From Camelus dromedarius (lineage: Eukaryota): a stretch of 64,000 bases of DNA. Location: contig NC_087436.1 in NCBI RefSeq assembly GCF_036321535.1, positions 50,532,001-50,596,000 of the forward strand, read 5' to 3'. Of this stretch, positions 1 to 64,000 are shown in pieces (position 1 is the first letter of the stretch; every line of letters begins with the position of its first letter). Under the pieces are notes generated by a model. That model did no database searches, was not told the origin of the DNA, and saw nothing but the letters and a program-made list of their open reading frames with translations. The translations under genes and the position numbers were made by a program.

Positions 1-28
1 AAGAATAAAAACAACAAAAAATTAACAA

Positions 29-503
29 TGCCCATTTTTTTGACTGGGTTGTTTGTTTTTTTGGTTATTGAATTGTATGAGCTGTTTGTATATTCTGGAA
101 ACTAAGCCCCTGTCAGTCACATTGTTTGCAAATATTTTCTCCCATTTCATAGGTTGTTTTTTCGTTTTTTTTATATAGCTTCTTTTGCTGTGCAAAAGCT
201 TTTCAATTTAATTAGGTCTTATTTGTTTATTTTTGGTTTTGTTTCTATTGCCTTGGTAGAACATTGCTGAGATTAATATCAGAGAATGTTTGCCTATGTT
301 CTCTTCTAGGAGGTTTATGGTGTCCTGTCTTGAGTCTTTAAGCCACTTTGAGTTAATTTTTCTGTATGATGTGAGGGAGTGTTCTAACTTCATTGATTTA
401 CATGCGGCTGTGCGTCTTTTTCAACACTACTTGTCAAAGAAACTGTCTTTTCTTCGTTGTATATTTTTGCCTCCTTTATTGAGGATTAATTGACTGTATG
501 TGT
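29..503 (-). mobile_element. LINE-1 ORF2 3' fragment
   Basis: Minus-strand ORF 208..393 (KINSKWLKD...LLEENIGK) resembles the L1 ORF2p C-terminal region. Confidence 0.85.
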
Positions 504-995
504 AGGAATAATTCTTTTTTAAAATCTAATAGAGAAGAAATAGCTCTGAAGTAAGTCAGGCAAGATATAAAACCCATGTTGGATGTGGACTCATTTCTGC
601 TGATTCACTGTGAGAAACAACATAGTCAAGAGGTAGTGGAATTCAGCTTGAGCAATCTTAAAACTCTACTTAGGAAATGGAGGGTTTGGGGGACAGGTAG
701 TGCTGCTGCTTCCGCATATAGTGAGGATCATGGTTTTGGAAATGAAAGCTGAACAGCAGATATATAGATGTCACTCAAGAATAAGGTTTGCTAATTCATA
801 GCCCTACTGTGCAAGTCTAGTGGAGAACATTTAGATGAGGGAGAAAAAGAAACAATGATTCATTATAGATTCCCCCATAGAAAAAAGGAGTGACACTGCC
901 CTGACACAGGTTACAAGTCCAGCACGAAGGCAAGAGATAGTTGTGATGTAGTGTTTCAATAATCTGGATATCTGCTAAAAGTCAAATTCTTTAAA

Positions 996-1098
<103 letters not shown>

Positions 1099-1469
1099 CT
1101 CTGCCTCAGAAATTCTCTCTCTCTCTCCCCTCCATTTCTTGCCTTTCTGATAATATTCTCATGCACAAAACTGAACAAATATGCTAAACTGCTATTAACG
1201 TTCTACTTTGGACTTGTTTATGATATGGATATGACAAAAATTTAGGTAGGAAAGGACCTTTTCATTTTGGAATAAATAATAGCAGAGGAAGGAGATACTG
1301 AACATACTGGCATAGTCGAACTGCAGATTCAAAATCTATTGAGAAATAAAAGGAGAGAATAGTATGATGATCTCAAAGTTTTAAACACAAACATTACAGA
1401 AGTCACATCAAGCCTTAAAATAGCTCTAGAAAGATTTACACCAAAATGTCCCGAAATTTGGGGAAACAT

Positions 1470-1744
1470 GACTCATAGACATAAATACAAACTTGTGGTT
1501 GCCAGGGGGATGGGGGGAGGGAAGGGACTGGGATTGCAAAATGTAGAATAGATAAACAAGATTGTACTGTGCAGCATAGAGAAATATATACAGGATCTTG
1601 TGGGGGCTCACAGAGAAAGAGAATGTGACAATGAATGTTTGTTCACGTATAACTGAAAAACTGTGCTCTACACTGGAATTTGACACAACATTGTAAAATG
1701 ACTATAACTCAATAAAAAAAAGTTTATATATATTAAAAAAAAAA
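1470..1744 (+). mobile_element. 5'-truncated L1 3' end
   Basis: L1 3'UTR with G-rich tract, AATAAA and A-rich tail; related to the copies at 15850 and 26124. Confidence 0.8.
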
Positions 1745-2099
1745 CAAGTGGGATATTTTTACCTAATTCCAAGGAAATAATAAAGAAAGGATGTCTATTT
1801 CCCCACTGGAGGTAGATAATAGAATGTTAATGAATCATAAAAGAAAGGGAGGAAGATTCATTAAGTGATTTCATTTTCATCTTCTCCAAGGAGTACAATC
1901 TGTATGAATGTGATACCCCAACTTGCCTGAGCTGCTCAGACACCAACTACAAATTCTAAACAAAGTCTGGGGGCCTAATGAGGCAGGACAAGTAGTCCTT
2001 TTCAGTGCTTCACTGGAATATATCAGACATTTCATTTCACTCATAAATATTTTAGTATATATGTCTATAAGAAAAATATTATTTTTATTTAAAAATACC

Positions 2100-5000
2100 A
2101 TGTTTACTTTCTTTAAAATTAACAATAATACTTTTAATATTATCAAATATCTAGTCAATGTTCAAATGTCTCAAATTGTTTCATTAGTATTTTATTTAGA
2201 GTTGATTTGTCCCAATCAAGAACTAAGCTATGCCCAATGTTTTGTTTGGTTGACATTTCTTAAATCTTTATTAATTCATACATTCCCTCTCCCTCTTTAA
2301 TTCCTTGCAATTTTTTTGAAGAAACAAGACTGTTATTTCTATAGAGTTTTCCACATTCTAGATTTTGCTGGTTGCATCCCCATGGCGTCAGTTAGCATAT
2401 TATTCTGTCTCCCATATTTCCTATAAATGAGTAGTTAGATATAGAAGTTTGTTCAGATTCATGCCAATATTTTGTCAAGAAAATATCATGGTTGGTGTTG
2501 TGCATGTCCACCAGGAAGAATATACTACTTGGTTGTACCTCTTTTTGTAAGTTTAGGTGTTGCTGGCCTCATTCTTTCATTAAAATAGTTTTAGCAGCTA
2601 TTGTTGGTCTTTGCTTAGATATATTTCTCATCAGAGATTAGAAAAAGAGAATATTCTAGTTGTTTGATTGCTTCTTTATTTATTAGATGGAATGCTTCAA
2701 TAAAGAAAAGTATTCCTGTATTACCTAGGTGGCTACTGTGAGGTTCTTCATACAGGAAAGACATATACATGTTTGATACTTTCTCTTTATTTACCAAGTT
2801 TCAGAATAATAAATTGGTTCTGTAACATTCTCCAAAAGTAACCAGTGAGGCTTTCTTACGTATGTACGTATCATTATAAAGTCATGAAGTTTAACATATT
2901 TGAAGTGTTTTAATATAATACAGTTATTATTCCTTATCTGGGGAAGCCTCTTTAATTTGGTTTCTATGTCATTTTTGTCATAATTCATAGTAGGACTTGG
3001 CAGCTTCCTCAGTTTCTGGTATGACAAAATCTTCAGACTCCTTTCGTACATTTTTCTGCCCTGGACTCGAAACACTCATTTCTGCAAGAAACTCTGGTTT
3101 CTTTTTATGGGGAAAGAATTGTTTAAAGACCACAGCTTGGGTACTATAAGGCGCTGTCTCGGGACATTTTCAGCAGACAGGACTAGCATACACTTGCTTT
3201 AAGAGAAACTATATTATGAGTTCATGTTAATATCTCCAACCTAAATTTATGATAAGATGTTTTTACTTAATTTTTTGTTTGTACTTTTATATGTCTCTTT
3301 TCTTTTGCTAAAAATGTTTATTCCTAACAGCATTAACTTAATTACTTATTAATGAGTTCTGAACAATAATATCAATATTATTGCTAACACTGATCACTGA
3401 AAAAAACAATTTAATATTTCTTTGCAGTTCTTTTCCTCTTTACAGTACATTCACTAGAGTTGTACAGTCAAAATTATTATGTTTCAGTCACTTGAAATAT
3501 CTACTCTGCGTGGTTAACCTACCAACTCAATTTGTTTCATTTTGCTCCCAATTTTTAGGAACTGCTTTGTATTTTGGATTAATTTACTATTTAGCGACAT
3601 GAAACATTTACATGTTTCAAAGTCAAACCTAAATATATGTATTTGGAGAAGTCCAGCTTCCATTTCTATACCTGCACTTTGTCCCTTCCACAATCAACGC
3701 AGTGCTCAAACGAGAAAATAGTGCCCCTTAGGATACATCTGGCAATATCTGGTTGTCACATCTAGGTAGGAGCTGCTGGCATTCAGTAAACAGAGACCAG
3801 GGGTGCTGCTAATCATCCTACAGTGCACCAGACAGTCTTATAGCAATGAATTATTCAGTCCAAAGTTTCAACAGCATTGCTTTTGAGAAGTCCTACTCTA
3901 TATAACACATTCCCCTTTTAGTTGTGGGTTGCTCTTTCATTTTTCTAATACAAGCCCTCAAAATTTACTTCTTTAAACAAACAGTAAGTATAATATACAC
4001 AGTTTTCTCCTTTATTTTTTTTTTACTATTATCTACCCTGAGGCTCATTTCAAAGCAGTGTATTCTTTGTTCTTCTTTACAGGAGAATAGTACTTTATCA
4101 TGTGAATGCATAATAGTTTATTTAACTATTTCTTACTGATGGATATTTAACTTGTCTGAGTCTTTTTCTATTGAAAATAGTTCCACATTTTCTATGCATG
4201 TGTCCTTTTTTACTTTTTCAATGCCCATTTATTTGAGAGAAATTCCTAGAAATGGAGTTGCTGGGTCAAAGAAAAAAATGTAAATACAGCTTTGCTACAT
4301 ATTGCCCATTCCCCTCCACAGAGTTTGTACCTTTCCACATTTCCATCAGCCAACAGAGTATACTGCCAAATTTTTTATTATTGTTTTCCTGATGGTTAAG
4401 AAATTATATACCAGTGTAATTTTAACTTGTATTTCTCATTACTGGTGAAGTTGAATTTTTTTATTTTATTTAGGATCATTAGCATTTATTATTACTTTTG
4501 TTAGTAATGTCTGTCATTTTTTCTTAGGGTTACTGGTCTTCTACTATATTTTTAGAAGCTCTTTTTATATTAGAGATGGCAACCCTTTATCTGAAATATA
4601 ATTGACAAATGATTTTCTCAGTTTGTTTTATTATTTTAATTTTCTTACAGCTTTTTTCATGCAAAATTTCTTTTTTATTTGGTTGTAGTCAAATTTATGT
4701 CATTACCCTATTTATTTAGATTTCTTAAAATCTTAACCAAGAAAATCTTCCCATTTGCAAATCATAAGAGAATTCCCCCATATCTTTTCTAGCAGTTGCA
4801 TGGTTTTTCTGATACATTTGAAATTTATCCTGGTATATAGTTGAAGGAAGGATCAAATTTTATCATTTTCCATATAGTTATTCAGTTATGCCAATATCAT
4901 TATTGAAACATCCATATTTTAGCACTGCTTTTGGTATGTTATCTTTATCCCATATCAATTTCTATAAGCATTTGGGGCTATTTCTGGAATTTTTTATTCT

Positions 5001-5520
5001 ATTATGTTAGTCTGTCTAATTAGATTAGTTTGTCTACTACATTAGACTGTCCAGCTCATGCAGCAATAACATCTACTAGAACAAGAATTCCAGTCATTTG
5101 TCTTCTTTTTTAAGGTCTTCCTAATGTTTGATTGGTGATCTTCCAATTAAAAATTTTAACCAACTAGCATAGCTCCAGTTTTCATTTGGATAACATTAAA
5201 TTCATAAATTAACTTAGGGAAAGCTGTCATTTATATGATGTTCTGCCTTCCTAGCCAAGAATATGGTGTGTCTTTCCACTTTTTCCAATCTAATTTTGTG
5301 CATTGTGGAGATGTCTCATAGTTTTCCTCATACAGGTCTGAATACTTCTTAAGCTCATGCCTAGATATTCTATTTCAATTCACTCCATTTTTCTATCATA
5401 AACAGGATCCTCTTTCCTATTATGTCTCCTCATAGGTTACTAGGTATAAATATGAATGCTAATGATTTTGCCTATTGATTGTATAACCTACTATTTTACT
5501 AAATATCAGATGAATTTGAG
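2100..5520 (-). mobile_element. Old L1M (L1MC/L1ME-like) fragments
   Basis: T-rich degenerate antisense L1 motifs (cctagaaatggagttgctgggtcaaa; aagaatatggtgtgtctttccact); boundaries approximate. Confidence 0.6.
3700..3900. mobile_element. MER20-like hAT-Charlie MITE
   Basis: ctggcattcagtaaacagagaccaggggtgctgctaatcatcctacagtgcac matches the recalled MER20 core. Confidence 0.75.
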
Positions 5521-6059
5521 TTGGTCTAGCTTTCCCTTATAATGGAAGAAGTCCAAAGAAACACTGTTTTATTATGTTTGAGAATTCCTATTTTTAACTC
5601 AGGTTGATGTGGCCTGGGGAGACAGAGATTGCCATGAATCAGAAGAGTAAAACAAGCACCATCAAGAAAGAACTGAAGTCCCGTCAGAAAAGGAGATAGT
5701 TTTAGTTTTAGTTTTAGAATACCTAAGGGGAGGCAATCTTCTGGAGTGACAGAAATGTTCTGTCTTGGTAGATTTGTGTTTATGTAAGGGACATACATTT
5801 GTCAAGATCTATGGAATTGTGCACTTAATATTTTGCATGTCACTGCATGTAAATTTTACCTCATTACCTGTTAAAGAAAAGAATATCTAGGTTCTGTTCT
5901 TTTTTTTTTTTAATCTAAATAAATGAACATCCACTGGAAAACACGAAACCAACAAATATAGAAAGTTAAAATTTTCCACCCACTCCCCAAGCCTCCTCTT
6001 CACAGGAAATCACTGTTAACATTTGCTAATTGAGAATAATAATTAGATCACCAATTAGC

Positions 6060-6810
6060 AAGTGTCAACCTGGAGACTGTTCTCTAGTGACTTTCCATGG
6101 AACTCTATCATTGGCTGTACCTTGTTTAACATTTTTATTGATAATTTGAAAAAAGACATTAAAAGTATGCTTAAAATTGCTTTTGACACAAGTATAAGAG
6201 ATTGTTAATGTAAAGGGGGACATAATGAGGACTCAAACTATTCCTTCTAAGTTTAGGTAAGCTAAAAATCAACATTAAAAAATGTGAAAGTAAAACAAAG
6301 TTTGAAACATAAGAATAAAACCTCAATAACTTAGCTACAAGATGAAAAAGAACAACAGGAATTCCCATGAAAACAACCAAAGATGTCTTAAATGACCAAA
6401 AGTACATTAGAAATGTTAGTATTATTAGAAATAATAATTCATGATATCTAAAACACAATTCTTTATTTGCACTGACAGGAAGTTGACATCCAGATCAAAG
6501 AGGGTCACAGTCCTCAATACTCACTGTAACCTGACAGTGATGAGCTGCACCGATTGGTTTAATTTTGGGCACCAGACCTTAAGAAGGATACTGATGAATT
6601 ACAGTGTATCAAGAGGAAAACAAGGACAATGAAGTGTATGGAAACTACTTTACATAAGGTACTAGTTCATGAGAACCAAATAACTAAAAGCAGTTTACCT
6701 ATGGAAGCCATAAATAAATATTTCACGTGTCTGAAGGGCTGACGTGTGAAAGAGGACAAACACGACATGTATCATCCACAAAGGACGAGCAGGATCAATG
6801 TATTGAAATT
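6060..6810 (+). mobile_element. Ancient L3/CR1 LINE fragment
   Basis: ttgtttaacatttttattgataatttg and ttttgggcaccagaccttaagaaggatactga resemble CR1/L3 RT and 3' regions. Confidence 0.6.
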
Positions 6811-7110
6811 AGTGAAAAGCTATGCTTACTAGAAATAGTCATACACAACTTCCTACTCTATCAGCCTTGTATATAAAGAAAGAATAAAGAATAATGTTCT
6901 TTAATTTTAAGGATAGCACATCTTTTATTTAATGTGTCTTTTTTGCTTTGTTCATCTGAAGGGTGAAAGAAACATTTCATATCTTTATGTGTTATTGCCA
7001 AGATGTCTACTGTTGCAAACTCTGGTTTGTATAAGCCATCTATCCAACAAACAGTCTGGCAAAGGTCACTGTGAGTAAAACTGGTGACACAGAAGACGTA
7101 TCCTTTAAGC

Positions 7111-7320
7111 CAGTGGTTCTGGGCCAGGAGTGGTAGTACCATATCACATTTGGAAGAATGTGAAGATGTTTTGGTTGTCCCAATAACTAGCAGACGCTGC
7201 TGTCACTTAGTGGGTGGGGCCAGGGATGATAAACATCCTGCAAAGCATGCAAGGTTATTCTAACAACAAAAAACTATTCTGCCCAAAGTCCCAATAGTGG
7301 CTATATTAAGAAACACATGT
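7111..7320. mobile_element. MER20-like DNA transposon
   Basis: cagtggttct...gtgggtggggccagggatgataaacatcctgcaa...ttaagaaacac. Confidence 0.65.
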
Positions 7321-8391
7321 TTAAACCATGTTCAGATCACACTTTGAATACTAGAATATTTGACTGTACATTTAAAGGAGTGCAACCGTATCCACCTATT
7401 ACTATAGTACGCCCTTAGATGACCTTCAGCACTATCCTGCTGTTTGAGTTGAAGTGTTAACTGCCTTGATTTCCATCCCATAAACTCATCAAGCCAAATC
7501 CTCACTTGTTCCAGTAAACATGAGCATTTCCTTGGTGCCAATTTGATGATATATGCCACCTCTCATGTGCTCCCTGGGGCAGGTTGTACCCCACTCCTCA
7601 GCATGCACAGTGTGACATGCACTTGTGACATGCACAGTGGTAGGTTGTCTGCCAGGCATTTGCTAAAATAGTTTCTCTCCTCAGCTGTGGCCAAAACTCA
7701 ATGAGCAAAATCCAGGGCCACGTTTGTAGGAGATTTACAGCACGTATGCCCCAGGAAACCAACTGAGAGTCAATGATGTATCTATTGACCATCAAATTTA
7801 AGATTTAGAAACTTACAGGTAACTTTCTCAGCTCTTTCTTTTCATATGCCATGATCTCCTTTCATATTTTTTACCAAACAGTTCATAAGAATGATAATTT
7901 ATCAGAAATCTTCAAATTACTACTTCTTTTGTTATCTAAATCTTTCTCCAAATGAGATGTTGTCGGTAGTGATACCCATCATTGGTTAACTGAGCCTTCT
8001 ATTTCCTCTTTCTCCTAGTACATCCAGAGCTAAAATGGCTTGATTGCCCCAGGGTGCTAATCAAACTCTTTTTCAATGACAGATGGATAGCTCAACAGCT
8101 GTTGACATTTGATAAATCCTTTTGTTCTTATCCCAGAACATTTTGTTTATTCTCATTAAATGCAAAGGGAAGAAATGAAAAACACAAGAGAGAGACCATA
8201 GACAAAACTGCTCTTCAGAACACTTTCTAGCTTAATCTATGAGCTATGAAATTAGTGATTATGCTAAATAAGCTGGAAATGTTACAATTTAAAAAGCCTC
8301 ACAATGTAGCATGCCTACATATATAAGGAAATACATAAATTATGGACATAAACTGCCATTCATATCAACACTGCAAATAGACTTCCTAAAA

Positions 8392-8696
8392 CAGGGTTTG
8401 TCAAACTGAGGCCCATAGGCCAAATCCAGCAGCCACCCATTTTTGTATGGCCGAGGAACTAGGAATGGTTTTTACATTTTTGAATGGTTAAAAACAAAAA
8501 ACAAAAGAGGAATAATATTTTATAATATGTAAAAATTAAATGAAATTAAGTTTCATTTTCTATAAATAGTTTTACTAGAATACCATCACACCTATTCATT
8601 TACAAATTGTCTATACATGCTTTCACACCATGATGGCAGAGACCACATAGTCCACAAAGCCTAAAAGATATGTCCATGGTCTTTTAGAGAAAAAGG
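8392..8696. mobile_element. MER58-like hAT-Charlie element
   Basis: cagggtttgtcaaactgaggcccataggccaaatccagcagccacccatttttgtatggcc...aatggtttttacattttt. Confidence 0.8.
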
Positions 8697-8899
8697 GGAA
8701 GGGTAAAGAGTGTCAGAAAAAGTTTAATTATGTACCTGGATGCTAAGTGAACCCTCTTTGAAAGCAGTACTAGTGGTACAGAAGCCCTGGACCTACATTC
8801 CACTTCTGATTCAATAGCAATCTGTTTAACTCAGTCTTTTAAGTTTAGCTTGCTCAACTGTGAAACAGAAATAAGAATATTTAAAATATTTTTTAAAAA

Positions 8900-9440
8900 T
8901 TAACTTTTAAAACTTTTAAAAAATAAACTACGTAACTGAAGTATAATATACAAACTATGTATATTATGTATACATAATATATAAACTCAATATATATTCA
9001 CAAAGTGAACACATTTTTGCAATCTCTACAAATATCAAGGACTATTACCAGCACCCTGAAGTCCCCATCAAGCCCTTACCAATTATAATGCTCCTCTTCC
9101 CAAAAAAAAAAAAAACCATCCCAACTATACTGATTTCTAACCCTATTAATTTGCTTCACCTACTTCTGAATTTTATTTAAAATAGATCAAACAATATGTA
9201 TTCTTTTGTGTCCAGCTTTTTGTGCCCAACATCAAATTTATGAGTTTTACCCATATCACTGTAGGTAGCAGCACTTCATCATTTTCATTCTGTACTTCAT
9301 TATATGAAACTGCCATAATTTACTTATTCATTCTACTCTTGATGAGCATTTGGTTGTTTCTACCTTTTTGGCCATTGCAAATACCGCTGCTATTAACATT
9401 TTTATATGTCTCTTTTGATGCACATATGTACGTATTTCTG
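8900..9440 (-). mobile_element. Old L1M 3' end
   Basis: Antisense L1 3' motifs (gagcatttggttgtttc...gctgctattaacatt). Confidence 0.6.
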
Positions 9441-10344
9441 TGTGATATATACATAACTTTGTCTTATTTATTTACTTATACCCCAAACTGTTCCAAAAAG
9501 TACTAAAGGCAGTTCTAAAAGTTGCAATGTCAGGTTATTAATAGGCAGTATCCAGGTTCTACTTATGTAGGAATTGTCTTTACTAGGAATAAAAGGTGAG
9601 ACTCTTAAAGTATAAGCTGGAGAGAAACAATGAAACCAAGAAATGGCTACGCATTTTTTAATGCAGAAATGTATGGGCAAGAAAGAATATAAAAGAGAAA
9701 AGAAGAGACTATGGAGAGGAAGGGATAAGACAACATGGCAGAAGGCTACAGATTACAGAAATAACTGGCATATAAGAAAAGTCACCAAAAACTTTTAAGA
9801 AGAGAAATTTTAAATATTTAATATTAAGTTGTATACACTGTATCATGTAAACCATCTTCACTCATTTCCACCTGAGAAACCAGCTGCCCACACAAATGCC
9901 TTTGTTAGTACGTTGGTCAAATTGTTTTTTTCATGAATATCAAGGAAAAGGGGAGTTGTTACACACCTGGAGTAATACAATGCAGAACAGGGTAGCAAAA
10001 TTTAAAAATCTGCGAACGTGTTAAATGTCTGAAATGATTAAGGTGCTTTGTTTGTTACAGGGCATGGAAGCAAACAAAGATGAATAAGACACAGTTCCAC
10101 CCTGAAGTCCTACATAATTAGCAATCTATAAAAATTAAATAAATCGTCTTCACAAAATAATGTGGCTTTGTTTAAGCAAGCAAAAAAAAAACCTTTTCCT
10201 GGGAAAATTGTTTATGACTATGTTACCTAGTATAGAGTCCTCCTTCCACATCTATAGAAATTTATGAAATACTTTCAAAAATTGTAACACAAAGATTAGG
10301 ATAATCATTATGAAACTGCTAAACATTGAGTAGATCTCTATTCT

Positions 10345-11222
10345 AACTTTTAATTTTGAAATAATTGCAGATTCACCTAAAATTGAAAAAAAAAAAACTA
10401 CAACTGTACAGTGAGGTAGTTTATACTGTCCCCTTCATCTAGTTGCTCCCAATAACGTCTTTCGTAACTATAGTGCAGTGCCAAAACTATGAAAATTACA
10501 TTGGCACAATCTACAGAGCTCTTTCAGATTTCACTAGTTTTATACGCACTCACGTGTGTATGGAGTTCCATGCAATTTTATCACGTGTAGATTTGTGTGG
10601 CCACCACTACCAAGATGCAAATCTGTTCTATCACCACAAGGCTCCCCTTCACCTCTGTACAGCACACCCACACTTCTCCCACCTCCTGTTCCTAACACCT
10701 GGCAACTACCAATCTGTTTTCTGTCTCTATAATTTTATTCCAATATATAAATGAAATCAATAAGGTATGAAACCTTTTGAGATTGGTCTTTTTTTTCACT
10801 CAGCATTATTACTTTGAGATCTCACCCAAGTGATTGCATGTATCACTGGTTCCTTTTTATTGCTCAGTAGTACTGAACAGTACGAATGTATCAATTTTTG
10901 TTTATCCACTTACTTGCTGAAGGTCCTTTGAGTTGTTTCCAGTTTTGGGCCACTACAAATAAAGCTGCTAAGAACACTCTCGTACAGGATTTTGTGTGAA
11001 CTTGTTTTCATTTCCCTGTGATAAATACCCATAAGTGCAATTGCTGCGTTGTATGGCAAGTGCACATTTAATTTTTTTAAGAACCTGCCGAACTATCTTC
11101 CAGAGTGCCTGTACCATTTCACATTCCCACCAACCATGTATGAGTGATTCAATTTCTTTGCAGCCTCACCAACAGCTGATGGTATCATTATTTTTAATTT
11201 TAGCCATTCTGATGGGTATATA
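10345..11222 (-). mobile_element. Old L1M 3' end
   Basis: ttgtttccagttttgggccactacaaataaagctgct...ttccagagtgcctgtaccatttcacattcccaccaacc. Confidence 0.75.
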
Positions 11223-14200
11223 GGTATATCTTTTAGAAGCAGATAGCTTTTTCAAAAACACCACTCATTACCCCTGACAGCTAAAACATTAACAATGATA
11301 GAATAGTCTTTATAATCTAAATAGAAAATGTTTTGTCCTTTGAACTAGAAAGCATGCATATATAAAATATTGTTTTATTTTTTAAGTGAGAAAATGTATA
11401 TTAAGCACTTGCTTCTTAAAATACAGTAATTGCTAATAGCTAACATTAATTCACACTTACTGGACGAAAGCACATGCCTGATATACATTTTCTCACTTAG
11501 AAGAATACGACAGTATTTTACTACTTGCCTCTTCCAGCATTTGTCATTTCTTCCATTCCACTTCTTCCCTCTAAAACACATGCTTTAGTAGTTTTTGTTT
11601 TGTTTTGTTTTTTTGCTTTAGTAGTTTTTTAATGAACATGTGTGGGTATATAAATTCTCCTATTTCTATGTCTGCAAATATCTATTCTTTTACTTTTAAT
11701 CTTATAATAGATTAGCTAGATATAAAATTCTCAATGGTAGTTATTTTACCACAGCACTTTGAGGATAATTACTCTGTTGTCTTCTGTCATATACTACTAC
11801 TGGTGAGAAGTTTGTTCTCAATCTAACTGCCCTACCTCTTAAGTAATCTCTTTTTCCTTTCCAGATGATTCTAAGATTTTTCTCTTTATTCTTGATATCC
11901 CCCCATTTCACAAATTGTGGCTATGTATAGTTACTTTTAATCACTTCACTTGCCCTTTGGGGTATATTTTCAATCCAAAGAATTTCACCTTTCTCAAGTT
12001 TTGAAAATTCCTTAGCCATTACCTCTTTGAATATTTCTTATTTCCTCTACTCACTTCTTCTGAAATTCCTGTTAGATTTGAGTATGACTTTTGGAGCCTC
12101 TTCAGCTCCACTTCTAATTAATTACATTTTTAAAATTACTTCATCTATCTGGGCTATATGCTGAACAAACTCCTGAGTATTATCTTGTAATCCATTAACT
12201 CTGTGATTTTGACTTATAAATTATCTTTTTTTGCTATCTAGTGGCTAAGAACATCTCCTAGAATATAACATCTTAGCTAAAATAAAATGATAAACAAATG
12301 TAACAAAGATTCAAAAAGAATATACTTGGAAAAAAAGAATATACTTGATGGCCTTTACCAGAAAAAAAATAGGAGTGATGGAAAACAATCAAATTAAAAA
12401 CACATTTGTATTTCAACATTTACCATGAAATACTTTAAATTTAAAGTAGGTGTGGTGGGGGAGAGGAAAACAGATCTACAGGTAACGGAAATGTAGCTGG
12501 AATTTCAAATCTCTTGATCTAAGCTATTACTAAATATGAGTAAAACAAAAAAATGCAAAATTAGAGCAAAATATTTTTATCTGTTTTGCTCAAAGATGCA
12601 TCCTAAGTTCTTAGTTCCTGGCATAAAGCGTTATTCAGTTATTAACTGAGGATCACTCAGGAGTACACGGCTGACACAGCGCATCTTGACCTCATGAATA
12701 CAGTTGACAAAGCTCTTGTTACTTAGGGAACAATTAAAGAAATAAAACTGGATAACAAGTATAATGAGGTAAAGTAATCACTAGTTCATGCTCTTTCTCC
12801 ACGTTTTATTAGTAGACTGAAGTCATCTTGAATGGTAAAGAAAAGAAAATAGTTTCAAAAAATCTAATTCCAGAGAATTCCATCCATAGTCATCACCTGG
12901 AAAATCTGATATAATCCATCTAGAGGCACTTGCTCTAACAGAGGGTCATTAGTTCCATGAGTTGCCTTCTGCCTTAGTAGCCCGCTCCCTACATAATCCA
13001 GAGAAGCCCGCAAAAGTTCTATCTTTCCCCTCCCTTTTACTCTGCCTGCAGACCTCCTCTGACTTGTCTAGCTGCTCAAATGGATCTCACTGATGAGACT
13101 CCAGAGATCAACGCCTCCAAAGGCAATGGGCTCATAGCAGGCCATGCCCAGATGGTAGGCACAGGAAGGCACATTTTATCCTTGTCTCCATCTTTCCCAG
13201 TTCTCACCATAAATCATGAATTCATTCTGGCAACTTTATCCTCAATATCTATCATACTAGGTCAATGACAAAATCTGGTCAAGGGACAAGGATTGCTAAG
13301 AATGGTAATTTGGCCCAGCTAGAGAGATTTTCATTTTATTTTACTATTTCTTCAATTATCAAGCAAAAGAGATCAAGGATGTTGATGATGCAAGTGCATT
13401 CTGCTCTAACGAGACCAGGGTTTTACGAAGGATCCACAAGTTCAAGGTTTCTGGTTTCATTCACCTTTTAAATAGGAAACATCCAGCCACCACACTGGCT
13501 TTGGAAGCAAAGTAGAAAGGACTGCTTTGGAAAGTACCTTTTTCTCTCTGGGAGTGTTTGAGGAACCTCTCACCTGTGGTTCCCTTGATACAGGTTATGA
13601 CTCCCCTGGCTGTCTGCTCATGACTGGAGGGCTTTGGAAAAAGCCCCACTCAAGGTGAACCACTCTAACCTCCTTTTAATGGGTGTACATCTAGTCTGTA
13701 AGAAATAACACAGGAACGAGTGCCCAGGTTTGGGATTGATCATTTCTTTCCCTAAGTTTATTTTTAATGAAATATTATGTGCACAGAGTTTACAAATCAA
13801 CTAGTGCTAAAAAGCTTAAAATAAAAACAGCAGTCTCTACTCCTTATCTACTACCCACTCCTGCTCCTCGGAGGCAGCCGCTTTCAAATCTCTTAGGCAG
13901 GTAACGTGGGCACTGAACTCTGTTTCCAAATAACAGGTGCATAAACTCCTGCAGAACTGGGTTATTATCACTGGGTTTATTGGGTGTTTTTTTTTTTTTC
14001 AGTCTGAAGAAGCCAAGGTTGGCAGTAAGATAAAGGGATGAACTATTTTTCAGGGGCTTCCATTTTCAGTTAACTCTCCAATAGTTTGCCACAAGATGAC
14101 AGGTTATCTCACAAACAGAACACTCAAATTATAAACCTGTTTAGAAGAAATTGAAAAATAAACAATCAAGGGTACACTCTAACAAAGAGCTCAATGATTT

Positions 14201-15704
14201 GCCGTAGTGAGTACTACTATCAGGTTTTCAAATAAATCCGTAACATTATTACTCTGTGCATCAAGAAAATTCAGGTGTTCCTACACATACATTTGTAAAA
14301 ATACTTCCAAAATAAATTTTCAAGAACCAAACTAAACAGTTTTTTCAGAATACTTAGAGAAACATATGCAGCAATAAAGTTAGACCAGGACATTTTACTG
14401 GTGAGCAGATCTTATACTTCACCAAATTAAATAAATGTTTTATTATAAAAATTCAGTGTATCCTCTTGTACTAGGATATACACAGTAGTGACTGTAAAAG
14501 TCAAAGAAGCAAAAAACCACATACATGGAAATCATAATCAAAACAATCACTCTTACCCACTGTGCAAATGTAATGTATGTGCCCCACTTGTTAACTTGTT
14601 CTACTAATTACTGATGCAACATTCTTCATGGATTCTGGAATAAAATGATGCAGTTCTCAATATTACTGACATACACTCATTTCAATGTATGTCTGATTAC
14701 TGCAGAGATGGCTCTAAGCCTTAAAAAATTACATATTAGGGCCCATTCTAGTTGCAGTACATATAAATGAACATTTTCAGGCAGACAGTTACTTCATGGG
14801 TATTTTCAGCTGCTTCTCTCAGTACAGAAACCTCTTTGAGGACAATCATTTTCTACAGGCATTAAACTATCTGCATTCCATCTCTTATAATATTATGAAG
14901 TTGCTGAGGGCATGATAAATGTCATCAACTGATGCTTCAAAAAGATATACATCAGGTATTTAAATAATTTAAAAAGTGGAATATATGGAAAATGAGACAG
15001 AGTCCTGCTCTCAAAGAGCTTACTGCCTAGTTAGGAAGTCATATGATGCTTCAAGTTATAAGTACTATTTATGGTACCACAGGAACACTGAGGATAAAGA
15101 ACCAAAGGCTCCTTGGAAAATGATGTTTGAACTGATTCTGGGAAAAAAAAAATCGGAGCTAGTCACAAGAAAGAAGGGGAGGTATCAGTGGTGCACAAGA
15201 AGGCAAGAGTTCAAAAATATTTAGGGAAAAAAAAACCCATAGGACTTGTTGGTTTGTTGGTTGTGAGCTCTGAGTGAGAGCAGTAGTTAAAAGTAACTTC
15301 CAATTTTTTTCTCTTAGATAAGTGGGTTTTTGTTGAACCAGCTGAAAATTACAACAAAGTAGACAGAATTAATTTAATGAAAAATATGAGGCTAGTTTGG
15401 GAAATTGTGAGATGCCTGTGGGATGCTCATGTGATGTCCAGTAGAGTTAGATGTACATTTCTAAAGCCTAAGAAAGATTTTAGTTTAGAGATATGGATTT
15501 GGGAGTTAACAGCCTACAGATGGCAACTAAAACAATGGTAGGGGACAGAGAATAAAAAGAGAAGAGGACTTTGAATGAAGTCATTGGGCACCATAATGTC
15601 TAAGAATAAGGCAAAGATAAGGAGCTTATCAAAGAGACCAAAGAACGATGGCCAGAAAGAAGAGAACCAGGGAAGGAATGTATGTTATAATCAAAGGGAT
15701 TAGA

Positions 15705-16480
15705 GCTATACTATCCAATACAGTGCCTGCCAGTCCCATGTGGCTACTGAGGACTTGAAATGTGCCTAGTGCACCTGAAGAATTAAATTTTTAATTTTAT
15801 TAAGAGTTGATAATTGATTCAGTTTCGGGGAAACTTTTAGGTTTTTAGAGATTGTCATTCTACGTGAAGTAAGCCACAAAGAGAAAGAAAAATACTGTAT
15901 GATATAACTTATACATGAAATCTAAAAAAAAAGACAAATGAACTTATTTGCAAAACAGAAACAGACTCACAGACATAGAAAGAAAACTTACGGCTTCCAG
16001 GCGGAAGGGAGTGGGAAGGGATAAATTGGGAGTTCGAGATTTGTAGATACTAACTATTATATATAAAACAGATAAATAAGTTTCTACTGTATAACACAGG
16101 GAACTATATTCAATATGTTATAGTAACCTATAATGAAAAAGCATATGAAAATGAATATATGTTCATGTATGACTGAAGCATTATGCTGTACACCAGAAAT
16201 TGTCACATTGTAACTGACTATACTTCAATAAAAATATATATACATTGAAAAAAAAAGAATTGTGATTTACAGTGAGTATAAAATACACTGTGAACTTTGA
16301 AGATTTTTGTATGAAGAAAAGATTTCATTAAAGCTGTTGTACATTGATTACATTGAAATGATAATATTTTTAAGATACTTGGTTAACTAAAATGTTATTA
16401 AAGCTAATTTCACTTGTTTCTCTTTTCATTTTTTGAAAGTGGCTAGTAGGTATCATGGATTTCACTTTATTTCTACTGGA
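15705..16480. mobile_element. MER3/MER33/Charlie1-like hAT element interrupted by an L1
   Basis: catgtggctactgaggacttgaaatgtgcctag upstream and cattgattacattgaaatgataatattt downstream of the L1. Confidence 0.6.
15850..16257 (+). mobile_element. 5'-truncated, relatively young L1 3' end
   Basis: gtgaagtaagccac...caaaacagaaacagactcacagacatagaa...actatacttcaataaaaa plus A tail. Confidence 0.85.
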
Positions 16481-16513
16481 CATAGAGTATTTCAGGAAAG
16501 ATGTAATCATAAC

Positions 16514-16993
16514 TGTTGGGAGACAATTCTCCATAGGTTTCATGTTTCTGTAGATCTTGTAAGTGAAGCACTGTGTGCCCCTTATTCCAACATATCTTTT
16601 CAAGGATATTTGTATAAGGAACAGCCTTTGGAAAATGGAGATAATGCAGAGAAAAGAGAAGGCATACCTACTTATTGATCATTATAAAAGATATAGATTC
16701 CTTAAGCTCAGGGTTCCTCCTTTGTAATTTAATCCACTATGTGTACAAGTGTCTCTTGATCCTCTTTGCACTTTCTTGTGGGGATTGGGGTTCAGAAAAC
16801 TAGTACAAAATGATACTCTGGCTACTGTTACTGCAGTAATAGTAATAAATTTTTATTTTTTGTGAGTAATAAACTTTTCTTCATCCCTGACCCAGAACTC
16901 TTGGGTCTTCTACCAGCATCCATGAAACTGTGGCAGGCTGACTTGTCAGCTTACAAAAAGGGTAAAATCTCAGATATTTCACAGTTCTTGACA
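16514..16993 (+). mobile_element. Solo LTR (LTR47-like)
   Basis: TG...CA ends (tgttgggagacaattctcc ... cacagttcttgaca) and internal AATAAA; family from memory, no clear TSD. Confidence 0.65.
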
Positions 16994-17059
16994 GTGATAC
17001 TGTCAGTCATATATTGCTGTATAACAAACTGCCCTAAAATTTAGTAGCTTAAAAAAATA

Positions 17060-18060
17060 ACAATTAAAGACAGACACATACATAAGTGGAATGAAATAAA
17101 GAATCCAGAAATAGATACAAACAGAAAGATCAAATGACTTTTTTAGAAAAGGACAAAGTTAATTCCATGTAGTAAAGATAATCTTTTCAGTGAATGGTGC
17201 TGACACAAATGACTACGCATATGCCAAAAATGAACATAAACCCATGCCCCACACCTTATATAAAAATTAACTCAAAATAGATCATAGACATAATTTAAAA
17301 TCTAAACCTATAAAACTTTAGAAATAAACATAGGAGAAAATCTTTGTGACCCTGGGTTGGGCCAATAGTTCTTATATATGATACCAGAAGTACAAACCAT
17401 AGAAGAAAGACACAATAAATTGGGCTTCATAAAAATCACAATCATGTGCTATGTGAAAACATCATTAAAACAAGTCCTAAATTGAGAGCATATATATGTA
17501 AATAACATCTGGTAAAGGACTTGTATCTAGGATATATAAAGAACTCTATAGACTTAAAAGAAAACAACCAACCGAACTTTCAAAAGTAAGCAAAATATCT
17601 GAATAGATAAACAATCCACATGAAAAAAATGGGCATAAGAGCAAAGGACTATTTAATAGAAAAGAATAATTCAGAAAATAAGATGTAAGTATTACTAATA
17701 AGCAATGAAAGGATAGTCAATCCTATTTGCAGTCAGGGAACTGCAAGTTAAAACAATAATGAAATATCATTTTCTCCATAAAACTGAAAAAATAGAAATA
17801 TTGATAATATCAAGTGATGGTGAAGGAACAGAAAAATGAACACTCACATACCCTTGATTGTAGTATAATTGGTTGAAATTATTTAGGAAGCAATTTGGTA
17901 GTACTTATAATTCAAAATAAACGTATCATTTGGGTCAATATTTTGACTTCTATCAATCTACTCTACAAAAATAAAAGCATGAGAGTGTAAAGATGTCTAG
18001 AGATGGATTCTGTCTTATAAGCTATATAGAAAAATTGGCAACAATCTAAAGATCCATAAA
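17060..18060 (+). mobile_element. Old L1M ORF2/3' fragment
   Basis: cacaccttatataaaaattaactcaaaatagatcatagac...aaaggacttgtatctaggatatataaagaactc. Confidence 0.8.
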
Positions 18061-19496
18061 AGAATGGTGCAGGCTGTAGGAGTGGGAGAGCTGGGCGGTG
18101 AGACATGGTCTGCCTAACAGCCGTGGTTTCTCAGGAAGGATGAGGATGGGAACCAGGGTTGAGAAAAGAAGGGCGGATTTGAAACAGTCAATGAGAGAAA
18201 GAGGAAGGATATTCACCAAGGACGAGGGAGGAAAAGTGCACCCGTGAAGTTTTTATTATCTAGTCCTAGAAGTAGCAACCTAAGTGCAAGACAGGCTGGC
18301 CGTCTAGTCTTGCTTTCTGGCCAGAAAGCGAAGAAGGGACTTTGGTGGGCTGCCATCAGTCTCTGTGGCGTTGTGACTACCTTAGATTTTGTCTGTAATG
18401 TAGATTGCTTTTCCCACCCTCTCACACATCCATATTCTACTTGACACTCATCTATACTCAATTTTTACATTTCTTTTTTTATGAAAACATCACAGACTTA
18501 TTGAAGCTGACAAGAACCTTAGAAATACCAGTTTCCTCATTTTGTGGCTGAGAAAATGGTGAATCACAGAGATAAATGATTTTACAGTGTGGCATAGTTT
18601 ATAAATGATGCAGTTGGACTGACCCAGGTCAGTGCAGTTTCTGTGATGCTACACAAATCTTGTGTAACAATGACTAAAAGGAAAGGGACACTATCTGTGA
18701 TCCTTACAAACAGTTACCACAAAATTAAGGCAAGGCTTGTGCTTTGGAAATTAAATATTGTATCTATTAAAGAAAAATTACTCCTACTGAAAGTGATGGT
18801 ATGATATAAATATATTGCAACTAATTTTATGTGAAATACATAAAAAGTGAGCACAAGTGAGTATTTTGAATTTGTGCATATTTGTAATACCAGGAGCTTC
18901 TCCAAGTCCTGAAATTTGCACCACATTTAAGTACTGCAAAACACTGTCTAAGGCTAGGCCATGCTTTTGGAAGGATAACAGTGCCCTCTGCAGCTTCAGC
19001 AGAAATAAACACAGTTTTGACAGAAACAAAAAACCAAAAAAGTCATTTAAACATCAACGTGGAAGTGTATGCAATTAACATGCCTCAGAAATTCATTTTG
19101 TCTTAAGCTGAATGAAAATATTTATGCAAAGCTCACATTTTAAGAAAAGCACACTACAGCATGTATAGCAGATACTATTTGTGTCAAAAGACATGCAATA
19201 TAGAAAAGGATACATACATGTGCGTATCTACAGATTAATTTGAAGACAACACTCTAGGATATGGCACAGTTGCCTTTAAAGAGACCACCTGGCACCTTGG
19301 GGATCAGATGTGGGAAGATTTATTTTCACTGTGACTCTTCTGGTACTACTTAAATTTCTTCATCACATGAATGTATTATGGTAAGAAAAAAAATTAATCA
19401 ATAAAAAATTTAATTACCTTTTAGAGAAATGGTATGCATGCAAATTTTAAGCCTTTCTCTCCAGAAGCTCCATAACTTCAGACAAGTCCTTTAAGC

Positions 19497-19891
19497 TGTT
19501 AAAAACAAAACAACATGCCCAAAATGGAGTTGGAGATGCTAAGCCCCACGTCAGCAAAACCAGGATTTAATGTAATTACAGTTTTAGCTCACCCAAAAAT
19601 GGACTCTTAAGCCAGTATATCAGGAATCACCTAATTAGCACTAGTTAGGTAATCTGCCTGACAGACTCCAAACCATCCCCTGAAGAAAAGTAACTTTTCA
19701 GTTACAAACCCACTTTTCTGCCAAGTGTAAGTTCCTTGTTTCCACACCCATCTGCCTATGAAAGTCCTTCATTTTACACAAGTCCTTGCAGCTCTTTTCT
19801 ATCTGTTCCACTGGATGCCACCTGATTCTAATTAATTTTTCCTCAGTTAAACTTGTAAAAATTTTAATATACCTCTGCTTATCTTTTAACA
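19497..19891 (+). mobile_element. Solo ERV1-type LTR
   Basis: Termini TGTTAAAA...TTTTAACA, near-matching 4-bp flanks aagc/aatc. Confidence 0.7.
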
Positions 19892-21015
19892 AATCTCTTT
19901 GCCTTCCCTAATCATTTATTTTAAATTGAAATATAGCTTCCTTAACTCTGTTTTCTTATTAGATACAACCCAGCATCTTCACAATTTAGCTATGAGAAAA
20001 GTCATCTATATTAGTTCACATTTGGTTAACCAAACAAATACTGAATAGACTATAAAAGAGCAGACTATTTCAGTTACAGTTTTTAATCTACTAACCAATT
20101 TCTTAAAGTTGGGAGAAACTAGTCAATATTCACTAATTAAGATATTAATAATTATGAAATAGTACACAATGAAAGTATTTTCTAACTCAGTCCTCCTCTT
20201 CAAAAGAATCTAGGTATATTCCGTGTATCTTTCCAAAAATTATGTCAATATTATTGAGCAAGTGAATATGGTAATTTATATGTAATATTATTTAGTAATA
20301 AATGTCAACTTATTGAGTAACTGAATAAACAAAATTTTAAGTTGAATGTTTATGATACTCTAAGTATCTTTCTAGGGTTAGAGGTAAACCAAAACTAAGT
20401 CACTAACGTCTCAGAGCTAACACTCTAGTGGGAGAAGGCAGATAATATAAACAAAAATGAATACATATATATTGTATCTGAAAGTTATAAGTAGTATTTT
20501 AAAAGAAAAGTAAAGAAACAGAGGTAGTAGACAAGAAAGTTGTTATTTATACAGAGAGTTCTGAGGAGGTGACATGTAAGCAGATGCCAGAAGTAAATGA
20601 AAGAATGAAACCTGGGTATCTAGGTAAGAGCCTACCAGGCAGAGCACAAAGAGGGAGTCTGTCTAGTATTCAAGAAACTACCAAGAGACCAGTGTGGCTA
20701 GAGTGGAGAGAGCAAAAGGAAGAGTGGTAGCAGGTTAGGCCAGAGGGGCAACAAGGAGCAGGGCCTGGGAGACAGCTGAGACTATGGGTTTTATTCTGAA
20801 AAAAAAGAAAAATCCAGGTAGGGTGGCACTGGAGGTCTTGAGAGAGGATTAACATGATCTAACTTACATTTTTAAAGGATCAACTAAAATTGCTATGTTG
20901 AGAATAGACTTAGGGGGGCAGGGGAGGGGTGTGGAGCAAAACAAAAGTAAAAATGTTGGACCAGGTAAACAGTAGAAGTTGTGATAAATGGTTATATTCT
21001 GGAATATTTTCTAGG

Positions 21016-22310
21016 TGAGACAGGAAGGAAGGAGACAGGGCACAAACATTAACGGAATCACAGCAATTAGCACCTAGATGGCGGAAGATTCAATTCAGGA
21101 AAACTTGAGGGCAAGATAGCAGGAGATTTGACTTTCAGAACACCCTGAACTTCATTGTAATATATTTGCATGGTAAATGGCACTCCCGCAGGTGCCAAGA
21201 CAGCTCTAAGGCCGACCATAAAAGGTCAAAAAGTGGGCGGTGGCCAAATTCACGGAAATCCCTACCCCTTCCCCAAAGTAGTTGGACTAATCCTCCCACT
21301 TGTTAGCCTATGAAGTTACCAAGCCCATAAAAACTAGCCAACTCTGCACCCTGTGACCTTTTGCTCCCTCACCTTCCAAGATGGCCCATACTTTGTCTAT
21401 GGAGTGTGTGTCTATTTTACTTCAACTGAAACAGGAGGGAAGGGGGCAGGGCACAGCCACTCAAGGAATGACAGCAGTTCAACACCAAAATGGTGGAAGA
21501 TTCACCAGAATAGTGGAAGATTCAACTCCTAGTTGGCCTTAAGGATTAAGAGGTTTGACTTCTAGTAGACCTTGAGCTTCATTATATGCTCATTGTAACA
21601 GCATGATAAATAACATGCCCGCAGGCGCCATGACAGTCCCAAGGATAAGCACAAAAGGCCAAAGAATGGGCTGTGGCCCAATCCCTGGGAATCTCAGCCC
21701 CTTCCCCAGGGCAGTTGGAATGGTCCCACCTGTAGGCATATGAAGCTACTGAGCCCATAAAAACTGACACAACCACACCTAGCGGCCCTTTTTCGCTCCC
21801 TCTTCAGAGATGGCCCACACTCTGTCTATGGAGTGTGTACCTACTTTTACTTTAACCTGAGCAACCGATTCCCACACCTCTTTCCTTGCCTTTCTCGTCT
21901 TACACTCTATACAGTATGTATCTCTCTAAATAAATCTACCTTTACTCAACAGTGGCTCACACTTGAATTCTTTTCTGCGCGAAGCCAAGGACCCACACTT
22001 GTCAGGGCACATCCCAGGGGCTCAACTGAGACCTGGGACATGGTCCTCCTTACGCCCCACATCCATTTTCCTGCATCACAACCCCCCCCCCCCACCACTA
22101 TGCCTCGTGGCCTCTCTGGCCTTCTGAGATGGCCTACACTTGGACTATGGAGTGTGCATGTCTGAATAAACCTACTTTTACTAAACTATGGCTCGCTCTT
22201 GAATTCTTTCCTACAAGAAGACAAGGACCCTCACTTGGTGGGGCACATCCCTGGGACTTGACCAAGACCTGGGACACGGCCATCCTCTCACACTCCATTT
22301 TCACGTATCA
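21016..22310 (+). mobile_element. Outer MER41-like ERV1 solo LTR, split by the inner LTR
   Basis: TGAGACAGG...GTATCA with perfect TSD TAGG (21012-15 / 22311-14); MER41-type motifs cataaaaact, tgtctatggagt, ttgaattcttt. Confidence 0.85.
21427..22078 (+). mobile_element. Inner MER41-like ERV1 solo LTR
   Basis: TGAAACAGG...GCATCA with perfect TSD CAAC (21423-26 / 22079-82); colinear with the outer LTR. Confidence 0.88.
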
Positions 22311-22789
22311 TAGGTAGCCGCAATAGAAATTCATACACTTAATTTAGCCTTTGAGAGAGAAGTCAAGCATCACATCTCCATAGTTTACAGCCTGGGGAAC
22401 TGAAAGGGTGGACTTGTCACCAACTAATATGCGGAAGCCAGCAGGTTTTCAGGGGAATGTTATGAGTCTGATATTAAAATGTTTGTAATATTTATCAGAC
22501 ATCCAAGATGGGAGAAATTGGGCATGCATTTGCTGATGATATCAGTTTATTAAAGCTAGGGAAATGACTATGTGAGACAGACAGGAATAAAAGGGAAGGA
22601 GAGGGATTTAGTGCACACGTGGAGAGATTTTCAGAGTGGAGGAGAGCCAGTGGTTCAAGTAGTTGAAATCTGGAAGACGAGGTAAATGGGCACAGACATT
22701 AGGTGGGTAGACAGGTTGGCAGAAGTCAGAGAAAAGTTTCTTCTGGTTGCTTCTATTTTCACAGTGAGATATAAAACAAAACATTGTTT

Positions 22790-23290
22790 GAAGGAATTAC
22801 TGAATCCCTTTTCACTTACTTGCTTAAAACCTTCCATAGGCTTTCTCTCACTATCAAAGTAACATTTTATCATGGCAAGGTCCACAGGCACTCTCTCCGT
22901 TGCCAAAAATGCTCCAGTCACAGGGGCCTTACTTTTTACTTACACATTCGTTCTGTATTGTCTGCTTCTTCCCACATAAACGTGTTTCATAAGAAACTGG
23001 CACCTCCCCGCCACCCTCACCTTATCACTCCCTCTTCCCTGATTTGGCTTTACTTTTCTTCTCAGTCTTCATCATCACTTCATAGATATAGCTATATACA
23101 TAGACATAAGATACATACAGAGAGATATACAGATATAGATTTGTGAATTATCCATCTCCCCTGAGGGAATAATAGCTTTCTGAGTGCAGGTGCTTTTCTA
23201 GTCTATTCACTCTGTGCCTCCTAAGCCTAGAACCACATCTGGCACAAAGTGGGTGCGCAATGAAAATTTGATGACATATTTGAAAAATTA
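22790..23290 (+). mobile_element. L2 3' end
   Basis: ctattcactctgtgcctcctaagcctagaaccacatctggcacaaagtgggtgcgcaatgaaaatttg. Confidence 0.6.
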
Positions 23291-25090
23291 CATGAAAAAA
23301 AAGGCATGTAAAGCATATAACAGATTGCTTCGCACACAGCAAATCTTCAATAAATGTCAGCTGTTATAATGACAACAAAGATAATCATGACATCAATCAT
23401 GAGCACAACTATGAAAGTCTCCTCTGTGCTCTTGAACCAACCCCCTCTCTGTTGTTGGAGGCTTTCTTTCCTTGATTATGTGTCCTTTCCTCCTCTTCAC
23501 AGGCCCCTATCCTTCAGCTAAAAATGTGCAATATTTTTGCCCAGCATTTTTAAAAAATCAGTTAAGACACACTCTTCTTAACTCTGTATTACCTTATTAG
23601 ATATAGCCACGTTATTTTCAAAGCTTAGTCACCAAAAAAACAGTAGTCTATACTGGCTCACAGTTGGTTAACCAAAGCAAATCTTGAATGAACAAACTCA
23701 TTTTTATTTTACTGGTTTTTTCTACTAGCTAGTTTTTTTTAAGTTGAATGAAACTGCTTAATACATGCACACTTAAAATATCAATACTCATAAAACAGTA
23801 TACAATGAAAGATAGATATTTTATCTAATTCAGTCCTCCCTTTCCAAGGAATCTAGGTATATTCTTCCCCAGAAATTATGTATGCATATCCAGACATATA
23901 AATATCCTTTGAAAATATCAAATAGGATATACTATGTACACAATCCTGTACTTGTCTTTCTTTTAGCTAATGAAACATCTTGGATGGGTTTCTAAGGTAC
24001 CCATAAAGAGCTACATCATTCTTTCTACCGGCCACAAAATGTTTCACTGCAGTGATAAAACGCCATCCATTTAACTAGTCTCTTATTGGCATTTAATGTG
24101 TTTTCTGTCATTAGCTATTGTGTACAATGCTGCAACTAATAGCTATATATATCCTTGCACAATCCTTCTAATACTTACAAATTTTTAAAAACAGAATAGC
24201 TGGCATAAAGGACATATGTACCTTCACTTTTTTATTGATACTGCCATATTATCTTCTAAAATAGTTTTACAAAGTGTGTAGTTTTCTACTCCTCTAAATA
24301 GTGAAAAATTATTAGGAACTGCAGGTCATATTTTTCGTGAGAGAAAAGGGGATAATTCCCGACCCTCCTTAAATCAACCAAGGACTGAAATCACTCCTAA
24401 AGAAAATGTTAATATTTTTACTATGACACATATTTAAAACAAAGGAAACGAAGCACTATTTCTGGGGAAGAATTATTTAGAATCACTTTCCCATTTCTGC
24501 TAATAAAATTTCACCTATTAAATGAGTTTTTTCCAATCTTAATATTTTTTTCCTACGTCAGCTTCTTAGGAACTCACAGCCAATGGAAAACGGAATTCAA
24601 AGAAAAACAGAGTAAAGGAAGAACCTAAAATTCCTAGTTTTGAAGGAGTACAAGATTCTTCCGTTTCTGGGCTAGGCAGGGACTTCCAACTCCCGACGTT
24701 TGAGGAATTTTTGAGGATTTTTTTTGTTTTTGTTTTTAATTTTAAAAAAGAAACTGTTAGTGTAATTCTTTAAAGGTCCTAATTCTCTCTTAGTGAAGAA
24801 AAAATTCTCTGCTTCGTTTTTTTTTTTTTTTTTCCCCACAGATTGCAAACTTTAAGGGTGCGGTGGAGGACGGCATTTGTAAACGGCTACTGCACTTCAA
24901 CGGTGTTTAGCAAAATTAGTTATTTATGCTATTACCTGGAGAGCCGCTTGCCAGGCGCTTCCCGGACCCCTCTCTGCGACCCCCAAACCCCTTTCTCCTC
25001 CAGACCTTTTAACATAACCCACCCTCTCCGCTTATCCGTGGACGCGCCGCCGGCCTCGCGCCCCCGCGCCGCGACGGAGGTGGAACGGCC

Positions 25091-25102
25091 CGTGACGTCA
25101 CG
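25091..25102. promoter_or_regulatory. Full palindromic CRE/ATF site
   Basis: CGTGACGTCACG, containing the consensus TGACGTCA. Confidence 0.7.
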
Positions 25103-25138
25103 AGGCCGCGACTCAATCAGACGCGGCGTTTGGGAAAT

Positions 25139-25157
25139 TTTAAATTTAAAGGCGGGG
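25139..25157 (+). promoter_or_regulatory. Tandem CHR-like elements plus GC box
   Basis: TTTAAATTTAAA embedded in the CpG island and followed by GGCGGGG; TTTAAA is a known CHR variant of G2/M promoters. Confidence 0.65.
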
Positions 25158-25227
25158 TGGCCGGTGCGCTCGGAAGCGCCGGACGCTGGGGGGTCTTCGA
25201 CAGTTTTCTTGGATCCAACCCGACAGG

Positions 25228-25283
25228 ATGGCCGAGGAGGGAGCCGTCGCAGTGTGCGTGCGGGTCCGGCCGCTCAACAGCAG
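25228..25283 (+). CDS. CENPE: CENPE exon 1 (coding part)
   Basis: Strong Kozak aggATGg; [18 protein letters not shown](R); donor ag|gtaggt. Confidence 0.95.
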
Positions 25284-27453
25284 GTAGGTGGGCCAGACTG
25301 CACCCAGGTCCCCACTGCGGCTTCCGACGCGGGTCTGAGCCGGAGGAGTGGGTACTCGCTGCTCCTTCCGGCTCCGCTGCCTGAAACTCGGCCACTTACC
25401 TGCTTTGTGGCTCATTTCCTTATCTGTAAGTTGACGGGCCAGGATTAGAGGATCTAGAAGATACTTTCCAGGTGTGGGTCTCTTAAATTTATAACTCAGG
25501 CTCCCTGACGTTAAAGTCCTTGCTGCCTGTGCTGCACTGCCGTTCCCCAATCTGTGCGCCCCATCCCTCCCTTTTGAAGTCGTATCGGAAAGATCCTTAC
25601 TGGCAATCATCACAGTTAGTCATTTTACAGTTAACTGACTCTCTCTCCCTCTTTACTGTATACTCCTTGAGAACAAGGAGTAGTCTGTCTTGTTGCATTG
25701 TATTTGGTAGACCAAGACTTCATTCAGTCAATGACTGAATTCCACATTCAGAAGTGACTGATACTCATCAATATTGTTTTCTTTTAGTACAATGTACTGT
25801 ACTAAACTACTATCGTTGCCCTTGGATCTTACATTATAAAGGGGTAGACAGAAAATAAAGTAAAAAATATAGAATGTTAAGTGGTGATACTGGAGTAATA
25901 AATGCTATAGAGAAAGAGCAGGACGGGGAAGAAATGAAAATGAAGTATGTCTGTTTCACCAGTCTTGGGCCCTTACCCCATATTGTTAACACATTTTGTG
26001 TTTGAGAAATATTTGTTAAATATTACTGAGTGTTTAATAAGTGAGAATATCAAGATGAGGAATTTCCTATTTTTAAGAAGCTCATTAATGCATTAGAAGA
26101 CAGCTACATAAAGAAACTATTACATACTATATGTAAAATAGATAAACAACAAGTTCCTATGCTACAGCACAGGAAACTATTCAATACCTTGTAATAACCA
26201 ATTATGAAAAAGAATATATTTATGCACGACTGAATCACTATGCTGTACACTAGAAACTAACAACATTGTGTATCAACTATACTTAAGTAAAAAAAATTTT
26301 TTAAGAAACCATTGCAAATACATCATGACAAGTGTTATGATATATGAAGAATGTTTGCTAGAGGAGTCATTAGTCCTTAAATAAGATGACAGTTTAGGGG
26401 AGGGACAGGGCTAGTGCAGGAAACTCCTGATACTTTTCATGAATGAAAGAATAGTTAAGATACTTAATAGAAAAGTAAGTCAGGGTATTCCAGGAACAGA
26501 GACATTGAATCTGTTATGTTCAGGCGACATTCAGGTAGTTGATTTGTATGAAGTTAGGGTGTATATAAAAATTTAGAGGAAGATAAGTTTAAAGAGAAAA
26601 ATTATAGTGATCCAGGTCTCATGTGCCAAATTAAGGACTGCGGATGGTTTTTAAAGGTTTTAAGCAAGAAAACAGAATCGGAGTTGCATTTTGAATGTAT
26701 CTTTTCAGCTGCCAGTACTGGATAGGAAGGTGAGAGTGAAGAGTTTTACAAGGAAACTCCCATGAAAGTGCAGGAAGTCACTGAAACCCCATTTAAAACT
26801 GTTGAACCCTCCAAAGTGGATTTTCCACATTTATCTTATTTATGATATGAGTCATTATCATCTTTTAAAATATTCATAAGAAGATGAAATCTTTTAACTT
26901 ATCTTTCATATAACATAACCTCTATGACCAGTTAGACTAAAATGCAGTGTTTTTGTTCTTTTAGAGAAGAAGCACTTGGAAAAGACACTCAGGTTTACTG
27001 GAAAACTGACAATAATACTATTTATCAAGTTGATGGGAGTAAATCCTTCAATTTTGGTAAGTTTATAACAGCATCAAAAGTTAACCTGGTATCCTTTTTC
27101 TATTAGGAGTACAAAAGCCTTATGAATAATACTGGATTTGTCACTAAGGATCAGACTAAGCCTTCTATATAAACTGCTTCATTGGAAAATTGTTCATCCA
27201 TCATTATGATAACTAAGATAATAAATTGATATTTAAAGCATAGTTACAGTAAAAAGAAAATAAGTAAATAAAAAGTAAAACACAGTTATAATCATAGTGC
27301 ATTGTGACTAAGACTAACATTTTTCGTCTTAATCATTAGTGTACCTGAGGCCTAAAACTGTAAGCCCAAAATACATGGCTTAACATCATCATCTTTAAGA
27401 TCTTTCTTAGTCTGGTAAATTTTATACTTATTTTTTTCCTAGTCTGAGATAGA

Positions 27454-27484
<31 letters not shown>

Positions 27485-30400
27485 TTTAATAGAGATGCTA
27501 GGGATTGAACCCAGGACCTCATACATGCTAAGCATATGCTCTACCACCAAGCTGTACCCACCCCCTAGTTTGGTTTGGTTTTTTTTTTTCAGTTATTTTT
27601 CAGAAAACTTTAAAGAATAAATAGTGAAGCTATTCCTTGTTTGTTTGCTAGAAGAGAGCAGAGACCTACCCCTGCTTTTGTGGAGCTAATCGTATGGTGG
27701 AGAGAAAGGCTTTAAACAAGTAAACTTATGATGTGAAGTACACTTACACTTATGATGACATAAGCTTTGTGGGAGTTTATAGTGGAGATCTAACTAATCT
27801 AGGTATCTGAAATGGTACCACTTACACTGGGACCTGCAGGGTGAGTGAGAGCTAGCTTGTGACTAAAAGGGACTTGGAGACCCTAAAGGTTAATTAGGCT
27901 GATTTGTGGCATTAATTTAACATGTATATTGTACTGACAATGTGCCAGACACTGTTCTAAGCACTTCTTGTATATTAACTCATGAAATCCTCCTAACAAG
28001 CCTGTGTGTTAGGTACCTTCCCGTTTTAACGAGGAACTGAAGCAGAAAGGCCTGGAGTCACACAGCCAGCAAATGGAAAAGTCAGGCTCCAGATCTATGT
28101 TCCAGCCACACTACCGTGCTCCCACTTACTCCCACTGTAGAGCAACAGTGTCATCCTCTCAACAACCCTGGAAATAACAGTGATTAGGCTGTCAAATTTG
28201 TGTTAAACTAAAAAGCCACAAAGATGTGTAGAAGAAAAAATGACTCCTGGTAAAGGAATGTTTGACGATAGTAACATAATTTTTAAACGGTAATGTGCCA
28301 GAGATGATAACACCTAGATACTTAAGCCAACTCAGGTACCACAGATTCTCAGTAGTCATGTATGCCCACAAAGGATTTGGACTCATCCACCTATCTGAAG
28401 CAGGTAACATTAAGATTTGAATCATCCTACCATTTCTCCTTGCTCTGAAATCATGACCCCTAAGCAGCCTTCAGATGGCACTTTGGTTTTCCATATCATT
28501 CTGCCAACAGGACAGATATGTGATTGTGGTGCAAACAAGGTGATCACGGAATTTCTCATCTCAAGTCAATACATTTCCCTCCTAATTTACAAATCCACTT
28601 CTTGTGAGCTTTTTAATGTGAAGCCACCACTGAAAGAGTGGTCTATTTTTAATGTGCTAACAAGCAGAGAACCACATCCTGGACTAGTGAATTCATCAGG
28701 GTAAATGCTACCCTAAACCCAGCCTTCAGCAGCCAGCTATCTGGTCATTCTCTATAATGCTTCAGCTTTGGTCATACTTTTCTTCCAGATGTCTGCATTT
28801 CTTGGTTTAGTTTGAGTTAGGCATTCTTGCTAGGTATGTTAGAAGCATTAAAATTTCTCAAAGAATCCTAACAGTTCACATTTCCTAGGTATTAACCATA
28901 TGTTCACAATAATTCTGTGAGGAAGATAATACATATCCATTTTACAGATTAAGTCACTGAGGCACAGAGACATCAACCTCTTTGGCCAAAGTCACACAAC
29001 TTGTAAGTGGCAGAACCAGGATTTGCAGACTGTCTGATTCCAGACCCCCATATGAGCCACAATGCTCCACTACCTCTTGAAAGTACATAGGATAGCGGGC
29101 TTGTATTTTTTTCTGCATAAGGATCAATACATTTTACCTTAAAGAGAAGAGTATTTTCAGAAGATCAGTAAGTTGAAGAAAACACTGTGTCTTAAATATT
29201 TTAAACTACTATACCCTGACAATTTTATTTTAGCAACTACTAATTCAGAATGAAGATGCAGTTAATTTTTTTGGTTTAACTTATATGTAATTTTTTTTTA
29301 GATCGTGTCTTTCACAGTAATGAAACCACTAAAAATGTGTATGAAGAAATAGCAGTACCAATCATAGATTCTGCCATACAAGGCTACAATGGTGTGTATT
29401 CACTGCAGAAACATTTCAGTTTTGGGTGTCTGTTCAGCAAAGATTGATAGTTTCATACACTATAGATTCATTTTTAACCTTTGCATGTGTGCATTTTGGT
29501 TTTGCAGGTACCATATTTGCCTACGGGCAGACTGCTTCAGGAAAAACATACACGATGATGGGTTCACAAGATTACTTAGGAGTAATACCCAGGGCGATTC
29601 ATGACATTTTCCAAAAAATTAAGAAGGTAAATAACTTAGCTAAAGTTCTGGTACATGCAGGTAAAAGTAGCAATAATAGGATAGCAACCTTAGTATTCTC
29701 TTGTAAAGATGAAAGGAAGTAGATTTATAGTTACCTTTTGATTATCCATGAGGAAAGAAGGAAGGCATAGTATAGATTCATTTTTTCCCCAGAAACTTAC
29801 TTACAAGCTTAAAATTCTTTCATTCTTTTCCTTGAATCCTGAAACAATACTCCCACAAAAAAGTAGGCTTTAAGGAACAAGAAAATCTTATCAGAATGGT
29901 TAGGTCCTCATTGCCTTTGTTTAGTGATTATTAGGGAGCAGTAAAAAGCAGACTAGATACAAGATGAGGGAAGCAGAAGGCCAGAATAAGTGACCTAATT
30001 AATTAAACGTTGGTTTTAACTTAGTTTTTTCATCGTTATTTTGATGATTTGTAATGTTCTTAGTTGAATATATGTAGGTAGAGTTTTATTTTGAGGTTGG
30101 AGAGTTGGACAGCCTGCTCTCCTCTTCTGATTTTTTGATACTATACTTTTCATTATTTCTGAAACAGTCTTTTTGTTGTTGTTGTTTAACACCAGTATAG
30201 AACCACAGGGGGTGTTTTTTGTTTTATTTTTATTTGTTCTACAAAGATAATTTTTTGAAAGATAAATATACCACATGACTTCACTTATATGTGGAACCTC
30301 AAAAACAAAAATGAACAAAAGAGACTGATTCATAGATACAGAAAACAAACAGGTGGTTGTCAGAGGGGAGGGAGACTAGGGGTAATGAGAGAAATAGGTG

Positions 30401-31410
30401 AAGGAGATTCAGGGGGACAAACTGCCAGTTAGGAAATAAATGAGTCACAGGGATGAAGTATGTAGCATAGGGAATATAGTCAATAATAGTGTAACATCTT
30501 TGTATGGTGACAGATGGTAACTAGCCTTAACATGGTTTTGAAAGGTTTAGAAATATTGAATCACTACGTTATATACTAGGAATTAACATGGTGGGATAAG
30601 TCAACTATGCATCAATTTAAAAAATAAATAAAATTTTAAAAACATAATTTCTCAAAGAATATTTTAATATCTAATATTAGCACATAAGCATTCAGTATTA
30701 GATTTTCATAATTGGATGATCTCTGATGTATTCACATATTTTTTTCTTCTAGTTTCCTGATAGGGAATTTCTCTTACGTGTGTCTTACATGGAGATATAC
30801 AATGAAACGATTACAGACTTACTCTGTGACACTCAAAAAATGAAGCCTTTAATAATTCGGGAAGATTTCAATGTGAGTAACAGAAATAGAGTGGTTCATA
30901 AAATAGACTTACTGATGGGGATTATTTTCTTTAATATTTGCTTTTAATTTCTATATATTTTAGAGTGTCTCCTGTTACTATGGTTTATTTTCTATTTTCT
31001 TAAACATTTATAGAGATCATCTTTTAAGTAACATGTACAGTTTTTAAATATTGACAACTGTAATATTTTGGTGTAAGTGCCTAAGAAGAGCAAGGTAGAA
31101 GTATCAGGTTAGAATTTGGTGTGCTTTAGTATAGGAAATAAATTGTAAATATCATAGATTAACTTGTTATTTTCATACAGAGTAATAATCCCCATTTTCC
31201 ACTCTTAACTTCCGTAAATGAATTGTCATAGTTTGCACTTTCTTTTTGAAATGCAAACTTCTAAATGACTTCTCTAATTTCTCTACTTTTCCCATAATTT
31301 AACTTGTTTCAGAGGAATGTGTATGTGGCCGATCTCACAGAAGAAGTTGTTTATACATCTGAAATGGCTTTGAAGTGGATCACAAAGGGAGAAAGTAAGA
31401 CTTTATATTT

Positions 31411-31482
<72 letters not shown>

Positions 31483-34400
31483 TCAATTTTTGGGCTGGTG
31501 GTAATTAGGTTTACTTTATTTTTTGATGGAGGTACTGGGGATTGAACACACAAACTTATGCATGCTGGGCATACACTCTATCACTGAGCTACCCACTCCC
31601 CTCATACTATATTTCTTCAAAACACTTGTAAAAACTATTTAACTGAATGTATTTAGGCTTTAAACCACCCTTTTCACTTTTAAGGTAAAATAATAGTGTT
31701 TTTCTTTGGATTTTAATACATGCAGCTGAAGTATGAATTTGTTTTACAGAGAACAGGCATTATGGAATTACAAAGATGAATCAAAGAAGTAGTCGTTCTC
31801 ATACCATTTTTAGGATGGTAGGTAATTCTCTCTATATTTGGTCTTTCCAATTAAGAATGCACTAATTTTTCTACAAGTTGCCTTTTCTTTCTAGATTTTG
31901 GAAAGTAGAGAGAAAGGTGAACCTTCTAATTTTGAAGGATCTGTCAAGGTGTCCCATTTGGTGAGTATTAAGGAACCATGATAATGTCGTATACGGGCCA
32001 AAGCAAAATTTATTTAGCTTCTGGATGTTTGGTTTCATATGAACTGTTAACTAATTGGCAAAAGCATCTATAAATTAGTAGTTTCATCTCGTCAGTAGCA
32101 TGAAATTACTAGCTGAAATGTAGGAAGAGTTCAGAGGATCTTACTTCCTGTTACATTATGGCTGCCGTCTCCTCAACTTGAGATGTATGAACTGTAGGAG
32201 TTGAGGCTTTTCCTAACCAGTAGTGAAGGAAGTGTTGGTTCCATGCACATTAAAGAGTTAATCTTAGAATTTGGGGTGATTTTTGTGTGTTTGTTTGTAT
32301 GTTGGGGGTTTTAAGAGGGTTTTTTGGTCTCAACCAATAGAACTGAGACTTGTGAAATGAGCAAAAATCTGGGTGAGATGGTTAAAAAAATAAATCACAT
32401 TATTCAAGTTCATTCTTAAGTATGATAAGAAAATTAGTTTTATGTTATAAGCACTGTTTTAAACTGTAAATCCCTTGAAGGGAAGAGTGATATCTCCTTC
32501 ATCTTTGTAGCCCTAACACATTGTACATAGTTTATATTCAATACCCTTTTGTTGAGTAAGTGAATATAGCATTATGCACACATTCCTTTTTTCCACATAA
32601 GTAAACCTCCCAGTTCCTTCTTGCTGCACCATATCATTTCTCTTTTTTTGTTGTGGGATATGATTTAAGATTACTCTATTTGATTTATGATTTAAGATTA
32701 CTCTATTTGATTTGAAAACTTAAGGGGAAAAGGCAATAAATCTATAATATGTTTATTTACTTTCAGATTTTGAAAAATCGGTCTTAATTAAATGACTAGT
32801 TCCAGTTTACCTCCTTTATTTTACTATACAAGTATAACATTTCTTTTAGTAGACTAGTCTTGCTTTAATTTAACAACAACAGAAATATAAAAATTAACTT
32901 CTGTTTTGTTTTCCAAACCTAGCCTGTGTTATATCACTACAATTTTGACTTCTCTCTTAATAATTTAGCTTTAATATTCTTGATGTACTCAGTGATCTGT
33001 TTGGTGTCTTTTCTCATATTCTTTGATGCCCTGTCATCTAAGGACCATAAATACCATCTGGTCCAACCCCTCCAGCTTCCCTACTTACTCTAAGTATCTT
33101 CTTGGAAAGAAATCTTCCCCAAAGAGTCATTTTCTTACTCTTTGGAGGTGGTCTTTGAGTGTCTCCTGTTCTTTCTGGGATAATAACATCCAGGTGCTCT
33201 TAGCTCTGCTCCTTCTCTATTCCCTTTTGTGGCTTCTTTCCTCCTACCCTCCTAACCAAGACACAAGAGTGTTCTGTGGCCTTTTTCCCATGTTTGCCGT
33301 CAGACATTGCTATCATTTCTGTGTTGATGGTGGCCAAATATTTACTATTTCTGAAGCCTCTGAGTTCTAATTCAGGTCTTCCTAAAGATTGACCCACTGT
33401 TATCTCCAACTTCAGTGGGTCTAAAACCAAATTAATTTCTTCCTATCATAGTGAATATTCTTTTTTTCAGTAGCACCAGCATTATCCTGGTCACCGAGGC
33501 TGGAAACCCAAGTCAATTTTGACTCATTTTGTTCCTGCCTTCCCTTTTGTCCAGTCACCACCGTTTTGTACTGATTCCACTTTTCATTATTCCTATGGGT
33601 GTCATATTCACTTAGGTCCTCATCTGTCTTGAATTACTCTATCCTTCTCCTGAGCCTAGTCTCCAGGACTAGTCTTTCCTTCTTCAGCCTGTTATGCAGA
33701 TTTCTAATGTTACCAAGCACTGCTTTTGTTGTGGCACCTCGCTGGACAAGATCTGGCCACTGTTAACCGATCTTCCCTTTCTTCTGTTCCATCCTGAGTT
33801 CCTCTCTTACAGGTAGATTGAGCTTCTTAGGGCCTTGGATGGAGCACTAATGCTTGTTCCTTAATTCATGCTGCCTTCATCACACTTTGCCCTTTTATTA
33901 TGTATCTGGGTCTTTTGTAGTAGATACTATATAACGAAGATTAGACTTTGAGTATTTTAGAGAAAGCAGTATCTGAGATAGGACTGTAAAGCAGGAGTAC
34001 ATGATTACCTGCCCATGCCTCGGTGTCTCCACAGAGAGAAGTAATTTAAGTCTCTGACTTTCTTTTAATGCATTAAGAATATTTGCTGAGACTTTACCAA
34101 ATGTTGAACACAGTCCTGGGCTCTCAGATTAAAATAATAAAGAAGACATCCCTCTATTACTTACTGTCTCCACTACAGCCTCCTAGCCCAAGCCACCGTC
34201 ATCTCTCACTTAGGGTCCTGCACCAGCCTCCTTCCTGGGCTCCCTGCTGTCACTCTTGCTCCTCTCCAGTTTGTTCTCCACCCAGGGGCCACAGTTGATC
34301 CTTCAGAAAGTTAAATCAAGATATGTCAGTCTTTTGCTTAAAGCCCTCTCCTGGCTCCCTACTGCATTTATAAAATCCGGAGTTCTTACCCTTGCTTACA

Positions 34401-37400
34401 AAGCCCTGCATAATCTGACACCTACCTAATTCTGTTACCCTCTGTTGTCCATCTCCACTTCACCAACTCTGCCATGCTGCCCTTTCTATTTTATGAACAC
34501 ACCAAGCTCATCTCTCCTTTGTGAGTGGGTGTACTGGCTGTTCTTTTAATTGAGAATATGTTTCCCTTGGTCTTGCAGGGCTGGCTCCATCCTCTCTGAC
34601 ATTCCAGATCTTAGCATAATGGGAGCCCTTCCCCTGCCACCCAATCCAAAGAACCTATACTGTCCCTTCTTCCCCCTTCCAGGACTCTATTTAAATCATC
34701 TCTGTTTACTTACCATGATTTGTTTCTTATCTGTTTGTCTTTTTTTCCTCCTCTCACCAACTTCCTCCTCTCCTTATCCCACTCCGTGTAGAATATAAGC
34801 TCTCTGAGGGCAGGGACCTTATTTGTCAGGTTCACTCCTGTATTCCTAGCACCTAACATACTGCCTGGAACATAACAGGCAGTCACTTTTTCAACAGTAT
34901 TTGTGAAGTGAAAGAGAGGTCCACGCTTTTAAAGATGTTACCATGTAGTCAGAACAAATGACTAGCTTCACACAGTAAGTGCTGTAATAAGTCATCTAAT
35001 GACCTCTGGGTACACAGTCGAAAGAGCAATTTATTCAAGGTGCAGGAGGAACAAGGGCAAAGTCAGCAAAGCTACGTTGAGCGGGTCATTTGCTTTTGGT
35101 CCTGAGTAAAGACTAGGGGCAGACTAGAGCATTAGAAGTAACAAAGAGAAATGGAAAAAGGTAGCGCTTGGCAGTGAAGCAGCACATGAGGTGTTCAGGA
35201 TGTAGTGAGCAGTTTGTCTCTGTCAATGAGTAGATACAAGGTGGGAGCAGCACAAGTGCTGGAATCACATTCACCAGGATAAGGTTTTGAACTCTGTGTT
35301 GGAAATAGAGATCCTATTCTGGCAGCATTATGGAGAGTATGTTACAAGGGAGAAAAAGGTTTAGAGGTCAGTTTGACACAGGAAGGCTTCAGCAGTGGGG
35401 TGAAGGTGAACTATGTGTTTAAAATGTCCTATCAGTAGTTCGGTTTTTATCTCAAGTACCCTTCCTAACGGTTTATTTTCAACTGTCTTACAGAATTTGG
35501 TTGATCTTGCAGGCAGTGAAAGAGCTGCTCAAACAGGCGCTGAAGGTAATGAAAACTCATGCAATATATCAGTCTGAGTGTCTTCCTGTTCCTTCACAGA
35601 ATAAATGTGCTACCGTGCATTTTAGAAACTGATAAAGTAATGATAATAATTTTGTGATAAAAGTCCTTAGTGTAGGAAACAGCTTTTGCATCTGGCTAAT
35701 TATCTAATTTAGGCTACTACAGCATCAATTAACAAACTAAAACTATACATTTGTTGGGATTGCATAGCTGGAAACTCATGAGGATACCATGACAACCATC
35801 TAATTCTTCATTATCATTAAGAAAATTCAGAACAATAATGGGGTACAAAATTAATATACAGACATGAATAATTCTTATAATACAAACAACCAGTTAGAAT
35901 ATTTAGTAAAAAGGCTCAGTTTACAATAATGGCTTAAGAAATATAATACCTAGGAAAAAGCTTGACAAAAATCGCACAAGATCAAAATAAAGAAAACTTC
36001 AAAACATACCTGAAGGATGTAAGCAAATCCTTAAACAAACGGAAAAACATACTTAGATGGGAAGGTACAAAATCATAGATGGGAAGGTACAAAATCATAA
36101 AGTGTCAAGCCTCTCTTGCAGCTTGACACAAAGCTGAGTGTGGTTGATATCCACTAAACCAGTGGATCTTCAGACCTATGAATGGGAAATAAATGCTTAT
36201 TGTTTTAAACTGTCTTGTTAAGCAGCATTGTTACAGCAATAGATGAATAGTGTCCCTGTGAAATAACAGCTGTTCAAAGTTATTTGCTGCAGTATGTTTT
36301 GTATACATGGTAGATTGAACACCTATGTATCCTGCAACAGGATGCTGGGTAAGTAAATTCTGATATAGCCATACAATGAAATTCTATGATATAAAAAAGA
36401 ATGAAAAAGACCAGTGTTTATTGATATGAAATGTAATATACTGCCAAGTAAAAATAGTGAAATGTGAAATAGTGTGCTACTATTTGTCTAAAAAAGAAAG
36501 GAGAGAATAAATATATATGAACTTGTATTTCTAAAAATCTCTGGAAGAATAAATAATAAATGTGGTTTCCTAGTAGAGAGGACAAGAACTGGTTGAATGG
36601 GGCATAAAAGTGGGAGAGAGCTTTTTCAGAGTTGTTTTTTTTTTTTAATGTTAGAGTCATGTGAGCATATTAATAATTTAAAAATGAGAACTTTTTTGGT
36701 TGTGAGCCTATAGGAACTATTTTGGTTATAAGTCTATAGTTACCTATATTTGGAGGTTTGAAAAAATAAATTTGAACAGAAAAATTAGAGGGTCTTTTTT
36801 AGGAAATGGGCATTTCTTCCCTGTCATTCATTTCATAGTCATCTTTTTCAGTTTTCTGTTTCTCCTGGGTGATAACTTTTCTGATTCACCCAGTAGGTGG
36901 GAAGAATAAGGAGAGAGCTCCTCTACCAGTGGTATTAAAGGTGGACTCAGATCTAGTCCAAAGCGTAGACTTTAGCATCGGACCCTTTAATTTCTACTTT
37001 CGCTCATAATTTACTGATAAATAAGTTCATCATCCAATACAGGCATCGATTTTAGTTTTTATATTTGTTTAATAAATGCAGGTTTGCGTCTCAAGGAAGG
37101 CTGTAATATAAATCGAAGCTTATTTATTTTGGGACAAGTGATCAAGAAACTTAGTGATGGACAAGTTGGGTAAGTTTATTGCACTCTATATTTACCTATT
37201 AATGGTTATGTTTTCATTTGGTCAAAAACATATTTTAGTGACACTCAAATAAATGTACTTATTTCTTTTATATCTTCAAAAGCTTCGTGATTCTGTGAGC
37301 ATACATGGCTTTTTATACAGATGATTGTGTCCTACTAAATGTACTTTCTATTTTAAATATTTTTTAGTTAGTAGTTTTGATCTGCCTCATGTAACCTGTA

Positions 37401-40400
37401 AAGAATTAATTTTTATAACTGTAGCTATTTTAAGGTTCTACTTTAAAAAGTATTTTGTTACATAAAAATTCTTACTCTTTTTCTTCCCAAACTCATTTCT
37501 CACTCAGCGGTTTCATAAATTATCGAGATAGCAAATTAACACGAATTCTCCAGAATTCTTTGGGAGGAAATGCAAAAACACGTATTATATGCACAATTAC
37601 TCCAGTGTCTTTTGATGAAACCCTTACTACTCTCCAGGTAAGTTTGATTTTTATCTCAACTTAATATGGGGGTAAATCATCTTTAAGAAGAAAAAGAAAA
37701 TCTATTAAAAATAAGTATATATAGTTTTTAAATTGGCATAGCATATCTATTAAAACAAAATTGATGTGTTGTCTACTAGATAGCATTCCTTAATTTTCCC
37801 AAAACTCAATCATTTATATCCCACCTCCACAATTCTTGCCACATCCAACACTATTTTACTGAAATTGACTTGGCGTCCTTCTTTTAAAACTCACTTTTTC
37901 ACTTAGCTGATTATGAAAGGACACTTTATATCAGTCCCATAAATGAAAAACTAGTATCACCTGCAACAAATTGGGGACCCCAAAAACATGAGTGTTCATA
38001 ACAAAATAATTCTTAAACTCCTACTAGTGAATTGTTGTCTGCCTTTGCACTGAGCTACGGCCTGCATTTTCTGTTTTAAAAAAAGGGAAGGGGATATATG
38101 AATTGTCAATAGAATAGCTGTTTCAGTGAAGGATTCAATATATATAAAGGTCACTTTCATGTACCCACTTAAAATCACTTCTGATACTCACACTCTAAGC
38201 AACATTGCTTAGAATAGCTATTGAGCACGAATCAGGGTACCGTCAGAGAAACAAAGATAGAAATACAGTCCCTGGCTCCACAGAATATATAGTACTTTAG
38301 GGAAGGTAAGACCTGTCTTCCAACATGATTGCCTTGGATTGATACTTAAGTGGCTAATAAGTGGGACAGAGTTCAAAGAAAGGAGAGAGGCTTTTGACTA
38401 CAGCATTATAGGCATGGTTACAGAGACACAGAATGCTCTCTGTATTAAAAAAGTATTAAGCCACTTGGGAAGAGTGCTGATTTTTCTTTATAAAACTTAA
38501 TTACAAGAAACCCAAATATTATTAATTTAATTAATTTTTGTATGTTTTGAGCATGTAACACTTGTATTTTTTCCCAGTTTGCCAGCACTGCTAAATATAT
38601 GAAGAATACTCCTTATGTTAATGAGGTATCAAGTGATGAAGCTCTCCTGAAAAGATACAGAAAAGAAATCATGGATCTTAAAAAGCAGTTAGAGGAGGTA
38701 TGTGTGAATCATGGGACAGATTTAGACTTGAGATCTGCCTAAATTTAGCCCAGAGACTTTTTAGTCATCCATACTTGAGTTCTGCGACCTAAATTTAAAA
38801 CAAATAGTTTTCAACTAAGAAGAAATCAACTGATAAAAATTTTAGTTTAATTTACTATAAACTGAAAGATTTGGTTTCTTGGAATTATTTTAGATTTTGT
38901 TGTTCGTCTTCAAAGGGCAAAATTTGAGATTTTTCAAATGGGCCAAGTAGAGATAGTTTTTTTGAATTGTCACAAATACATAGGGGGAAAAATACATAGG
39001 GAACAGGTTAAAAAAGAGAGACCGTGTATAGTTACTTAAAACTACTTTCTATAGTTTCACGTTATCTTGAATTCCTCTTCTAACCCTGAGATAGCAATCT
39101 AATAAGATAGCATAATCACTTTCATTATAATTTGTTTTAACCACTACGGTCCCCTATTTTGTATAAATCTTGCATTTTAGTGATCTTTTTAAAAATGAGC
39201 TAAAATATCAATTGGGAGTCTTAAGACAAAATCTCTTCCTTTGCTATAGGTATTCAAGTCTCTGCTTTTATGACTTCTCTGCCTACTATTGATATATTTT
39301 AGAGCTATTACTAGTGTTTCTTTAACAGCATTGTTATAATCTTATACATGGCACATAGAATAGTGACATGAAAAGAAATGTATATTTTATTTTTAGTTTG
39401 AGAAATTACTGATTGTGGTAACTGCATATAGGTGTTCTGCACATAGGATATATTTTATTTCAACGAAATTAAAATTCAGTTCACATACAAATTTCTATTC
39501 TGTTCTTTTAACCTACTTCAAGGTTTTAAAACCTAGCTATATTTATTATTAACATAACCCAATATATTCTGTAGGTTTCTTTAGAGACAAGGGCCCAGGC
39601 AATGGAAAAAGACCAATTGGCCCAGCTTTTGGAAGAAAAAGATCTACTTCAAAAAGTGCAGATTGAGAAAATTCAAAACTTAACACGGATGCTGGTGACC
39701 TCTTCTTCCCTCACATCACAACAGGAATTAAAGGTAAGATTTTAAAGATGACAGCTTAAACTTAGTGTACAGAGAATAGAACAGATATTCCTTTATGTTT
39801 ATTATATAGTTATGCATTTCTTATCCTTTGATACAGTATATTCAAGAAACCCAGAACTTTTTGTTCATTTGCCTGCATAGCAACAAAACATCTAAGAGAA
39901 GAGTTTCATTAAAAATACCAATCCCTACTGTAGAGATCCTAATTCAAGGATTCAAGCTTACTGTCTTATGTTTTCTTCTAGGAGTTTTATGGTTTCGAGT
40001 GTTAACATTCAGGTCTTTAATCCAGTTTGAGTTGGTTTTTGTGTATGGTATAAGATAATGGTCTAGTTTTATTCTTTTGTGTATGGCTATCCAACTTTTC
40101 CAACATCATTTACTGAAGAAACTGTCCTTTCCCCATTGTATATTCCTGTCTCCTTTGTTGTAAAGTAACTGATGATATATGTGTGGGGTTTATATCTCGG
40201 CTCTCTATTCTGCTCCATTGGTCTATGTGTCTGGGTTTTTTTTTTGTTTGGTTGGTTGGTTGGATTTTTTTGTTGTTGTTTTTGGTTTTGTGGGTTTTTT
40301 TGGCAATACCGTACATACTGTTCTGATTACTATAGCTTTGTAATATGGTCTGAAATCAGGAAGCATGATGCCTCTAGCTTGGCTCTTTTTCAAGATTGTT

Positions 40401-43400
40401 TTGGCTATTTGGAGTCTTTTGTAGTTTAGAGTCTAGAGTATAGTCAAGGAATCTTTTTGCAATATGCTTCTTGAGAAATTCTAATGAAATTAATTAGGTG
40501 ATTGGAAGCCACAGTTGTCTAGAGTATGTGGGAATATTTTCTACTTAAAGAAACAGAAATATTAATATCAAGAAATTGATCTAGAAGATAAATCAACATA
40601 GTGATCAAAATTCTGGCTTCCAGTTTGTATGTTTTTGTTTTTACTAGAGTCAGGATTTATTTATCTGACATATTTTTTTAAGAGGATAGCCTCTGGAGTT
40701 GAACTGCCTGAGCTTGAATCCCACTTCTGTCATTTCCTAACACTTGACCTTAGGCAATTTCTAATATACTTTACTGCAGTTTCCTTATCTGGGATATATA
40801 GCTTGATCCCCACTTCTTAGGGTTGTTGTGAGAATTAAGTGAAGTAACATATAGTATATGCTACAAACATTACACTTCCTACTCAGCAAATCCTGAATGA
40901 ATGTATGCTATTAAGATTATCATTAATAGACATTATGTTCGGTTCACCATAATAAGTATATAGAAGACACTGAAGATCTATTCGTTGACTGAGTGATGAG
41001 TGGGAAATATCCCAATGGAAGGTGTAGGGAATAGTGTTTTAGGAAGACATCTACATGTACAATGCTTGAGGTTGTGAAAAAAACAGTATATTTCTTGGAC
41101 TTCCTGGTGGCAGGGACATTTTAAACCATGTCGAAGGATTTGAACATTGCATTATGCTAAGGACAAGGAAAAGCCTTGTATGGAACATAATTAGAATTGC
41201 ATTTTAGAAAGGTGTGGCTGCTGTGTGCATCAGATTGATTGGGCCGCTACAATGATTGTGGCTCTTGGAGGTGGAAAAGATTGGATAAACTGGAGAGCTA
41301 TTTGGGAGCTAGTCTCAACAGGACTCTGTGATTGTTTAGGTGCAGGGGCAGGGAAAGGGGGGAGGAGGTAATCCAGAATGACTTGCAAGTGTTACTAGGT
41401 TTGCTGGGTAGCTGGTAGTGCATTCACTGAGCTGAGGAACACTGAATGAAGAGCAGTGGTGCTGCTCAGTGTGTGATTCAGGACATCTCCAGTTTAAGGT
41501 GTCAGGCAGTTGAAAATGTGAAAGGTCTGAAGTGGAGATATCAGTTTGGGCATTAACTATGGCAGATCCAGTGTAAAATCCTGGGAATGGATGAGCTTGC
41601 TCTGGGCGCATGTTGAGAATGGAAAGAACGGAGGGTCAAACACAAAACCCCAAGAAGCAACAACTTTTTAGGTGAAGGCAGGAAAGGAGAATCCCTAAAG
41701 GAGCCCACATTTAGCTCAAGTTTAGAAGGAAACCAGGTAAATGTGGTAACTAAGGAAAGAGAATATTTCAGAGAGGTAGCAGTCAGCAGTGTCACACTCT
41801 GCTGAGAAGTTAAATAAGATACACACAGACAAAAGTGTTCGGATTTTGAAACAAGAAGCTCATCTGCAAACTATCTTTAGTTATGTGTTGGTGGTGAAAG
41901 CCACCTTGCAGTGGGTTGCAATAGCCCAAAGGGATGGGATCTTGAATACAATAGTAGGGTCTGGCCTTAGACAGAAGGAGAAATGCCTTTTCATTATAAC
42001 AAGGACAGAGGAGAGGACAGGCTTCCGTGCAAGTAATGTGCAAGGCTTTTGTAAGCCTAGGCTTATATTTTCTTTGTGAAATACAAGGCTATTTTTTCTA
42101 CTGTGATGGCAGGAGATGGTGGAAACATGAGTTCATAGACATGCTAAGAGTATAAAATAGTGTAGCCTTTATAGGGAATGGGAAAGAAAGCCAATAAGAG
42201 GAAAGAGGAGTCTTGCCAGACAGCATTAAGGACCTGGGTGATGGTGGCAGCCAGGCTTCTGACTGTGGATCTGGCAACATTCAGGAGACTGATAAAGGCT
42301 CAAAAGGGAGTATAATTCATCTCAGCGTACACTGTGTTCTGATAGGTGAGGGGAACAGAGACTGGGCCCAATAATTTGAGGCTGTTGACCCAAAAACATA
42401 ATTGAAGTGATGATCTATGGAATCTAAGATGATAGGATGAAAAGACAGGGAAGAAAAGAAGCTAAACAGCTATAATGGGATTAACTGGATCAGGGAAGTG
42501 GAAGAGTAGCAACTGTGTTAAGAGCAGAGCGTCTGGGTTTATGAGTTTAAGATAGTGACAAGGTCCAGGAGTGGCTTTGGGAGCACATGGAGTTGAGCTG
42601 AAGGTCATTGGAGTCCAGGATTTATACAAAACTGGGTTTTTGCAAAGCAGGGTGTGGAAAGGGCTGGCCACTTCAAGCAGAAGGGTAGTATGTAGTAGAG
42701 GCATGAAAGCATGCATTTTGGTCTGGAACAGCAGATAATCTTGAGTGGCAGTGCAGTAGAATGGTTGGTGGATTGGCTCTGAAGTTACAGGCATGGGCTC
42801 AGCCACCATGTATGACCGTACTTCTCCAAAGTTTTTGGACACTCGTTAAATGTCTGTAAAATTCAAAAAGCTCATCTATAAAATAGATGTAGTAATAGAG
42901 GATTGATGAGAGGATGAAATAAGATGAGCTCATCTTTGTACTAGTAGAGGCACAAGAGAAGACTGGCAGCTATGGAATACGGAAAGACACAAACGTTCAG
43001 GAGGTGGTCAGGGGAAGAGAAACCAGTAAAGCAGAGTGAGAGATGCAGACAGCTAGCTGGGTGGGATAAGAACCATACAAGGGATCCCTGAAGGGCTGAG
43101 GAAGAAGTAGGTAGATGAGGAGGAAGAAGACAACATAGAAACTAAAAGAAAACGGTAGCTAGAAAGAAGTGAGGAGTCAGGAGTTTATTTTTTTAAAAAA
43201 CTCAAAAGCAAGTAAATAGGCTTGAGCATTTGTAAAGCTGAGAGGAAGGGGCTAGGGAAGATGACAGATGAACAGATCACTGAGGGAGCAGAACTGAGTA
43301 TCCAAAAGTGCTTTTGGTAGCTATGGTGGTGGCAGCAACAGCTGTCCCTTCCATGTAACACCAGATTACTTGAAGAGCTGTGAGTCAACTGATTCCTTTC

Positions 43401-46400
43401 AGTTAAGTTCCAGAGAAGCTTGTAAGTAAACCGTCCAATAAAAAATATAATTTGAACTGTAGTTTCACTAAATTTATTATGGGGTTAAACACTGATTTGA
43501 AAAGTTTGAGTATATTTTCTTATTTCAGGATATCCTTAAACTAGTAAGATATTAAACTAGGTGTAGTAAAAATTCTACCAAGTCAATGGTTTTTAAAAAT
43601 GGAAATGAGTTTCCTTGTTGTACAATGTTTGAGCCTGGATCTGTGTGAGGTAATTTTGATTTCCGTCTTTTTAGGCTAAAAAAAAACGAAGAGTCACTTG
43701 GTGTGTTGGCAAAATTAACAAAATGAAGGACTCAAACTGCGTAAATGAATTTAATATTCCTGCAACTGTAACAACAAAAACACCTAAGGCTGCTGTAACT
43801 TTAGGAGAAATTGATGAATGTGAGTACTTTTTCAACTACTTTTAATTATAAAAGCATCCCTATAAAGACTTTATAACTTAGTTAATGTGATAAACACATT
43901 TAAATAAAATTAAAATGTATATATTTTAGTATAATTACAATAGAGATAATGATAAAAATAAGTAATTTTAAGAAAGTGAACGTTCATAAAGTTCTCTGTT
44001 GTTTCCAGATCTCTTAAGAATGAGGCACTGTAGTTGAAACACATGAGACATGTTTTTATTGTATGTTTTTGTTCTAATCATTATCCAGTTAAATTAGTTT
44101 CTGTATAACATCTGCTTTAACTTTGCTAATCTTGCAAGGGTGGCATTTACCCAGGAATCTGTTTCAAAATTATTTCTCCAACATGAGTTATAAGTATTTT
44201 TAGGGGCACTTTTAAATTTATAATAATTAAATGTCACATTTAGAATTTGTCATTTTGGCCTATATTGTATTAAGGACCCCTATAATTTATCACTCATTCT
44301 AACCAGTGATCTTAAATCACACAGTAATACAAATGATTACGTCTGTTGTTAATGTATTCTTGACATTCATATTGTGAGCACGTAATTAGCTAATTTAAGT
44401 TTATTACCTCTGGTCAGAATTTTTTTAATCTTTAATTTGAGTTTTAAGAAAATAACAATTTCATGGATAAATTTTTTTCCTTCTAATTATAGCTCTCTGT
44501 TCAGAGTCTGATATTTTCAGTAACACTCTTGATACATTAAGTGAGGTAGAGTGGAATCCAGCAACAAAGCTACTAAATCAGGTAACTTAAATGTATTTAA
44601 CAGAACATTATCCTTTTACTCTTGTTTAAATTCATTTGTTATTGGTGTTTATTGTTGTTATAACGCTTTACTAGCTCTGACTTAATTTTGGTAGCCGTTT
44701 GGTTCTAATTATTGGTTCTAATTAAAGCTCCTCCTACTTGTTACATTCCTAGTTGATAACTGGCATCCAAAGGGAGGCTAAAAACTTCACACAGCAGGTA
44801 TATGGTGATAGGTAAACCTTTGATTCTAGTTCTTTGTCAGCAGATCTTGGCATCTATTTGTTGGGGTTTTTTGTTTTTGGGTTTTTTTTTAAGTTTCTAT
44901 TTTGCCTTGAGCAATCCCCTAGGGTAAAAAGAGCTGATTTTTAAACTATCAAAGTTTTCCTGCATATATTAAAAGAATGACACATCAGGGAGGGGTAATA
45001 TTGCCAACTAATGCTAAAAAAAAAGTAAATGTATTATATGTCTATTGTCCTATCAAAACTTTAAGAAATAAGGAATACTATAGTTAATAATTTAGTAAAT
45101 TTAAATTCCATGTTTACTTTCTAGGCTGCTAATGTTCAAAGAAATGTAGTTTAGTTTTGCAAATGTATTTGTTTAAGAAAATTTTATTTTTATTTTGTAA
45201 TAAAATTGCAGTGATTCTGGGGAATTATTATTACCATTAGCTAACCATTGCAATTAGTTATAATTAGTTAAGTGTTTAGGTGAAGTGCTTTTGTGTCCCT
45301 AAAACATACTCTAGAAGTTTGTTGTTTTTTGAAAATCCCTGGTATTAGTTTTTGTTTGTTTTTAACTCATGGTTTAACTTTCTCATACTAGTATAGAAAG
45401 GGGAAATAGGCCTCTTTTGAGTAGAGTAAGACCTTAGCAGCCACTAGAGTTTAAAGGTCAGTAAATAATCGTTCAGTTTCACTTCTTAAATTCAGAGCTG
45501 TCTGAGAAATAATATAGTAGTCAGACAGAGAATTAAATGATCAGTTTTATTACTAAGGAGCTTAAAGGTCTATAGCCCATTATGAGCTCTGCCTCCTACT
45601 TCTGACTCAGCTTTTCTAGTCAAGCACAGACAGAGCATTTGTTCATATGATATATATATATATATTTTTAAGTCTACCCCTTTCAATAACCTTCTTCTAT
45701 TCTAAGTTAGCTGGTTTATCAAAATGCCAACTCTTTAATTTATTCTGGATCAAGCTAGACCATTAAAAAGATATTAAAGAAGAAATGACCTAAACTACCA
45801 AATGATTCAAGGTTAAATACTTATTTGACTAATCCAAATTTTAGTTAAGGAAACAAAGAATATATGATTTGAATTCTCTCTGACTTGAAAATCTGATTTT
45901 GTTTACAATAGGAAAGCTTAGAAAGTGAATTGAGTTCACTTCGTGCTAACTACGATAATCTGGTATTAGATTATGAACAACTAAGAAAAGAAAATGAAGA
46001 AATGGAATTGAAATTAAAAGAAAAGAATGATTTGGATGAATTTGAGGCTCTGGAAAGAAAAGCGGAAAAAGATCAAGAGGTAAAAGATAGGGAAGTGTGA
46101 AAATAAACTAAAACCACGTGTTTAAAAGAAGTACCATTCTCTTAAAAGATACTTACTTCTAAGGTTGAGATATTGAGGATCCAACCATTTCCCATGTGTA
46201 TACACAATTTAGAGAATTTAAGAAATAATTTATTTATATTGTTTTAAAAATAGTTAAATCAGGGGAGAGGAGGATATAGCTCAGTGGTAGAGAGCATGCT
46301 TAGCATGCCCAGGGTTCTGGGTTCTATCCCCAGGACCTCCATTAAAAAATAAATAAAATAAAAATAAATAAACCTAATAACCTCTTCCCATAAATAAATA

Positions 46401-49400
46401 AGTAAATTTTTAATAAAAATAGTTAAATCATATTTGTTTCATTTGTGCTTACACATAAGAAGAAGGAATCAAAACATCTTTAGGAAGTTTGATGAATGCC
46501 TATTGATGGATTTGTTTTGAAGAAATAATTTCCTTATAACTTGTGTATTATCGATATTTAATTTGTTGAGCCTATCAGAAATGCTACCTGGAACGTAGAC
46601 ATTTCCTACTGAGACCAACATCAACTTTAATATCTAGCTGAATGGTTTATATATGGATACTACCTATTAATGGATTGTGTTTTCTTTAGAAAGTATATTC
46701 CTAAATATCTAGAACATTATTAGAATAGCTGGGGAAGCTAATTTTGCACATTTTTTTTTCATATAAGAAAGTTACTGTGAAAATTAGTATAACTAATACT
46801 GAATAGTTTTAATGGAATTTTTAGAAATGAAATGGATCACTTTAATTTTTCAAGTATATAATATTAGGCTACATGTTAAAAGGACCTAATCCAGAAACCA
46901 TCAGTCTTTGGGGACTTGGAAACTGTCCAAAGATTCAAGAGATTTCTTAGTGTGGAGAATCCTTAACCTAGAGTTCATAGACACTATGAAATTATTTTAC
47001 AGAATTTTGGAGTGCATGTTTAATTTTCTGAAATAAGAATCCATAGTTGTTATCAGACTTGTGACATGATTCATGAATCCCCTCAAAAATAAGAGCCAGC
47101 GTTTTAGGGTAGTTAAAATATGAATTAATTTGCAGCTACTTCCCAGATTTCTCTGTGGATAGCCCAAAGGGACACAATCCTTTTTCCTGAGTATCATTGT
47201 TTAGTTTCTCACCCATTTTTCTTTTTCAAAAAGAAAAAAGATTTCTATGCCAAAACTATTGTTTCTGTTCTACCTACAGTTTAAATTTACTCCTACATTT
47301 CGTAGGTGTCATATCCTGAGAGACAAAAGTCTGTAACTTCTCCACAGTTTCATTTAATTTGTTTTAAAATTTGTGTGTTCACAAAATGTAAATCATCATG
47401 AAAAGGACAGTGGACTTCAGTCCATAAACTGGGTTTTATTGAGAGGGGGTGCTCTAGTGCATGGTTTCTGGAGCGAACTACCTGGAATGAAGCCCAGTTT
47501 TGCTGTTCACTAGCTCGCCACAGATCTGAGCCTGGAATAAATTACTGGCAAGGCCTTAAACAAGTCATCAAATTTCTCAGGGCTTACTTCCTGTGTATCT
47601 TACCCCCTTAAAGTTAGATAGAGGGCTTGCCAAGTCCCCTTCTAACTCCAGAATTTCATCTAATTTTTTATATATACTTTATAAATAATATGGCATAAAA
47701 TTAACTTCTGGCATAGGCATAGCAATAAGTTTTGTAATTTTTCTTAAATCATTTATATATTCAGTCATTAAAAGTGAAGCTCCCTGAATTGAATCACATG
47801 TGAAAAGATTACAAAATAACACAGGATGTATGCCTTGAATCTCTCATCTTGATTTTGATTGCTTTTTCCTTTTTACAGTTAAGGTGGTAGTAATTCTGGT
47901 CTCTTCATTTTTGCTTGGACACAAATCGAAATTCTAGGTCCTGTGAGGTAACCTAAAAGATTAAATAATAAAAACTGACTTTGTTCAAAGATAGTTTTAT
48001 AATATCCGTTCCATGTTAAGCTAAAAATACAATTCTATGTGTATACAATGAAACATGTTCTAGAACTTACATTTTAGGGAAAATTTTAACCAAAAAAGGA
48101 CTAAAAGTCAAATTACAGCCTGAGGACAGGTGGCCTTGGTTTTGTCAAAAATTACCAAAGCTGTGGATAATTTTCAAGTGTGGATACAGTAATACAAGAT
48201 GTTTAAAAATAATTTTAAAGGAAGGAATAAACAAGGTCAGGTAGTATGCCCAGGGAACAAGAGAAATTTCCTCTCTCTACCTATTTTAACTTGATTTAAT
48301 TTTATAATTTTCACAACTTGGAGATTTTGTCTCAAGAAGTTAATTAAATATTTCACTATACCTGCTGAAAATTACAGTTGAAATATGCAATATTTTCTTA
48401 TGTAGCAGTGAATTGACTTTTAATCATATCATACTTTCTCTGTGCTCCACATTTTAAACAATACTTTGGGAGAGTACACTCAGATCATTACGATAGTTAC
48501 ATAATCTTTTTCTATGTGTATGAACCAGTACTTAAAATGAAGAGCTATTTCAAATAAGAAGTGGGAGAACATTTCTTTCTAAATGTTCTCAAAACTTAAA
48601 ATTGATTATTTATTCTTCATTTCTCATAGATATATGATTTTCTTGCACAAAAGTTACAAACAGACAAAATTGGTTTTCTTGCACAAAAATTAGAAACAGA
48701 GAAGAGAAGGTAAAAGAGTCAATTTAAATTATAGCCAAAAAAACAAAATAAAATAAAAATTATAACCAATGCACATGTTTAAAACTTTGCTGAACAGTGA
48801 GGTAGGCACTAATCACATGTGGCAATTGAGCACTTCAAATGAGACCAATCTCAATTGACTCAAGTCTGAAAAAAGGAATATGAAATAGTACATTAACTTT
48901 TAATATTGATTACATGAAGAAATGATTTTTTGGATATATTAGGTTAAATAAATTATATTAAAATTGATTCTACCTGTTTCTTTTTACACAGGTGGCTGCT
49001 AGAAAATTTTGAATTACAAATTTGGCTCACATTATATTTCTATTAAATGACACTGACCTAAAATAGGAATGTCAAACTAGCACTAGTCTGAAATCTAAAA
49101 CTAGTTAGGACTGAATTACACATCCAGAAAATATTATTTAAATAAGATGCTATTTTTGTAAGTCCCTTAATTTGACTAGAATTTCCTTTTGCTCTTTAAA
49201 GGACTTATCTGATTATGAAGATTAAATAATTCTAAGGGCAGATACATATATCTTTGTTAAACTGTAGTATACTTGTTTTGAACACAAAAGTTTCTGGTAC
49301 TCAAATATTTAATGCTACAGATATTTCAATAAAAAGAAAACTTTAATAGAAATCTTTATCTTTAAGTATTTTTTATACTTTTAGACAGTTGAACAATATA

Positions 49401-49459
49401 AAGCAATAACTTTATCTTTTCAATATTTCCTGTAGAATGAACCAACAAGGTAATAGTTA

Positions 49460-49500
<41 letters not shown>

Positions 49501-52500
49501 CTTTGGTGAACAGTAATAACGTTGTAAAGGCACCACATGAAGCTTATCATATTCCAAACCTAAATTCCAAGTCACAACTCATTAAAAATTATGCCAGTGT
49601 AAAGCTAGGTGGGTAATTTATGGGAAGGGAAAAAAATCTTACAGAATAAATACATTTCTGCACTTAACTTACCCAAAACAAAAATCTATTAAAAGTATGT
49701 TTCTTGAAAGTTTGATTACTACTTTATCTTCTACAAGTGGTGCATACTAATTTTCTTTTGACATTATTGTAGCTTTATTAACAGATGACATAACTTTTTT
49801 GGAGTCATGATGAGCTTTTTTTCCTTACTTGCTTGTTTAATGAGGTTTGGGGATTTTTTTTGTTTGGTTGGTTAGGTTTGGCTTTTTATTTATTTTTAAA
49901 TAACAAGGTGCTTTGTTGCAGTAGCTTGAACGATTGATCCCACTGTCCTTCCTACTGTGTTGGGTGATTCTAAAGCGGTATATGAATGCTATCTTTTTTT
50001 TTTTTTTTTTTTTTTTGCTTTATTAACTATTGGTTTGCTCTGTTGCCTGTTCACATGCTCTTACAGATGCAACTAATTCATGAAATTTCCAACTTAAAGA
50101 ATTTAGTTAAGCATGCAGAAGTGTATAATCAAGATCTTGAGGTGAGCATTTATGTTGGTATTTCTATTGATAAGGAACTAAAACTATAAAATATACATCA
50201 TATGTAATTGAACATGATTTCAAAAAACAGAAGGAATTATACTTTTTAAATGTCAATGTTTTGAATTTTACTGTCTTTTTAAAATATTAAATGTAATTTC
50301 TTTTTAATCCCTTTGAATTCAAACTGAAGTAAATTGTTTCATGTTTATTTAATTGTTTTAGAATGAACTAAGTTCAAAAGTAGAGCTGCTTAGAGAAAAG
50401 GAAGACCAGATTAAGAAGCTACAGAAATACGTAGACTCCCAGAAGTCAGGAAGTATGAAAATGGACTTGTCATATTCATCGGTAAAAGTCAGGTTTATTT
50501 TGTTATGTAATCATTTTGGCATTTGCAGGATACTATCATCATCATCATAGCAAATGTTTGTATTGAGCCTACTGTGTGCCCAACATTGTTCTAGTTGTTT
50601 TATATATAGTATTTTATTTAATCCTGTCACCCTATGAGAAAAGCACTGTTAGTATCATTACCATTTTATGGATAAAGACTCATTCATTGAGAGTTGAGGA
50701 TATTATCCTTTGACTAAAAGTAAATAAGTTAGGGATGGGCTTTTATTAAAAATCAGTAATTCAACATTTTTAAAATTTTTTTCAGTTGTTTTATACAAAT
50801 TATGCAGAAGTATATAGTCAATATTTTCCAATGAGCACTTAACTTGGCAGTGATAAGTAACTAAAACTGTAAAACATACGTAATTGAGCATGATTTCATA
50901 AATTTCATTAACTTCATTTCCTTAATAGATATTAATGCATTCTCATAATTAAGCAACTATTTTAACTGTTTGGTATGATTTTAGTTGGTATAAGATCATA
51001 GCATTAAATAATGTTGAATCTCGTGGTGAAATTAACTTTTTCTATTTGCTTTCGATCTACCTAATTACTTCAAGAAAGTTTAGTTGGATTCTAGTTTTTA
51101 ACATTGTTTTTTTTTAAATGCAATAATTTCTAGTTGGAAGTTCTAGAATCTTTTTTTTTTTGTCCTTTTGTTTATATCTGAGTTTTTCATAGTACATTTT
51201 GTTCTATTAGTGCTCTTTTGTTACCTTCTGTTAATGACAAACGATTCTTTTTAAAAGTGTTCTCATTGTTCTGAGGTCCTGGGAAGAAAGACACTTTTAT
51301 ATCGTCCTAGAGTATCTGTTGATAGAATGGCAGGTAGAATTGCCGATTATTTTAAATTGTTTATTTCTTTCTCTTAATTCATCCAATTCATTCATTCATT
51401 CATGCATGCATGCATTAATATTTTGCCAAGGACATGTGGTTGAATTCATGTAAGCTCAAGTCATGTTAAAATGCCACTTCTTTCTAAAAATGAGACTGGA
51501 TTTTTTTTTATGTATGTATCAGTCATTTGCATTTACTCTTCTGTGAGTTGCTTATTCATCTTTTCTTTATTTTTCAATTGGATTATTTACCTTTTTCATT
51601 TTAATTTTTGATTTAACATCCTCAATTTTACTATTAACTTCCTACCTGTCATGTTTTGCAGAGAATAACATAAAAATACATTGGAAACTTTAACAGGCTA
51701 GCTGAACAATTGTGTTAACCTTTGCAAACAATAACAGAATTATTATAGCATATTGGAAAAATATAGCCATAATTTAAAAAATATTTTTATTATGGAATAT
51801 GTCATTTGTTTTTATCTATCCTAAAAATACATTTGGCAGTTAGCACATTTTAACCATTTTTTGTTTGTCAGGAGTAACATATATGTACATGTTAAGTCTT
51901 TTCCAACTCTAAAAAAGATTTTACTAAATCTTTTTTGTCATTTGTATAGGAAAACACTGAAGACCTAAAACAAATGAAACAGACTCTGCTTGATGCTGAA
52001 ACTGTAGCTCTTGATGCCAAGAGAGAATCAGCCTTTCTTAGAAGTGAAAATCTCAAGCTGAAAGAGAAAATGGTAAATGATTTTAGTAATATTTGTAATA
52101 ACAGTTGCAATGATCAATAGTACCTTTTTCTGAATCTGCAGTGTTTCTCTCAATAGAAAGAACTTGCAAGTACATGCAAGCAAATGGAAAATGATATGCA
52201 GTTATGTCAAAGACAGTTGGAGGCGGAAAAGAAAATGCAAGTTGATCTAGAGAAAGAATTACAATCGTCTTTTAATGAAATAACAAAACTCACCTCCCTT
52301 ATAGATGGCAAAGTTCCAAAAGGTATTTTATCATTTCAGACTTAACCTGACTTTCTGCAGAAATGTACCTAAAAGATTTTGCAACTGTATTCCATTAATT
52401 AAAAATCCATTATTCTCTGATCTTTTTAATAGCTTAATGTTAAGTTTTGATACCACTTGGTATCAGTATTGATAAATACTTCCATGGGCCTCAAATCATA

Positions 52501-55500
52501 AGGGTTTAAAAGTTATTTTTCAAATAAATTGAACCCAATCTTAGAAAGGATGATTAACAATTAGATTAACTGTTTACCAACACTGGCTCTTTCTTTAGTA
52601 AATTTTATGTAATCTGATTAAATAATCTAACCATGTATATAATTTAAATTGACCCAATAACTGGAAGGTGTTTTGTTTAACTCACTAAAAATTTCCTAGA
52701 TTTGCTCTGTAATTTGGAATTGGAAAGAAACATAACTAATCTCCAGAGAGAACTGAATAAAGAAGTTGAAGAAAATGAAGCTTTGCGTAAAGAAGTTACT
52801 TTGCTCTCAGAATTGAAATCTGTACCCTCAGAAGTAGAAATGCTAAGGAAAGAGGTAAACACATTTTTAAGCAAACAACATTATTTTGAAATAAAAACCT
52901 TTGCAATAGTGCCTTAAATGTTTTGCCATATTTTATTTGAAAGGACCAGGAAAGAGACTGTAAATGTTTGACTCAGTTTGTTAGCAATATAAGTCAAATT
53001 CTAAGGAAAATCATAAAATGCCTACCATACCAGAAAGTTAGAAAATACTTTAAAATGATAGATAAGGAAATAAAGACACCTCCTGATTGTGTTTCTATTG
53101 GATGTCCTTCTCCATGCAATCCTTTTAGAACCAGAGGCTGGAAAACAGAACTTTGAAGATAAAGTTAAACAGGGTAATATATTGTTACCAACAATTACAG
53201 TATTGCCTTTTCTCAGTCAAACCTTTGCTTAGTTTCAATGTCTTTTTTCTTTTTTGGCAAAGTAAGTTGTTTTTTTTTCCCTGAAAGCTAAGTAGATCAT
53301 ATACTGCTAACATAGCTAAGTTTTCTTTCTTTTCCATAGCTACATGATAAATCTGAAGAACTCTGTATAATAACATCAGAAAAAGACAAATTGTTTTCTG
53401 AAGTTGTTCATAAGGAAAGTAGAATTCAAGATTTACTTAAAGAAATTGGGAAAACTGAAAATAACCTGGCAACTTCCCAGTTGAATTATGAAAGCACTGA
53501 CCAAGAATTCCAGGATTTTAAAAATCATGATACTGGGTTTGAGCAAAAGTATAAGATGGTCCTTGAGGAGAATGCAAGACTGAATCAAGAAATAGGAAAT
53601 CTCTCTAAAGAAGCTCAAGAACTTGGTTTAAGTTTGGGTGATTTGAAGACAGAGGTTGGTAAAGACATCTTCTAGGGAAAGGATCTTTAGTCTTCTGGGG
53701 TTTGGCTTCCATATATACAATGTAGAATATTCTGCTTTTCACATTGACTCTTTCTTATCTTACAGCTGTCTCACAAAACCCAAGAACTTGAGAAGAAAAC
53801 AACTGAGCATCAAGAAAGGTTAAAGGAAGTGGAAGAGCTGAAGGAACAATTAGAAAGTAGAGATTCTAGGCTGCACACTGTAGAAAAGGAGAAAACACTG
53901 ATTACTGAGAAACTTCAACAAGCCTTAGTGGAAGTAAAAACCTTAACCCAAGAAAAGGATGACCAAAAACAACTCCAAGAGAGCCTGCGAATCGAGAGGG
54001 ACCAACTGAGAAGTGACATTCAGGATACTGTAAATATGGTAAGATTTTGACTGTTTAAACTTTGAAAACTCAGAGCCTCTTTAAAAACATTACAGGAGCC
54101 ATCATTTATTATGTATGATCAAGCAATAACTATAAAGTTAGTCTCATTGTTTCACATTCTAATGGAAATTATTTTGTTTCTCTGACGAAGAACATAGACA
54201 CCCAGGAACAATTACGAAATGCTCTTGAGTCTTTGAAACAACACCAAGAAACAATTAACACACTAAAGATGAAAATTTCTGAGGAAACTACTAAGAATTT
54301 GCATACAGAGGAAAACTTAGGGGAAACTAAGGATGAATTTCTGGAAAAGGTAAAGGGTGTTCCTATTCAGGTTTTCATATACTTGTATGTGAGCTTTCTT
54401 AACTTAACCTCAAACACTTGAATACAGATAGGTAATCTCTGTCTAATTTATTATTCACTGTGGTAATAACTCAGAATACTTTACAAGCTTAATCCTGATG
54501 TCTTTTAGATAACTTCAACTATAACTGCTTATTATCAATTTGAAAAAGAAAAGACAAAAAATACTAGTTCAAACTTTGAGCTGATATTTTTCTGAGGCCT
54601 GATGTAATTTATACATTTTTAAAAGCACCTCTGAATTCTAAGAATATAAGAAAGATTGAGTGCTTATTATTAATAATGGCTAAAATAATTTGTTTTATAT
54701 CAGATTTTGTGTACTATACTTGTTTAGAGTTTGCTAGAGATTCGATGTGTGTGTCGTGCTTGTGCCTCTTTCTAGCGTTTGGGCCATAATTTTACTATTA
54801 GGTGCTTAAATCTTACCATAATTCATTCTAGGTAGTGTGGTTCATTTTGTCTTGAGACCTTAACTGGTTATTTAATTATATACAAGGAGAGCTAGATGCT
54901 AACGGTAATTTTTTTTAAGTGGGGATGTATTTATCTGCTAGGGCTTCCATAACAAAATATAACAGACTGCTTGTAAGCTATTTGTATATCTTCTTTAAAT
55001 AAAGTGGTAGAGTTCAGGTGGCAGAAATTCCTGTTCAAGTTTTTACTCATTTCTAAATTGGGTTGGTTTTCTTGTTAAGTTGTAAAAGTTCTTTATATTT
55101 TTCTGGATATTAACCCTTTATCAGTAGTATGATTTGCAAATATTTTCTTGCGTTCCATAGGTTGCCTTTTCACTCTGTTGATTGTGTCCTTTGATGCACA
55201 GAAGTTTTTTATTTTGATATAGTCTAAATTAGCTTCTTTTTTCTCATTTACCATGGCACACAATATTCCTGCCTTGGAAAAGCAGCCTTGTTTTCTTTCT
55301 TCCTGTGCTTGAACCCTTCTGTCCTAGAAAAGCATTTTCACTTCCTCTGTTATCTTGTATTCTCAGCCTGTCTATAATTTGAATCAACCATGGGCCAAAA
55401 GTACTTGACCTTGATTTGAAACTTGTAACTTCCACATTCATAAGGGGAAGATTTTTTTGACAGATCTTTTAAAATAAAATACAACAATTTATAGCTGCTT

Positions 55501-58500
55501 TTAAACAAATGCAAAATGTAATCATAGGGCCCCATGAGAAAGAGGCAACAGAGAAGTGAGGAGAAAGAAGAGTTATACTCACTGGGACCAACTGGCTCTT
55601 ATTGTGTTCATTCTAGAACCATCATGTTGATAAAAGGGTCATTTGGGATTCTTAGGGGCCATTCTGTACATTAGAGTTCTTGAAATCTGGACTGGAAGGC
55701 TGAGATCACCTTGGTCTTGTGATAATCATGTTCATGCTGGAATCACTCATGTGGATAAAAGAATGGGTCTGGAATTTCTAGGGGCCCCTCTATCCATCTG
55801 GGTACCACAGAACTCCGTTAGTAGGCCTATCAGGAATCCCCTTGGAGTGCCCATTTCCAGTCCTACTTGATGTGTCTCTTTTTGGAAATGCAATTTCTCT
55901 AGTGTGTCTTCAACAGAAATTAGATTTTACTCATAACCTTGGTAGCTGAAAAGCTTCTAGGCTGAGGTCAGTTTTGAAATGTACGTTGAGTGTGGTGTCA
56001 TAGAATACTTTGTCTCCATCAGCTTTGTCTTTGTGTATATTCCTTTGTTTAGGAATAAAGATACAGGATTCCGAATTATAGTGTCTGACATATTGGTACC
56101 AAAGACCATATGTTCCCTGCCTTAATTTCTCATGTCGTTAGCTCTGTGCCCACCATTGTCAGAAGCTCCTGCATATTGCCAACACTAAGAAGGTAGCTAG
56201 ACAAAGTTTGGTTTGTCCATATCCACTCTAGAGAATGGAGCAACTAAAAATAATAATTTGAAGATTATGTAACAGTATAGGAAAATGCATATCATCTAAG
56301 TGGAAAAGAAAAGCTGAAAAATCCTATATGTGTAAATTAATTGTTTGCTATGTTTAAAAAAACGTTAATGGGAAAAAATCTGGAATGAAGTATTCCAGAA
56401 CTCTAATAGTGGTTGTGTTGGTGACACTGGAACATTTTTTTCTCTTTATTTTTTAAATTTTTTTCTAATGTTAATTATAAGTTATTATAAAAACCTTTAA
56501 AAACATATATGGCCAATATGGAACGGAATGTATTTATTGGGCCTAGTGTAAGGTTATATAGTGACATTAATTTCATGCCAACAACTGTAATGTCAGTCTT
56601 TGTCTCCTTTTACCAAGGAGTTCACATTTTAGGTTACCTTTGGTTAGAACTTACTTATGGAGATACGAATTTATATAACATGATTTTTTAAAGTAGTAAA
56701 TAAAAATCAAATATTAAGAGAAAATGAATTTTGCTATTATAACATGAGATATATTTCTATCAAAATTATTTTGCCCTCTATACGTAATATAACTCCTGCT
56801 TTGGTGAGTGGTACAGCCTCTGAAAATAATGATTTGTTGGGAATAGGTAATGATTTCCAGCTTTTAAAGAAAAGAAAAAATGATAGAGTTCAGGTGGCTA
56901 ACTTTTTCTTAAAGTCAGTTTAACCCATCATACCTGAAGATAATTGTTAATTATCTGTATCTGTTCAGACAGTTCTTATCAGTGAACAGTCACAAGAGCA
57001 CAAACTGGAACCTGACCGTTGGGTTTATAGCCTGGTTATTCCTCTCTGGGTGACCTTCAGCAAGTAACTATTCTCTCTGGGATTCAGTTTCCTCATCTGT
57101 CCAATGGAGATAATAATAACCTACCTCATAAGGTTATAGTGAAGATTAAATATGTCAGTATATGAAAATTGTGCCTGGTACATGATAAGTAATACAAATG
57201 TTGACTAGTTTTATTATTAAAATTATTAACTAAAAAATTCTTTAATTCTTTTATTATTAAAATTATTAACTAAAAAATTCTTTAAACATTCTTTATGTTT
57301 ATATTTTAGATGGTTGGCATAGATAAAACACAGAATTTGGAAACCAAAATAACCCAAGCACTGATTGCAGCTGATGAGAATAATGAACTAACTGAGCAAC
57401 AGAGAAAGATATTTTCTTTAATACAAGAGAAAAATGAACTGCAGCAAATGTTAGAGAGTGTTACAGCAGAAAAGGAACAGCTGAAGACTGACCTAAGAGA
57501 AAACATTGAAATGGTAGGATTCAGCACTATATACTTAGCAATACATTTTTATCTTTGTATGTTTTAGATTTTTACAACTATACTGAGGTATAATTTCCAT
57601 GGAATAAATGTATCTGATGCAAGTGTACAGTCTGATGACTTTTGAAAAATGTCTCTACTTGTGTACCCTCCACCTCAGTCAAGACATAGAACGTTTCCAT
57701 CACCCCAAAAAATTCCCTTGCCCCAACCTATTCAATCCTAATCTCACCCTCTGCCCCATACATATAGTCACTGTCCTTATGTTTTTTTTTTCCCTTTAAT
57801 CACCTTGTCTCTTCTAGAACTTCATACAAATAGAATCACACAGCATACATTCTTTTGTGTCTTCTTTCTGCTCTCCTGCTTATTGCTGGGTAGTAATCCA
57901 TTGTATGAATAGGCCACAATTTGTTTAGACTTTCTCCTATTGGTGAAAATCTGAGTTATCTCCATATTTGGCTATTTTATAAAGCTGCTGGAAATATTCA
58001 TATAAAATCTTCTTATGAGTGTATGTTTTTTAATTTCTCTAGGGTAAATATCTAAATGGAATAGCTGGGTCATAAGGAGGTTATATTTAACTTGATGAAA
58101 ATTTATTAAACAGATTTCCAAAGTAGTTATACCATTTTACATTCCCATCAGCAAATTAAGAGAATTCTGGTGGCTCCACATCCTCACCAACACTTCATGT
58201 TATTGGTGTTTTTAATTTTAGCCATTCTATTAGGTGTGTACCTCATTGTTTTAATTTGCCTTTCCCTAATGACTAAAGATATTGAGCATCTTTCCATGCT
58301 TCTTCATTGTGTATCTTTCTATAAATTATGTGTTCTTCTCAGTGATGTGTTATAGACTTTAGAGTACAAGTCTTTTCCATATTGTGTTGAATTTGTTCCT
58401 AAATATCTCTCTTTTATTTATGCTGTTGTAATTTTTTAAATTTCATTTTTAATTGTCTGTTGTTAAGTTTGCCAATATTTTCAAACCTACTTTAGTTTTT

Positions 58501-61500
58501 GTTTTTAAGTTTAGGGACAGTATAATGTGTATAGATTGAAATTAGTATTTTGAGAAGTTTGCTGTGGATCTCAGTAGAACCTGACCTTTTGTATAATTTT
58601 CCATGTTTATTGGGATTGTTTTCTATTTGATCAAAATTGCTGAATGTAAATAAGAATACAGACAAAAGTCATAATGTCTTCTCAGTCTCTGGCATGTAAT
58701 ATTTTTGTGGTCTTGATACTTGAGAATGTCACTGTTTAAGCTTAACAACTAGAAATACCCCACCTCATGCTAGCAAAAGATGCTGCCATTTTGAGCTTAC
58801 TATTAATCAGTAGACAAAACCAAAGCCATTCCAGCATATGAAAAGCTCATAACCATATATATACAGAGAGAGAGAAAAAGAGAGTCACCTTCAGTCAACA
58901 AAAGCTTAGAAAGTCTGTTTTGTCTTAGGGGTAGAAAATGAGCAAACCCCTCATGATAGAATGCTGAATCCAGTTCTAATTCTTCTGATAGGAATGTAAG
59001 GTGAGCAATAAAGAAACAGCATAAAAAAGCAGATTCCTGGCATTTACACAGTTAAATTAAAGACTCTTTTTTTAAGTAGTGTTTTCCAATATAGCTTGCC
59101 ATGAGTTCCTTTTCAGGCTGAAGTAAATGCTTATTTTTACCTGATTTCATAAATGTAAGCTAGTATTATTCATTTTAATCTCAACTTTTTAAAAATTCTA
59201 GACCATTGAAAACCAAGAAGAATTAAGAATTCTTGGAGATGAACTTAAAAAGCAACAAGAGAGAGTTACACAAGAAAAGAACCATGCCATAAAGAAAGAA
59301 GAAGAGCTTTTTAGGACGTGTGAGAAACTGGCAGAAGTTGAAGAAAAGCTAAAGGAAAAGGTGACTTTTTAAAGTTATCTTCTTGGTCATTTTTCCTGAC
59401 TTAACTTTGTGTGGGGGTGGAGCTGGGGGAGGTTTACAGATTTGACTCCAGTAGATGTGAATTCCAGAAATAACACATACCTCTCAAATGAACAGATCTT
59501 AATGCTAATAGTTGGAACAACTTCAACTCCTACTGAGATGTTAACTAACATCCTTTGTGAAGATTATATTATTCTAATCTTTACGTGAGAGACAGAGCCT
59601 TCATTCATCTGAACTAATCATTTGATATATTCATTCAAGTTTATATTGAGCACTGCCATGGGCCAGGCATTGTTCTGGGCTCTTGAGATACGTTAGTCAA
59701 CAAAACAAAGAGCCTGCTCTTATAGAAATATATCAGTCATTCTCTAAAATGTAAGATTTATCACTACAGTCAGCCCTCCATATCTGCAGTTTCTGCATCT
59801 GTGGATTCAATCAACCACAGATCAAAAATATTCAGAGGAAAAAAAAATTCGTAAAGTTCCAAAAGTGAAACTTGAATTTGCCAAGCACCAGCAACTATTT
59901 ACATAACATTTACATAGTATTTACAACTATTTACGTAGTATTTGCATTGTATCCGGTATTACAAGTAATCTAGAGATGAGTTAGAGTATAAGGGAGGGTG
60001 TTTGTAGTTTATACGCCAATACAGTGTCATTTTCTATTAAGGACTTGAGCATCCTCAGATTTTGGTATCCACAGGGGTCCTGGACTCAATCCCCTGTGGA
60101 TACCAAAGGGTTATTGTATTACCATCTCTTAGATGTTTGCAGTAAGGGCTGTTGTAATATTTGTAGAAGAGCTAAGACTCTTGTAACAATTGTACTTCCC
60201 AAGTAATTCTAAAATGCACCCATTGTGATCTTTCTGTATATTCTAGGAGCAGTGCCACATGCATTATAGGTGATACATTGCAATTTCCATTGTGCTTCTG
60301 TATTTTTTTCCTAACATGTATTCTCTTAATTCTCATCCCTTTTACTATAACTTAACTGAATATAGTAAAACCTTATGTCTATTTCATATTCCTCCTAAAG
60401 AAGTGAAATCAATAAGCTTACGTAGAAGTTAATGCCTCGTTGTTTCTTTGAGCCACCCCGTATGGACCTTATTGGAAATGGAAATAAATTTTCCAAATTT
60501 TTAAGAGAAAAAGAATTACAGTTATTTGGCAGCTATATCTGTATATTTAATTCATCTCTTTCCTTTTTTGATTTTTCTCACTTTCACTTTACCTCCTTGA
60601 TTAACCTAGTGGGACTATCTTAGTTTCCTAAGGTTTCTGTATCAAATTACCATAAACTTGACGGCTTAAAACAACAGAAATTTATTCTTTCACAGTCCTG
60701 GATCCTAGAAGTCCAAAATCAAGGTGTTGGCAGAACCGAGCTCCCCCTGCAGGCTCTAGGGAAGAATCCTTTCTTGCCTCTTGCTGTCCTTGACTCCCTG
60801 CTGTCCTTGGTGGCCCTTCGCTAATAACTGCATCTCTCCAGTCTCTGCCTCCATCTTCATATGACTTTCTCTGTGTCTCTCTGTCCTTTTCTGTCTCTTA
60901 TAAGGATGGTCTCATTGGATTTAGGCCCCACCTTAGTCCAAGAATACTCCTTCTCAAACCTTAACTTATTACATCTGCAAAAATCCTGTTTTCAAAAAGG
61001 TTACATTCTGAGGGTCTGGGTAGACATGAATTTGGGGTAGGACCCAATATAGACACTATGCCTAGAAAGTTACTTTACATTTAATGCTACTTATTTGTTT
61101 ATATTGGGGTGTAGACAGGGCTATGATGATGATTATTTCAGTTCCACAAATACATTTTACACAAGAATTTTAAGAGAGTATAGACAAAATGCTAATTATA
61201 AAAACTATTCCTTAAGAACCAACAACTCCAAGAAAAACAGCAGCAACTTCTTAGTGTACGAGAAGAAATGAGTGAGATGCAGAAAAAGATGAGTGAAGTG
61301 GAAAATTTAAAGAACGAATTAAAGAACCAAGAATTATCATTGGAATGTATAAAAATTGAGAAGCTAGAGTTGGCTCAGCAACTTCATGAAAATTATGAGG
61401 AAATGAAATTCATAACCAAGGAAAGAGACAATCTAAAGGAATTACAGGAGTCATTTGAAACAGAGAGAAGTAAACTTAAAGGATACATAAGAGAAATTGA

Positions 61501-62976
61501 AGTTACAGTAAGTCATACCCTTTTCTTTCATCTATTAAATGTTTTCTTAAAATCTGAGTCAATTGAAAAAGGGTAGGCAATGTTGGGATGATGTTATTAT
61601 AATTATTTTTTAAATTTCACTTGCTAATAAAGGGTCTAGAAACAAGAGAAGAACTAAAAATGGCCCACATGCATCTAAAAGAGCACCAAGAAACTATTGA
61701 AGAACTAAGAAGAAACATTTCTGAGAAGACAGCTCAAATAATAAGTATTCAAAAGAACTTAGAAAAAGCAAATACTGAATTACAAGAAAAGGTTTGTATT
61801 TTCTTCCTTCCCTCCTTGTCCCTTCTTCCTTTCTTTCTCCTTGAAGGAATGATAAGCATTAGACAGTGACTGAGTTATTTATTGTATAGTAGTTGTTGAG
61901 TGTCTAACATGGGAGATACAGTCCTGGGTTATAGAAATAAAATGGGAACAAGGTGGACAAAATCTCTGTGATCACAGAACTTACTTTGCAGTGGAAAGAA
62001 GTAATCAATGAATAAGCAGTCAAATGAACAAGATAATTTGAGATAATGGCAAATGCCATGGAGAAAATGAAGCACTGGGGTAACCGGACCAACCTGTGTT
62101 AAAAGCCTACTATGTGCCAGGCATTGAGACTGTGGCTATGAATAAGACATTGTTCTTTTTCCCCAATATAGGCATATAAAAAATCCCTCAATTCCAGTAT
62201 GATAAATGTAGAAATATGATATGCAAAGTTAGATGGTACCACTAGTGGTCATGGGAAAGGGGGATCAATCTGTACCCATAAAAAATATATGAAGTAACAT
62301 TAGCATTCATCTGAGAATGGGGGCCATTCATTTATTGGGATATAATCTGCTCAACTCTGAAATTTCTCCTGCATTTGGGAACTAGTATAGAAATAAAGTA
62401 TGCAACTGACTGGATTAATAATTTGTTGGTAAATGTAAGGATTAGTTCACTTTGGATATAAGCTGGAGAAAAAGAAAATTATGACAGAATGTGACTAGCA
62501 GAAAAGTCATGAATAGCTTTAGTAGGAATCAAGTGAAAATGAATAAATAGGAATTTGTACTCCATGGTAGACCGTGAGGGTTCAAGGTCACTTTCATTGC
62601 TATGGAAAGTAGTCTCACCTTTTCCCTTTAAAAAATTATGATAACACTCTATATAGTAACCTTGGTATTTTATGAATATCACAAGATCCCAGTGCTTCAT
62701 GAGGAACAGGAGCTACTTCCTAATGTGAAAGAAGTCAGTGATACTCAGGAAACAGTGGATCAACTGGAGCTATTGAAAGGACAGTCCAAAGCCAAGGACT
62801 CAGCAACACTGGCAGATATAGAAATGGAAAGGCTCAGGTTGACTGAGAACCTTCAAGACAGTCTTGAAGAAATAAAATCTCTAACTAAGGAAAGAGACAA
62901 CCTTAAAATGACAAACGAAGCACTTCAAGTTGAACGTGACGAGCTAAAAGAAGAGATTAAAGAAACTTTGGCTAAA
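25228..62976 (+). CDS. CENPE: Centromere protein E (kinesin-7), coding exons 1-29; partial, continues beyond the window
   Basis: 29 GT-AG exons splice into one open frame of 4134 nt starting [19 protein letters not shown]; kinesin P-loop GQTASGKT, switch I NQRSSRSH, switch II DLAGSE, then RRVTW and a long coiled coil. Confidence 0.98.
26124..26302 (+). mobile_element. Short L1 3' end in intron 1
   Basis: L1 3'UTR; diverged TSD aagaaactattac / aagaaaccattgc. Confidence 0.75.
26965..27056 (+). CDS. CENPE: CENPE exon 2
   Basis: ttttag| [30 protein letters not shown] |gtaagt. Confidence 0.95.
27476..27565 (-). mobile_element. tRNA-Ala-derived SINE (Vic-1 type)
   Basis: Reverse complement gives a tRNA-like head (tggtagagcatatgcttagcatgtatgaggtcctgggttcaatccc) with an A/AT tail. 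Confidence 0.8.
27919..28120 (-). mobile_element. MIR
   Basis: tgtgccagacactgttctaagcactt...gaggaactgaagcaga...gtcacacagc. Confidence 0.7.
28900..29075 (-). mobile_element. MIR
   Basis: ccattttacagattaagtcactgaggcacagaga...ccaaagtcacacaacttgtaagtggcagaaccaggatt. Confidence 0.75.
29302..29391 (+). CDS. CENPE: CENPE exon 3
   Basis: tttag| [30 protein letters not shown] |gtgtgt. Confidence 0.95.
29508..29626 (+). CDS. CENPE: CENPE exon 4 (P-loop)
   Basis: tgcag| [40 protein letters not shown] |gtaaat. Confidence 0.97.
30260..30638 (+). mobile_element. L1 3' end in intron 4
   Basis: cacttatatgtggaacct...gtacagcataggg-like motif, A-rich tail, diverged TSD-like flanks. Confidence 0.8.
30753..30872 (+). 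CDS. CENPE: CENPE exon 5
   Basis: tctag| [40 protein letters not shown] |gtgagt. Confidence 0.96.
31313..31394 (+). CDS. CENPE: CENPE exon 6
   Basis: ttcag| [27 protein letters not shown] |gtaaga. Confidence 0.95.
31409..31484. repeat. (TTTC)19 microsatellite, tail of the adjacent SINE
   Basis: Read directly from the sequence. Confidence 0.95.
31485..31600 (-). mobile_element. tRNA-Ala-derived SINE (Vic-1 type)
   Basis: tggaggtactggggattgaac...catgctgggcatacactctatcactgagcta; same family as 46262. Confidence 0.8.
31750..31817 (+). CDS. CENPE: CENPE exon 7 (switch I)
   Basis: tacag| [23 protein letters not shown] |gtaggt. Confidence 0.96.
31895..31960 (+). CDS. CENPE: CENPE exon 8
   Basis: tctag| [22 protein letters not shown] |gtgagt; follows a 77-nt intron. 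Confidence 0.95.
32659..32712. repeat. Perfect 27-bp tandem duplication
   Basis: TATGATTTAAGATTACTCTATTTGATT x2. Confidence 0.95.
34135..34915 (+). mobile_element. L2 3' portion
   Basis: tagaatataagctctctgagggcagggacc...ttcactcctgtattcctagcacctaacatactgcctggaacata. Confidence 0.8.
35494..35545 (+). CDS. CENPE: CENPE exon 9 (switch II)
   Basis: tacag| [17 protein letters not shown] |gtaatg. Confidence 0.97.
35790..36680 (+). mobile_element. Old L1ME-like fragments with an MLT1-like LTR end (about 36110-36250)
   Basis: ggggtacaaaattaatataca; atatagccatacaatgaaattct; gaaataaatgcttattgttttaa...gttacagcaatagat. Confidence 0.6.
36054..36097. repeat. Perfect 22-bp tandem duplication
   Basis: TAGATGGGAAGGTACAAAATCA x2. 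Confidence 0.95.
37082..37169 (+). CDS. CENPE: CENPE exon 10
   Basis: tgcag| [30 protein letters not shown] |gtaagt. Confidence 0.96.
37508..37637 (+). CDS. CENPE: CENPE exon 11
   Basis: ctcag| [43 protein letters not shown] |gtaagt. Confidence 0.97.
38578..38697 (+). CDS. CENPE: CENPE exon 12 (end of motor, neck)
   Basis: cccag| [40 protein letters not shown] |gtatgt. Confidence 0.96.
39575..39733 (+). CDS. CENPE: CENPE exon 13
   Basis: tgtag| [53 protein letters not shown] |gtaaga. Confidence 0.95.
39960..40425 (-). mobile_element. L1 ORF2 fragment in intron 13
   Basis: Minus-strand ORF 40110..40316 contains [11 protein letters not shown], an L1 ORF2p-like motif. Confidence 0.85.
40685..40915 (+). 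mobile_element. MIR
   Basis: tgaccttaggcaatttct...cagtttccttatctg...agggttgttgtgagaattaagtga. Confidence 0.7.
41000..41900 (-). mobile_element. L2 fragments
   Basis: Purine-rich antisense L2 motifs (ttagaattgcattttagaaagg; aggtctgaagtggagatatcagtttggg). Confidence 0.6.
43675..43819 (+). CDS. CENPE: CENPE exon 14 (Aurora T422 / PP1 RVTW motif)
   Basis: tttag| [48 protein letters not shown] |gtgagt. Confidence 0.95.
44493..44581 (+). CDS. CENPE: CENPE exon 15
   Basis: tatag| [30 protein letters not shown] |gtaact. Confidence 0.93.
45912..46079 (+). CDS. CENPE: CENPE exon 16
   Basis: aatag| [56 protein letters not shown] |gtaaaa. Confidence 0.94.
46262..46414 (+). mobile_element. tRNA-Ala-derived SINE (Vic-1 type) with 16-bp TSD
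   Basis: A box TAGCTCAGTGG, B-box-like GGTTCTATCCC, A-rich tail; TSD AAAAATAGTTAAATCA at 46246-61 and 46415-30. Confidence 0.9.
48790..49056. mobile_element. MER33-like hAT-Charlie element
   Basis: cacatgtggcaattgagcacttcaaatg...tattgattacatg...tttggatatattaggttaaataaa...ggctcacattatatttctatt. Confidence 0.75.
49463..49499. repeat. (AT)18 microsatellite
   Basis: Read directly from the sequence. Confidence 0.95.
50067..50141 (+). CDS. CENPE: CENPE exon 17 (75 nt, phase 0-0)
   Basis: tacag| [25 protein letters not shown] |gtgagc. Confidence 0.93.
50362..50481 (+). CDS. CENPE: CENPE exon 18
   Basis: tttag| [40 protein letters not shown] |gtaaaa. Confidence 0.93.
51950..52072 (+). CDS. CENPE: CENPE exon 19
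   Basis: tatag| [41 protein letters not shown] |gtaaat. Confidence 0.94.
52157..52322 (+). CDS. CENPE: CENPE exon 20
   Basis: aatag| [55 protein letters not shown] |gtattt. Confidence 0.94.
52700..52854 (+). CDS. CENPE: CENPE exon 21
   Basis: cctag| [52 protein letters not shown] |gtaaac. Confidence 0.94.
53340..53654 (+). CDS. CENPE: CENPE exon 22
   Basis: catag| [30 protein letters not shown]...SLGDLKTE |gttggt; overlaps ORF 53391..53675. Confidence 0.92.
53766..54038 (+). CDS. CENPE: CENPE exon 23 (long exon of stalk module 1)
   Basis: tacag| [11 protein letters not shown]...[15 protein letters not shown] |gtaaga. Confidence 0.93.
54191..54349 (+). CDS. CENPE: CENPE exon 24 (159-nt exon, module 1)
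   Basis: cgaag| [53 protein letters not shown] |gtaaag. Confidence 0.9.
54975..55240 (-). mobile_element. L1 fragment, preceded by a short MLT-like stub at 54926-54970
   Basis: ctggatattaaccctttatcag...tttgcaaatattttct...tttgatgcacagaagtttt. Confidence 0.8.
56990..57215 (+). mobile_element. MIR
   Basis: tcagtttcctcatctgtccaatggagataataataacctacctcataaggtt. Confidence 0.8.
57209..57285. repeat. 37-bp direct duplication (period 40) just upstream of exon 25
   Basis: TTTTATTATTAAAATTATTAACTAAAAAATTCTTTAA at 57209-45 and 57249-85. Confidence 0.95.
57310..57513 (+). CDS. CENPE: CENPE exon 25 (long exon, module 2)
   Basis: tttag| [13 protein letters not shown]...[15 protein letters not shown] |gtagga. 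Confidence 0.93.
57565..58320 (-). mobile_element. Old L1M 3' end in intron 25
   Basis: ccattttacattcccatcagcaa...ttttaatttgcctttccctaatgactaaagatattgagcatct. Confidence 0.8.
59202..59360 (+). CDS. CENPE: CENPE exon 26 (159-nt exon, module 2)
   Basis: tctag| [53 protein letters not shown] |gtgact. Confidence 0.93.
59767..60116. mobile_element. MER2-like TcMar-Tigger MITE
   Basis: TA flanks on both sides; diverged TIRs CAGTCAGCCCTCCATATC...GATACCAAAGGGTTATTG. Confidence 0.8.
60616..61060 (-). mobile_element. MLT1 (MaLR) LTR
   Basis: ggcttaaaacaacagaaatttattctttcacagtcctgga...ttacatctgcaaaaatcctgttttcaaaaaggttacattctgagg. Confidence 0.85.
61217..61507 (+). CDS. CENPE: CENPE exon 27 (291-nt exon, module 3)
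   Basis: ttaag| [24 protein letters not shown]...[10 protein letters not shown] |gtaagt. Confidence 0.9.
61633..61791 (+). CDS. CENPE: CENPE exon 28 (159-nt exon, module 3)
   Basis: taaag| [53 protein letters not shown] |gtttgt. Confidence 0.9.
62686..62976 (+). CDS. CENPE: CENPE exon 29 (291-nt exon, module 4)
   Basis: acaag| [21 protein letters not shown]...[15 protein letters not shown] |gtaagt. Confidence 0.9.
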
Positions 62977-63099
62977 GTAAGTTTCATCCTTTCCTCCCAT
63001 TAAATAAGTGTTTTATAAATATCAAGTCTTTGGGAAAGGGGGCATTTGTAGTTATAATGTTATTACCAATTTTCTTTAAGCATCTCTTAAATTATTAAG

Positions 63100-63226
63100 T
63101 GACTGAAAACAGAAATAACTAAAAATTGCTCATAAATAATAAGAAACTATTGAAACAGAGGAAATGTGTCAGGGAAGAGACTATTCCAAATGATTTAGAA
63201 AAAGCCGTGCCAAATTACAGGAAAGG
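63100..63226 (+). pseudogene. Degenerate pseudo-exon, paralogue of CENPE exon 28 (lost 159-nt exon of module 4)
   Basis: Colinear blocks shared with exon 28 (AACTAAAAAT, AAGAAACTATTGAA, TTAGAAAAAGC, AATTACARGAAARG); about 32 nt shorter, begins with TGA, donor position reads AT instead of GT. Confidence 0.8.
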
Positions 63227-63299
63227 ATAAAGCCAAAAATGCTATTTTCTTTCCTTCTTTAAACCTGTTTCTCCAGCATTTCATGAGGTATTACTATCT

Positions 63300-64000
63300 T
63301 CCTCATTGATCCAGTCAGAAATCCAGAATCATCCCTACTACTGTCCCTTCCACCCTACTCACTCTGTAATCCAAGTACCAAACCTTGTTGATTTTAAGGG
63401 AGGTGTGTATATGTGTGTAAAATCCTTCCACTCTTCTCTCCACATAGCTGATGGCCTAATCCAAGCCATGATTATTTCTTTCCCTGAATTTCTGCATTAG
63501 CCACCTATCTGGTCTCCCCATTCATTTCATACTTCTCTAATTCATTCTCCAAACTGAGCCCAAGGGATCTTTTCTTCTTAAAACCCTTTAATAGCTTATT
63601 GTTACTCTTGAAATAAAGACCAGCATCCTTCACACAGTCTATGAGACCCTGGATCCCAGACCCTGCTGATCTCTAGCCCTATTTCATCTCACTCTTTCTC
63701 CTGCTCATTGTGCTTCAACAGCTCTAGTCTATTGCTCTTTCTCACCTCATGGCTTCCAGATATTCTAGTCTTCCTTGTTGTATTTCTATACCCCTCTTTG
63801 CCTAACTAGTGCTCACAGCCTTCAGATCTCAACTGAAGCTTTCCTTCCCCCAGAAAGCCCTTCCTAACCACTCACAGTAAGTTAGATTTGCCACTGGTAC
63901 CCTGAAAGAACCCAGCTCCTCTGTTTGGTAAGATTTGGTATAATATCTGTCTTTTCCCCTAAAGTATGTAAGTCTCAAAAAAACAGATCATGTAAAGTCT
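63300..64000 (+). mobile_element. L2 fragments
   Basis: ccaagccatgattatttcttt...cttaaaaccctttaatagctt...gccttcagatctcaactg...cagaaagcccttcctaacc. Confidence 0.6.

What the first reader, a model, noticed from the sequence alone, without database searches (positions are those of the whole stretch)
62977..63226. Fossil CENPE exon: a dead copy of the 159-nt stalk exon, with its intron, after exon 29
Seen: the 123 nt after the exon 29 donor (gtaagtttcatcctttcc...gaaagggggcattt...atgttatt...attaag) parallel the 125-nt intron 27 (gtaagtcatacccttttc...gaaaaagggtaggcaat...atgttatt...ataaag). Colinear blocks of exon 28 follow: AACTAAAAATTGCTCAT (63117) vs AACTAAAAATGGCCCAC (61652); AAGAAACTATTGAA (63141 vs 61688, exact); TTAGAAAAAGC (63195 vs 61759, exact); AATTACAGGAAAGG|AT vs AATTACAAGAAAAG|GT. 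The copy starts with TGA, is about 32 nt short and has lost its GT. Inference: the exon 27-intron-exon 28 unit was duplicated and the new 159-nt exon later died, shortening the stalk by 53 aa. As I recall, human CENP-E also lacks such a 53-aa block after ...ETLAK, which would make the loss ancient; this needs checking.
Basis: partly seen in the sequence, partly recalled or inferred. Interest (0 to 1): 0.8.

Follow-up and report, generated by a model that had tools for sequence, protein, structure and literature searches.

The report
Fossil exon in CENP-E stalk
An intron of the camel gene for the chromosome-moving motor CENP-E holds the broken remains of a short stalk exon that likely died before humans and camels parted; it is one of several stalk building blocks that different mammal groups appear to have dropped.

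Summary
62977-63226 is a decayed copy of a short intron plus a 159-nt stalk exon of camel CENPE (score 476; 0 of 1000 shuffles reach it). It has five deletions totalling 32 nt, begins with TGA and has AT where the donor GT should be. It is not a one-off duplication. The stalk is an array of eight 97-aa long exons alternating with 53-aa short exons, all phase 0, and this is the short exon of unit 2. None of 155 placental proteins carries it, human included. A carnivore-like genomic ORF shows the same remnant with a matching lesion, so it likely died before Boreoeutheria split. Afrotheria and Xenarthra were not sampled. Marsupials give no one-to-one counterpart, because their array expanded or homogenised separately. 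Other modules are missing in other lineages, and exon 39 here has lost both splice dinucleotides with its frame intact. The RNA test gave no junction coverage. The scan had no earlier CENPE finding; it noted a similar fossil-exon stalk in a ray selectin. Verdict: a known kind of thing (degenerate tandem-duplicated exon) in a gene where my searches found no report of it.

The parts
62977..63099 (+). Short intron segment (123 nt) from the exon 29 donor to the fossil's acceptor AG; paralogue of intron 27
   Evidence: 85 of 121 aligned bases identical to intron 27; score 209, 0 of 1000 shuffles
63100..63226 (+). Fossil short (S-type) stalk exon, 127 nt: starts TGA, five deletions totalling 32 nt, further stops
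   Evidence: 95 of 122 aligned bases identical to exon 28; profile hit E=1.3e-11; translations
63227..63228 (+). Position of the lost donor (AT instead of GT)
63288..63293 (+). Nearest donor-like GT downstream (GAG/gtatta, like the living exon 37 donor); would give a 188-nt, stop-containing, frame-shifting exon; no sign of use
   Evidence: one RNA-library contig runs unbroken across it
61217..61507 (+). Exon 27, long (L) module, 291 nt, phase 0
61508..61632 (+). Intron 27, 125 nt
61633..61791 (+). Exon 28, living short (S) module, 159 nt, phase 0
   Evidence: present in nearly all placental models
62686..62976 (+). Exon 29, long (L) module, 291 nt, phase 0; joined to exon 30 (beyond the window, L002:4233-4523) in the protein models
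   Evidence: peptide 100% identical to Camelus CENP-E models

Best explanation
The segment is a broken short exon of the repeated long-plus-short exon array that encodes the CENP-E stalk, likely dead and skipped since before the boreoeutherian split. Shown: the array (eight ~291-nt and six ~159-nt open-frame exons plus this fossil), phase-0 boundaries throughout, the lesions, and absence of the 53-aa block from all 155 placental proteins examined. Inferred mechanism: tandem duplication of whole exon-intron units (probably unequal crossing-over) built the array on the placental stem. A splice-site mutation, probably the donor, made the spliceosome join exon 29 to exon 30. Because every module is phase 0 the frame was kept and the stalk only lost 53 of about 1700 residues (about 3%), which was tolerated. 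The skipped exon then collected frameshifts and stops. It has no present function. The same route has probably removed other modules later in separate lineages, with exon 39 of camelids as a young example.
For: Homology far above chance. Exon map and phases. 0 of 155 placental proteins have more than 4 extra residues at the 29|30 boundary; 147 of the 155 contain exon 29. Five unnamed Logan proteins that span many exons on 3.8-11 kb contigs, so probably spliced transcripts (bat-, human-, pig-, rabbit- and rodent-like): four join 29 to 30, the fifth joins 29 to 31, and its short module is exon 31, not the fossil's orthologue. P0223, a genomic ORF 79% identical to felid exon 29, reads through the intron (19 of the first 24 residues match the camel intron translation; score 97 against shuffles 23 +/- 3, max 40, and 39 or less for six other introns) into a remnant ending LKIAHK plus one residue and a stop, where camel has LKIAHK-stop: a matching deletion and stop, read from peptide only. 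22 of 29 marsupial proteins have no internal long-long junction, so alternation is the default pattern.
Against: No direct RNA proof: 4 runs gave 0, 3, 0 and 3 records and no joint of any kind. Most of the 155 proteins are gene models and many are isoforms of the same species. A model can lack a module that the species still uses: pig model P0325 lacks exon 29, while the 99.6% identical P0058 has it. No afrotherian or xenarthran protein was retrieved, so no species with the exon alive has been seen. Fossil-side substitutions by codon position (8/4/7, n=19) cannot show how long it was coding. No human or other euarchontoglire DNA was seen, so the date before the boreoeutherian split rests on protein absence and parsimony.
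Confidence: 0.85

Rival explanations
1. Fossil exon, but it died more than once: alive in the boreoeutherian ancestor and lost separately in Laurasiatheria and Euarchontoglires.
For: Other modules show repeated loss: exon 33 is absent from all 25 primate, 1 colugo, 2 tree shrew and 2 lagomorph models and also from 2 hippo and 2 ruminant models, and is only partial or absent in carnivore models, yet present in camelids, bats, horse and pig. The shared lesion is shown only for camel and a carnivore-like ORF.
Against: Absent from all 155 proteins in both clades, and far more decayed than exon 39 or exon 33 in the same genome. One loss is simpler.
Confidence: 0.08
2. Poison exon: the acceptor at 63098-63099 is still used with the GT at 63288, giving a stop-containing exon that sends part of the CENPE mRNA to nonsense-mediated decay.
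For: The AG is intact, the first codon is an in-frame TGA, and the GT at 63288 has the same six intronic bases as the living exon 37 donor.
Against: The carnivore-like ORF P0223 has R where camel's AAG acceptor codon reads K, which suggests that AG is not conserved (inferred from peptide). The one RNA contig over 63198-63348 is unspliced (depth 2.7, weak). The decay looks random.
Confidence: 0.04
3. Dead on arrival: the duplication that made unit 2 left its short exon unusable from the start, so no ancestor's protein ever held this block.
For: No species with it alive was found. Its divergence from exon 28 (JC 0.26) against intron 27 versus 29 (JC 0.38) is compatible with neutral drift for most of its life.
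Against: Homology covers the whole upstream intron, the exon and sequence past the old donor, so both splice sites were copied and the exon would have been spliced at birth.
Confidence: 0.02
4. Chance match of AT-rich sequence or a transposon fragment.
For: The region is AT-rich (GC 0.35-0.38). No repeat library was available to screen it.
Against: 0 of 1000 shuffles and no unrelated tile of 836 come near; the position is exactly the empty slot of the array; a genome search with the stretch returned only itself (low sensitivity).
Confidence: 0.01

Closest known systems
Degenerate (pseudo) exons from tandem exon duplication: Exonize 'intronic matches' (PMC12343006, passages read) and unannotated tandem duplicates (PMC9013439, passages read)
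   Same: Intronic sequence homologous to a neighbouring exon of the same gene and strand, unannotated and disabled.
   Different: It is a lost slot of a multi-unit coiled-coil array, not a lone copy. Neither main text mentions CENP; CENPE was not found in the supplements searched for PMC12343006 and PMC8373072.
CENP-E (kinesin-7) stalk: flexible 230-nm discontinuous coiled coil in Xenopus (PMC2364708, passages read); 'Bonsai' deletion of 1475 of about 1700 aa breaks function (PMC4116301, passages read)
   Same: The fossil and its living paralogues encode segments of this stalk.
   Different: The passages I saw treat the stalk as one long rod; 'repeat' does not occur in the first paper and 'evolution' and 'conserved' do not occur in the second. 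The natural losses here remove 3-9% of the stalk, not 85%.
Mutually exclusive exons from tandem duplication (PMC8373072; search listing and supplement search only)
   Same: Origin by tandem duplication of an exon.
   Different: The copy has no open frame and no donor, and the living paralogues are included together, not as alternatives.
Adaptive evolution of mammalian CENP-E (PMC11230421, passages read)
   Same: CENP-E evolves fast in mammals (dN/dS 0.51 in its table).
   Different: It reports amino-acid sites in the kinetochore-binding domain; the word 'exon' does not occur in its main text.

Membership tests
Degenerate tandem-duplicated exon (pseudo-exon) | Significant homology to an exon of the same gene, same strand | tested here: met
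Degenerate tandem-duplicated exon (pseudo-exon) | Lies in what is intron in the gene's products | tested here: met
   15 of 15 camelid models join exon 29 to 30 with no insertion
Degenerate tandem-duplicated exon (pseudo-exon) | Coding frame or splice sites disabled | tested here: met
   TGA first codon, five deletions, donor AT
Degenerate tandem-duplicated exon (pseudo-exon) | Not included in mature RNA | tested here: inconclusive
   one search had no junction coverage; transcript-like proteins of other mammals lack it
Degenerate tandem-duplicated exon (pseudo-exon) | Not a transposon or low-complexity match | tested here: inconclusive
   composition controls passed and one genome hit, but no repeat library could be searched
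Mutually exclusive exon pair | Both copies keep an open frame and both splice sites | tested here: not met
Poison (NMD-triggering) exon | Usable acceptor and donor, conserved across species | tested here: inconclusive
   AG present, homologous donor lost, a donor-like GT at 63288; acceptor looks altered in P0223, read from peptide only
Poison (NMD-triggering) exon | Inclusion rises when nonsense-mediated decay is blocked | not testable with these tools
   needs an experiment or perturbation RNA-seq

The most novel reading that the evidence does not exclude
The CENP-E stalk is a birth-and-death exon array with a preferred length. Placental ancestors over-expanded it (about 1140 aa with the fossil alive), and camelids, primates, bats and ruminants each trimmed it back to about 935 aa by dropping a different long and a different short exon. 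Array lengths: camel 938, human 934, Rhinolophus 932, Pteropus 936, sheep 934; modules missing: 39+40, 33+36, 37+40, 29+33. Marsupials built their own array of 4-12 long units. The fossil would be the first cut in selection on tether length. Against: other models range from 854 to 1089 aa, any long+short loss gives about 939 by arithmetic, and exon 40 looks alternatively spliced.
Probability: 0.2. Interest if true: 0.65.

Novelty: new member of a known kind. Interest (0 to 1): 0.35.

Why it matters
The fossil alone changes little: degenerate duplicated exons are common. What it points to is more useful. The stalk of an essential mitotic motor is built from in-frame exon modules that expanded or homogenised separately in marsupials and placentals and that seem to have been shed one at a time. 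This gives a natural series of small stalk deletions, where the published test removed 85% (PMC4116301). It names modules that look dispensable in some lineage (29.5, 33, 36, 37, 39) and ones present in nearly every model (27, 31, 32, 34), which can guide construct design. Shared lesions in the fossil could also serve as markers for the root of the placental tree if Afrotheria or Xenarthra differ. It also warns that CENPE gene models force or drop modules (P0015, P0325).

Tried and rejected
RNA: 24 runs listed; 4 were laid on the end of exon 29 to the start of exon 30. X3 and X21 gave 0 records, X8 gave 3 intronic 151-nt contigs, X24 gave 3 reads; no joint was listed. This is no test of skipping or inclusion. 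The exon 38-41 junctions were not examined with RNA. Outgroup DNA: two metagenome scans with exon 29 relatives found no locus. Afrotheria and Xenarthra: none among the proteins listed (6; 120 of 700; 150 of 180; 120 of 791), nor among 30 proteins looked up by name. Marsupials as positional outgroup: rejected for units 2-5 (AU p 0.001, 0.010, 2e-6, 2e-5), not for unit 1 (p 0.34) (one opossum-like protein, 38 rows, quick tree; pairs set by position but tested after I had seen the tree). My own interim idea that exon 27 cannot be the sister of exon 29 (note) failed the AU test (p 0.49) and was dropped, so the register of the repeat unit is open. The short-exon protein tree was the quick tree, the careful one did not finish. 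Exon 29 'loss' in pig: rejected as a model or isoform effect; the same absence in 2 ruminant and 5 bear models is therefore uncertain. No further fossil long or short module was found in 90 kb. No structure was predicted. Literature searches that found no report of this exon or of the array: 0 papers each; listings only, none on topic by title and abstract. Subscription journals, bioRxiv supplements and whole-genome-alignment annotations were not visible and could hold it; the supplements of PMC9013439 were not searched.

Full report
Setting. The window lies on contig C1 of a 2.3-Gb genome and holds the first part of CENPE on the + strand, from the start codon near 25.2 kb. The exon 29 peptide is identical to Camelus models and 99% identical to alpaca models, so the source is a camel. 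Exon 28-like sequence is found only at this locus (5 matches, all within it).

Observation. The four block pairs quoted are where stated. The alignment of 61508-61830 with 62977-63270 scores 476 against 153 +/- 23 for 1000 dinucleotide shuffles, none reaching it; intron and exon parts pass separately (209 and 262, 0 of 1000 each); among 836 tiles the best one away from exons 27-28 scores 227. The copy is a 123-nt intron segment ending in AG and a 127-nt exon remnant with deletions of 2, 12, 4, 13 and 1 nt, TGA as first codon and AT at the donor position.

What it belongs to. Reading past the window shows an array: long exons of 282-291 nt (27, 29, 30, 32, 34, 36, 38, 40) alternate with short exons of 153-159 nt (28, 31, 33, 35, 37, 39). 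All begin and end between codons. The one place among 27-40 where two long exons follow each other, 29 and 30, is where the fossil sits. A profile of five living short exons finds it at E=1.3e-11 and finds no other hidden module in 90 kb. The fossil is 70-77% identical to every short exon, most to exon 28, and its intron is closest to intron 27 (219, next 161). Which unit was the parent is not resolved: free trees put exon 29 beside exon 32, but exon 27+29 (AU p 0.49) and 29+30 (p 0.12) are not rejected, and the DNA tree of short exons has no supported fork.

Is it dead, and since when? I aligned all 155 placental CENP-E proteins of over 1000 aa that I held to a model containing every module (three shorter placental fragments, P0128, P0145 and P0198, were left out). 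None has more than 4 extra residues at the 29|30 boundary; 147 contain exon 29. They cover camelids, whales, hippo, pig, ruminants, horse, bats, carnivores, primates including human (P0072), colugo, tree shrew, lagomorphs and one rodent-like protein; many are isoforms of one species. Five unnamed Logan proteins run across many exons on contigs of 3.8-11 kb and so are probably spliced transcripts; four join 29 to 30 and the rodent-like one joins 29 to 31. P0223, a genomic ORF closest to felid exon 29 (79%), continues through the intron, matching the camel intron translation at 19 of the first 24 residues (score 97; shuffles 23 +/- 3, max 40 of 1000), and ends in a remnant of the same exon that stops within two residues of where camel's does, after the same shortened motif. 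That points to a shared deletion and stop in the camel-carnivore ancestor; it is read from peptide, not DNA. The bat-like ORF P0006 also tracks the camel intron up to the exon start. One loss before Boreoeutheria split is the simplest reading. The direct RNA test was empty: of 4 runs, two gave nothing, one gave three unspliced intronic contigs at depth 2-3 (one spanning 63198-63348), one gave three reads, and no joint was listed.

Outgroups. No afrotherian or xenarthran protein surfaced (name look-ups), so the exon has not been seen alive anywhere. Marsupials have the same two modules, with 4 to 12 long units per model, and 22 of 29 proteins have no internal long-long junction. But their units group with each other, not by position with placental units, and positional orthology is rejected for units 2-5 of an opossum-like protein. 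The two arrays therefore expanded separately, or the marsupial one was homogenised later; these data cannot tell which. Platypus, reptiles and amphibians have weaker matches to the long module in other arrangements.

How it most likely happened. Shown: modular array, phase 0 throughout, the lesions, the absence from proteins. Inferred: unit duplication by unequal crossing-over (established mechanism for tandem arrays, recalled), then a splice-site mutation, skipping in frame, and neutral decay. The cost is 53 of about 1700 stalk residues; the stalk is a flexible 230-nm coiled coil in Xenopus (PMC2364708, passages) whose 85% deletion breaks function (PMC4116301, passages). At 0.15 nm per residue (recalled) 53 aa is about 8 nm. 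Substitutions on the fossil's side fall 8/4/7 on the three codon positions (n=19), too few to say how long it was coding.

The process seems to recur. By lineage: exon 33 is full length in 0 of 25 primate, 0 of 25 feliform, 0 of 2 hippo and 0 of 2 ruminant models but 15 of 15 camelid and 27 of 27 bat models; exon 36 in 0 of 25 primate and 0 of 1 colugo; exon 37 in 0 of 27 bat; exon 39 in 1 of 15 camelid. In this genome exon 39 keeps an open frame but has AC at the acceptor and AT at the donor, a likely young fossil; the one model that includes it (P0015) reads oddly at the junction and looks forced. These absences are from models, and the pig case (P0325 lacks exon 29, P0058 has it) shows that models can mislead.

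Prior knowledge. Degenerate duplicated exons in introns are a described, common class (PMC12343006 and PMC9013439, passages). My searches found no paper on this exon or on the CENP-E exon array, CENPE was not in two supplements searched, and a study of mammalian kinetochore evolution covers CENP-E sites but not exons (PMC11230421, passages). Unseen journals, supplements and alignment-based annotations may hold it. The scan's own index has no CENPE finding; it lists an unchecked parallel in a ray selectin stalk.

Verdict. Real, a new member of a known kind. Confidence in 'dead short exon of the array, lost once before Boreoeutheria split' is 0.85. Interest 0.35: the fossil is ordinary, while the birth-and-death history of an essential motor's stalk is testable and was not found in print.

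Noticed in passing
L002:9705-9863 (exon 39): Short module with an intact 53-codon frame but AC at the acceptor and AT at the donor. 14 of 15 camelid models lack it in full while whales, horse and human keep it. Likely a second, much younger fossil; not checked with RNA or other individuals.
   Followed up: partly
L002:5465-5617 (exon 33): Short module that is open and has normal splice sites but is strongly diverged (51 aa, long branch). Absent from all primate, colugo, tree shrew, lagomorph, hippo and ruminant models and partial or absent in carnivores: repeated loss or erosion. The human gene should hold its fossil.
   Followed up: partly
L002:7013-7294 (exon 36): Long module absent from 25 of 25 primate models and the colugo model but present in tree shrew and lagomorphs: a candidate shared loss of primates and colugos.
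   Followed up: partly
L002:7954-8112 (exon 37): Short module absent from 27 of 27 bat models and from the bat-like Logan protein P0003.
   Followed up: partly
L003:1-333 (exon 40): Skipped in most camelid models; alpaca model P0034 includes it through an acceptor 42 nt upstream. It appears variably included across mammals.
   Followed up: no
proteins P0126, P0296-P0322: Marsupial CENP-E models carry 4-12 long units that resemble each other within the protein; lengths 2258-3401 aa. Some of the spread may be assembly collapse.
   Followed up: partly
L002:4233-4523 (exon 30 orthologues): Exon 30 is truncated in bear, musteloid and pinniped models, absent in the rodent-like P0276, and extended by 4 residues through an upstream acceptor in some carnivore models.
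   Followed up: no
window 53766-54349 and 59202-59360: Exons 23-24 form an older long+short pair with a platypus counterpart; exon 26 is also 159 nt but matches the short profile only weakly (E 0.41).
   Followed up: partly
window 60061-60107: A perfect 17-nt inverted repeat with 13 nt between the arms in intron 26; probably part of a common small repeat element, not tested.
   Followed up: no
proteins P0145, P0191, P0198: Short 'CENP-E-like' models in mole (Talpa) and wood mouse (Apodemus), possibly partial extra copies or broken annotations.
   Followed up: no
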